This document shows positions 1 to 64,000 of a DNA stretch of 64,000 bases, in pieces (the stretch's first letter is position 1; every line of letters starts with the position of its first letter). The notes under the pieces are model-generated. The model had not been told where the DNA came from. It was given only the letters and a program-made list of their open reading frames with translations, and did no database searches. Origin of the DNA: Mobula hypostoma (Eukaryota); assembly GCF_963921235.1 (NCBI RefSeq), contig NC_086097.1:164922001-164986000 (forward strand), read 5' to 3'. A program made the position numbers and the translations under genes.

Positions 1-734
1 TGCCACAAAACAACAAATTTCATGACATATATTTGTAATAATAAACCTGATTCAGATTCTGATCAATAATGTGGTAGTAGGAAGTTTCATTAAAATTACA
101 TACGTAATTGAAAAGCAAATGCAACATAGTGTGATGACAAGCCATGTCAGAAACAAAGGGGCTCTTGTTCACAGTCAGACTACAATATAATGTGTAATGT
201 CACCAGCTTGTTGACGAAAACAAGACAGATTCATGCATTATCAAATGCAAGCATTTGATCATTGAAGGTTGATACAGAGCTGTGTCGATACAGACCTGCT
301 ATTAAGACCCAGATCTTATGTTGCATTGAGCTAGACAATAACAGTATGTCAAGGAGGAGGTTAGCAGGTAATTGAACGCATTGATCACCAATCATTAAAC
401 TAATGAATGAGCCAAATGACTCACTGGGAAGTTTGATCTGCAAACTCTAATGAAAGAAGACAATAGAAATACCAAAACTGAATACAGATAGAAGCTTAGA
501 AATTATTCTTGCTGATAACGATGAATGCGTAATGTGTCTCTTTGAATTTTCTACATTTGCTAATTTAACAGGTGTATTGGTGAAGCCAGGTTGATGAAGA
601 CTTATTCTGGCCTTGCCAGATGAACATATTGCACTTTGCATGACCCAGCTGTCCCATGAGACATCGTAGTTAAGGGCCTGGATGTACCTCAGCATCTTTG
701 CATTGCTGAATCCACGTTAATTTGATGATATACG

Positions 735-833
735 GTCCTGGTGAAGGGCCTCGGCCCGAAACATCAATTGTTTACTCTTTTCCATAGATGCTGCCTGGCC
801 TGCTGAGTTCCTCCAGCATTTTGTGGGTGTTGC
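735..833 (+). mobile_element. PLE pLTR fragment
   Basis: GTCCTGGTGAAGGGCCTCGGCCCGAAAC...GATGCTGCCTGGCCTGCTGAGTTCCTCCAGC. Confidence 0.8.
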
Positions 834-834
834 C

Positions 835-1050
835 CCTATTTTAATCCTAGTTTAATCACAGGACAATTTTAATGACCTATTAACCTACCAATCAGTACAT
901 CTTTGGTCTGTGGGAGTAAACATGAAGACCCAGATTTAACACGCGTGGTCACGGGGAGAATGTACAAACTGCTTATAAGCAGTGGCAGGAATTGAACCCA
1001 CATCGCTGGTATTGTAAAACGTTGTGCTAACCACTACACTACTATACTGT
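835..1050 (-). mobile_element. tRNA-derived SINE (V-SINE-like)
   Basis: Minus strand has A-box GTAGTGTAGTGGTTAGC, B-box GGTTCAATTCC and a V-domain-like GTTTGTACATTCTCCCCGTG. Confidence 0.72.
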
Positions 1051-1054
1051 CTCA

Positions 1055-2105
1055 CAGAGGAACTCAGCAGGTCAGGCAACATCTATGAGAAGGAATGGAC
1101 ATTGATGTTTTGGGCTGAGACCCTTCATTAGGAATGGAAAGAAAGTGGACAGAAGCCAGAATAAAAGCAGAGGCAGAGGGAAGACCACAAGCTGGTGGCT
1201 GATAGACGAATCCAGGTGAGAGGAAAAAGGTAGGAAGGAGGGATGTGACAAAGATGTGAGAAGCTGGAAGGGGATTGGCAGAAGAGGGAAAGGAATGAAG
1301 AAGAAGGAATCTGATAGGAGAGGACAATAGACCATGGAATAAAGGATTTGGAATCAGAGGGAGGGAAGGTGTGGGTGATAGACAGGTTGTGAGGGTGGAG
1401 GTGGGGGAGAGAAGGGAAAAAGGGCCAGAGGGATAAGGGAAAACAGTTTGGGTGAGGGGAGGTGCAGAGGGATGGAGGGGACTGGTTACTGGATGAGAAA
1501 TTGATGTTGATGCCTTAAGGTTGGAAACCATAAAGGTGGAGTATGAGTTATTGCTCCTCCCATCTGTGTCTGGTCTCGATGTGACAGTAGAGGAGGCCAT
1601 GGATAGACATGTTATGGTGGGGATGAGAATTGGATTAAAGTGGCTGGCCTCTGAGTGATCCTGGCTGACACAGTGGATAAAGAAAATGTGCTCAACAAAG
1701 CACTCCCCCAATCTGCATCAGGTCTCACCAATGTAGAGGAGGCCACCGGGGAGCAAACAGGCCTAACAGATTCAGATGTGAAATGCTGCCTCACTCAGAA
1801 GGACTGGTTAGGGCTCTGAATGGTAGGGAGGGAGGTGGTGTAGGGACAGGGCTGTAGGAATAAGTGTTTGGTGGGATATGCAAATGTTGGGTGAAAGGTG
1901 AATCTAGGCCTGTTCATATTCTCACCATCCGCCCACCTTTCCTTCTGGCTTATGCCCTCTTTCTTTCCAGTCCTGATGAAGGGTCTTCGCCCAACACATC
2001 AACTATTCATTTCCAACCATCATTTCTGCCTGACCTGCAGAGTTCCTTCAGCATTCTGTGTGAGTTGCTTCAGATTTCCAACATCTGCAGAATCTCTTGT
2101 GTCTG
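1055..2105. mobile_element. PLE fragments in inverted arrangement (1055-1870 minus, 1905-2105 plus)
   Basis: GIY-YIG remnant MRQHFTSES...LGECFVEH on the minus strand, with pLTR motifs at both outer ends. Confidence 0.8.
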
Positions 2106-3310
2106 CAAAAGGACTTGGACAGGTTGGGAGAGTGAGCTAAAAAATGTGACAGATGGAATTCAGTGCAGAGAAATGTGGTGTTATGCATTTTATTAGAAGG
2201 AATAAAGGTATAGACCACTTTCTAAATGGAGAGAGAGTTCAAAAATCAGACGTGAAAGGAACTTGGGAGTCTTAGTTCAGTATTCCCATTAGGAATCTCT
2301 TTAATTTAACTGGCAGACAGAGTTAGTAGTAAAGAAAGTAAATACAATGTCAGACTTCATTTTGAGAGGACAAAAGCAATGGAAATACTGCTGAGGCTTT
2401 ACAATGCTTTGGTCAGAGCGCATGTGGAATATTATGAACAATTTAAAATTCAGGACTGACGGGGGGCAGAAGTGAGTGTGGTTGCTATTACTAATGAGAA
2501 TGTGCTTAAGAAGCTGAAAGATCTGAAGGTAGATAAGTCACCTAGACCAGATGGTCTACACACCAGGGTTCTGAAAGAGGTAGCTGAAGAAATCTTTCAA
2601 GAAACACTAGATTCTGGAATGGTTCCAGAGGACTGGAAAATTGCAAATGTAGCTCCACTCGTCAAGAAGGGAGGGAGGCAAAATAAAGGAAATTAATGGC
2701 AGTTAGTCTGACCTCAATGGCTGATAAGATGTTGGCGTCTATAACTAAAGATAACGTTTCAGGGTACTGAGAAGTGCATGATAAAGTAGGCCAAAGTCAT
2801 CATGGTTTCCTTCAGGGGAAATCTTGCCAAACAAATTTGTTGGAATTCTTTGAGGAAGTAACATGCAAGATAGACAAAGGGGAGTCAATGGATCTTGTTT
2901 ACTTGGATTTTCAGAAAGTCTTTGACAAGATGCTGCACACGAGGCTCCTAAACAAGATAAGGGCCCATGGTATTATAAGAAAGCTACTAGCATGGATAGA
3001 AGATTGACGGACTGCTAGGAGGTAGTGGGAATAAAGGGAGCCTTTACTGGTTTGTTGCCAGTGACAGTGTTCCACAGGGGTTGGTGTTGGAACCACTTCT
3101 TTTCACTTTATATGTCAATGATTTGGATGTTGGAATAGATGGCTTTATGGCAGGTAGTGTTGAGGAAGCAGGGAGTCTGCAGAAGGACGTAGACAGATTG
3201 GGAACATGGACAAAGAAGTAGCAGCTGGATTATAGTGTCGAGAAGTGGATGGTCATGCACTTTGATAGAAGGAATAAAGGCTTAGATTATTTTCTAAACA
3301 GGGAGATACA
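2106..3310 (+). mobile_element. Two adjacent CR1 ORF2 fragments
   Basis: KSPRPDGLHTRVLKE, PEDWKIANV, HGFLQGKSCQTNLLEFFEE, YLDFQKVFDK. A more C-terminal fragment lies at 2106-2445. Confidence 0.88.
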
Positions 3311-3701
3311 TGACTGTTTATTCATATTCATAGATGCTGCTTGATCTCAAGATCTACCTTCCACCAATTTGTCCATCTTTATTGTGCTTGCCAATGATGA
3401 ATGAGTTTGTTGAATGGACAGGGAAGGAGAAACAGGAGGATCTGTTAAAATATAGAAATGCAATGGATGAATGCAGCAAGGAATCTTTGTGTCAATTCTT
3501 GATCAGCACAAGGCAAGTATAGAATGTAATAGAAAGCTAACAGAATGAGATTGCTTATTGCTAGTAAAACTACGTACAAATGTAGGGAGCTTGTGCATCA
3601 GTTTATAGCACATAGGATAGCCATCAATTATACTCTGTGCAGTAGTGGTCTCCTTAGTTGGTACAATGAAAATAGATCCAAAATGCTTTGTTAGACTAAC
3701 A

Positions 3702-3900
3702 ACACAAATAAAAGTTGCTGGTGAATGCAGCAGGCCAGGCAGCATCTCTAGGAAGAGGTACAGTCGACGTTTCAGGCCGAGACCCTTCGTCGGCCTGAAA
3801 CATCAACTGCACCTCTTCCTAGAGATGCTGCCTGGCCTGCTGCGTTCACCAGCAACTTTTATGTGTGTTGCTTGAATTTCCAGCATCTGCAGAATTCCTG
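3702..3900. mobile_element. Palindromic PLE pLTR insertion with 14-bp TSD
   Basis: About 81-bp inverted arms (3700-3780 / 3790-3870) around a 9-nt loop. Direct repeats TTGTTAGACTAACA at 3688-3701 and 3901-3914. Confidence 0.88.
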
Positions 3901-4834
3901 TTGTTAGACTAACATCTGGTTTGGGCAGTATGCCTTATGAGGAAAGGTTTGTGTCCTCTGCAGTTAAGAAGATTGAGAAGTGACTTAACTGAAATATTTA
4001 CGATCCTAAGAGGACTTGATAGGATGGATGTGGAAAGGATGTTCCCACTTATGGGAGAATCGATAAAAAGAGATCCACTGTTTAGAAGTAACAGGTTGTC
4101 CATTTAGAATATTTCAATGAGTTTGTTACATCTTTCAAAACTCCAGCAAGTATGGATCTTCCGTACTCAATCTCTCCTCAGAGAACAATCTCCTCATTCC
4201 AGACATCACCTCAAAGACAAATACATCATTCCCTAAATATGATAGCCCACCTGTGCAGTTCCAGCAAACTTCCTTGCTCCTGTAATCCAACAATTTGTAA
4301 TGATGACCAACCCATTGATTCTTACCGCTGAATCTGCATGTTAACATGTTAACAGCTGTGCTTCATGTTCTCAGACACCAAGTTCCCTCTAAAAGCAAAC
4401 CTAATTTCTCATTGTCTAATAAACATTGACACTGGAGTCAAGATGAAAGCAGCAATGCGTCTTGCTGATCTCACGAATTGATTCCCACAAGAATATCATG
4501 ATTTCTGTGATGACTTCACTTCTTTTTTCAACATTCACCAACATCAATTGTAAGTTAAGCACTTAACAACAATGATTTCATCACGTTGGAAGAATATTCA
4601 TATCAAAGAACTCCAGTAACACTGGGTAATCTTTAATTTATTTTTATGTATTAGCTGAATTAAAATTGGAACTCATATGTATGATTAAAGAATATTGAAA
4701 CATTTTGAAAACACTGTTAAAGAAAACAATATATATCAAATTTCTGTGCATTTTCATAACTCATGTACAAGTGCTAAAATATACACAAAATTTGATTTTT
4801 GTGGCCACATGGATTGCTAAGTATAGAAACATAT

Positions 4835-7800
4835 TTTCAGATCTGCACATGCAGACACATGCCAATCTCTACCCAGATAATAGGATCACCTGCCACTGAT
4901 TTCCAACTCATCACCTGCAGCCTATTTAAACCCAGCTCTCATCCATAATCCTTGTCCACACATACAAACCAGCCAGCTCAACCAGTTGCTCCTAGCTTTT
5001 CAGTTGCCTTGTTGCCTCTGAGTTTAGTATCTGTTCTCGCTTGTTTTGTGGCCCTGTGCGGCTTGCTACTCTGCAGTTTATTATTAAAGTCATCATTCAC
5101 AGATGAATCATCTCCACTGCTCTGCATTTGGGTCAAACCTCCTCTATATTGCCTGACAGGATGGATGCATCAGTGATTGACCAGAAGAGACTGCTTGCAT
5201 AAAGGAAGTCATCCATCGACAGGAGCACACAATCCAGAAGCAGCAGGAAGACATTGACCATCTGCTCGCTACTCTCAACCAACTCTCCTTTTTATCAGAG
5301 CAACCCCACACCAGTTAACTTCCTCCCTCAGAGTCTCAAGTTCTGGTGCCCAAACATTTCAAAGTATCTCCAGCCGAATGCTGCTACTGCCTATCCCAGT
5401 GCACCTTACCCCGAGCTCCAGCTATCTCTGTATTCTGTGGACTGAGCCAAGATTACTTAGTCATTTCTCTCTTGACTGACCAAGCACTGGCCCGGGCTGC
5501 CACTAACTGAGACAATAAAAAACACCCATTTTCAACCAATATGAAGATGCCACTGCTGAGATGCGCTGGGTTTTTGACTATTCAGGAAGTGGAAGGGAGG
5601 TAGCAGATCAGATATTTCACTTGCTTCAAGGCTCACAGTCAGTGCTGGATTACACGTTGGAATTCAGGACCTTCACAGTGGAGTGCAGCTGGAATGCGGA
5701 AGCACTGCTGACCCATTACTATCACAGCCTGTCAGAACACTTGAAAGATGAGCTATCTACTTGGAAGATGCCTACCGACCTCGAAAGCCTCATCACCTTG
5801 GCCCTCTGAATTGACACTGGCACTCTGGCTGAATTGAAAGCCTCATCACTCTGGCCCTGTGAAATGACCCTCCAGATCATCAGCCAGAATCCAGATCCAT
5901 TCCCAGAAACATTTCAGGCTGCAGGACCCTCCTGAGCAACACCTCCAGAACCCATGCAGTTAGAGTTCTGAGCTCCCTTAACCCCCAAGAGAGTGAGCGT
6001 TGGTGGAGAAACAACTTGTGCACTTACTGTGGAGCCAACAATCACCCACACATCAAATGCCTTCAGTGTCTGGGAAAAATGCACCACCGGGTAGAGATGA
6101 AGAGCTTTCTATCTGGTAATCACCTCTGGTCTCTCTTTCCGGCACCCTTTCTGTACTCCTCCACAGCCCAACGGCTCTACACACAAAGGAGACTCTGGTG
6201 GATTCTAGCACAGCCAGCAAATTTCTTGACTGGACTCTGTGTGTGCAGCTTGCACTCCCTACTGAGACTATCTCTCACCATTTTGCATCATAGCCATTGA
6301 CAGACATCACTTAGGGTCTGGGATGGTCAGAACGGGCACACGGAGAGCACCAGAAGTCCATCCAATTCCTCTTTATCAAGTCACCCAACAGTCCTCTCAT
6401 CCTAGGTTACCCCTGGCTCTTCACTCATGACCCTTGCTTCCCCTGGTCACCTGGTTCACTGCTGAGTTGGGGACCAACTGCCTGCAACCTCAGCTGACTT
6501 TACCCCGCAAATCTATGGAGACGGAGTAAACTTGACCTCATCAAACTCCCACAAGAATACCACAACTTAGCCATCTCCTTCAGTAAATTGGATGCCAGCA
6601 CCCTGCAGCCTCACAGACCACACAACTGAGCGATTGACCTCCTCCTGGGCACCACCTCCCCCTGAGGTCATCAGTTCTCCCCTCCTGAAACCCAAGCCAT
6701 GAATGACTACATCACCGAAGCACTACAGCATGGCTTCATTCAACCATCCAGTCCCCAGCTGTTACAGGATTCTTCTTTGTAAAAAAAAAAGGGAGTTTTC
6801 GTCCCTGCATTGAATACTGGGGACTCAGCAAATTCACCATTAAGAACCGCTACCCTCTCCCCTTGATGGATAGCACATTCAAAACTCTCCATGGGGCCCA
6901 GATCATCACCAAACTGATCTGCAGAGCACGTACAGCCTGATTCACATCTGCCAAGGGGATGAGTGGAAGACGGCATTCATAACACTCACTGGCCACTATG
7001 AGTACTTGGTGATGCCCTTTGAATTTTAAAGCAGTCCAGCTATTTTCCAAGCCTTCACTAATGAGATCTTCCAAGCCATGCTACATATGTATATGTTTGT
7101 CTACCTTGACGTCATTTCATCTTCTCAAAGGACCCCCCGGACCATGTTTGTCACGCCCATTCAGTCCTTCTGTGTTCTCTTGAAAACCAACTGTACTGCA
7201 AGCTAGAAAAATGCCAGTCCACACCCCTGTCATTTCTTTCCTGGGTTACATCCTTTTACCCCAAGGCATAACCATGGGCTCAAAGAAAGAGTGCACTATC
7301 GTTGAATGACCCCGTCTACACTGCTTCAGACAACTACAGTGCTTCTTGCGCTTCTCCAACTTCTACTATTGGTTCATCATAAACTACAGCCAAATTACTC
7401 TTTCTCTCACCTTCCTCACCAAGTCTCCTACCTCACAGATAACCTTGTCTGCTGCCATGGACCAGCTTCCAAGGAGCTCAAGAGACTCTTCACCACCACT
7501 CCTGTTCTCCTCCATCTCAACCCCTCCAGACCTTCCGTGGTAGAGGTGGATGCATCTGACACTGGCGCTGGGGCCATCCTCTTCCAGCGAGGAGTGAACA
7601 GCAAGACATACCCCTGTGACTTCTTCTTGTGCAAGTTCAACTCTACAGAGTGCTGTTATGGAGTAGGAGACTGGGAGCTATTCACCATTGAGTGGGTCTT
7701 GGTCAAGTGGAGCTGCTGGCTGATGGGAAACACTGAGCCCTTCCAGATCTGGACTCACCTCCAGAACCTCATATCCATGCAGCAGACCATCAACTCTAAC

Positions 7801-9194
7801 AATGTCAGGTTCGCTGGGCCAACTTCTTCGAGCAATCCTACTTCATCATACCCAGCTCCCTGTCAAGACAGTTCAACCCAGCAGGAATGGATATTGATCC
7901 TCAGCCTATAATGCCATCCACCTAGGTCTTCACCGTGATCATCTAGGACCTTGAGAATCAGGTCTGCCAGGCCCTCCAGCACAACCCTGCTCCGGATAAC
8001 ACACCAGACAAGTGTAAGTACATGCCTGCAGCCATGTGCTCTGATACACTCCAGCAGGCCCACTCTTCACCCAGCTCCGGGCATCTGGGTACACAGTGGA
8101 CCCTAGAGTTTCAGCGATGCTGGTTTCGCTGGCCCACCTTGTTTGAGATATGCATCAGTTTGCCACTGCCTACCCTCAATGTGCCCAGTCCAATTCCTCC
8201 AACCAGTGGCCATCTGGGCTCCTGTGGCACCTGCAGATCCCTCAATGCCATAGAACCCACATTGCCATGGATTTCATCTCACAACTGCCACCTTCCGATG
8301 GGGCCATAGTGACAATGACAGAAGTGGACCGTTTCTCCGAGGCACCCCACTTCATTGCTCTACCCAAACCTCCATCAGCCACTGAGACTGCAAACATGGT
8401 TCTTCAAGTTGTGGTTTGCATCCACAGCTTTCCCCAGGATGTTGTGTCAGACCAGAGCCCATAACTTGTCTCCAACTTCTAGCAAGCCTTTTGTGCCCTC
8501 CTTTGCATCTCAGTGAGTTTGTCCTCAGTCTATCATCCGCAGCCAACTAATCAGTCAGAGAGTGCCAATCAGCAAGTTTTTCCCTACTGAGAAGCCAATG
8601 GTGGAGGTCCTGTCTGCCAGGTCCCTGGTTTGCCAATGCCAAAATGCTTGGAAGAGGGCACAGGGGCCATCCTAATTGCCAACTTTGCCTACTGCCACCA
8701 GTCTAACCGTTGGCAGCATGCAGCCAGAGTACTTCAGCCTGGGGACAATGCTGGTTGTCCACCCTAGATCTGCCCATACTCACCGACTTCCACAAGTTGT
8801 CACCCATTCACTTACCATCTCCAGCTGCCATCGTCCCTCAGGATCACAGCTACCCTCCATGTGTCCTGCCTCAAGCTTTTTGTCCCTGAACCACTCAACC
8901 AACGGTGCCCGCACCTCCAGAACCAAGGTTGGTGGAAGGTGGTCCAGTGTGCACAGATCACTGGTTGATGGACTCACGTCATCGTGGATGGAGTGTGCAG
9001 TGCCTGATCTTGGGTGCCATTCAGTATCATCTGGGACCCATTGCTCATTGAGATTTGGGATTTCATGACCATTTGGGAGAATTCTGGGCCACCGTGGGGC
9101 GACTCTAGGAGGGGGGATCCCGTCAGACTGCATGGCAGGCACGTGCCAGTCTCTACCCAGCAAACAAGATCACCTGCCACTTCCAACTCGTCAC
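4835..9194 (+). mobile_element. Decayed Ty3/Gypsy chromovirus (sushi-like); 3' LTR truncated by a CR1
   Basis: 5' LTR about 4835-5158 ending TGACA. gag LLQGSQSVLDYTLEFRT with knuckle [35 protein letters not shown]. RNase H VEVDASDTGAGAIL. Integrase HIAMDFISQLPPS, VVSDQ. Chromodomain remnant (WVPFSIIWDPLLI). PPT AGGAGGGGGG and 3' LTR start 9121-9194 matching 4835-4914. Confidence 0.88.
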
Positions 9195-11666
9195 TTATAA
9201 GACCATAAGATTATAAGACATAGGAGCAGAATAAGGCCATGTGGCCTTTCAAATCTTCTTCTCCATTCAATCATGGCTGATCCTTTTCTCCCCTTCTTAG
9301 CCCCAATCCATGGCCTTCTCCTCATAATCTTTGATGCCGTGGCTACTCAGGAACTATTAATCATCTCTGCCTTAAATACACTCAACGACCTGGCCTCCAC
9401 AATAGCCTGTGGTAACAAATTTCACAAATTAACCACCCTCTGGCCAAAACATTTCTCCGCATCTGTTTTAAATGGACACCCCTCTATTCTGAGGCTGTGC
9501 CCTTTTGGCCTAGACTCTCTCACCATAGGAAACATCGAACAATTTCAATGAGGTCCCTCCCTCATCCTTCTAAATTCCAGTGAGTATAGACCCAGAGCCA
9601 ATAAACAATCCTCATATGATAACCCTTTCATTCTTGGGATCATCCTTGTGAACCTCCTCTGAACCCTCTCCAATGTCAGCACAACTTTTCTTAGATAAGA
9701 AGCCCAAAACTGTTCACAATACTCAGGGTTAGGCCTCACCAGTGCCTTATAAAGCCTCAGCATCACATCCATGCACTTATATTCTAGACCTCTTGAAATG
9801 AATGCTAACATTGCATTTGTCTTTCTCACCGCTGACTCCACCTGCAAGTTAATCTTTAGGGTGTTCTGCACAAGGACTCCCAAGTCCCTTTGTATCTCAG
9901 GTTTTTAAATTTTTCTCCCCGTTTAGAAAATAGTCTGCACATTTATTTCTTCTACCAAAGTGCATGACCATGCATTTTCCAGCATTGTGTTTTATTTGCC
10001 ACTTTCTTACCCATTCTCCTAATCTGTCTAAATCCTGGCAACAAAGCCATCTATTCCATCATCTAAGTCATTGAGCATAAAAAGAAGTGGACCAACACCG
10101 ACACTTACGGAACACCTCTTGTCAATAGCAGCCAACCAGAAAAGGATCCCTTTATTCCCATTTGCTGCCTCCTACCTATCAGCCAATGCTCTAACCATGC
10201 TAGTAACTTTCCTGTAAATCCATGGACTCTTAATTTGGTAAGCAGCCTCATGTGTGGCACCTTGTCAAAGGCCTTCAGAAAATCCAAATATATGACATAC
10301 ATTGCATCCCCCTAATTCATCCTACTTGTAATCTCCTCAAGTAATTCCAACAGGTTCTTCAGGCAAGATTTTCCCTTAAGGAAACCATGCTGCAATCTTG
10401 TCCTGTGTCACCAAATGCTCCATCACCTCATCCTTAACAATTGACTCCAAGATCTTCACAACCAGTGAGGTCAAGATAACCAGTCTATAATTTCCTTTCT
10501 TCTACCTCCCTCCTTTCTGAAAGAGTGGAGTGACACTTGCAAATTTCCAATCCTCTGAAACCATGCCAGAGTCCAATGATTCTTGAAAGATCATTACTAA
10601 TGCCTCCACAATCTCTACCACTACCTTGTTCAGAACCCTAGGGTGCAGTACATATGGTCCAGGTGACTTATGCACCTTTAGGTCTTTCAGCTTTTTGAGC
10701 ACTTCTCCCTTGTAATAGTAACTGCACTCACTTCTCTTCCCTCACACCCTTCAACATCTGACACACTGCTAGTGCCTTCCAGATGAAGACTGATGCAAAA
10801 TACTCATTTAGTTAATCTGCCAACTCCTTGTCCCCCATTATTATTTCTCTGGCCTCATTTTCTAGCAGTCCTATGCCCACTCTCATCTCTCTTTTATTTT
10901 ACTTTAAAAAGCTCTTTCTATCCACCTTGATATTGTTTGCTAGCTTGCTTTCATATTTCATCTTTTCCCTCCCAATGATTCTTTTAGTTGCATTCCGTAG
11001 GTTTTGAAAAGCTTCCTAATCGTCTATCTTACCGTTAATTTTTGCTTTGTTGTATGACCTCTTTTGCTTTTACATTAGCTTTGAGTTCCCTTGTTAGCCA
11101 CCGTTATACTGGTTTGCCATTTGAGTATTTCTTTGTTTTTGCAATACATTGACCCTGCTCCTTCCTCATTTTTCCCACAGACTCATACCATTGCTGCTCT
11201 GCTGTCACCCCTGCCAGCATCTCCTTCTTTGGCAAAGTCCTCTCTCATACCACTGTAATTTCCTTTACTCCACTGAAATACTGCTATGTCAGACTCTACT
11301 TTCTCCCTATCAAGTTTCAAGTTGAACTCAATCATATTGTGATCACTTTCTCCTAACTCTTCCTTTACTTTAAGCTCCCTAATCACCTCCGGTTCATTAC
11401 ATAACACCCAATCCAGTATTGCTGATCCCCTAGCAGGCTCAACAAACTGCTCTAAAAAGCCATCTTGTAGGTGTTCAATAAATTCACTCTCTTGAGATAC
11501 ATTACCAACCTGATTTTCCCAATTTACCTGCATGTTTAAATCTCTCATGACTAAAATAACAATTGTATTTTAGTCATTTTCTATTTCCTGTTGTAATCTG
11601 TGGTCCACATCCCAGCTACTGTTTGGAGTCCTGTATATAACTGCCATCAGGTCCTTTTATCTTGCA
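9195..11666 (-). mobile_element. CR1 LINE, 5'-truncated
   Basis: Minus-strand ORF fragments (SDHNMIEF, KSPGP, YLDFLKAFDKVPH, LVRPNPEYC) and a TCTTA-rich tail at 9195-9230. Confidence 0.93.
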
Positions 11667-14164
11667 TCCTTCTCACAATATACTTGTCTTTACTTACATA
11701 TTATGACACATGAGGAGGCCATTCAGCCCATTAGGTCCACACCGGTTACCAGCAGAGCAATCCCATTATTTCCTGGTGACACAAGAGAGAGATCTTTGCT
11801 GGAATTAGAAATGAAAAGCAAACTGCTAGAGGAATTCAACAGGTCAGGCAACATCTGTAGAGACAAAATGATGATTGACATTTTTGGTCATGATCCTGCT
11901 GATATCATGACCTGAAATGTCAACCAATGCTTTTTCTTCCACAGACGCTGATTGACCCCCTGAGTTCTTTCTTGTTTCCCTGAAGCCATTTCTTACATGC
12001 CCTTCAACTTCCATTTGATAATTTTGTCACTTACCACCACAAAGGCGTAATTTATAGTTGCCTGTTATGTCAATGAAGAAGCATAATTGAATTTCAATGC
12101 CTATATAACTAAATACTGGCAGAAGGGTCCGATATAGCAAACCTCATTCACATCCTGACTTAATGACATGTCTGACCAAGTATGGGTGCATATGCAGCAA
12201 ATCAGTAGCTGTCTTTGCTGCTCTGCCTTCATTTTTGCTCATTCAACGCCTTTCCCATTTTGCTAATTTAAATGGCTTCTAATAATATCTCATTAAGTGC
12301 ACAAATCTGCTTTACAAAGGGACACAGATGAATAATTTCCACCAAATTCAAAAGCTTATTTATAAATTAACTTGAGACGGAAATCATTCGGAAGTCTTGA
12401 AAATCCTTATAGAAAAAAATTATGCAGCACTTAGGCAGCCAAATGAAATTTAAAATAGAAGAATTAATGCCTGTCAAATTCTCTGATGCTATGTATGCTT
12501 TTCAATTCGTGCATAAAGTTTACAACTGTTATAACTATTGACTGTTACAGATATTTGTGTGATAGTGGGAAACTGATCAATAGCTTTTTTAAAATGATTG
12601 GAAATGGAAATTAACTGTTTGTTAAACCTCCCAGCCTACCTTTGCTGTGTCTTTATTTCATTTTCTGAATACATTTGAGTTATATGGGCAAAGTTTCCTC
12701 TTCACACTCGAGTGGATTGGTAATCAAATGGAGTGGATCCAAGTCCACTGCAAAAAAATGTCTGGGACACAGGAGACAGCCACGGCTGGAATCGGGAACA
12801 ATGAGCAATCTGCTGGTCAAGCAGCATCCGTGGGGGCAAAGGATTTATCAATTGCTAATTCCTTCACCCCGCTCAGACACTACTCTATCCAATGTGCAGT
12901 ACCTCTAGCAGATTGCTTGATTATTTGACTAATCCTGTGGATTGAGTTATTTCTTAATTACCCTTCTATAAATGTCAGAGTCATACAGCATTGAACTAGG
13001 CCCTTCAGCTTATTGGGTCCTGGTTGACAATCCTCAGATTCAGCTCTCTGTGCAGTCTGAGCAAATCTGAACTCAGAGTGTGAAGTGTGAAGAACACAAT
13101 TAGAACAGGAGTCAACCACCAGGCACCTCAAGCCCATCCTTCCATTCAAATTGATCATGGCTGATCTATGTTGGCCTCAACCCCTCTTTTGTGACAACTA
13201 CCCAAAACCCTTAAATCCTTGATCTTATCCATCTCCAGCTTAAATATATGTACTGTTCTGGCCTCCATCACTCTCTGAACAGAGAACTCCAGAGATTCAC
13301 TACCCTCTGAGAGAAGAAGTTTCTATGTACCTCCATTTTAAATGGCTTATTTTATAGTTAGTCCAATCAGTGTCCTGTGCAGATTCAACTTTAGCTCTTT
13401 TTTCTATGTGTGAACATTCTGAACTGGTTAATTATTTTTTGAAGTACGAACACTAGTGGAAACAATATATATTCCAACGTTTCAAAAATAAGCAACTTCC
13501 AAGCGTTTTTCAACTAATTAACCTCTGCTTTATTGCTATGCACCTTCTACTGCTCCTTCAGGATAGCTTTGAATAAATCACTGGTAATTGTACTACCAAG
13601 GACTCTGTTTGTGGCTGTGTCTTGCCTTTGAATGTGGTGAGAAATGTTCAGTCACTGAGCTGATCTTGTTTGTTAACCTTCCTGATGAATTGCAGAGAGC
13701 TTAAATTGTGATAAACATTTAAAGAGAAAGATCAATTGTACACGGTAGGCGGTGCTTTTCCTGAAAGTGTGCATGTAAAAGATAATTATGGAACAAAAGG
13801 ATTTCAGAAGAAAGAAGGGATATCTCATTGAAACTTAGCAAATACTTCCATAAGGATGTGGGGGAACCTGACTGAATCCTGATGAATTCTAAAAGTCCGG
13901 GATAGAGTGGACATGAAGAGGATGTTGCCATTAGTAGACAAGACCAGGATCTGAGGATTCAGACTCAGAATTCAGGGACTTCCCGCTGAAACTGAGGTGA
14001 GGAGGAATTTCTTCAACCAGGCTGTTGAAAATTTGTTACCCCAGTGGCCTGTGGAGGCCAAGTCATTGAGGGTATTTAAGGAAGAGGTTCATAGGTTCTT
14101 GGTTGGGAAGAGGGTTAAGGGATATGTGGAATGGATTTAATTGATTGAAAGGCCTAATCCTTCT

Positions 14165-14675
14165 CAAGTCAGGTCAAGTTTAGCGTCGTTTAACTAGATA
14201 CATGTATATAAAGTATATAATCATATAATGTATATAGAAACAAGACAACGGTTCATCGAACCGGGGTGTAAAGCACAGTAGTACATATAACACACATAAA
14301 ACACATGATAACTTATGAAGGTAGGGATAAACTCAATAGATGAATCACACATAAATAAAAATCTAAAGTGCATTAATATTAAATATTGTAAGATATGGAA
14401 CAGATTAACCAGTGACAATTCAAATACGATGTAGCCGTGAGTTCAGAAACCTAATGGCCTAGGGGAAGAAACTGTTTCTCATCCTGACCGGACTTGTTTT
14501 TATGCATCGTAGTCTCCTGCCTGATAGTAGAGTCAAAGAGCGTACTGGATGGATGGGTGGGATCCTTAATAACACTAAGGGCCCTGTGCCTGCAGCACTC
14601 TTGATAAATGTCCCCAATGGATGGGAGAGAGACTCCTGTGATCCTCTCAGCTGTTCTCACTGTCCTTTGTAGGGA
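14165..14675 (-). mobile_element. Rex1/Babar-type LINE 3' fragment
   Basis: VRTAERITGVSLPSIGDIY...ALSVIKDPTHPSSTLF C-terminal motif and a short repeated tail. Confidence 0.75.
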
Positions 14676-15324
14676 TGTTTGACTGCTTCATAGCTCATAT
14701 ATCTCGTATATCTTATGGTTTTATGTTCTAAAGAAACAGAAATAAATATTGCATGACTGATTTATGCTATTGTAAATGCCACACCAGAGGTAATATTTTG
14801 CTCTGATAGGGTACTGGGTAACTTTTAGACTCGTCTTTGTGTGTTTAAGTTTTTATATTGTAATTTGGGCATTGAGTTACTGAGTGTGTCAGAAGCCAAG
14901 TACAGGGACCTAACAAAGAGGAGTCACAGAAGAATTACAGAATCATAGAAACAGGCATTTAGTCCCATCAAGTCCATGCCTGCCATCATACACTTATCTA
15001 CACTAATCCTATTTTTATTCTCTCTTCAGGTGCTCATTTTTTCCACCCCAGATTCTACAAAACACCCACACATTGTAGTAAAACATATGGTCTTTGTGAA
15101 GGCAGCTCATTATCATGAGCCAAGTTCAGAGCCAACACCATTCTTGTTGCTTATTGGGTGCACTGCATGCAGGTTCAGTTGAGAGAGTTGGGTGTTAAAT
15201 CAACTTCCACTAATGCTACTCAAAGGCAACTAGAAGCTTTCAAAGGTGCAGACTGCAGAGAAACTTTGCAACTTTTAAAATACCAAGTAGAGATGTTGGT
15301 TTTCAGAAAAAGCTCTGGATCAAA

Positions 15325-15740
15325 GACAAACAAGAGAAAATCTGTAGATTCTGGAAATCCAAACAACACACACAAAATGCTGGAGGAACTCAGCAGGCCT
15401 GAATGGTGGTGAGGGAGGAGTTGTAGGAGCAGGTGTAGTACTTGTTCTGCTTTTTTTTCTTCCACGGCCTTCTGTCCTCTTCTATTAGATTCCCCCTTCT
15501 CCAGCCCTGTATCTCTTTCACCAATCAACATAGCAGCTCTTTACTTCATCCCTCCCCCTCCCAGTTTCACTATCACCTTGTGTTTCTCTCTCCCCTCCCC
15601 ACTTTTTGAGTCTACTGCTCATCTTTTTCTCTTCAGTCCTCCCAAAGGGTCTCGGCCCAAAGCATCAACTGTACTCTTTTCCATGGATGCTACCCAGCCT
15701 GCTGATTTTCTCCAGCATTTTGTGTGTGCTACCCTGGATC
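15325..15740. mobile_element. PLE fragments in inverted arrangement
   Basis: Minus-strand pLTR end at 15325-15400 and plus-strand spacer + pLTR at 15450-15740. Confidence 0.75.
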
Positions 15741-16216
15741 AAAAATCTGATTTTTCCTGGGAAGAAACCAAGTAATGACTGCTACCAGTGAGAACCAGTG
15801 GCTAAGAGAGTCACGCAAGGCTCTCTAGACAATGCATTAATTCCAGATATAAATTAATGTGTTTCCCAGAGTTAAGATAAAAAAAAACTATCTTAAGTCA
15901 GCACATTCACTCCTCATGCATCCTATTCCCTCCATTTCCCATGGCTGACAAAATCAGGCCATGGGAGCTCAAAGCAAATAAGTTCCATTTCATTGTTAGC
16001 AAAGGACAGCTCTTAGCAATATGGGTAGTCAAACACAAACCTGACAGCATCTCTTTCTATGTACACTACAACAAATCACAATTACAATACACATACATGC
16101 ACATTACACCCACATTAGACACAAACGTGCACATTAATTAATTCATTGGTTTATCAGTCCTTCTGCATACTGTCCATATAGCTGATTCCATTATAACAGT
16201 GCATTGAAGGAAAACA

Positions 16217-16244
16217 AACACACACACACACACACACACACACA
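16217..16244. repeat. (CA)n microsatellite
   Basis: Direct reading of the sequence. Confidence 0.95.
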
Positions 16245-17029
16245 TTTAATTTAGGGACCTTATAGTTTCACTAAAGTTTAAAGTGAATTTAAACTCAAAT
16301 TTAAAAAACCTGAGCCATGAGACGGTGATTCAGGAAGTAGTTGCTACAGTGAACAAGTGAGAGAGGTAAATGTACAGCAATATATTTTAGGTTGTGAGAA
16401 TTTTCTTTCATATCACTATAAAAATATGTACTTTTATGATTGAATTCCTCTATGGCTTTTACTTTGAATTCATAAACAAAAATGAGATGGCATGTTAAGT
16501 GTTATCCGCACACCAAGAATTTGGCTGACAATGAATCAATATTATTTCAATATTAACTGGAACCATGAAATGCTAAATCAACAATTTTTTCTCCTTTGAG
16601 ATTACAGAAGGGACTGACAGAATGTTTATACTGGCCTCATATTTAATGTCATTTCTAAATGTTTACAAATAAACTGTACAGCAAAAATGGGTCATGAGAA
16701 TATATTTTTTTAAACTAGAACAGGAGCTCAGGCACAAGTTTAATCCACATATTATAATTGGAAATAAGAATTTTTGCTTTAACTTAAAGTTTACGCCTCC
16801 AGTGTTGCTTCATGGAAATACCTCAGTCTGTTGATTTACCAATAGCAACACAAATGTCTTGAATAAGTTTTAAATTAATTTAATTTGTGATGTGACACCA
16901 AGTGTGTTCCAAAGGAATCTGTTATCAGTTGAAATATTTCACCTATGTCAGTTACAGAAATACACGTTTTGCTACCCAGCAGGAGCATCATGTATTCCTG
17001 GTTCAATTAAATGGAAGCAAAGCTCCCAA

Positions 17030-17502
17030 ATCTCCCCCATGGATGGTCCCAAGCCCAGAATTTGGGCATGGGGTGGTCAAACCCATCCCACAAAAACCCA
17101 GAGCTAGAGAATCACCAGCAGAATCTCCAAAGACCTCATCGTTGGGAGAGGAAGGATCTTTGAGGTGGGCTATGTTGTGTATTTTATATTTACAGTAATA
17201 TTTTAGTATTTTGTTGTTTACATAATTCATTATGTGTTGTATGTAAATTTATGTGAATGACATATGTCATCACGTCACCACATCGTAAGTGCGTGCTTGC
17301 CTAAGTTAAAAACTAAACTAAGAAGTACACGCGTTATCCACGGTCTCCTGTGTTTTTCTCTCAGCTAATTTCTAGAGTTACAGAACATAACAGGCAAGAC
17401 CTAATGACAACTTGAAAGACTGGCCCAAGACAGAGCGTCCTGGCAAGCGGCTGCCAGTGGCCTACGCTCAGTATGGGTGATGGGCTTAAGAAAAAGAAGA
17501 AA
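17030..17502 (+). mobile_element. RTE-derived short non-autonomous element (5' leader joined to 3' end), split by a solo LTR
   Basis: The 3' part encodes an RTE-type C-terminus QLERLAQDRASWQAAASGLR followed by an AAG-rich tail. The 5' part is an RTE-leader-like stretch. No EN/RT lies between them. Confidence 0.55.
17173..17392. mobile_element. Short solo LTR (220 bp)
   Basis: Termini TGTTGTG...CATAACA with imperfect 5-bp TSD GGCTA/GGCAA. Splits an RTE-derived element. Confidence 0.72.
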
Positions 17503-18371
17503 ACTCCCGAATCTCAGTACATTCACAGGAGATTTCCTTATACTGCATCCCTGTGGTATTCCTGTTTCCACAACAACCATATGCAAGGATACTTCTGGGT
17601 ATAATGCACGATAAAGATATATAGTATGTTGCACAGTATTACCATAGGAATCAGTGTCAGTCTGTTTAAATTTTGACTTCAAATCTTCCATGTTCTTTTT
17701 TGCATTGAATTAAAACGAACGTAACAGCAAAAAAACCAGAAAATTTAACATTAAATCTCCATGAACCACAACCATAAACCCACAATCTTGCATATAGCCA
17801 CACTTTCCCCCTGTTCTTTTCCAAGCAATCATTTGATTTTCTTTCAAGATACTGATGTAATCTGCTTCAATAAAAATATACCAGAATTTCTATTTTATTA
17901 TCATTCATCTTACCCCATCTCCACTGTTTGAGATTTCTCTTTAAGTTTATTCCCTACCCTCAGCGTCCCATGAACCAATGGGAACATTCCATCCTTTCAG
18001 AGTGTTCTCAATCTTGAACCTCGATCAGAACCCATCAACTTTGTCAACACACGTTGAAAACACTTTGGAGAGACTTCAGTTAGGTAGTGCTTATATTTTC
18101 CTTGATGATTTGATATTAGTAAATCTTTTTCTGGGAGAACCCAGATCTGATAAAGCCGGGTTGTTAAACTGAACCTATTGTTTGCTTGAATTTGTTGCAT
18201 CACCATTAGAGGAATTGTGAAAAGGAGAAGACCATGGAGTTATCAGCAAATAATTTCACTCCTTCATTATGATGAGGGCATTTCCTGGCAGAATATTCTC
18301 CAACATGAGCACAACCATTTTTCTTTCTTCTGCTACAACTCCAAAGGTCTTCATTTTTCTGTGATACTCAG

Positions 18372-18735
18372 ATATGTCCTAGGATCAGTGATGTAATTTG
18401 GGGTCATTGGGCATTTCAGGTCTTTCAGCATCATACACTCTCATCCAGGTTGACCGGGCCCTCCCTTGTGTCCCAGCAGCATTGGTCTACAGGTCACTTC
18501 TCTTGATCCATAGCCATCTGGAAGCTCACTCAGCAGCCTCTGTGACAGTCCTGATGGCTCTTTGCAGCCTCCATAATGCCAAGCAGAGAGTAGATTCAGC
18601 ACAGCAAGCAGCCAGCTAAGTCTCTACATCCCACCTCTACAGGCTCGCATCATGCACTCCACCCCTGTTTCTGGCACTGTTCTACCTGCTCCTGGCATTT
18701 GGCTTTGTTACGCTCAAACGTCTCCTCAGTCCAAA
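18372..18735 (-). mobile_element. HERO-clade (restriction-like endonuclease) non-LTR retrotransposon 3' fragment
   Basis: Minus strand reads EETFERNKAKCQEQVEQCQKQGWSA*CEPVEVGCR...AIRTVTEAAE*ASRWLWIKR, a typical HERO RLE C-terminus, followed by a short 3' UTR. Confidence 0.75.
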
Positions 18736-19583
18736 AGTTTGATAGTGACCAACTTAACAGAAAAGATTTCAATTCCTTGGCATTAATATTTCTGACTTTG
18801 CTGAGCACTGGTTTCTGAGAGTAAAGTATGGGAACTTTGTGTTCAAATATAAACAGCCTATTGACAATTTTGAACTAAACAAGATATAGCTTCCTACCTC
18901 AAAACTAATCCAGAATATTGTCAATACTTTAATATAGGTCAGCAGTGATTAAACTCATACCTTTTTATTGTAGACCATAACAGTCTTAATGGAAGATCTG
19001 TGTAAACCACTATATTTCCAGACAAGTTGAACACCAGACATTTTGTTATAAATTGATGGAACATTTCAGTTTTGGTCGATGTCTGTGTATTACCGCATTT
19101 AAGATCGTTAATATTAAGGGTAAGGGTGTAAGGGTGTTTACATAGGAAATCTAAACTAAATGACTATGGTCCAAACAGTTCCCATATTAAGACATGTAAA
19201 CATATGGAGTGACTGTAAATTAACTGGCTGTAGAAACTGGAAGCAACCTAGTTCTTCCATTTATTCTCATGTACTTACCCATAAACTACAAACCAAAATA
19301 TTGTTGACACTTGAAGTTGGCAATACAGTTTTCCATTCTGTCTTTGGGATTTACTTTCACCTGCACAGATCTGACAACCTGAACTGCACTGACACTGCAC
19401 ACCCTGCATGACTGCTCTCTGGAAGAGATTGTGTGGATACCAATCAATCAATGCTGGGTTAAAATTACTTCTTTCATCATCCATTACAACCTCCTGCAAA
19501 ACACTAATTTACTGCACTCCTTCAGACATTGATCAACCCGCTATGCATTTCTTATCTATTTTAATGCACGTACTGGTTTGAGG

Positions 19584-20425
19584 TGTGACGAGAATACACA
19601 TAGATAAGATGTTAGCTGTCCTGTGTGATCAGTAGTTGGTCTGCCACCTGTCTTCAAGAGAGAGATAAGGAACACAATGAAACAGCATCTGGAGATGTGT
19701 AATGAAGGGACGGGAGAGAGAGAGCTGTCTGGAGCGGCTCCCCCTTTGAACCCTGAATTGTTTGAAGTGATGGACAGGCGATACCCCAGCAGGGGGATAA
19801 AAAGGGACAGGTTCGCTAAGGCACACACACGACACCCGAGGTAACGAGACCCTGGAAGCAGTGCACCTCTCACGAGTCGGTGGGAAGTATCGGACAACGC
19901 ACAGGGTGGAAAGGTACGATCAGCGGGAACCCGGTGTGTGTCCGCCCTTGCTTGGGTGCTGGGTTCACTGCAGAGGATCGACCGCATCTGGAGGAGGGGT
20001 CACAGTCGGTGTCCTCAGGTGACATCACCAAGGACCTGCCCAAAAGCTGCTTGTGAGCCATATCGCCGGTCTGTGAGTGGGAGCCGTGTCTGAATGATCA
20101 GTCGTTCCTGTTCTCTCTCTCTCTCCCCCCACGTTGTCCATTGCCATGGCAACGATTACTGCGAACTGAACTAAATTGGACTGAACTTTTGTGTCACTTT
20201 GAAATTTGGTCATTTACCCCTAGACAACGATAGAGCTTGATTGATGCTGTTATCTTAATTCTGTGCACATGTGTGTTTATCATTGCTGAACTGTTGCATT
20301 TATAATCCTTTTGATTACTGTGTTCCTTGTTTCTTTAATAAAACTTTCTTAGTTCTAGTAATCCAGACTCCAACTGAGTGATCCATTTCTGCTGGTTTGG
20401 CAACTCAGTTACGGGGTACGTAACA
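19584..20425 (+). mobile_element. Solo LTR (842 bp)
   Basis: Termini TGTGACG...CGTAACA with 4-bp TSD GAGG (19580-19583, 20426-20429). TATA-like GATAAAA near 19796 and AATAAA near 20337. CpG-rich. Inserted at the start of a CR1 3' remnant. Confidence 0.88.
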
Positions 20426-21134
20426 GAGGGGTGACTGATAGAGGTGTATACGATCATGAGGGGCATAGACAGGGTTAAAGTAGACTTTTTTTCCCAGGAA
20501 GGGTGTGCTAAAAAGAAGGGGGCATTGTTTAAAGATCAGAACACTAGAGATTTAAAAAGGATATTGCAGGCAGCTTTTACACTCAAATATGGTGGATATT
20601 TATGTCTTTATTTTAGGTTTCCAGTATTTGCAGTTTTTTTAATATAATTTTCATTTACTGTAACATTCTGACTGTTTACATCTTCCAGTCACTCACATGC
20701 TCATGGATATGTGCCACGTCCCCCTCAGATACCATCCGGCATTAGTAACATTTAAAAGCCATTTGGATAAGTCCATGGGTAGAAGAGGTTTAGAGGCCTA
20801 TGGATCAAACGCAGCAGATGGGAGTAGTTTCCTAGACAACACATTCGGTGTGGACATGTTGGTCTGAATAGACTGTTCCCATGCGATATGACGCTACATA
20901 GTATTTAATATATTAACATTTTAGTAGTTTTAGTTACACTAAAATGTTAAAATCTTAAATACTATATTTTTCAAATGATAATATTAGTTCAACACTGTGC
21001 TAACATTTACGTTAGTGCCATTGCTCTAAGAACATAATTCAATTGATTGTTGACATATTTACTACAATTGTCAGGACCAATGTAAACTAGCTTTAGTTTC
21101 CAGCAGTTATATTTGGCCTTATAAGGGCATTCTC

Positions 21135-21435
21135 CAGAATGACACAGTTACAAATGCTGATGAGAGTGTCACAGAACTATTCTACTCTGATCTTGGTCAG
21201 CTCCTACCAAAGAAGGAAATGATTTGAATGTCAGAGTCAGACCCCTGGAATGGCACTGTTGGGAAAGGAAGAGTGGGAAAGGCCAACTCCAGCAGCTTGA
21301 ACAAATGTGAATAGCAGGCCAGGTTGTCGCAAACACCATCTTCAAAGAAAGCAATATGCTTACAGCTACTGCCATCACACTTGGTCTTTGATTATATCAT
21401 TGTCAGGGCCTGACATCAGGGACACACAGATGAGG
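21135..21435 (+). mobile_element. RTE-like endonuclease remnant
   Basis: Degenerate DLNVRV...WNGTVGKGRVGKANS...VANTIF...DYIIVR motifs. Confidence 0.5.
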
Positions 21436-23304
21436 AATAAATGACTGCTAAACAATCTCGTCCATCTCAGCTTTCCATCTCACTCAGAAGTATTGAAATT
21501 ACATGAATCCAATGTAGAAGAATCTCAAAACCAAAGCCCCATACCCACCACCGCAAGTACGTTGTTAGCAAAATCCAGCAAAACTTTCTGTCATGTGTGG
21601 AGTCACAGGGTTACAAAGCACAGGTTGGGCATTTCAGGCAAACCTGTCCATGCTAACCAAAGTACTTTCCTGAACTAGTCTCGTTTGCCTGTGTCTAACC
21701 CACGTTAAATGGTGTAACTACTCCCATCTCTACCAGTTCCATATAATGTGTACCTAACAGCCCCTTTATGAGAAACTTGCCATACACTTCAGCACACCAC
21801 CTGTGCCACCACTTTCAGGAAATGATATACTTGTACCCCTGTGCCTCTCTTTTCTACAACACTCTCTAGAGACCTGCCATTCACTGTCTCTGTGGCACTC
21901 TACTGGTCACAAGCCTCCAAACTGAAAAAAGATAAAGCCTCCACTATGCCTCCCTGACACCTTGCATCATGCCAAATGTGTTCCAACTGATCACCCTGCA
22001 ACCCATGTGATATCACCTTCCATACCAGCCTATCATGTGGCACCTTGTAAAAAGCTTTGCTAAAGTCAATGTGCACAACATCTACTGCCCTGCCCTTATC
22101 AAGCCTCTGGACCACCTCTAGAAAAAATGAACTCAGTCAAATTCACAAGACATGATTTCCCCTGCACATAACTATGGTGCCTATCCCTTATCAGTCCTTC
22201 CCTTTTTACAAATCCACAGAGAACTTCCTTGCCACAGATGTTAGCCTCACCGGTCTGCAGTTCTCTGGCTTATCCATAACTTCCATGGTGTGCAGTGTTA
22301 TTGTTATTGTCTGTCATATTGTTACCTCTCGCTTTTAGGAACAATACATACATTTTCTTTTTAAAACTGTGCTAGTTCTAGTACACTGTTTCATGGATGG
22401 CAATAAAGAAAGCAGTTATTGTTTACATCATGAGTAACGCACACAAAATGCTGGAGGAAATCAGGTTTTCCGGCAGCATCTATTGGGGGGAATAAATGTC
22501 AACATTTTGGGCCAAGACCCTTCAGTAGGACCTCAGCCCAACATTGATTGTTTATACCCAACCATAGATGCTGTCTGACTTACTGAGATCCTTCAGCATT
22601 TTTCAGATGATCACTTCCATGTTTCAGCACAACTTCCCATTGTAAAGCCACCAACTAGAAACTGAACCCAATTGCACATGTTCCTTTATGTGCATAAAAT
22701 GGATTCTCAGCTAGTTTGATTAGTGAACACTGTTAGATACGTGGGTTATGACCAAAAAAAAAGGTTGGATTCGATTAGCACTTTAGTGCAAGAGTGCTTA
22801 TTAGGTGCGTCAAAAATCGAACTTTCAAAAACCTGTTAAAAATTGTGAAACTAGTGAAATGTAAAATGCTCATATTTACAGAACGACATCTACAAGAAAA
22901 CACAATGATAACTGCGTAGTTATTCTCGGCCAGTGTGAAATCCTGGCAGCCCCCATTTCTCTCTCACTGAGCGCAAAGAGCTTCCTTTCTTCATTAGGCA
23001 CACCATCTTTAATTACCCACAAAGTTAACTTAAGACTACACATAAATTAGAATATGATGCACCCCACAATGTGGTTACAATCTTATAACAAAATAAGCAG
23101 AAGTGTCTACCTTAAATACAGTATACAACAAGCATATGCAAATTTGCACATCCTCATTAGCAAAGAAATGGGATATTCGGTCATGAATGGTGGGAAAGGC
23201 ACCATAAACCCAATCTGAGTGCATCAGCTCCATTTAGAATTAAACTAAACTTTGGAGACTGATTCTGAATTTATGTAGCAATGTGGAGGGAAAACAATGG
23301 GTTG

Positions 23305-26257
23305 AGACCATAAGTCATAAGACTATAAGACAGGGGCAGAATTTGGCCATTTGGCCCATTGAGTCTGCTCCACCATTCAATCATGGCTGATCCTTTTCTC
23401 CCCTCCTCAGCCCCATTCTGCGGCCTTCTCCCCGAAACCTTGAATACCATGTCCAATCAAGAACCTATTAATTTCTGTTTTAGATGCACCCAACAACCTG
23501 TCCTCCACAGCTGCCTGTGTTAACAAATTCAACAAATTCACCACTCTCTGGCTAAAGAAATTTCTCTGCATCTCTATTTTAAATGGACGCCCCTCTATCC
23601 TCAGACTGTGCTCTCTTGTCCTAGACTCCCCCACCATAGGAAACATCCTTTCCACATCTACTCTGTCTAGGCCTTTCAACTTTCAAAAGGTCTCAATGAG
23701 ATCCCCTCCATCCTTCCAAATTCCTGTGAGTACTGACGCAGAGCCACCAAACATTTCTCATATGATAACCCTTTCATTCCTGGAATCACCCTTGTGAACC
23801 TCCCCTGAACCCTATCCAAACCCAGCACATCTTTTCCCAGATGAAGAGCCCAAAACTGTTCACAATACTCAAGGTGAGGCCTCACCAGTGTCTTATAAAG
23901 CCTCAGCATCACACCTCTGCTCTTGCATTCTAGACCTCTTGAAATGAATGCTAACATGGCATTTGCCTTCCTCACCACCAACTCAACCTGCAAGTTAACC
24001 TTCAGGGTGTTCCGAACAAGGACTCCCAAGTCCCTCTGCATCTCAGATTTTTGGATTTTCTCCCTGTTTAGAAAATAGATCGCACATTTATTTCTACTAC
24101 CAAAATGCATGACCATGCATTTTCCAACATTGTATTTCACTTGCCACTTTCTTGCCCATTCTCCTCATCTGTCTAAGTCCCTCTGCAACCTACCTGTTTC
24201 CTCAACACTACCTGCTCCTCCACCAATCTTCATCTGCAAACTTGGCAACAAAGCCATTCCATCATCTAAATCATTGATAAACAGCATTAAAAAAAAGCGG
24301 TCCCAACACTGACCCCTGTGGAACAGAGCTAGTCACTAGCAACCAACCAGAAAAGGATCCTTTTATTTCCACTCACTGCCTCCTACCAACCAGCCAATGC
24401 TCCAATAATGCCAGTAAGGATGAAGGGGGGTCTTATTGAAACATTCCGAAGTTGAAAGGCCTCGACGTGGTAGATGTAGAAAGGATGCCACTGTCACAAT
24501 GAGACCACACTCAGGTTAGAGGAGCAACATCTTATATTCTGTCTGGGTAGCCTCCAACCTAATGGCAAGAACATTGATTTCTCAAACTTCTGGTAATGTC
24601 CCTCCCTCTTTCTCTATTCCCTCTCTCACCTTGTCTCATTGACCGACCACTACCTCCCTCTGGTGCTCCTCCCCCTTTTTCTTTCCTCCATGGCCTTCTG
24701 TCCTCTCCTATTAGATTCCCCCTTCTCCAGCCCTGTATCTCTTTCCCAATCAACTTCCCAGCTCTTTATTTCACCCCTACCCACTCCCACTTTCATGTAT
24801 CACCTTATGCTTCTTCCTCCCCTCCTTTATAAATCTGACTCCTCATCTTTTTTCTCCAGTCCTGCTGATGGGTCTCAGCCCGAAACGTCAGCTGTACTCT
24901 TTTCCATAAATGCTGCCTTGCCTGCTGAGTTCCTTCAGCAGTTTGTGTGTCTTCAATTTCCTTTCTGCCGCCTTTCTCCTTTCTTAAAGGGTGGAATGAC
25001 ATTTGCAATTTTCCAGTCCTCTGGCACCATGCCAGATACCAAAGATCTTTTTTTTGAAAGATCATTACTAATGTCTCCACAATCTCTACCATTACCTCTT
25101 TCAGAATCCTAGAGAGCAGTTCATCTGATCCAGGTGACTTATGTACCCTTAGGTCTTTCAGCTTTTGAGCACCTTCTCCCTTGTAATAGTAACTGCACTC
25201 ACTTCTCTTCCCTCACACCCTTCAACATCTGGCACACTGCTAGTGTCTCCCACAGTGAAGACTGATGCAAAATGCTCATTTAATTCATCCACCATCTCCT
25301 TGTCCCCATTATTATTTCTCCAGATTCATTTTCTTGCAGTTCTATAACCACTCTCATCTCTCTTTTATTTTTTACATACTTGAAAAAGTTTCTGCTATCT
25401 ACTTCGATATTATTTGCTAGCTTGCTTTCATATTTCATCTTTCCCCCCAATGATTCTTTTAGTTGCTCTCTGTAGGTTTTTAAAAGCTTCCCAATCCTCT
25501 ATTTTCCTGTGAATTTTTGCTTTGTTGTATACCTTCTCTTTTGCTTTTACATTAGCTTTGACTTCCCTTGTCAGCCACAGCTGTACTATTTTGCCTTTTG
25601 AGTATTTCTTCATTTTTGAAATACAGCTATCCTGCACCTTCCTCACTTCTCCCAGGAACTCATGTCATTACTGCTCTGCTGTCAACCCCACAAGCAGCTC
25701 CTTCCAATTTACTCTGGCCGACTCTTCTCTCATACCACTGTCATTTCCTTTACTCCACCGAAATACTGCTATGTTAGACTTTAGTTCCCCCATCAAATTT
25801 CAATTTGAACTCAATCATATTGTGATCACTTCCTCCTAAGGGTTACTTTACCTTAAGCTCCCTAATCGCCTCCGGTACATTACATTACACTCAATCCAGT
25901 ATAGCTGATCCTCAAGGAGGCTCGATGACAAAATGCTCTAAAAAGCCATCTCGTAGGCATTCAACAAACTCACTCTCTTGAGATCCATTACCAATCTGAT
26001 TATGCCAATCGACCTGCATGCTAAAATCTCCCCTGACTATCATAACATTGCCCTTTTGACATGCCTTTTCTATTTCCTGTTGTAATCTTTGGTCCACATA
26101 TGAGCTGCTGTTGGGAGGCCGGGATATAACTGCCATCAGGGTCTTTTTACCCTTGCAGTTTCTTAACTCAACCCACAAGGACTCAAAATCTTTCAATCCT
26201 GTCGCATCTTTCTACTGACTTAATGCCGCTCTTTACCAGCAGAGCCACGCCAGCCCT
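23305..26257 (-). mobile_element. CR1 LINE, 5'-truncated, interrupted at about 24417-24950
   Basis: ESLWVELRN, LYKTLVRPHLEYC, RNFFSQRVVN fragments and a TCTTA-type tail. Closely similar to the 9195-11666 copy. Confidence 0.93.
24488..24950 (+). mobile_element. Penelope-like element 3' fragment inside the CR1
   Basis: LRLEEQHLIFCLGSLQPNG remnant plus pLTR (CCCGAAACGTC...GCTGAGTTCCTTCAGC). Preceded by a short plus-strand CR1 piece at 24417-24487. Confidence 0.82.
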
Positions 26258-26619
26258 CAAGCCATGCCACTCCCTAATGATGAGATTACACTGGGGAAGA
26301 CATTGAAGTGCAGACACTCACCACAACATCAGCAGAATGACAAGGCAGTGTTTGTATGTGAGTGATTGTGTATGTGTAAGGGGTGAATTTACCAAGTGCT
26401 CTCCATCACATTCATTTCCAAATCAATCATGGCCTATCAGGAAATTGGTCCAGGAAATGCCATGCAAAGTTTCGGCTCAGCATAATGAGTGTTTGCCCAT
26501 CATCAACTCTGCAGTCATGACATCAATGTGTGCACAATCCCTGATCTAAAATGTTGCATTTGGGTGTAACCTATGATCTTTGCTCATATATTCTGAAGAA
26601 TTAATTTTAGAAGTGTGGG

Positions 26620-27400
26620 ACAGCTGTGACAGATTGAAGAATTTCATTCAAAGGTAGCTAACGCTTAATGAAAAAGAAACCAAGTCTTGGCAAACCATAG
26701 AAGTTAAAGACAGAACTCGATCCAAAGAAATATCATGTAAAGCTTCATGAAAAAGTAGCATCTTTAGGATCTGAACAAATTAAAATGCTGCAAGATTGAT
26801 CAAGTGATTAATTAAGAGAGCAAAAATAGAGTTTATGAACAAAGTTGCAATGCAGAAGCTGACAGCAAAAGCTTCTATATATATATATGCATTAAGAAAA
26901 CAATTGGTGAACACCTGTTCAGAAGTGGGAGGATACATAATGTGAAGTAAAGGCAAATGATGTGTTTCTATCTTCATGAAGGAAAATATAAATAGTTTTC
27001 CAGATATGGTAAGCACCTGCAGAGAAGTAATGCTGGAGAAATTAATAGGACTAAAAACTAATCAGTCCCTAGGCCTGATAAACTGTATCTCAGAAAACTA
27101 GAGTCTCGCATAAAGGACACAATATCAGGGGATTTAGAAAATGTTAATTGGTTTAGACAAATTCAACATATATTTATGAAAGGAAAATCATGTCTGACAA
27201 ACCTACCAAAGTTTTTAGAGAATATAACTGGTATATTACTGGTAACTGAGAACCAACGGTTGTGGTGTGTTTTCATCTTCAGAAGACCTTTGAGAAAGGT
27301 CCACATAAAAAAAAGATTAAAGTACATGGGATTGGGGGTAATGTACTGGCATGGACAAAATATTGATCAACAAACAGGAAACAAAGAAAGGGAATAAGTG
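26620..27400 (+). mobile_element. Highly decayed CR1 ORF2 fragment
   Basis: FMKGKSCLTNL motif near 27175. Similar remnants at 13820-14165, 20426-20900 and 21720-22270. Confidence 0.65.
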
Positions 27401-29169
27401 AGATTCTTCCAGGATCTAGTAGACCATCTCCAAAGGAAGATATACTTGATTGACTTTGACAACTGTACACAGCACTCCAGGTGAGGTCCCTCCAAAACAC
27501 TAAACAACTGAAGGAAGCCCTGAGTAATCTTAATTGCATTGTCTTGCAGCAAAGACCAATCAACTACTCATTTTCCTAATTGCTAATGACAAGTACATTT
27601 CACAAGCTAACACATCAATTTTTATTTTATGCACTAGTATGTTTCTTAGAAAATCATCTGTTTTTCTATTCTTCCTACCAAAATGAAGAAGGTTATGAGG
27701 ATTGTTGGGTATTTATTAGGTATGAGACCCAGGACATGCACAAAGAATTCAGATCCATTTCAGCTAAGGTTGAACAATGGCAGAACAGCTCAAGGGATTG
27801 AGTGGCCTATCCCTGTTTCTATGCTTCAGAACAGGAGGAGCTGCAAGGAAACTCTGACCTGCAGCTCTAAACAGCTTCCAGTGTCATTGTATTTTATGGC
27901 TGAATATGTCAGGTTGTCAATACAGCAAATATGTTCCCACTTCTCATTTTAATGGTTTACAGAGTGCCCCATGTTACAAAAAAAACAATTATTTTAATTG
28001 TATTTAATTCTACTGTAATAATTTAGAAGCAAAATCTATTAAATCTGACACAAGACACTGAATTGCACCCAACGATGACTCACTTTCCTGATGAACAAAC
28101 AACAGCCAGTGACTGAGCAGATTAACAATATCATCTGCTTAATAGCACTAGCAAGAGCATGCACTGTCCTTATGGTCGGGTCCCATCTGAATGGGATCTG
28201 TCAGTCACAAGCAGTGAATGCTTTTCAATATGTATTAGGCTCTAAGGCCCCATTGTCTCCTGCAGCAGAACTAACAAGTCCCACTTACACAGGATAAAGA
28301 CACACCACTAGTCTATAGTGAGCCCAAGAGCTAATTTATGATTAATTAGTAGATTTTTTACAATATGGAATTGAAAATTGATTTGTATGTATAATATTAG
28401 TAAATAAATACAGAAACGTTGGAGTCTCGCGGTGAAATGGTGCTGTGTGGTCAGAATTCAGTCACATGCTGGGGATTGGTGTATTCTCCAGCTGTATGCA
28501 AATGAGAATTTCTGGTAGACTCAAGTAAAAAGGGAAAAGAAAATCACCATGACCCTCCTGCATAATCCACAGTGACAGTCGAGCAGACTTGTAGATGATC
28601 TGGCCTCCCGCAGATCGTTTTAATAAAGTTGTTATGGCAACATGCCTGCATGACAGACCAAGCGATTGCTTTCTATCTATTCCCTTTAAATAGTCTATAT
28701 TGGTTTCCCAATTCCTCTCTTGGTCAGCAGTCAGCTCAGTTAATGAGAAAAGGGAAGTAGATTAATGGGGACATTAGTTGCAATAAAGTTTCAGTAGCAA
28801 TCTCCCCTAATGATGTGCTGCAGCTTGAGGGTAGATTTAAAGGGCAATGGTGTGAAATTGACAAACCAGTTTAATAAAATCAATGAACCTGGGTATTAGG
28901 CATGTCCTCACAGCTAGGCTCAGAATAAAACACTGAATTCCTGAAGGTAAGTGCCAAATTCCCCAGTGGCTGATTCATTCACGGGGCAGCATCCTTGGTG
29001 CAGGAGGACACACAAACCACATTCATTCAATCTTCAGGGAAACACATACAACTTCAGTATGTTCCATAGAAAAAGATGTTGAGAATTGAGCCTTTTTGAA
29101 CATGTACATACAAACATTCTGGTTTACTTTAAATGTTATCCAAAATCCAAAGTATGCTCACAACTTTCC

Positions 29170-29718
29170 ACAGGAGCACAATCAAGAATGTCCTGTCTGG
29201 CTACATCACTGTGTGGTACAGAATGTGCAGGGCATGAGACCTTAAGACCCTACAGAGGATCATCGTAACCACCGAGGATCATCAGGGTCTCCCTTCCCTC
29301 TATTTGTGACTTTTACTGGGAGAGTTGCAGATGAAGGGCCTGAAATATTGTTGATGATGCCTGTCACCCATCCCACAATCTCCTTGACCCACTAAAATCA
29401 GCAAGGCGGTACAGGAGCATCAGGATTAGGACTGCCAGACTGGGTAACAGCTTCTTCCCTCAGGCTCTGAGACTAATAGATACCCTGCGACTACCAAGGC
29501 TTTGTTACTAGGACAGCCAGCTGATTACTGATTACTGTTTACTTGTTACACAACATATATTTTGAATTACACTTTATTAACTTATTTATGGTAATATTCT
29601 GTTTTATGTGCTGTGCATGGTAAATTTTTTATTCATGCACCGTGGTCCAGAGGAACATTTGTTTTGTTTGGTTGTATATACGTACCGTCAGATGACAATA
29701 AACTTGAACTTGAACTTC
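29170..29718 (+). mobile_element. Rex1/Babar-type LINE 3' fragment
   Basis: Degenerate DACHPSHNLL...SARRYRSIR...RLGNSFFPQALR with tail AATAAACTTGAACTTGAACTT. Related remnants at 1-62, 30040-30380, 30530-30820, 37615-37970 and 56165-56500. Confidence 0.7.
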
Positions 29719-32700
29719 TTTCTCCCTAATACGCACACACACCAATAAAAGCAGCAGCCCTGAGCTGGATGGAATGAAAAAATATTGCAAAATGGAATCC
29801 CAACCCTTCTGATTGAAGGTAAGACAGCAAAAAGGCAAGCTACCAACCCTCTCCTAGGATACAGGGAGAAATGTACAAATTACAGTTAGGCCATGTACCT
29901 CGTATTTATCTCTATTTTAAATTTAACAATGCCACCAGCTCTCAGGAAAGTCAATGAACTGAGGGAAGCAAAGACTCCTGGATCCTCAAAGGGCTTCTCA
30001 CTTGATTGCAGGATCTAGTCTCCCTGCCTCCCCAATAACTCTATTCACTCTTCTCCCCTCTCTCGTTGGGCAGTAGGTACAAAGGCCTGAGAACACATAA
30101 CACCAGGCTCAAGGACAGCTTCTGTCCTGCTGTTATAAGACATTTGAACAGATCTCTCATACAGTATTCTAAAAGATAAACTCTTGATCTCCCAATCTAC
30201 CTCACTGAGGCACTTGATCTTCATTTATCTACCTCCACTGCACTTCCTCTGTAATTACAGCATGATATTCTGCATTGGTTTCCTTTAACTACTCCATATG
30301 CAAATATATGCATGATCTGTCTGGACGGCATACAATCAAGGGCTTTCCCCTATATCTTGGTAGAAGTGACAATAAGCCAAGTCACCCCAAGCTCTCTCAA
30401 TTTCCTCCACTGGGTCTCAGATATTAGTCCCACAGCCACCATGCAGCTCTTCTAGTTTCCTTCACAAACTATAACAATGAAGGAATGAAAATATGTTTCC
30501 AGCTAGGATGCTGTGTAAGGATGTTAGAGTTCAGGGAGCATCACCATCAAGGACATGCCATCTTTCCATTACTATCGTTGGGAAAAGATACAGGAGCCTG
30601 AAGACCAACACTCTGTGATTCAGAAACAACTTCTTCCCCACCTCTGTCAGATTTCTGAACTGGCCATGAACCCATGAACACTACCTCATTAATCTTTTTT
30701 TTCACATTATTTATTTTTGTAGTTTATAGTAATGTTATATCTTCGCACTGTACTACTGTCACAAAACAACAAATTCCATGTCACTGAGATCAGTGATAAT
30801 AAATCTGATTCTGGTTCCAGTGTGCCTGAATCACTGGAATTCAGAGATAATATCAACCAATTTCTCCCGGGATTAATAAAGTATGACTATGACTATAACA
30901 TTCTAGGAAGGATGTGGTTCTGCAATGCAAACTGAAAATGCTGGAAACACTCAGTAGGACAGGCAGCCTCTATGGAAGGAGAAAAAGAGCTACTATTCAA
31001 GGTCAAAGCCTTGGTTATCATCATACTTTGTACCTTTTGTAACTGTTCCTCTTTCCACAGCTGCAGCTTGGCCTGCAGTGTTTCCAGTGGCTCTTGTTTT
31101 TATTCCTTGTATCATTGTCCTTTCTAAGGGTAAATATTGCAAGTTTGGGAATTACCTTGGAGAGTCCATATTTCAGATGAACACGTTGATGTTCTGGTCA
31201 TAGCAGATGGTCCTCAATGTATAAACTTTCCTCAGGCAAGTGGAGCCTTCCCAGCCATAGCACTGTAATGCCTGAAATGGAAGAGAAGATTGATACCTCG
31301 GACCGGCAGTTCGTTTGCAGGGTAGTTCACCAAGCCTCGAGGTTAGGTCACAAACATTTCGTTACCGGTCGAGATGACATCATCACTGTGCAACTGAGTG
31401 CTGTTTCCACTGGGTGCTCGCGTTTATATTTGTCGGACTCATTCTGATTGGTTGGCTGTAGCACTGGCCACAAGTCTCCTCTGAGTCCTGTAGTGTTTAA
31501 TGATGGCAGAAAGACTTTTGGGACACACACAAATGCTGGAGTAACTCAGCACACAGCATTTTGTGCTTGTTCAGGAGATAAATGATTCATTGCAAAATAC
31601 TCCGTCTCTAATCTCTTTTTGTAACAATCTCATTTCTATTTGGTGCAGATATGTTGCTGGTCAGTGATAATCCCTAAAATCTACTTTGAAGTAATGGCCA
31701 TTACCTAGATTACGTGTGTGAAGCAGATCAGCCAAGGAGCTGCATTTGAAGCAGAACACTTATCAGGAAATATTCTGCCTCGTTGCAGAGAGATTATGAA
31801 ACAGCTGTAACTGATTAAGTCTAATAAGGTGCCTTGAGGAACTCTTATATCAATGATCTTGGGCTAACATAGTTCACCACAACCATTGACCTTTTTCTGA
31901 CTCCAGTCAGTGGAGAACTTGTCATTGCTCATTTTGTTTCCCCTCCATCCTAATGGCCGTCTCACCCCTTCCCTTCTCCTCCCCACCCACATGACCTACC
32001 TATCCAGTTCCTCTCCTCCTCCTGTTCAAGTCGAATTTGAATAAAACTTGGGAGACCAGCTTCTTATAGTTACAACAGTTTACTGCACACCCTCTTGCAG
32101 GAATTTGAGACCCAGTTGTCAGAGAGAAGGCACGTAAGTACTGCCACCATTCAACAAGTGGGCCTGTTCCTTCAGGTTACAGCCGTATATTTATACATCG
32201 TAAGCCCCATACATTACTGTTGCAAGATGTTATTCGAACCGTTACACCCACCAAGTCTGTTGGTGCAAAACTTAGTTACAGATAAGACAGTCCGTTAAAT
32301 CAAGGCTTAATTACAGATGGATGTTCATTCCTGTCCTTATCAGTGAGTCCTCCTCCTCCTACCCAAACGAGGGTACAATGTACAATGTTATCAAACTCTC
32401 AATGTCTCTCTGCAAGCCGGGAGAACTTAGCTGACTGCTGAAGGCAGAGTTTACTTCAGTTCAAAAATTCCTATTCAGTCCCAATTATTCTTTCAGCTGG
32501 AGGTTACATAGGTTCAAAATGACTTTTTTATATCCTCAATTCTTCACTTCCTTTTTTTCCATCATTCTCTGTCCTCTCCTGTCAAATTCCTTCTTCTTCA
32601 AACTTTTACCTCTTCCACGTATCACCTCCCAGCTTCTTCATTCTCCCCTGCCCCCAGCCACCCATCTTCTCCCTCACCTGTTCTCACCCATCACCTGTAG

Positions 32701-32762
32701 GCATATACTCCTCCCCTTCCCCCCCCCCACCTTCTCATACTGGCTTCTGCCCCCTTCCTTCC

Positions 32763-32800
32763 CAGTCCTGATGAAGGGTCTTGGCCTGAAACATTGACTG
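32763..32800 (+). ncRNA. Minimal hammerhead ribozyme motif in a PLE pLTR (remnant about 31930-32850)
   Basis: CAGTC-CTGATGA-AGGGTCTTGGCCT-GAAA-CA-TT-GACTG. Confidence 0.62.
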
Positions 32801-33266
32801 TTTATTTCCCTCCATAGATGCTGCCTGACCTGCTGAGTCTCCCAACCTCTCATTCGCTGCTGCCAGAGGAAGATGTCTGCATGTGACAGTCTCTCTCTCT
32901 CCCTTTTGCTCACTGCTCCTGAAAGAAAGTCCGTGTTCAAATGGTCTCTCTTTCCGTCAATCCTGTCAGAGGATGGTGCCAAAGTTTGAGGTTTGCGATT
33001 TGTGATTTGTACTCTCGCTCATGTTATGATGTGTTTCGGGGTTTCCGGACACTCCTTTTTTTTGCTGCTATTCTGGGTGATTTTGAATCTGGGCAGCCTG
33101 CAGATAACGATCACTGAGCTGAACTGAATATGCTGGGATTCTTTCAATTTTGCGTTTTATATTCTGTGTAAATCGCTCGTTTTCCTTTCTTGCTGTTTGT
33201 GTGATTTTTTTTGCATGTTGGGGGGTGTTTGATGTTTTTCTTTGAACAGGTTTCATAGTTTTCTTT

Positions 33267-34722
33267 AACACAAAATAATCTGCAGATGCTGGGGTCAAAG
33301 CAACACTCACAACACGCTGGAGGAACTCAGCAGGTCGGGCAGCATCCGTGGAAACGATCAGTCAACGTTTTGGGCCAGAACCCTTCGTCAGGACTGTAGG
33401 GGGAAGGGGCAGAGGCCCTTTAAGGAAGGTGCGGGGAGGGTGGGAAGGAGAAGGCTGGTAGGTTCCAGGTGAAAAACCAGTAAGGGGAAAGATAAAGGGG
33501 TGGGGGAGGGGAAGCAGGGAGGGGATAGGCAGGAAAGGTGAAGAAAGAATAGGGGAAAACATAATGGGTGTAGAAGGAGGTGGAACCATGAGGGAGGTGA
33601 TAGGCAGCTGGGGGATGGGGCAGAGTGACATAGGGATAAAGGAAGGGAGGGGGAGGGAATTACCGGAAGGTGGAGGATTCTATGTTCATACCAAGGGGCT
33701 GGAGACTACCTAGACGGTATATGAGGTGTTGCTCCTCCAACCTGAGATTAGCCTCATCATGGCAGTAGAGGAGGCCATGTATGGATATATCTGAATGGGA
33801 GTGGGAAGCAGAGTTGAAGTGGGTGGCTGCTGGGAGATCCTGTCTGTTGTGGCGGACGGAGCGGAGGTGCTCGACGAAGCGGTCCCCCAATCTGCGTCGA
33901 GTTTCACCGATGTAGAGGAGGCCGCACTGGGAGCACCGGATGCAATAGATGACCCCAACAGACTCACAAGTGAAGTGTTGCCTCACTTGGAAGGACTGTT
34001 TGGGGCCCTGAATAGTGGCAAGAGAGGAGTTGTAGGGACAGGTGTAGCACTTGCATTTACAGGGATAAGTGCCGGGTGGGAGATCCGTGGGGAGGGACGT
34101 GTGGACCAGGGAGTCACGGAAGGACTGATCCCTGTGGAAGGCAGAGAGGGGTGGAGAAGGAAAGATGTGCTTAGTGGTGGGGTCCTGTTGAAGGTGGCGG
34201 AAGTTGCGGAGGATAATGTGCTGGATCCGGAGGCTGGTGGGGTGGTAGGTGAGGACAAGGTGAACTCTGTCCCTGTTGCGGTGGCGGGAGGATGGGTGAG
34301 GACCGAAGTGCGGGAAATGGAGGAGATACGGGTGAGGGCATCATTGATCTTCCCACCCCGTCACATGCAAAAACGCCATTCCCTATTCCCAGTTCCTCTG
34401 TCTCCGCCGCATCTGCTCCGAGGATGAGGCTTTCTGTTCCAGGACATCTCAAATGTCCTCTTTCTTTAAGGATCGTTGTTTCCCTTCTGCCGTCATCAAT
34501 GATGCCCTCACCCACATCTCCTCCATTTCCCACACTTTGGCCCTTACTGGTTTTTCACCTGGCACCTACCAGCCTTCTCCTTCCCACCCTCCCCTCACCT
34601 TCTTTATAGGGCCTCTGCCCCCTCCCTCTACAGTCCTGACGAAGGGTTCCGGCCCGAAATGTCGACCGATCTTTTCCACGGATGCTGCCCGACCTGCTGA
34701 GTTCCTCCAGCGTGTTGTGAGT
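33267..34722 (-). mobile_element. Young Penelope-like insertion with inverted structure and 17-bp TSD
   Basis: Minus arm 33267-34346 carries an open GIY-YIG C-terminus (33660-33986: GVIYCIRCSQCGLLYIGETRRRLGDRFVEH). Plus arm 34347-34722 carries an RT C-terminus (SHPVTCKNAIPYSQFLCLRRICS) and a pLTR. TSD GTTTCATAGTTTTCTTT at 33250-33266 and 34723-34739. Confidence 0.92.
34631..34668 (+). ncRNA. Minimal type-I hammerhead ribozyme motif in a PLE pLTR
   Basis: CAGTC-CTGACGA-AGGGTTCCGGCCC-GAAA-TG-TC-GACCG: stem I, conserved core, stem II, GAAA, GUC triplet. The reverse-strand sibling is at 33359-33396. Confidence 0.72.
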
Positions 34723-35194
34723 GTTTCATAGTTTTCTTTGTTTCCTGGCTGTTTGTAAGGAAGATGAACAAATGTACTTTGAATCTTTGAGTTCCTCAAG
34801 AATTTTGTGTTTGTTATGATGACCTTCCTTTGATCTGTTAAGGGATGCCTTGATGTTAAGGGCAGTTGCTCTCATCCCTTCCCCATTCAGCTGGTTTGTC
34901 TAGTTTATCTTGAAGGTTGTAATGAAGCCTGAAGCTGAACAATCTTGGTAAAAAGCAAACTGAATACTGATGAGCAGGTCGTTCATAAGTAAGTACTGCT
35001 CAAGAGCACTGTTGAGCAGTAATTGACCAGATTTATCTTGCCTGCTTCTGCTGCTGGTTGTAACTGTGATACATCAGTTTAGCTAGAGGTGCACTGTTTA
35101 TCACTGCACACCAGCTACCCAGACAGTTCTCAGTAACATGAAATTAATCGAAGCTGCTGAAGTCTGGGAACTGAGGTCCTGGGGACACCGAACA

Positions 35195-35735
35195 TAGAAC
35201 ATAAGACAGTATAGCACAGGAACAGGTTCTTTGGCCCATGATGTCTTCTGACCATGATACCAAATTAAAGCAAGCACATCTGCCTGCATGTATCCCTCCA
35301 CTCTGCATGTTCACGTGCTTGTTTAAATACCACTTAAATGCCATCTTCTTATGTGCTTCCACCACTACATCTGACAACCTGTTCCACTCACCCTCCACTC
35401 TGTAATAAAAAACCTACCCTGAACATCTCCAATAAACTGACCCCTCTCACCTTAAAGCTATATCCTCTAGTATTTGAATTTTGTACTCTGGGATGAAGTC
35501 TATGAATATCTATCCTTCCTATGCCTCTTATAATTTTATAAAACTTTATCTGAGCTCCCCTCAGCATGCAATGCTCCAGAGAAAACAATCCAGGTTTGTC
35601 CAACAACTTCTTATAGTTCATACCCTCTAATCCAATCAGCATCCTGGTGAATCTCTTCGGCATCCTCTCCAAAGTCTTCACCATAATGCAACAACCATAA
35701 TTGCACACAGTATTCCAAATGTAGCCTAACCAAAG
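35195..35735 (-). mobile_element. CR1-type LINE 3' fragment
   Basis: LERMPKRFTRML...LFSLE...NTRGYSFKVRG with a short repeated tail. Confidence 0.8.
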
Positions 35736-36327
35736 ATGCCGGAGGAAATCAAGATGGATTATCAACTGATCACGGACTGGATATGCTGAAGGCCATGTTT
35801 CTGTACTATATACTTTTCTATGGCTCTGTAACTGCAAATACTACAGACTTTTGTATGCATGCACTGACCTCTAGCATTATTCTGCATGGGATTGCTGAGA
35901 GACATGGAGTCGTAGAGCTGTATAGTTCAGATACAGGCTCTCAGCCCATTGTGTCTACACCAATCATTTTCCTCATTTACATTACTCTTTATGTACTACC
36001 CTTATTCGTATTCCCAAAATATATCATATTTCTCTGGTTGGGAATACACTTCATCTGCAAATGTTCCATCCAACTAATCAATACATGGCTGTATCATTAG
36101 ACAACATTCCTCATTATTGACAGCACCACCAACTTCCCTGTCATCCACAACTACTCTCATCATACCTCCTACGTTGTGAATCCTCCACCCTAAGTAGGCA
36201 ACACCATCACAAGTGGATGGCACAGGAACATGGAACACTGATCCATTGGTTATGGAATTGTTTGCTGCTTCTTCTCTTTAGCACATATGTACATCAAATC
36301 TCAGAACAACATCTTAGCAAACTTGAG

Positions 36328-36595
36328 TAGCACAAAATGCTAGAGCAACTCAGCAGGTCTGGCAAAATCTATGGAGGAAATTAAACAGTCAGCATTTCAG
36401 AATGAAACCCTTCATCAGGACTGGAAAGGAAGGGGACAGGAGCCAGAAAAAGAAAGTGGGGGAAAGGGTCCAAGGGGCAGGTGAGAAGTAAAACCAGGAG
36501 AGGGGGAAGTTAGGTGGGTGAGGCTGTAGGGATGCTATGAGAAGCTGGGAAATGACTGGTGGAATTTCTGGGTATCTGCAGAATCTATTGAGTCT
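36328..36595 (-). mobile_element. PLE pLTR fragment
   Basis: CACAAAATGCTAGAGCAACTCAGCAGG...CCCTTCATCAGGACTGG, the reverse complement of the pLTR/hammerhead motif. Confidence 0.75.
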
Positions 36596-38519
36596 CTATT
36601 AGGAAAATGATTTCTTTAAGTCCAGCAATTTGTGTGATGGTTTCAAAAAATCTGCTAATATTCCTCAGAAAACAGATTCTGTCACTCTTGTATGGTCTTA
36701 CTTTCCCTGAATCCAAATCCCAGCTAAATTGTCTTTTCTTAATACACTTCAAAGTGGCCCAGCAAACTGACTAGATGATAGGACACAGGCTGCAGCCGTC
36801 CATTGAATGATAAATAATTTCTCATCTCCCCCATTCTGAAACCAATACTGAGCAAGAGAATCAACAAAAAACATTTGGAAAATAAATGGGACTGGAGTAA
36901 TTTTAAATATGCAAAAGAATTGCTAATTAAGGGAATGACTATTTAATTATTCAAAAGAGCTCAATGGAAAGGGTCCTTGGAGAATTAGTATTAACAAATA
37001 TGTTAAGCACTTGTGTCACCTACAGTATAGTCATTAATAGAAATTGTTGCAGTTTCAATTTGCTTTGAAATTTGCCCACAGGAGGAAATATAAGAGGCTC
37101 TGATTAGTGTTTGATGCAATCAGCAGGAGTTCAGAACTCATTTTTGTTTATAATTGTTCATGAATGTGCGTCTTTTCAATTTTATTGCATGGAATTATCT
37201 GAGGACAAATGCGCCCACTGAGAAGACAAATTTCTGAAGGCAATCTATGAATGGTGTTGCAATGAGAAAATAAAGGGTTTAACTGTTCGTGCCAGAAGAT
37301 TTGGATCTGCATTCTAGGGCTGCCTGTCTAGAGAATGGTTCAAGGTTAACCTACCTGGTCACAAACCCACCAGACAGCTGCATCCTTATTAGGATTTTAT
37401 CTTTGACCCACTGCAAGGGATTGAATAATTTATACAATTAATGTGCTTGAGCTACACTTAGATTCACATTGTTAATTGAGTAACCAAGACAATTAGAGAG
37501 AGAATAAAAGACCAGGAACTTATCAATACAAAATATACTCTAAACTCAGAAAAACTAATAACTCAAAACTTATTCAATATGAGTCCTGAAGGGGAGGGAG
37601 GAACTGAAAGGTTATGATATTGATATTGATTTATTGTTTTCACATGTACAAAAATGCACTGAAAAGCTTGTCTTGCATACTTATACAGACCAAATCGCTG
37701 TCCAGTACATTGAATTAGAATCAGGTAAAACAATAGAAATGCAGAATAAACTGCAATGTAGGCCAACAATAAAGTGCAATATATAACCAGGTAGATGTTG
37801 AGGCCAAGAGTCCATTTATCCTATGAGGTCCTTTCAAGAGTTTGATAACAGTGGGATAGAAGCTGACATTCAGCCTGGTGGTACATGCTTTCAGGCTTTC
37901 GTATCACCTACCTGATGGGAGAGGAGGTTTAGGAAATGTCTGGGATAGATGGTGTCTTTGATTATGCTGTCTGGGGAAAGTACAAAGGGGTAATGTTCGC
38001 CATCTGTACTGTTACATTCTTTGTGACAAATGGAGGCGTTTCACACAAAGCAACTTCAGCTAACTTTGGACAAGCAGATTAAGCACACTTGGTTTATACA
38101 CACAAACATAGATCCTTAATGCTCAATGAATATTGGAGGGGATAGCTATTTTGCAACTTTCCTCCTCCTCTGTAAGGACTCCCATTGAACTGAAAGTATG
38201 CTGAAACATGCACTGACAATAAATTATTCAGCTAATGTTTGTTCACATTAACAGTGAAAGAAATTCTAAAGCTAAGTTTGCTATAGTGCTGATGATTGGA
38301 GCTTTAACTCCTAGGTGGATCTAGGATCCTGTCCAAGAAAGTTTTCATTGTTGAAGTCAGTTTGAAGCTGAATATATAATCAGAATTCCAGGGCAAAAGA
38401 TCTTTCTTCCCGATAGTGTTACAGTTAAGACAAATATTAAAATTACAAAGCCATCAATTGTATAGATGACTATAAATGTATTCAGAACAGCTGTTAAAAT
38501 AATGGACGAATGTTTGATT

Positions 38520-39222
38520 GGTGTGCTGTAAGTGATAGGTAAACCAAGGAGGTTCAGGAGGAGCCGGTGGGGAGGGGGTGTGGTGGAGTTGGGAGACAGA
38601 GGGAGGTGCGTGATAAATGGTAGTAGAAGAGGGGGGAAGGACAGATGGAACTATGAGGGGTAGTGAAGGTGAAGAGAGGGTCTGGAGTGTGATATATGAG
38701 GACAGAAAAGCTAGGAGTGCTGGAATCTGATAAGAAAGGAAGGTGACAATGGTAATGATTAAGGGTGAGATGAAGGGCAGATGGAACCAGATGGGGAGAG
38801 GTTAAACAGTGGGGAGGGTGTGGGGTTAGTAGGTAGATGACTCAGGAAAAGGGAAAAGGGGTGGGAGTTGGGGTGGGAAGTGTGGGAAAAGGAATGGAAA
38901 CCGAAGGAGTGAAGGTGGATTGAAAGAGAGAGGGGGAACACTGGAGGTAAAGACCAACTGAAATTGGAAATTTCTGTGTTCATACAACTGAGTTGTAGAC
39001 CACCCGGTTCGAATATGAGGCTTGGTCCTTCCAGATTGCATTAGGTCTAATCCTGGCAGAGGAGGAGGAGGACAAGGACAGGCAAGTCAGTGTGGAAGTA
39101 GGGAGGCGAGTTGAAAGGACATACAAATGGGAACTCGGGATGGCCATTACAAACAGTGCAAGCACTCTGCAAAGGAATCACATAGCTGTGCTTGATCTCG
39201 CTGATGTAGAGGAGGCCACATC
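38520..39222 (-). mobile_element. Old PLE 3' fragment
   Basis: Degenerate GIY-YIG C-terminus and a purine-rich spacer similar to 1140-1800. Confidence 0.65.
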
Positions 39223-39639
39223 TGTAATCATTTGGGCCTTCGTGTAAACTGTAACTATGATTTATGATATAGACTTGTTACTGAGGTTTGTGTGAACGAA
39301 GTCTATTTACTTTGTTGTCACCCCCAAGATATGGGGCAGATCAGAATCATACTCAATCCTAAAAAGGAAATAAACAGTTTTTCAGATTGAAGTGTACTGA
39401 CACAGCAATAAATAGCATCATAGCACTGTGGATAAGAGAACTGGAAAATGAAATATTGCTGCAAACCTTGAAAGGAATTTAGTTGCTTTAATGGACGGGA
39501 GCATTAAATGACTTTGAAAGATCCTACAAAACAAATAAATAGCCTGAGATATTTCAATTTTCAGATAAAGGAATGCTGAAGGATGATGTAAAAGGCCTAT
39601 GGAATTAACTGTATTTGTAATTGGTAAGTTCATTACATG

Positions 39640-41107
39640 TGAACAGTTAATTGCTCCAGGTGATCTGTGCATTAGTGTTTAAAATGGAGGCTCATAGAGC
39701 ACAGAGTACTTTCCGGTCAGTGTGCTTTACTGAGATAGGGTCAATCAGCTTTGACCAGGGGCCAATCTGGACACGGGAAGTTTGGAGAGGAGGGGACTTC
39801 AATCAGGTCCACTGCCCAAGGGCAAAAGGCAGAAGCAGGTTGCAGCAGCGTAAAAGAACTTTGACCAGCGGCCAATCGGCATTGAGATTGATTAGTAAGA
39901 GCAACTTAAAGGATGGCAAGAGCAAGTGCAGCAACCATCATCACAGCGGCTGTCGTCTAAGTGGACATGTCAGAGTAGTGATCATAAGGCTTTAGCTCTA
40001 CAAGGTTTCACCTGAGAGAGATTCACTTAAAGAAAGCAAAGAAAAGAAAAGCTCATTTTTTTCCCTTCTTTTCTCTATATCTGCTCAGCTAGGACAGTAG
40101 AAATGACAGGCAAAATAGTGGAATGCTCCTCTTGCGGGATGTGGGAAGGCAGGGAGACCTCCAGCGTTCTTGACGACTACAACTGCGAGAAGTGCATCCA
40201 GCTGCAGCACAGGAAATTGTGTGACGGTTAGGAAGGGGAAAGGGATTAAGGAGCCAGTGCAGAGTACCCCTATGGCCATCCCCCACAACAACAGGTATAT
40301 CACTTTGTATACTGTTGGGAGGGTCAACCTCACAGAGGAAAGTCACAGTGGTCGGGCCTCTGGCACTGAGTCTGGATCTGTGTCTCAGAAGGGAAGGGGG
40401 GAGAAGAAGCGTGCTCTGGTGTTAGAGGAACGGACAGGAGAACGAGAACGAGAGTCCCACATGGTACATTGGCTCCCGGGTGCCAGGGATCGGGATATCT
40501 CGGATCGAGTCCTCAGTATTCTTAAGTGGGAGGGTGAACACCCAGAAGTTATGGTCCATGTAGGTACCAATAACATGAGTTGGACGAGTGACGAGGGTCG
40601 GCATAGGAAGTTCAGGGAGTTAGGTGCTAAGTTAAAGGGCAAGAGCTCCAGGGTTGTGATCTCAGGATTGCTACCTGTGCCACGTGCTAGTGAGGCCAGA
40701 ACCTGGAAGATTATACAGTTTAACAAATGACTAAGGAGTTGGTGTAGGAGGGAGGGCATAAGATTTTTGGATCATTGAGCTCTCCTCCAGGGAAGGTGGG
40801 ACCTGTACAAAGGGGGCCTTGCCCTGCCAAAGGATCTCAGCCTGAAATGTCGACTGCACTCCTTTCCATTGATGCTGCCTTGCCTGCTGAGTTCCTCCAG
40901 AGTTTTGTGTGTGTTGCAATTGTTTATTAATGCTGCACAGAGGGGTTTAAACTAGAGTTGCAGAGGGATGGGAACCAGAGCGCCAGAACAGTTCATGGAG
41001 AGGTTCTGGAGGCAGATGTTGGTAAGACCCCAGACAAAGTTGGGAATCAAAAGGTTGAGCATGGTGTGACTAATGACCTGAGCTGTGTATATTTCAATGC
41101 AAGAAGT
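39640..41107 (+). mobile_element. CR1 LINE 5' part: 5' UTR, ORF1 (Cys-rich N-terminus + SGNH esterase-like domain), start of ORF2
   Basis: ATG at 40103 gives MTGKIVECSSCGMWEGRET...CEKC. Esterase motifs LPGARDRDISDRV...VMVHVGTNN...VVISGLLPVP. ORF2 start CVYFNARS near 41085. The 5' boundary is approximate. Confidence 0.82.
40820..40918 (+). mobile_element. Penelope-like pLTR fragment in CR1 ORF1
   Basis: GCCTGAAATGTCGACTG...GATGCTGCCTTGCCTGCTGAGTTCCTCCAG matches the other pLTR copies in the window. Confidence 0.75.
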
Positions 41108-42080
41108 AAAGGAAGAAAAGAGGATAATAGTGCTGAAGATGAGGTAGCTAGTTTACAAACAGAGGCAATATGTAGTGAGAAGCTGTTGATAGCACAAAAT
41201 TACAGTCAACAGGGTAGGTTGCTACGTAAAAGGCGGACAAAATCAAAAAGGGTAAATACAGGACTGAAGGTGTTGTACCTGAATGCGCACAGCATACAGA
41301 ATAAGCTAGATGAACTTGTAGCAGTTGCAAATTGGCAGGCATGATGTTCTAGGCATCGCTGAATCAAAAGAAGATTATAGCTGGGAGCTTAATGTCCAAG
41401 GATACATATCGAAAGGACAGGCAGGAAGGCAGAGGGGGCAGCATTGCTTTGTTGGTATAGAAAGAGGTGACACAGGGTTGGAAGGTGTTGAATGTGGATA
41501 AAGCTAAGGATAGACTAGGGTAAAAAGACCCTGATGGGAGTTGTATACCGATTCCCAAACAGTAGTAAGGATGTGGCCTAAAAATTACAATGGGAGATAG
41601 GAAATGCATGCCAAGATGGCAATGTTACAATAGTCATGGATGACTTTAATTTGCAGGTAGATTGGAAAAATCAGCTTGATGCTGGATTCCAGGAGGGGGT
41701 ATTTCTAGAGTGCCTATGAGATGCCTTTTTAGAGCAGCTAATGGTTGAGCCCACTGCAGGATCAGCTATTCTGGATTGAGTGTTGTGTAATTGATTAGAG
41801 AGCTTAAGGCAAAAGAATGCTAAGGAACAAGTGGTCATAATATGATCAAATTCACCTTGAAATTTGAGAAGGAGAAGCTATAGTCAGGTGTATCAGTATT
41901 ACAGGGGAGCAAAGAGAGTTACAGAGACATGAGAGAGGAGTTCGCCAGAATTCATTGGAAAAGGACACTGCCAGGATGACAGCAGAGCGGCAAAGGCCGG
42001 AATTTCTGGAAGCAATTTGGAAGACACAGGATATATACATCCAAAGAGAAAGAAGAATTCTAAAGGCAAGATAATACAAC

Positions 42081-42174
42081 TGTTATGATATACTTGTACA
42101 TGCACTCGTGAGCAGACGATTAAAGTGGGAGCGCATGCGCCGTTGTTTTTATCTGAAATATCTGTCTCAAAACA
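42081..42174 (+). repeat. 5' LTR (94 bp) of the Gypsy element
   Basis: TG...CA termini. Aligns to 53250-53333 with 10 substitutions and one 10-bp indel (hand count). Confidence 0.92.
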
Positions 42175-42190
42175 TGGTGGCAGTGGTGGG
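42175..42190 (+). promoter_or_regulatory. Primer-binding site complementary to the tRNA-Leu 3' end
   Basis: TGGTGGCAGTGGTGGG directly after the LTR CA. It is the reverse complement of the ...CCCACC(A/G)CTGCCA-CCA end of eukaryotic tRNA-Leu. Confidence 0.8.
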
Positions 42191-42249
42191 GCTCAGAAAA
42201 TTGCTTTTTACAACCACAGCATCCGATTTTTTCAACTTGCAGTTGGCAG

Positions 42250-42868
42250 CATAACAGGCCTAGAGAGAAAGGGGGAGAGGAGGGAAAGCAGGATCTCCCA
42301 GTGGACACACATTTTAATTTCACGTCCCACTCCCATTCTGATATGTCTATCCATGGCCTCCTCTACTGTCAAGATGAAGCCACACTCAGGTTGGAGGAAC
42401 AACACCTTATATTCCATCTGGGTAGTCTCCAATCTGATGGCATGAACATTGACTTCTCTAACTTCCGTTAATGCCCCACCACCATTATTTATTTCTTCTT
42501 TATTATTATTATATATATGTATATATACATATATATATTCTCTCTCTCCTTTTTCTCCCTCTGTCCCTATGACTATACCCCTTGCCCATCCTCTGGGTTC
42601 CCCCCTCCCCCTTGTCTTTCTCCCTAGGCCTCCTGTCCCATGATCCTCTCATATCCTTTTTGCCAATCACCTTTCCAGCTCTTGGCTCCATTCCTCCCCT
42701 TCCTGTCTTCTCCTATCATTTTGGATCTCCCCCTCCCCCTCCCACTTTCAAATCTCTTACTAACTTTTCCTTCAGTTAGTCCTGACGAAGGGTCTCAGCC
42801 TGAAACATCGACTGTACCTCTTCCTAGAGACGCTGCCTGGCCTGCTGCATTCACCAGCAAATTTTATG
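42250..42868 (+). mobile_element. Penelope-like element 3' fragment (GIY-YIG C-terminus + pLTR) nested in the Gypsy element
   Basis: QDLPVDTHFN...HSHSDMSIHGLLYC...LRLEEQHLIFHLGSLQSDGMNIDF, pyrimidine-rich spacer, then pLTR with CTGACGA...GAAA. A short inverted pLTR piece appears to lie at 42250-42285. Confidence 0.85.
42777..42814 (+). ncRNA. Minimal hammerhead ribozyme motif in a PLE pLTR
   Basis: TAGTC-CTGACGA-AGGGTCTCAGCCT-GAAA-CA-TC-GACTG. Confidence 0.65.
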
Positions 42869-42869
42869 T

Positions 42870-45800
42870 CAGTGACAGCAGCACCAAGTTTATCGACAAT
42901 GTCATACTGGTGGTCAACAGTTTGAAGACAAAGGATGATGTATTCACACAGATGCTCATCAATGGAAAGCCAACAGACTTCCAAGTCGACAGCGGGGCGA
43001 GCAGTAACATTTTACCCCGCAAATACTTGGAGGGAGTAGACCACTCACTAAGACAATGCACAAAAAAGCTGATGATGTGGAACAAGACCACCATGGATGC
43101 AGAAGGGATGTGTAGAGTGAAACTGCGTAACCCCATGACGAACTGCAAGTATTCTGTCGAATTTGTCATGGTCACTGACTTTACACCATTACTGAGAAGT
43201 AGGGCCAGCCAGCAAATGAATCTGATTACAGTCAACGATGACAACTTTCGCAGGGTGCATGCATCTACACTTAAAGAAAAACAATGCACACCAGCAGAAC
43301 GCTATGCAGAGGTGTTCGATGATACGCTCGGGGAGCTTCCGGATGCAGCCCACCTGCAGATTGATGAGGAAGTTCAACCTACAGTGTTACCCCCATGATG
43401 TCTACCTCACGCTATGAAGCGGGAAGTGAAAGCTGAGCTCGATCAACTGGTAGACCGCAAGGTGATAGCTCCAGTCCATGAACCTACAAGGTGGGTTAGC
43501 CAGTTAGTAGTCGCAGAGAACAAGAACGGCAGTCTTCATATATGCATCGACCCTTGACCATTGAACAAAGCGCTGAGGAGAGAACACTACCCCCTTCTGG
43601 TGATAGAGGACATTTTGCCAGATCTTGACCAGGCTAAGGTTTTCAGCAAGCTTGACAGGAGTTCTGCATTCTGGCAAGTGAAATTGGACAGTGAATCGAG
43701 CGTGCTCACCACTTTCAACACACCTTTCGGGCAGTATAGATGGCTCAGACTCCTGTTTGGAACCGGCGTTTCATCAGTGATCTTCCAGCGCAGGCTGCAC
43801 CAGGCGCTGGAAGGACTACCAGGAGTGATCTACGTCACAGACGGCATTCTGGTGTACGAAAAAGGGGAAACACAGGAAAAGGCAATCGCCGATCAGGATG
43901 TGAAACTTGAGCAGCTATTACAGCGTTGTATATCAGGCTCAACAAGAATAAATCTGTCTTCAGAGGGACAGAGATACCCTTTTTGGGGCACCTCATCACA
44001 AGTGAGGGACTTCAGCCTGATCCTAAAAAGGTCGCTGACGTTCTCAACATGCCAGCACCCACGGATGTGCAGGGAGTGCAGTGATTGATCAGATTTGTCA
44101 ACTACCTGAGCCGTTTTCTACCAAGTCTCTCAGATACCCTTGAGCCAATAAGACAGCTGACAAAGCCAGATGTAGCATGGGAGTGGTCAGCTGAGCAGCA
44201 AAACGCTCTCTCAAGATCAAGCGGATGGTATCCGAAGCACCGGTGTTAGCATACTACAATTCTAAGGAAAAGCTAACCATCCAATGTGACGCCAGCAACC
44301 AAGGCCTAGGGGCAGCACTCCTCCAGAATGGATGTCCGATCACATATGCGAGCAGAGCGCTAACGGACACAGAAACGCATTACGCAGCGATTGAAAAGGA
44401 AATGCAATCATTTTCACACTTGAGCGTTTTCATCAATACACTTTTGGCCGCTTCACAAGAGTACTCAGCGATCACAAGCCGCTCGAAATGATAGTTAAGA
44501 CGCCTTTGGTGAAGGCACCGAAGCGCCTACAGGGAGTTCTTCTTCGCCTGCAAAGCTATGACTTTGACATCACCTACCGTCAAGGAAAGCTCATGCACCT
44601 CGCGGATACACTATCGCGAGCAGTCAGCGGTACTCCAGGCCAGGAGAACAGCTTCAACGAAGTCTACATGCTTTCGCACCTGCCAATCCGCGATGAGCGT
44701 CTAGAGCAGATCCGCACAGAAACAGCGAAAGATGACACACTATTGATGTTGAAACGCGTAATGATCAGTGGATGGCCGAGCGAGTGTGACATGCTACCAG
44801 AGCAACTCACACCTTACTATAGCTATAGGGATGAGCTCACAATCCAAGACGGCTTAATCTTCAAAGGTGAGTGCGTTATAATACCGCCAAGTGAGCGAAA
44901 GCAAATGAAGGAAAGAATTCATTTGTCACATTTGGATGTAGAAGGATGCCTCAGACGTGCATGCGAATGTCTTTTTTGACCGGGCATGAGCAGCGACATC
45001 AAGCAATATATTGCTACATGTGATGTTTGTCGCACATACCAAGTGAGTCAGCAGAAAGAATCGTTTATGAGTCCTGAGGTACCTGCTCGGCCGTGGGAAA
45101 AGATACCGACCTGTGTACATTCGAAGGAAAAGAGTACTTCATCACCATTGATTACTACAGCAATTTCTTCAAGGTAGATCTTTGCGATACGACCAGCGCT
45201 GCCGTTATTCGCAAATTGAAGGCTCATTTTGCGAGATATGGTAGCCCAACACAAGTGGTTAGTGATAATGGGCCACAATACACGTCAGTGGAGTTTCACA
45301 GATTTGCACGAGAATGGAATCTTGAGCACTTGTGTTGCAGCCCCAGAAATAGCAGAGCGAATGGAAAAGCTGAATCAGCAGTCAAAACAGCTAAGCGGAT
45401 CCTCACAAAGAGCAACAGATTGCGAGCATATCCCTACCTCGCACTTCTCGACCTTCGCAAAGGCTCAGCACAAGTCCTGCCCAGCAACTGATGAATCGCC
45501 ACACACACACGCTTCTGCCTACAACAGCGAGTTTACTGGAACCCAGAGTTGTACACGAACGCGAGCATATGAAACAACACGTCCAGCAGCAGGTCAACAA
45601 TTACAACAAATCAGCCAAAGATCTTGCCCCACTCGACGAAGGGGATACCGTGTGCAAGGTCAAAAGAATTGGGAGAAAGCAATTGTGTGTTGGCACCTTG
45701 ATGAGCACTCATATGTAGTTCAAACCCCTTCTGGGATCTACCGACGTAATCGCACACATCTATGAAAGACGGCTCAGGAACCGCCTGAAAAGCTAATCAC

Positions 45801-48800
45801 ATATGAACAGGCAAAACCAGGCCAAACAACCAAGATCAATGACCCCAGTGTGCCTACTGCATCAAATGCACACAGCCAAACACTAGCAGAGGCTAATGAC
45901 AATGACCCCAGTGTGCCTACTGCATCAAATGCACACAGCCAAACACCAGCAGAGCCTAATGACAATGACCCCAGTGTGCCTACTGCATCAAATGCACACA
46001 GCCAAACACTAGCAGAGGCTAATGACAATGACCCCAGTGTGCCTACTGCATCAAATGCACACAGCCAAACACTAGCAGAGGCTAATGACAATGACCACGG
46101 TGTGTCTACTGCATCAAATGCACACAGCCAAACACTAGCAGAGGCTAATGACAATGACCACGGTGTGTCTACTGCATCAAATGCACACAGCCAAACACTA
46201 GCAGAGGCTAATGACAATGACCACGGTGTGTCTACTGCATCAAATGCACACAGCCAAACACTAGCAGAGGCTAATGACAATGACCACGGTGTGCCTACTG
46301 CATCAAATGCACACAGCCAAACACTAGCAGAGGCTAATGACAATGACCACGGTGTGTCTACTGCATCAAATGCACACAGCCAAACACTAGCAGAGGCTAA
46401 TGACAATGACCACGGTGTGTCTACTGCATCAAATGCACACAGCCAAACACTAGCAGAGGCTAATGACAATGACCCCAGTGTGCCTACTGCATCAAATGCA
46501 CACAGCCAAACACTAGCAGAGGCTAATGACAATGACCACGGTGTGCCTACTGCATCAAATGCACACAGCCAAACACCAGCAGAGGCTAATGACAATGACC
46601 CCAGTGTGCCTACTGCATCAAATGCACACAGCCAAACACTAGCAGAGGCTAATGACAATGACCACGGTGTGTCTACTGCATCAAATGCACACAGCCAAAC
46701 ACTAGCAGAGGCTAATAACAATGACCCCAGTGTGTCTACTGCATCAAATGCACACAGCCAAACACTAGCAGAGGCTAATAACAATGACCCCAGTGTGCCT
46801 ACTGCATCAAATGCACACAGCCAAACACTAGCAGAGGCTAATGACAATGACCCCAGTGTGCCTACTGCATCAAATGCACACAGCCAAACACTAGCAGAGG
46901 CTAATGACAATGACCACGGTGTGTCTACTGCATCAAATGCACACAGCCAAACACTAGCAGAGGCTAATGACAATGACCCCAGTGTGCCTACTGCATCAAA
47001 TGCACACAGCCAAACACTAGCAGAGGCTAATGACAATGACCACGGTGTGTCTACTGCATCAAATGCACACAGCCAAACACTAGCAGAGGCTAATGACAAT
47101 GACCCCAGTGTGCCTACTGCATCAAATGCACACAGCCAAACACTAGCAGAGGCTAATGACAATGACCACGGTGTGCCTACTGCATCAAATGCACACAGCC
47201 AAACACTAGCAGAGGCTAATGACAATGACCACGGTGTGCCTACTGCATCAAATGCACACAGCCAAACACTAGCAGAGGCTAATAACAATGACCACGGTGT
47301 ATCTACTGCATCAAATGCACACAGCCAAACACTAGCAGAGGCTAATGACAATGACCACGGTGTGTCTACTGCATCAAATGCACACAGCCAAACACTAGCA
47401 GAGGCTAATGACAATGACCACGGTGTGTCTACTGCATCAAATGCACACAGCCAAACACTAGCAGAGGCTAATAACAATGACCCCAGTGTGTCTACTGCAT
47501 CAAATGCACACAGCCAAACACTAGCAGAGGCTAATGACAATGACCCCAGTGTGCCTACTGCATCAAATGCACACAGCCAAACACTAGCAGAGGCTAATGA
47601 CAATGACCACGGTGTGTCTACTGCATCAAATGCACACAGCCAAACACTAGCAGAGGCTAATAACAATGACCACGGTGTGTCTACTGCATCAAATGCACAC
47701 AGCCAAACACTAGCAGAGGCTAATAACAATGACCCCAGTGTGTCTACTGCATCAAATGCACACAGCCAAACACTAGCAGAGGCTAATGACAATGACCACG
47801 GTGTGCCTACTGCATCAAATGCACACAGCCAAACACTAGCAGAGGCTAATGACAATGACCCCAGTGTGCCTACTGCATCAAATGCACACAGCCAAACACT
47901 AGCAGAGGCTAATAACAATGACCACGGTGTGTCTACTGCATCAAATGCACACAGCCAAACACTAGCAGAGGCTAATGACAATGACCACGGTGTGTCTACT
48001 GCATCAAATGCACACAGCCAAACACTAGCAGAGGCTAATAACAATGACCCCAGTGTGTCTACTGCATCAAATGCACACAGCCAAACACTAGCAGAGGCTA
48101 ATAACAATGACCCCAGTGTGCCTACTGCATCAAATGCACACAGCCAAACACTAGCAGAGGCTAATGACAATGACCCCAGTGTGCCTACTGCATCAAATGC
48201 ACACAGCCAAACACTAGCAGAGGCTAATGACAATGACCACGGTGTGTCTACTGCATCAAATGCACACAGCCAAACACTAGCAGAGGCTAATGACAATGAC
48301 CACGGTGTGCCTACTGCATCAAATGCACACAGCCAAACACTAGCAGAGGCTAATGACAATGACCACGGTGTGTCTACTGCATCAAATGCACACAGCCAAA
48401 CACTAGCAGAGGCTAATGACAATGACCCCAGTGTGCCTACTGCATCAAATGCACAGAGCCAAACACTAGCAGAGGCTAATGACAATGACCACGGTGTGCC
48501 TACTGCATCAAATGCACACAGCCAAACACTAGCAGAGGCTAATGACAATGACCCCAGTGTGCCTACTGCATCAAATGCACACAGCCAAACACTAGCAGAG
48601 GCTAATAACAATGACCACGGTGTATCTACTGCATCAAATGCACACAGCCAAACACTAGCAGAGGCTAATGACAATGACCACGGTGTGCCTACTGCATCAA
48701 ATGCACACAGCCAAACACTAGCAGAGGCTAATGACAATGACCACGGTGTGTCTACTGCATCAAATGCACACAGCCAAACACTAGCAGAGGCTAATAACAA

Positions 48801-51800
48801 TGACCCCAGTGTGTCTACTGCATCAAATGCACACAGCCAAACACTAGCAGAGGCTAATAACAATGACCCCAGTGTGCCTACTGCATCAAATGCACACAGC
48901 CAAACACTAGCAGAGGCTAATGACAATGACCCCAGTGTGCCTACTGCATCAAATGCACACAGCCAAACACTAGCAGAGGCTAATGACAATGACCACGGTG
49001 TGTCTACTGCATCAAATGCACACAGCCAAACACTAGCAGAGGCTAATGACAATGACCCCAGTGTGTCTACTGCATCAAATGCACACAGCCAAACACTAGC
49101 AGAGGCTAATAACAATGACCACGGTGTGTCTACTGCATCAAATGCACACAGCCAAACACTAGCAGAGGCTAATGACAATGACCACGGTGTGTCTACTGCA
49201 TCAAATGCACACAGCCAAACACTAGCAGAGGCTAATGACAATGACCCCAGTGTGCCTACTGCATCAAATGCACACAGCCAAACACTAGCAGAGGCTAATG
49301 ACAATGACCCCAGTGTGCCTACTGCATCAAATGCACACAGCCAAACACTAGCAGAGGCTAATGACAATGACCACGGTGTGCCTACTGCATCAAATGCACA
49401 CAGCCAAACACTAGCAGAGGCTAATGACAATGACCCCAGTGTGCCTACTGCATCAAATGCACACAGCCAAACACTAGCAGAGGCTAATGACAATGACCCC
49501 AGTGTGTCTACTGCATCAAATGCACACAGCCAAACACTAGCAGAGGCTAATGACAATGACCACGGTGTGCCTACTGCATCAAATGCACACAGCCAAACAC
49601 TAGCAGAGGCTAATGACAATGACTACTGTGTGCCTACTGCATCAAATGCACACAGCCAAACACTAGCAGAGGCTAATAACAATGACGCCAGTGTGTCTAC
49701 TGCATCAAATGCACACAGCCAAACACTAGCAGAGGCTAATAACAATGACCCCAGTGTGTCTACTGCATCAAATGCACACAGCCAAACACTAGCAGAGGCT
49801 AATGACAATGACCACGGTGTGTCTACTGCATCAAATGCACACAGCCAAACACTAGCAGAGGCTAATGACAATGACCACGGTGTGTCTACTGCATCAAATG
49901 CACACAGCCAAACACTAGCAGAGGCTAATGACAATGACCACGGTGTGTCTACTGCATCAAATGCACACAGCCAAACACTAGCAGAGGCTAATGACAATGA
50001 CCACGGTGTGTCTACTGCATCAAATGCACACAGCCAAACACTAGCAGAGGCTAATGACAATGACCACGGTGTGCCTACTGCATCAAATGCACACAGCCAA
50101 ACACTAGCAGAGGCTAATGACAATGACCACGGTGTGTCTACTGCATCAAATGCACACAGCCAAACACTAGCAGAGGCTAATGACAATGACCACGGTGTGT
50201 CTACTGCATCAAATGCACACAGCCAAACACTAGCAGAGGCTAATGACAATGACCCCAGTGTGTCTACTGCATCAAATGCACACAGCCAAACACTAGCAGA
50301 GGCTAATGACAATGACCACGGTGTGCCTACTGCATCAAATGCACACAGCCAAACACCAGCAGAGGCTAATGACAATGACCCCAGTGTGCCTACTGCATCA
50401 AATGCACACAGCCAAACACTAGCAGAGGCTAATGACAATGACCCCAGTGTGCCTACTGCATCAAATGCACACAGCCAAACACTAGCAGAGGCTAATGACA
50501 ATGACCACCGTGTGTCTACTGCATCAAATGCACACAGCCAAACACTAGCAGAGGCTAATGACAATGACCCCAGTGTGCCTACTGCATCAAATGCACACAG
50601 CCAAACACTAGCAGAGGCTAATGACAATGACCACGGTGTGTCTACTGCATCAAATGCACACAGCCAAACACTAGCAGAGGCTAATGACAATGACCCCAGT
50701 GTGTCTACTGCATCAAATGCACACAGCCAAACACTAGCAGAGGCTAATGACAATGACCCCAGTGTGCCTACTGCATCAAATGCACACAGCCAAACACTAG
50801 CAGAGGCTAATGACAATGACCCCAGTGTGCCTACTGCATCAAATGCACACAGCCAAACACTAGCAGAGGCTAATGACAATGACCACGGTGTGTCTACTGC
50901 ATCAAATGCACACAGCCAAACACTAGCAGAGGCTAATGACAATGACCCCAGTGTGCCTACTGCATCAAATGCACACAGCCAAACACTAGCAGAGGCTAAT
51001 GACAATGACCCCAGTGTGCCTACTGCATCAAATGCACACAGCCAAACACTAGCAGAGGCTAATGACAATGACCACGGTGTGTCTACTGCATCAAATGCAC
51101 ACAGCCAAACACTAGCAGAGGCTAATGACAATGACCCCAGTGTGTCTACTGCATCAAATGCACACAGCCAAACACTAGCAGAGGCTAATGACAATGACCC
51201 CAGTGTGCCTACTGCATCAAATGCACACAGCCAAACACTAGCAGAGGCTAATGACAATGACCACGGTGTGCCTACTGCATCAAATGCACACAGCCAAACA
51301 CTAGCAGAGGCTAATGACAATGACCCCAGTGTGCCTACTGCATCAAATGCACACAGCCAAACACTAGCAGAGGCTAATGACAATGACTACTGTGTGCCTA
51401 CTGCATCAAATGCACACAGCCAAACACTAGCAGAGGCTAATGACAATGACCCCAGTGTGTCTACTGCATCAAATGCACACAGCCAAACACTAGCAGAGGC
51501 TAATAACAATGACCCCAGTGTGTCTACTGCATCAAATGCACACAGCCAAACACTAGCAGAGGCTAATGACAATGACTACTGTGTGCCTACTGCATCAAAT
51601 GCACACAGCCAAACACTAGCAGAGGCTAATGACAATGACCACGGTGTGCCTACTGCATCAAATGCACACAGCCAAACACTAGCAGAGGCTAATAACAATG
51701 ACCCCAGTGTGTCTACTGCATCAAATGCACACAGCCAAACACTAGCAGAGGCTAATGACAATGACCCCAGTGTGCCTACTGCATCAAATGCACACAGCCA

Positions 51801-52899
51801 AACACTAGCAGAGGCTAATGACAATGACCACGGTGTGCCTACTGCATCAAATGCACACAGCCAAACACTAGCAGAGGCTAATGACAATGACCCCAGTGTG
51901 TCTACTGCATCAAATGCACACAGCCAAACACTAGCAGAGGCTAATGACAATGACCACGGTGTGTCTACTGCATCAAATGCACACAGCCAAACACTAGCAG
52001 AGGCTAATGACAATGACCCCAGTGTGCCTACTGCATCAAATGCACACAGCCAAACACTAGCAGAGGCTAATGACAATGACCCCAGTGTGCCTACTGCATC
52101 AAATGCACACAGCCAAACACTAGCAGAGGCTAATAACAATGACCCCAGTGTGTCTACTGCATCAAATGCACACAGCCAAACACTAGCAGAGGCTAATAAC
52201 AATGACCCCAGTGTGTCTACTGCATCAAATGCACACAGCCAAACACTAGCAGAGGCTAATGACAATGACCCCAGTGTGCCTACTGCATCAAATGCACACA
52301 GCCAAACACTAGCAGAGGCTAATGACAATGACCACGGTGTGCCTACTGCATCAAATGCACACAGCCAAACACTAGCAGAGGCTAATGACAATGACCCCAG
52401 TGTGTCTACTGCATCAAATGCACACAGCCAAACACTAGCAGAGGCTAATGACAATGACCCCAGTGTGCCTACTGCATCAAATGCACACAGCCAAACACTA
52501 GCAGAGGCTAATGACAATGACCCCAGTGTGTCTACTGCATCAAATGCACACAGCCAAACACTAGCAGAGGCTAACGACAATGACCCCAGTGTGTCTACTG
52601 CATCAAATGCACACAGCCAAACACTAGCAGAGGCTAATGACAATGACCCCAGTGTGCCTACTGCATCAAATGCACACAGCCAAACACTAGCAGAGGCTAA
52701 TGACGATAACCCCAGTGTGCCTACTGCATCAAATGCACACAGCCAAACACTAGCAGAGGCTAATGACACAACACAAACACTAACACAAACGTTGAAAAAT
52801 GCAAATAACAAACAACAAGACTCGGATAAAACAGTAAAAGCTTATTCTGGCCGCACAGTGAAAAGACCACAATATCTAGAAGGCTTTGTCCCACATTGA
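42870..52899 (+). pseudogene. pol: Disrupted Gypsy pol (protease, RT, RNase H, integrase, repeat-expanded tail)
   Basis: Protease FQVDSGASSNILP. RT LNKALRREHYP...FSKLD...FWQV...TFNTPFGQYRWLRL. RNase H IQCDASNQGLGAALLQ. Integrase PARPWEK, ITIDYYSNFF, VVSDNGPQY, NGKAESAVKTAK, YRRNRTHL. C-terminus YSGRTVKRPQYL*. Multiple stops and frameshifts. Confidence 0.92.
45838..52767 (+). repeat. 63-bp minisatellite, 110 tandem units (6930 bp)
   Basis: Unit AATGAC[CCCAGT/CACGGT/TACTGT]GTG[C/T]CTACTGCATCAAATGCACACAGCCAAACACTAGCAGAGGCTAAT[G/A]AC. The length is exactly 110x63 with no indels. It accounts for ORFs 45850-52899(+) and 45774-52811(-). Confidence 0.99.
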
Positions 52900-53249
52900 A
52901 TAATTGCATGAACAATTGAACAATAAGTCTGTGACACTGTTTGGCATTTTACTGTCATGTTTATACTCAAAGGAGGACCATATCCTATTTGAGGTTGTGT
53001 AGTTTGTAGTTTGAAGTTAAAATCAAATTTTAGTATGTTTTATATATTGTGTATATATGCTCATACAAACGGAAATAATAAGTGGTACAGTATGTATTTG
53101 TGACAGGCATAAGAGACATAAGGCATGATTAATGAATGCTTTGAAAGTTAATTCCATGAAAATACACTGGAAAGCAGACTTCAGAGAAATTGAGTTTAAT
53201 TGTTAATACAATTGTTCCTTTTCTTTGTTTTGATTTTAAAAAAAGGGGC

Positions 53250-53333
53250 TGTTATGGTATATTTGTACATGCACTCGTGAGAAGACGATTAAAGTTTGTG
53301 CGCATGTGCCGTTGTTTAATCTGTCTCGAACCA
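53250..53333 (+). repeat. 3' LTR (84 bp) of the Gypsy element
   Basis: TG...CA termini, preceded by a polypurine tract at 53238-53248 and followed by TSD CAAC. Confidence 0.92.
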
Positions 53334-54654
53334 CAACCATGGATAATAAGAGAAGTCAAAGCCAACAGAATAACCAAAGGGAGCAGAAATTAGTGGGAAG
53401 TTTGAGGATTGGGAAGCTTTCTAAAAAATCAACATAAGGCAACTAAAAAAGTCATTAAGAAGTAAAGATAGAATAAGAAGATAAGTTAGCCAGTAATATT
53501 AAAGAGGATACCAAAAGTATCTTCAGATACATAAGGTGTAAAAGGGTGGCAAGAGTGAATATCAGGCTGCTGGAAAACTATGCTGGAGAGGTAGTAATGG
53601 GGGACAACAAAATAGCAGACAAATTGAATAAGTATTGTGCATCAGTCTTCACTATGGAAGACACTAGCAGTATGGTGGAAGTTCCAGGTATCAGGGGTCA
53701 TGAAGTGTGTGAAATTACCATTACTAGAGAGAAGGTTCTTCGGAAACTTCAAGGTCTGAAGATAGATAAGTCACCTGGACATGATGGTGTACACCCCAGA
53801 GTTATGAAAGAGGTGGCTGAAGAGATCGTGGAGGCATCAGTAATGATTTTCACAATCTCTGGATTCTGGAATGGTTCCAGAATACTGGAAAATTGCAAAT
53901 ATCACTCGACTCTTCAAGAAAGGAGAGAGGCAGAAGAAAGGAAACTATAGGCTAGTTAATCTGACCTTAGTGGCTGGGAAGATGTTGGAGTTGATTATTA
54001 AGGATGAGGTTTCAGGGTATTTGGAGGCACATGATTAAATAGGCCGTAGTCAGCATGGCTTCCTCAAGGGAAAATCTTGCCTGACAAATCTGTTGGAATT
54101 CTTTGAAGAAATAACAGGCAGTATAGACAAAGGAGAATCAGTTGATGTTGTGAACTTGGATTTTGAGAAGACCTTTCACAAGGTGCCACACATGAGGCTG
54201 CTTAACAATCTACAAGCCCTTGGTACAGGAAAGATTCCAGCATGGATAAAGCAGTGGCTGATTGGCAGGAGGCAAAGTGTGGGAAAAAAGGGATCCTTAT
54301 CTGGCTGGCTGCCGGTGATGAACCGTGTTCCAGTGGGGCTTGTGTTGGGACCAATTTTTTTTATGTTATTTATCTATGATTTGGATGATGGAATTAATGG
54401 CTTTGTTGAAAAGTTTGCAGACGATATGAAAATAGGTGGAGGGGCAGGTAGCTTTGAGGAAGTTGGGAGGCTACAGAAGGATCTAGAAAGATTAGGAGAA
54501 TGGTCAAAAGAGTGACAGATGGAATACAGTGTCTAGAAATGTGTGATCATGTATTTTGGTAGAAGAAATGAAAGGGTTGACTATTTTATAAATGGAGAGA
54601 AAATACAAAAAACTGAGGTGCAAAGGGACTTGGGAATCTTTGTGTAGGATTCCC

Positions 54655-55395
54655 TATACCTCCTCCCTCACTACCATTCAGTCCTTCCAGGTGAGGTGAC
54701 ACTTTACCTCTGAATTTGTTGGGGTCACATACTGTGTCCAGTGTTCTTGGTGTGGCCTCCTGTATATCAATGAGACCCGACGTAAATTGGGAGACCGCTT
54801 CACTGAGCACCTAAGCTCAGTCCACAAGAAGAAACGAGATCTCCCAGTGGCCATTCATTTTAATCCCACTTCCCATTCCCATTCTGATATGTCAACCCAT
54901 GGCCTCCTCTACTGTTATGATGAGGCCACACTCAGGTTGAAGGAAAAACACCTTATATTCCATTTGGGTAACCTCCAACCTGATGGCATGAACATTGACT
55001 TCTTGAGCAGCCAGTAATGTCTCCCCCCGACCTCCCCATTCCCCATCCCCTTTTCCTTCTCTCACCTAATCTCCTTGCCTGCCCATCGCCTCCCTCTGGT
55101 GCTCCTCCCTCTTTTCGTTCTTCCATGGCTTTCTACCCTCTCCTATTAGATTCCCTCTTCTCCAGCCCTGTATCTCTTTCACCAATCAACTTCCCAGCTT
55201 TTATTTTATCGCTCCCCCTCCCGGTTTCACCTATCATGCTGTGTTTCTCTCTCCCCGCCCCCCACCTTTTAAATCTACTCCTCATCTATTTTTTTCCAGT
55301 TCTGCCGAAAGGTCTCGGCCCAAAACGTTGACTGTACTTTTTTCCATAGATGCTGCCTGGCCTATTGAGTTCCTCCAGCATTTTGTATGTGCTGC
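54655..55395 (+). mobile_element. Penelope-like element 3' fragment inserted in the CR1
   Basis: GIY-YIG remnant (CGLLYINETRRKLGDRFTEHL...LQPDGMNIDF) plus pLTR. The CR1 RT sequence resumes at about 55396. Confidence 0.87.
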
Positions 55396-56524
55396 TTTTC
55401 AGGTTGAGTCTGTGATGAGGAAGGCAAATGGAATGTTAGCATTTATGTCAAGGGGACTAGAATATAAAAGTAAGGATGTAATGCTGAAACTTTATAAATC
55501 ACTGGTGGGATCTCACTTGGAGTATTGTGAGCAGGTTTGTTCCACATCTTCGAAAGGATGTGCTGAAACTGGAAAGGGTTCAAAGGAGGTTCACAGAAAT
55601 GATTCCAGGATTGAATGGTTTTTCATATGAAGAGTGTTTGATGGCTCTGAGCCTCTATTCACTGGAATTCAGATGAATGAGGAGTGACCTATTTGCAACC
55701 CATCGCATGGTGAAAGGTCTTGATAGAGTGGATGTGGAGAGGATGTTTCCTATGGTGGGAGAGTCTAAGACGAGAGGACACAGCCTCAGAATAGAGGAGT
55801 GTCCTTTTAGAATGGAGATGAGGAGGAATTTCTTCTGCCAGAGAGTGGTGAATCTGTGGAATTATTTGCCAATGGAAGCTGTGGAAGCCAAGTCTTTATG
55901 TATATTTAGGGTGAGGTTGATAGATTTTTGATTGGTCAGGTCACGAAGGAATATGGGGGTAAGTCTGGAGGATGGTACTGAGAAAGAAATGGATCAGCCG
56001 TGATTAAAGGGCAGACCAGACTTGATGGGCCAAATGGCCTAATTCTGCTCCTACATCTTATGGCCTTATGGTGAGTGTGGATGGAAGATGTATCTTAACA
56101 TAGACATAAGGTTGTGTGTGATATTGATGTATGGTATAGAGTTAATTGACATGTTTCTTCTCAGTGCAGTGCCTGGTCCATCATGGATAAAGCCTCCCTA
56201 CCACTGAGCACATCCAAATGGAGTGCTCTCCCAGGAAAGCAGTATCCATCAACAAGGACCTCCATCATCTTGGTCATGCTCTTTTCTCATGGCTTCCATC
56301 AGGAAAAAAGTAGGGGAGCCTCAGGATTTTCACCACCAGTTTCAGGAACAGTTATTATCCCTCAACCATCAAGTTCTTGAACCAGAGAGGATAACTTCAT
56401 TCAAGTTCACTTGGCCCATCATTAAGCTGTACCCACAACCAAAAGACTCACCTTCAAGGACCCTTCATCTGATACTCTCAATGTTTATTTCTTATTTGTT
56501 TGTTTGTTTGTTTGTTTGCTTGTT

Positions 56525-57008
56525 ATTTTTTTTCTCAGCTCAAGTAGGTAAAACCCGAGGTAAAGGCAAAGCCAAGCACACTCAATTGCTAGGAACCTTC
56601 GGACTATTCTAGTGGTGTTTAGTATTGTGGCTTTCTGGAGATTTACATAGATATTGCTGTGTAGCTGAATTGTTTAATGCTATTGTGTAGTGACTTTGGG
56701 ATGATACCAGTTGTAGATATTACTATCTGGACGATTTATAGCTTGTTCATGTTCCAATGACCATGTCATGCGTGTCTTTCCTCTCTTAACTGCTTGAGTG
56801 GTGTCAGTTGTAAGTGAGCAGCTTCCCTGAGAGACATCAGCAGCAGTCACAATCTGTGGTGTTGTTGGGCTACTTTGAATGTTGGCCATATCCTTCATGG
56901 GTTTCCCAGTGACTGTCCACCTATTCATCTCTACCCAACACTAACTTCAGGCATGCCCTGGTGGTCCCCAGGCAGCAGGCATATCACTGTATTCCATAGA
57001 CATCTCTC
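56525..57008 (-). mobile_element. Internally deleted R4/Dong-like non-LTR element
   Basis: Minus strand: an N-terminal piece (KTRMTWSLEHEQAI) is fused near 56733 to the RLE C-terminus VISTTGIIPKSLHNSIK...NLQKATILNTTRIVRRFL. Ends in an A/TAA-rich tract. Confidence 0.65.
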
Positions 57009-58879
57009 TATTATTATTAATACTATTTCTTTTTTTCTTCTCCTTCATTTTGTATTAGTTTTTTTTCATATTGGTTGTTGGCCGTCCTGTTGGGTGTGGT
57101 CTTCCATTGATTCTATTGTGTTTCTAATGTTTCCTGTGATAGCCCACAAGAAAATGAATCTCAGAGTTGTACAATATCTTGTGAGATATAAGTACTTTGA
57201 ACTTTGAACTTTTTCTGTTAAATCTCTACCTTGTAAACTCTCAGCAAAAGTGAATACTGCTTTCAACAGAGTGCTGGGTGTTGGAAAATAATCTATCTCT
57301 TTAGTTAGTATTGGATGAAAGGTTAAGGCCTGTTCTACACCTAAAGTATAAAAATTATATAGAGCTGGTGGTAAAGTAATAAAATATGGATAATGTAATT
57401 ACATAATTAATTAATACGTTAAGAATGGCAGGACATATGAAATGTGGTATATGGGTGCTACTAGAAGCTAATGTGACCCAGGGTAAATATGTTTGTAGTG
57501 GCTTTGGCTTGAACATTGAGATGGAGACCAAGATGTTAACACTAGGGCTGGGGAGGGGGGTTACCTAAATGCTTTCCATCAAGTGGTGGTTGTACCCCAC
57601 AAGATGAGCCTTTTGATTTGATCAGTAGACATGGAAGAGAAAGTATAACTACAGGTAAGGTGACCAGGGGTGCAGGATCCGAACCTTTCTAATTACCCGA
57701 TGGATTTGAGGTTCTTTCAAGTGTATGAGGTGAGAGTGGGAGCTGTAGGATGGATGAGCTAACTAGCTGTGATGCAGTGATACTGAAACTTCTTCAAATA
57801 TCAGTATTAAACAGGGGGGTTGAGATCATTAATCTTGTATCTAGCAGAGGAGAATACAACAGACTGCTTCACCAAAAGACTCCAGTTAATTGTTCAGATC
57901 TCTTCTTCTTGCCAGCACAGATGGGCCCAGGCTATCCATACAGAACCAACTTGAGACCTGGGGCCACTCACACCTGTCATCTTCCTGTCTCCAAGAAACC
58001 TCTCGGACAATGCAATAATTATGCACAAAAGACCTAGGGACAACATGCCCAGAGAGCATAGGTAATGCCAGTGTTGGTGTTTTGATTGATTTGGCTGCAG
58101 ATTGTGCTTTGTGCAAAACTACTTCGAAATCAAAGTCTTTAGAATGGAGTGTAAGATAGGTTTAAAGCAAAACAACACAGAGCACAACAAAATAGAACAC
58201 AGCAAGCAACAGAACAATAACAGCAAATCAAGCCTGTTTCAAAGACAAAATCCAATTCTTTCCTCCCTCCCAGCCTGCCACACACATACAGTCCTCCAAC
58301 TACAGGACTAACTTCTAGCCTCCGGTCACAATGCTTAGGAAATTGGGCTTTGACTTTTGACTGATCTTCGGGCTCTGATCTTCACTATTGACCCAGTATT
58401 CCAGGGACTCCAAATGGTCAGTACTCTTGCCTCCTGCTCGCATGGCCTTCAAACACGGAATGGAGGCCTGGACTACAGATGTCACTCGTCACCCGCCCAC
58501 AAAGCTGGCCTTCATCACGGACTGAAGATATCCTTTTTCATCCTTCCATGTCGCCTGACCTCTAACTCCTCTCCAAACCATCCCTAAGAAATTGAAAAAC
58601 AGCTAACTGTGATCCATGATCTTAACAGAGACCACAGCTTGACACCCTCCTAGTCATATCATAGAAAGAATTATAGAAATTCATGGTGCAGGTGGAAACA
58701 TTGGGGTCCCTGTCCATACTTGATATCATGCTAGAATCACTATTTCAAAAACTAAAATGATGTCCTTGGCTATCATTCTACGGTCATGAGCTCCATTATA
58801 ATTCAGCCCAACTTCACTAAATGGAGCCCTTGATGCAAGTAACTACAGCAACTCTTAACTGCCAACACCTGTACTCTTA

Positions 58880-59170
58880 AAAGTAAACCACACTTTACAG
58901 CACAAGATGCAAGACTGGGCTTCGATTCCCATTGTTATTTGTAAGGAGTTTGTACATTTTCCTGGTGACCCTGTGGGCTTCCTCCAGATGCTCCAATTTC
59001 CTCCCACATTCCAACGACATGCGGTTGGAGTTAGTGTAATACACATGCTACCTTGGCGTTGGAGGTATGGTGACACCTGCAAGCTGGCCCCAGCATAATC
59101 CTCACTGATTTGATTTAACACAAATGACTCATTTCACGGTATGTTTTGATGTACAAGTGACAAGTAATGT
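58880..59170 (+). mobile_element. tRNA-derived SINE (V-SINE-like)
   Basis: B-box-like CTTCGATTCCC, then GGAGTTTGTACATT...GGGCTTCCTCCAGATGCTCC...TTCCTCCCACATTCCAA and a LINE-like tail. Confidence 0.68.
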
Positions 59171-60277
59171 AAACCTTTCCCAATTTATATTCTGTCAGCT
59201 CCTACCTGTACCCTGAACAAGTGGATAGCATCATGAGTGTCAGCTTGTTACTTCCAAACTCTGTTGCTTTACTCTGACAGACCAGTGCACCACAACCTGA
59301 CTGGTGGAAGCAAAGTCAATTAAAAGATAAATATGGTGATAGAAATCAATACTGTGGTAAACCTCATTGATACATATTGTACAAAGTTTCCTGTTAATCA
59401 AGAACTGATGCTTTTCACTATGAACCACAAATGTTCATCTAGCTTGTAAACTCACTAAGTGGCATAAGATGTTGCCAATATTTACTCACTTGCTGCTGTT
59501 GCCTCCAAATGAAATTCCAATTCCTTCACCTCCATAGACAGCACAATGATGGAAAGAATCCTCAACAGGTTTCACGGTGCTGATTTAACAGCTGTTTTCT
59601 CCACAATGATAAAGTTTTAGGAGGTGCATTTCCTTCAAGATATAGAACAGTAACTAAGCAAAGATTTTATTTCCCATAGCCATGTTTTCTGCATCTTGGG
59701 TCTTGGGAAATCAGAAAAGCTAACATCCTGTTTCTAAAGGATATCTAGAATGTGACCTATTACCAGAGAAACGCAACTCTGATTGCTTCAACAATGTCAA
59801 AAGGTAGGAATAGATCCACTGGGTGGCTGCCTCTGAAGAAACAGTGCTTCAAAGGCCTGTTTGGAAGCTTGTACACAATCCTGTAGGATCAGAAGTTGGC
59901 AATTACACCCATGTGCCTACATTTTCACTTGAGACTTGTGTTCGGGCTGAAATAACGTGACCAGGGCATTGAAGATGATAGTCTGTTACAGATTCTTCTG
60001 TTGATAATTCAAAATGATCTTGCATTTATATAGCACCTTCTTCCTGTAAATTGGGAAAATTTTGGAAACCAAAAAGGATGACTAAAAATATGATAGAAAG
60101 AAAATATAGATTCTAAGCGCAAGCTATTAAAAAATGTTGAAAGCAGAATTTTAAAATATCCCTTGTGTCTGGAAGAACTTGCTTCTTTTCTGGTTTTGTG
60201 GTTTCTGAAATGGTTAATGAAGCCATCTGAAGCATCACTCTACACAAACAGAACAGGTGGTGGTTGATGGAGGTGTG

Positions 60278-60788
60278 TACTGTTCCCTCTAAGCAGCACA
60301 CGTACGTGGCTGCACAGTAACTAAAATGCTCCTGCGCACATAGCCTTTGTTGCCGTGCAGATGGAATTTTCTTTTCATGTCACCATAATTTCGAAATTAT
60401 GGTAATAGAATGTTGAAATCTATGTTAATATATTTGTGAAATACCCTGTAATTAATTATGTGTTAATAAATATAATACATAAATTTTCTAAATAATAAGC
60501 ATACCACCTTTACTTTGAAACATTTTAGAGCTTCAATGTATTTACATTGCCGGTGTTTCAAATTAAACACTGTTACAAATTGAAACAATAAACACAGAAT
60601 GGAAGTTAGTAGCTCACAGTTAATAAACCACCAGCCTGCTGAATGCCAGCACCATCTAGTCAATATTCATAGCATGCATATTACAAAAAAAAATTAAAGA
60701 GCTGGCAATTTTCAGTCCATGTAAATATTTCCTGCTCAGAGCAATGGTTGGTCCACACAGCCGTAAAAAACAATTGGAGATAACATTA
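60278..60788. mobile_element. Possible degenerate hAT-type MITE
   Basis: Left end TACTGTTCCCTCTAA versus degenerate right end TTGGAGATAACATTA. Flanks GAGGTGTG / AGGTTGTG resemble an imperfect 8-bp TSD. Confidence 0.4.
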
Positions 60789-60994
60789 AGGTTGTGGGAA
60801 ATGGGTTTAGTTCATGTGGTCATCTGTTTTTCATCTGCTTACACAGGGCCTTTAGTATCTCATTCAATATTTGATATGATTTTGGAATCGTTTCAAATAG
60901 AGAATGAGAATGGAGTAAAGGGATTTGCAAAGAAGAGAAGGGTGAAGTCAAGCAGTGTCTGTGAAAAGGCACTTAATATTAAGAAGAAGAGATA

Positions 60995-63295
60995 GGGGTG
61001 TCTGTGGCTGCAAGGAGACGCTAGGATGGTGTGTTGCCTCTCTTGATTGCAGAGTCAAGGATGTCTCACAACACAGAAAGAACATTCTAAGAGGGAAGGG
61101 TGAGCAAGCCAAAGATTGTGGTCCGTATAGGTAGTGGTGACACAGGCAGGAGCTGGGGTCAGTTCTTGCAGAGGAATATTAGGGAGTTGGGTAGAAAATT
61201 TAAAAAGCAGCTCATCCAAGATTTTAATCTCAGGATTACTATCCGTGCTACATGCAAGTGAGGTGAGAAATAGATACATTGTGGAGTTCAATGCATGACT
61301 AAAGTGTTGGTGCAGGAGAGAAGGCCTCAGATTTATGAATCATTTGGATCTCTTCAAAGGCATGTGGAACCTGTATAAACGAGACAGTTTATATCAGAAC
61401 TGGAGGGGAACTAATATCCTCATTGAGATATTTGCTGGGTGCTACTCAGGAATTTTTATGCCAGATTGGCAGGACAATGGGAAACACAGTGGCAGGGCAA
61501 TAGGTGGTAGAAATGAGAGCAAGAAAGGTGGTATGGCAAGTCAAGATAGCAAAGGACCAGCTAATAAACATGGTGGGATTGATGGGCTAAAATACGAGGG
61601 GTGATTGATAAGTTTGTGGACTAAGGTAGAAGGAGATGAGTTATTAGCTTCAAACTTTCTGCATAATCACTCAGAGTTGAACTGCATGTGCATGTAATGA
61701 GAGCTGTATAACTCATCTCCTTCTACCTTAGGCCACGAACTTATCAATCACCCCTCGTATGTTCATTACAGCCTGAGATATATTATGGATAAGTACCATA
61801 AATATTGTACATGGAATTAAGATGTTAGTGCTGTTACCAAGACCTGCTTGTGTGAGGGACAGAACTGGCAGCTTTTGTTCCTGGGTTTCATTGTTCAGAC
61901 CCCACAGAGAGGGGTCTAAAAGAGGCAGAGGGTTGCACTACTGGATAAACGAGAATGTCACAGCAGTAATCAGACAGGACATACTGAAGGGTTCGTGAAC
62001 TGAAGCAATTCAGATAGAGCTCAGAAATTGGATAGTTGCAATTATGCTGATAAAATCATACTCTAGAACCACCAATAGCTACCAAGAGGTGGAAGACAGA
62101 TTAATACAGAAATCTGCAGAAACAACAGGTTTGTCATGGTGTGAGACTTTATCTTCACCAGCATTGGTTGGAATTTCTTCGATACAAGAGGCTTTGATGG
62201 GGTGGCATTTACTCAGTCCATCCACTGGATGATTCCAGGAATGAAGGGGTTAACATATGAGGATCTTTGGGCAGCTCTGGGCTTGTACTCACTGGAATCT
62301 AGAAGAATGCATGGGGATCTCATTGAAACCTACTGAACATTGAAAGGACAAGATAAGGTGGATGTGGAGAGGGTGCTTTCTCTGGCGGGGGTATCCAGGA
62401 CTAGAGGGCGCAGCATCAAAATTAAGGGGGAACCTGTTAGAATGAAAGTAAGGAGGAATTATTCATAGGCAAAGAGTGGTGAATCAGTGGAATACTCTGC
62501 CACAGACTATGGTGGAGGCCAGGTCCATGGGTATCTTCAAAGCAGAAGTTAATAGATTCCTGATTGGTCGGGGATCAAGGGATATGGTGAGAGGGCAGGT
62601 ATATGGGGTTGAATGGGATCCAGGATTAGCCATGATGAAATGACAGAGCGGACTCGATGGGCTGAATAACCTAATTCTGCTCCGATGTCTTATGGTCTAC
62701 TAGAGGAGATATGATCCAGGTCAGGTTACTGACCAGATAATGGATGAACATTTTGGGAATAGTGATCACACCTCACTATGGTTTAAGATAGTTATGAGTA
62801 AGGATAAAATTGGATCCTGTGGAAAGATATTAAATTGAGAGGGGACAAATTTCAATAGGATAAGACAGGAGTTGGACAAGTCCATGTCTGACGTGTGGAA
62901 GTTGTTTAAAGACCAGCTGATCAAGTTCGGAATCAACATGTTCCCATAAGGAGTAAGGATGGTAAGGTAAAGAAACATTGAGTGACTCAAGACGCTGTAT
63001 GCTTCATCACGAAGAAAAGGGAGTATACATAAGGTTTCAGAAGCCAAAATCAGACAGGGCCATTGTGGAATATTAAGGTTGAAGGAAAGTGCTGAAGTAA
63101 GCAATTAGTAAAGTCAAAATGGAGCATGAAATGTCCTTGGTGAGCAGGTTCAAGGATAACCCCAAGACATTTTTTACTTGTATGAAGATGAAAAGGATAT
63201 CGAAGGAGAGGGTAGGTCCACTCAAGGATAAAGGAGGGAAATTTTACTTGGAGTCAGGCTGAGGTAGCAAATGAGTATTTTGTATTGATATTTAT
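60995..63295 (+). mobile_element. Old CR1 (ORF1 esterase + ORF2 fragments) with a nested CR1 3' piece (about 62228-62698) and a MITE
   Basis: ILISGLLS...WCRREGLRFMNHLDLF resembles 40450-40810. A CR1 tail AATTCTGCTCCGATGTCTTATGG lies at about 62672-62696. Confidence 0.78.
61595..61757. mobile_element. Tc1/mariner-type MITE (163 bp)
   Basis: 50-bp TIRs CGAGGGGTGATTGATAAGTT...GAGTTAT with 2 mismatches. TA duplication at 61593-61594 and 61758-61759. Confidence 0.92.
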
Positions 63296-64000
63296 CGCAT
63301 TATGCTTTGTTGAAACATAGAACAGTGATATAGGTGAAAGGAGAATGTTGTATTTACCAACCTCCATTAGTAATGGAATCTTGTACTCAAAAGCTGGAGA
63401 TGGAATCTTGTGTTACATAGACTGAAAACACAAATCCTAATTGTTACTATTAGGAAGCTAAGGGCCTTTATAAAAGCTAATGACACTTAACTTCATTTCT
63501 GTTTTGATTGTGCTGATAATAAATTTAATAATAATTTTCAAGTATAAGGGTTTGAAATATATTAATACAGTTGTTGCTGATGCTGAAATATTGAGACGAC
63601 TGTAACAGAATGTGATACCCTTAATGCAGGTTAATACTTTAGAGTGGTAGAGAATTTAAAATATGGGCAAGAATACCTCCAGGCATTGGAATTTCATGTG
63701 TCCAAAAGTGACATTATTCTGAATAACTGGCTTGGGGTTATATCCTCTTTAAGTACTGATATCTTAGTAATGCAATATTGTTACAAATGTTTAGCGAATT
63801 AAGTATAGTCACAGCCTGAATAATATAGCCCAGTATAGCCTGAATAATCCATGCAAAAGCTATAGACCAGCTGAGGAGAATTTAAGCCTCATTTTGAGGA
63901 TATGCTTAGTTGTCAAGAACTCTAGGATGAATAAATATAATAAAGTAATGGAAATATTGTGCAAAATTATCATAGATAATGTTCACGGAAACTAGGTTTT

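Follow-up and report, generated by a model that had tools for sequence, protein, structure and literature searches.

That LTR retrotransposons give rise to tandem repeats is well known. In excerpts of PMC3305785 and PMC7004042, Ty3/gypsy elements of the Ogre/Tat type (Gmr9/GmOgre and others) are described as carrying minisatellites downstream of the integrase core, in a number that varies between copies, and such arrays sometimes expand, reaching nearly 3,000 bp in soybean and forming satellites in Lathyrus. In maize, CRM1TR and CRM4TR are single-locus arrays derived from Gypsy sequence, and their variation is attributed to gene conversion in the excerpt of PMC3648361. In vertebrates, too, transposable elements have given rise to minisatellites: Ms6-hm of the mouse lies in MaLR LTRs, and some 7276 cases are counted in humans (excerpts of PMC6947457 and PMC9659126); according to the latter, new repeats can start from any part of an element. 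The assertion, made in a preliminary description of the DNA analysed here, that retroelements can seed minisatellites is thus documented, as far as these excerpts go, for Ogre, CRM and vertebrate elements.

We analysed a stretch of 64,000 nucleotides from Mobula hypostoma (the window), in which a tandem array of 63-bp units occupies the integrase tail of a Gypsy element. As in the Ogre/Tat elements, the repeats lie within a Gypsy element and downstream of the integrase core. However, the Ogre/Tat arrays are described, in the same excerpts, from plants and from the 3' untranslated region (UTR), past the stop codon, whereas the present one is found in an animal, in the coding tail of the integrase, upstream of the SGR motif and of the stop, as a homogeneous block of 6.9 kb. 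According to the portion of PMC9659126 at hand, the CRM1TR and CRM4TR monomers consist of LTR and untranslated sequence of centromeric elements, whereas here the monomer is a 21-codon coding linker. As in our array, the unit of the vertebrate cases expanded within a dead element that was already in place, but those cited in the excerpts lie in LTRs, SINEs and non-coding parts, with no integrase-tail case among them. No literature title or abstract opening that we found describes a repeat array lying in frame within the integrase tail of a Gypsy element, so that the position of this array may be undescribed; the process is known, and the coding-tail position is the only unusual point. We are rather confident that the array is real and young, a minisatellite that expanded neutrally within the integrase tail of a dead Gypsy element.

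The element spans 42081-53333 (11,253 bp) and is inserted in a LINE, which we take to be CR1-like (Table 1). It shows the hallmarks of Ty3/Gypsy, namely TG...CA LTRs with a short target-site duplication, the order of the pol domains, and a primer site with a polypurine tract; a candidate clade would be Mag. The two LTRs, both very short, differ by 10 substitutions over 84 aligned positions (12%), and the extra 10-bp piece of the 5' LTR resembles a local duplication. A self-priming primer site was considered and rejected, its complement fitting the LTR at only 7/14 positions. The first ~300 residues of the homologues, which correspond to gag, have no match in the element. In their place, 42292-42457 and 42652-42869 match other repeats of the window at 89% and 71% identity, respectively. 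The missing gag means that this copy is defective, not that it belongs to another class of element. The dispersed piece that replaces gag contains a TA run and matches 54838-55390, 33655-33842 and other places.

Table 1. Coordinates of the Gypsy element, its array and the interrupted LINE in the window.
Feature	Position	Strand	Evidence or remark
Left half of interrupted LINE	41458..42076	+	Two other window copies uninterrupted across the site
Left target-site duplication CAAC	42077..42080	+	Left flank ends ...ATACAAC, right flank starts CAACCATGG; a 5-bp reading also fits
5' LTR, 94 bp, TG...CA	42081..42174	+	74/84 aligned bases identical to 3' LTR; one 10-bp indel
Primer-binding-site-like sequence, TGG start	42175..42192	+	Adjoins 5' LTR
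Dispersed non-LTR repeat piece in place of the missing gag	42290..42870	+	Repeat matches; homologues align only from 42871
Decayed pol: protease, RT, RNase H, integrase	42871..45765	+	Pfam; 67-83% identity to P0002 in pieces
TGA between integrase C-terminal motif and tail	45763..45765	+	79/79 motif-bearing homologues read on without a stop
Unique tail start, KTAQEPPEK...	45766..45836	+	Aligns with homologue tails, e.g. P0002 to residue 1312
Minisatellite, 110 x 63 bp, in frame with integrase tail	45837..52768	+	Tandem Repeats Finder
Unique tail end: SGRTVKRP motif and natural stop	52769..52899	+	52795-52890 against P0002 residues 1350-1382, 52%
3' untranslated region ending in polypurine tract	52900..53249	+	AAAAAAAGGGG abuts LTR; sibling contigs cover the region
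3' LTR, 84 bp	53250..53333	+	Pairs with 5' LTR
Right target-site duplication CAAC	53334..53337	+	Matches left duplication
Right half of interrupted LINE with RT piece	53338..54600	+	RVT_1, E 9e-19 at 54039-54512

The Pfam domains follow the Gypsy order, gag-asp_proteas (below the cut-off), RVT_1, RT_RNaseH and rve, and pol is colinear with P0001-P0003. In agreement with the preliminary description, pol is rich in lesions outside the array: compared with P0002, the frame of 42871-45786 shifts 6 times and meets 5 stops. Since the last frame change lies near 45652, the frame of the array would be severed from pol even without the TGA at the start of the tail, which, judging from the homologues, is itself a lesion and not the natural end of the integrase. 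P0001-P0003 are the nearest proteins among 120 hits (70-73% identity) and form one clade with the element, with support 98/96, in a tree made of database hits only, the best 40 of the 120. P0003, from Strongylocentrotus purpuratus and named K02A2.6-like by NCBI, has the same domain order as the element, with 70-73% identity over the linker between RNase H and integrase. The K02A2.6-like polyproteins share the RRNR..L motif and the SGRTVKRP end of the element but, unlike it, have tails of 72-80 aa without such a repeat. Over 43558-44976, pieces of pol share 70-84% identity with sea-urchin P0003 despite the decay; the overall median of the hits is 53-57%. This closeness may point to a horizontal transfer involving marine invertebrates and a cartilaginous fish, a case for which we saw no match among literature titles.

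We then compared the integrase tails of the homologues. The homologue set comprised 120 proteins of up to 2000 aa, and the 79 bearing the RRNR..L motif were retained, the 41 non-matching ones being left out. Past this motif all 79 continue, for 8-143 aa (median 80), with low complexity; many finish in an SGR-like basic motif, and 8/79 contain short adjacent self-repeats. The tail of our element measures about 68 aa without the array and about 89 aa with a single unit, which is an ordinary size. Because the homologous tails vary in length and sometimes self-repeat, the array appears to lie in a repeat-prone linker, one that tolerates and breeds in-frame duplications. These data agree with the earlier characterization of Gypsy integrase tails as variable, low-complexity linkers, and they support its main reading, the neutral amplification of a linker repeat.

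By Tandem Repeats Finder, the array has a period of 63, 110.0 copies, 96% matches and 0% indels, and is the sole large array of the window, which contains no N bases. Its size (110 units of 63 bp, 6.9 kb, without indels), its share of more than half of the element (62% of 11,253 bp) and the unit peptides were as previously described. The 110 units fall into 18 types, with 15 variant alleles at 12 of the 63 columns, and differ from each other by 3.3% on average; position 22 of the unit is a T in all 110. Only 7 changes per 6930 bp (0.10%) are confined to a single unit. Some rare variants are common to far-apart units (61/89/92 and 2/12/72). The longest repeated block of unit types is 6 units, a length reached or exceeded by 63 of 1000 shuffles; we detected no higher-order periodicity in the unit order above shuffles, and adjacent units resemble each other no more than they do in shuffles. 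All four allele pairs are present among sites 9, 17 and 62. Linkage between alleles is low, with r2 of 0.04-0.10 at 8-18 bp and about zero at 45-63 bp, and 2 of 21 linkage tests, at 116 bp and 126 bp, are nominally significant (P 0.005 and 0.012). CpG observed/expected is 0.71 in pol (42871-45765) and 0.13-0.14 in the array and UTR.

With 110 head-to-tail units of 63 bp, the array is a minisatellite (VNTR), a class with units of about 10-100 bp and arrays of up to some kb, for which the excerpt of the review PMC6947457 gives 'up to 100 units' without an agreed limit. Satellites, as defined in the accessible part of PMC7004042, span tens of kb to Mb and are free of the parent element, whereas our array measures 6.9 kb and lies entirely within its Gypsy element; the suggestion of a 'satellite birth' was therefore too strong for one 6.9-kb minisatellite. 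An origin from short flanking repeats (the Haber and Louis model, as related in the same excerpt of PMC6947457) was considered: AATGAC occurs at each end of the unit, yet with a spacing of 57 bp where the period is 63, so the period does not follow directly from it.

Beside the array, the locus shows at least 20 private differences in 563 bp (about 3.6%) with respect to sibling contigs from two organisms, in 40 of 56 rows of the comparison. Compared with this flank value and with the 12% of the LTRs, the 0.1% of single-unit changes means that the array turned over long after the insertion, about 35-60 times more recently by this rough proxy. The common unit variants may nevertheless be as old as the locus, only their spread being young, since the mean difference between units is close to the locus's own divergence. 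The interspersed pattern of the variants would fit short-tract conversion combined with slippage or unequal exchange. Similar interspersed variant units are seen in the MVR maps of human minisatellites.

The question whether the array reflects a locus event or a family trait was addressed with public sequencing runs, 20 of the 24 listed holding part of 52640-53330 and none holding half or more of it. Contigs were compared over 52641-53420 in 4 of the 24. Run X1 has a 211-bp contig over 53205-53415 that spans the junction between LTR and LINE with 0 differences (depth 3.35), so this run holds the exact locus and may be the source sample of the window. In X1 the UTR contig of the family has a depth of 29 and the unit bins 43-456; in X11, from another organism, the UTR has 17.4, single unit contigs 36-42 and the unit bins 70-152. 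As the unit contigs of X11 are at least about twice as deep as the UTR, the unit is a feature of the family and seems to be present about twice or more per sibling element. The position-22 marker was read at 52725, in one of the two units covered: it is T in 132 of 165 depth in X1, about 39 times the single-copy depth at one position, and in 0 of 43 in X11. Thus, the locus-type unit is amplified where the locus is present and is not seen in the contigs of the X11 siblings. Contig depth differs from copy number and is inflated by overlapping short contigs, and the ranges read from it are therefore wide: about 2-12 units per element in X11, and tens to more than 100 T-type units in X1, which supports a large locus-specific array but does not fix the number of 110. 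Both sides of the question thus stand in part: the unit is family-wide, probably with several copies per element, while the 110-unit array looks, from rough contig depths, specific to this locus. Among the runs listed as containing the sequence none is labelled RNA, which says nothing for or against expression. Run X16, from another sample and guessed, though unproven, to be RNA, has unit and tail contigs with sibling letters, the locus type accounting for 0 of 35.6 depth at 52725, although contigs cannot show absence. In X1, contig depth rises to 149 over the LTR but is 29 over the UTR, an excess suggestive of solo LTRs.

Two other origins of the array were weighed against late growth at this locus. 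One is that a long array was already present in the active parent, as part of a subfamily transposing with tens to hundreds of tail repeats. Such a subfamily could account for a summed unit depth several-fold above that of the UTR in both X1 and X11, and the tails of relatives do duplicate, but an inherited array should have aged like its flanks, which the rate of single-unit changes contradicts, and the fixed letter at position 22 is absent from the sibling contigs of X11. Moreover, none of the 79 homologous tails, from proteins of up to 2000 aa, exceeds 143 aa, and the repeat with its tail matches no protein in the two length ranges searched (given below); inheritance is unlikely. The other is that the assembly over-expanded a shorter array, which we hold to be very unlikely. 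Long tandem arrays are a known weak spot of assemblies, and among the contigs listed none spans the array, nor was a spanning read seen; however, the window has no gap of N, rare variants are shared by distant units, and the absence of repeated blocks or periodicity beyond shuffles counts against a copy-paste error. In addition, the separately assembled contigs of X1 carry the locus-type unit at least at about 39 times the single-copy depth, a value inflated by overlaps.

The stop-to-stop frame covers 45766-52899, i.e. 2377 codons. It had been reported as a 2349-aa ORF; the frame is real but that length counts from a GTG at 45850, inside the first unit. Its other described properties were borne out: it is in frame with the integrase motif YRRNRTHL, from which the single TGA separates it, and it finishes in the Gypsy-type end YSGRTVKRPQYLEGFVPH*. 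The preliminary description also implied that an intact frame is surprising beside a broken pol. Indeed, at the rate of pol, with 11 lesions in 2.9 kb, some 26 would be expected in 6.9 kb of the same age, but the frame is explained by the youth of the array and by a unit in which few changes make a stop (4 of the 189 possible single changes). The probability of no stop among the 15 variant alleles is about 0.73, at least one of the six frames is open in 96% of 20,000 shuffled units, and only 3 stops interrupt one of the minus-strand frames of the array, which is thus almost as open. Thirteen of the 15 alleles alter the amino acid; the 2 silent ones compare with 44 of 189 possible changes (23%; P=0.29), so that this weak test gives no excess of silent changes and no indication of purifying selection. 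Hence, the array exceeds chance and the open frame does not, and its being unbroken is no sign of selection. Rather than a new protein, the 2377-codon frame probably represents a side effect of the growth of the repeat.

Exaptation, which the preliminary description held less likely, would have turned the frame into a repetitive protein of the mucin type or an exon of a host gene. The unbroken codons of the frame, which encode a S/T/N/A-rich and probably disordered peptide, and an AATAAA at 53288 in the 3' LTR would suit such a role, but the frame has no ATG, the nearest in-frame ones lying upstream of the TGA, the acceptor-like sites upstream are only weak (12/18 pyrimidines), and most alleles change the residue. 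Searched as a protein, the repeat with its tail matched 0 of 7355 candidates of 187-2000 aa and 0 of 3105 of 1307-4160 aa. The sole HMMER match among 1.84 billion proteins, P0121, is a 1938-aa protein with T/A/S/D-rich repeats and 33% identity, which we read as compositional; the best ESM Atlas score, 0.82, is within reach of shuffled proteins, and the exact 25-base unit pattern gave 0 matches in metagenome contigs. Of the 40 longer ORFs of the window, 20 were scanned with Pfam and none showed a host-gene domain; the Phage_tail_3 match on the tail (E 0.006, below the cut-off) is attributed to chance. A domesticated gene would be expected to show entry by a start or splice site, purifying selection and conserved orthologues. 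With no ATG, no silent-change excess and no protein match, exaptation is unsupported and in our view extremely improbable, and the frame, judged from its sequence, most likely makes no protein.

The neutrally expanded minisatellite would have the following history. In a K02A2.6-like Gypsy family of a cartilaginous fish, the integrase tail would have carried the 63-bp (21-codon) unit, probably in few tandem copies, and only in-frame, stop-free repeats would have been tolerated there, thereby setting the length and frame of the unit. This copy inserted into the LINE and decayed, with loss of gag and breakage of pol, as observed. Later, the short array would have grown to 110 units, homogenised and shuffled, as its youth and mixed variants indicate, presumably by the ordinary turnover of minisatellites, that is slippage, unequal exchange and short-tract conversion. 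The 2377-codon frame would follow from the seed unit, the mutations being too few to break it. Growth to 110 copies most likely took place after the death of this Gypsy copy.

This locus is a clear-cut case, from a vertebrate, of a minisatellite that arose in the coding tail of a retrotransposon, and its internal clocks (the LTR pair, the sibling copies and the fixed marker letter) place the expansion after the insertion. It also shows that a multi-kb ORF can arise with no selection at work, which can mislead gene annotation. If the siblings differ widely in unit number, they would form a natural series on the start of a minisatellite and on runaway growth at a single locus. More tentatively, and we regard it as rather doubtful, active members of the family may have encoded a variable-number tail repeat, each insertion planting a hypermutable in-frame minisatellite seed of which some grew; the multi-kb open frames of seeded copies could then be raw material for new repetitive proteins.

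Other features were observed in the window. A second, distant Gypsy-type pol remnant lies at 6700-7911 (RT_RNaseH_2, E 1e-19; 25-38% to P0001-P0003), and on the minus strand 33663-34340 resembles GIY-YIG, narrowly missing the Pfam cut-off (E 1.6e-4), and probably belongs to a Penelope-type element. Fold-back repeats are present at 3700-3870 (a 171-bp palindrome, 91%), at 33302-34725 (an inverted pair of 185 bp with about 1 kb between the arms, 94%) and at 61589-61763 (a 175-bp palindrome, 80%).
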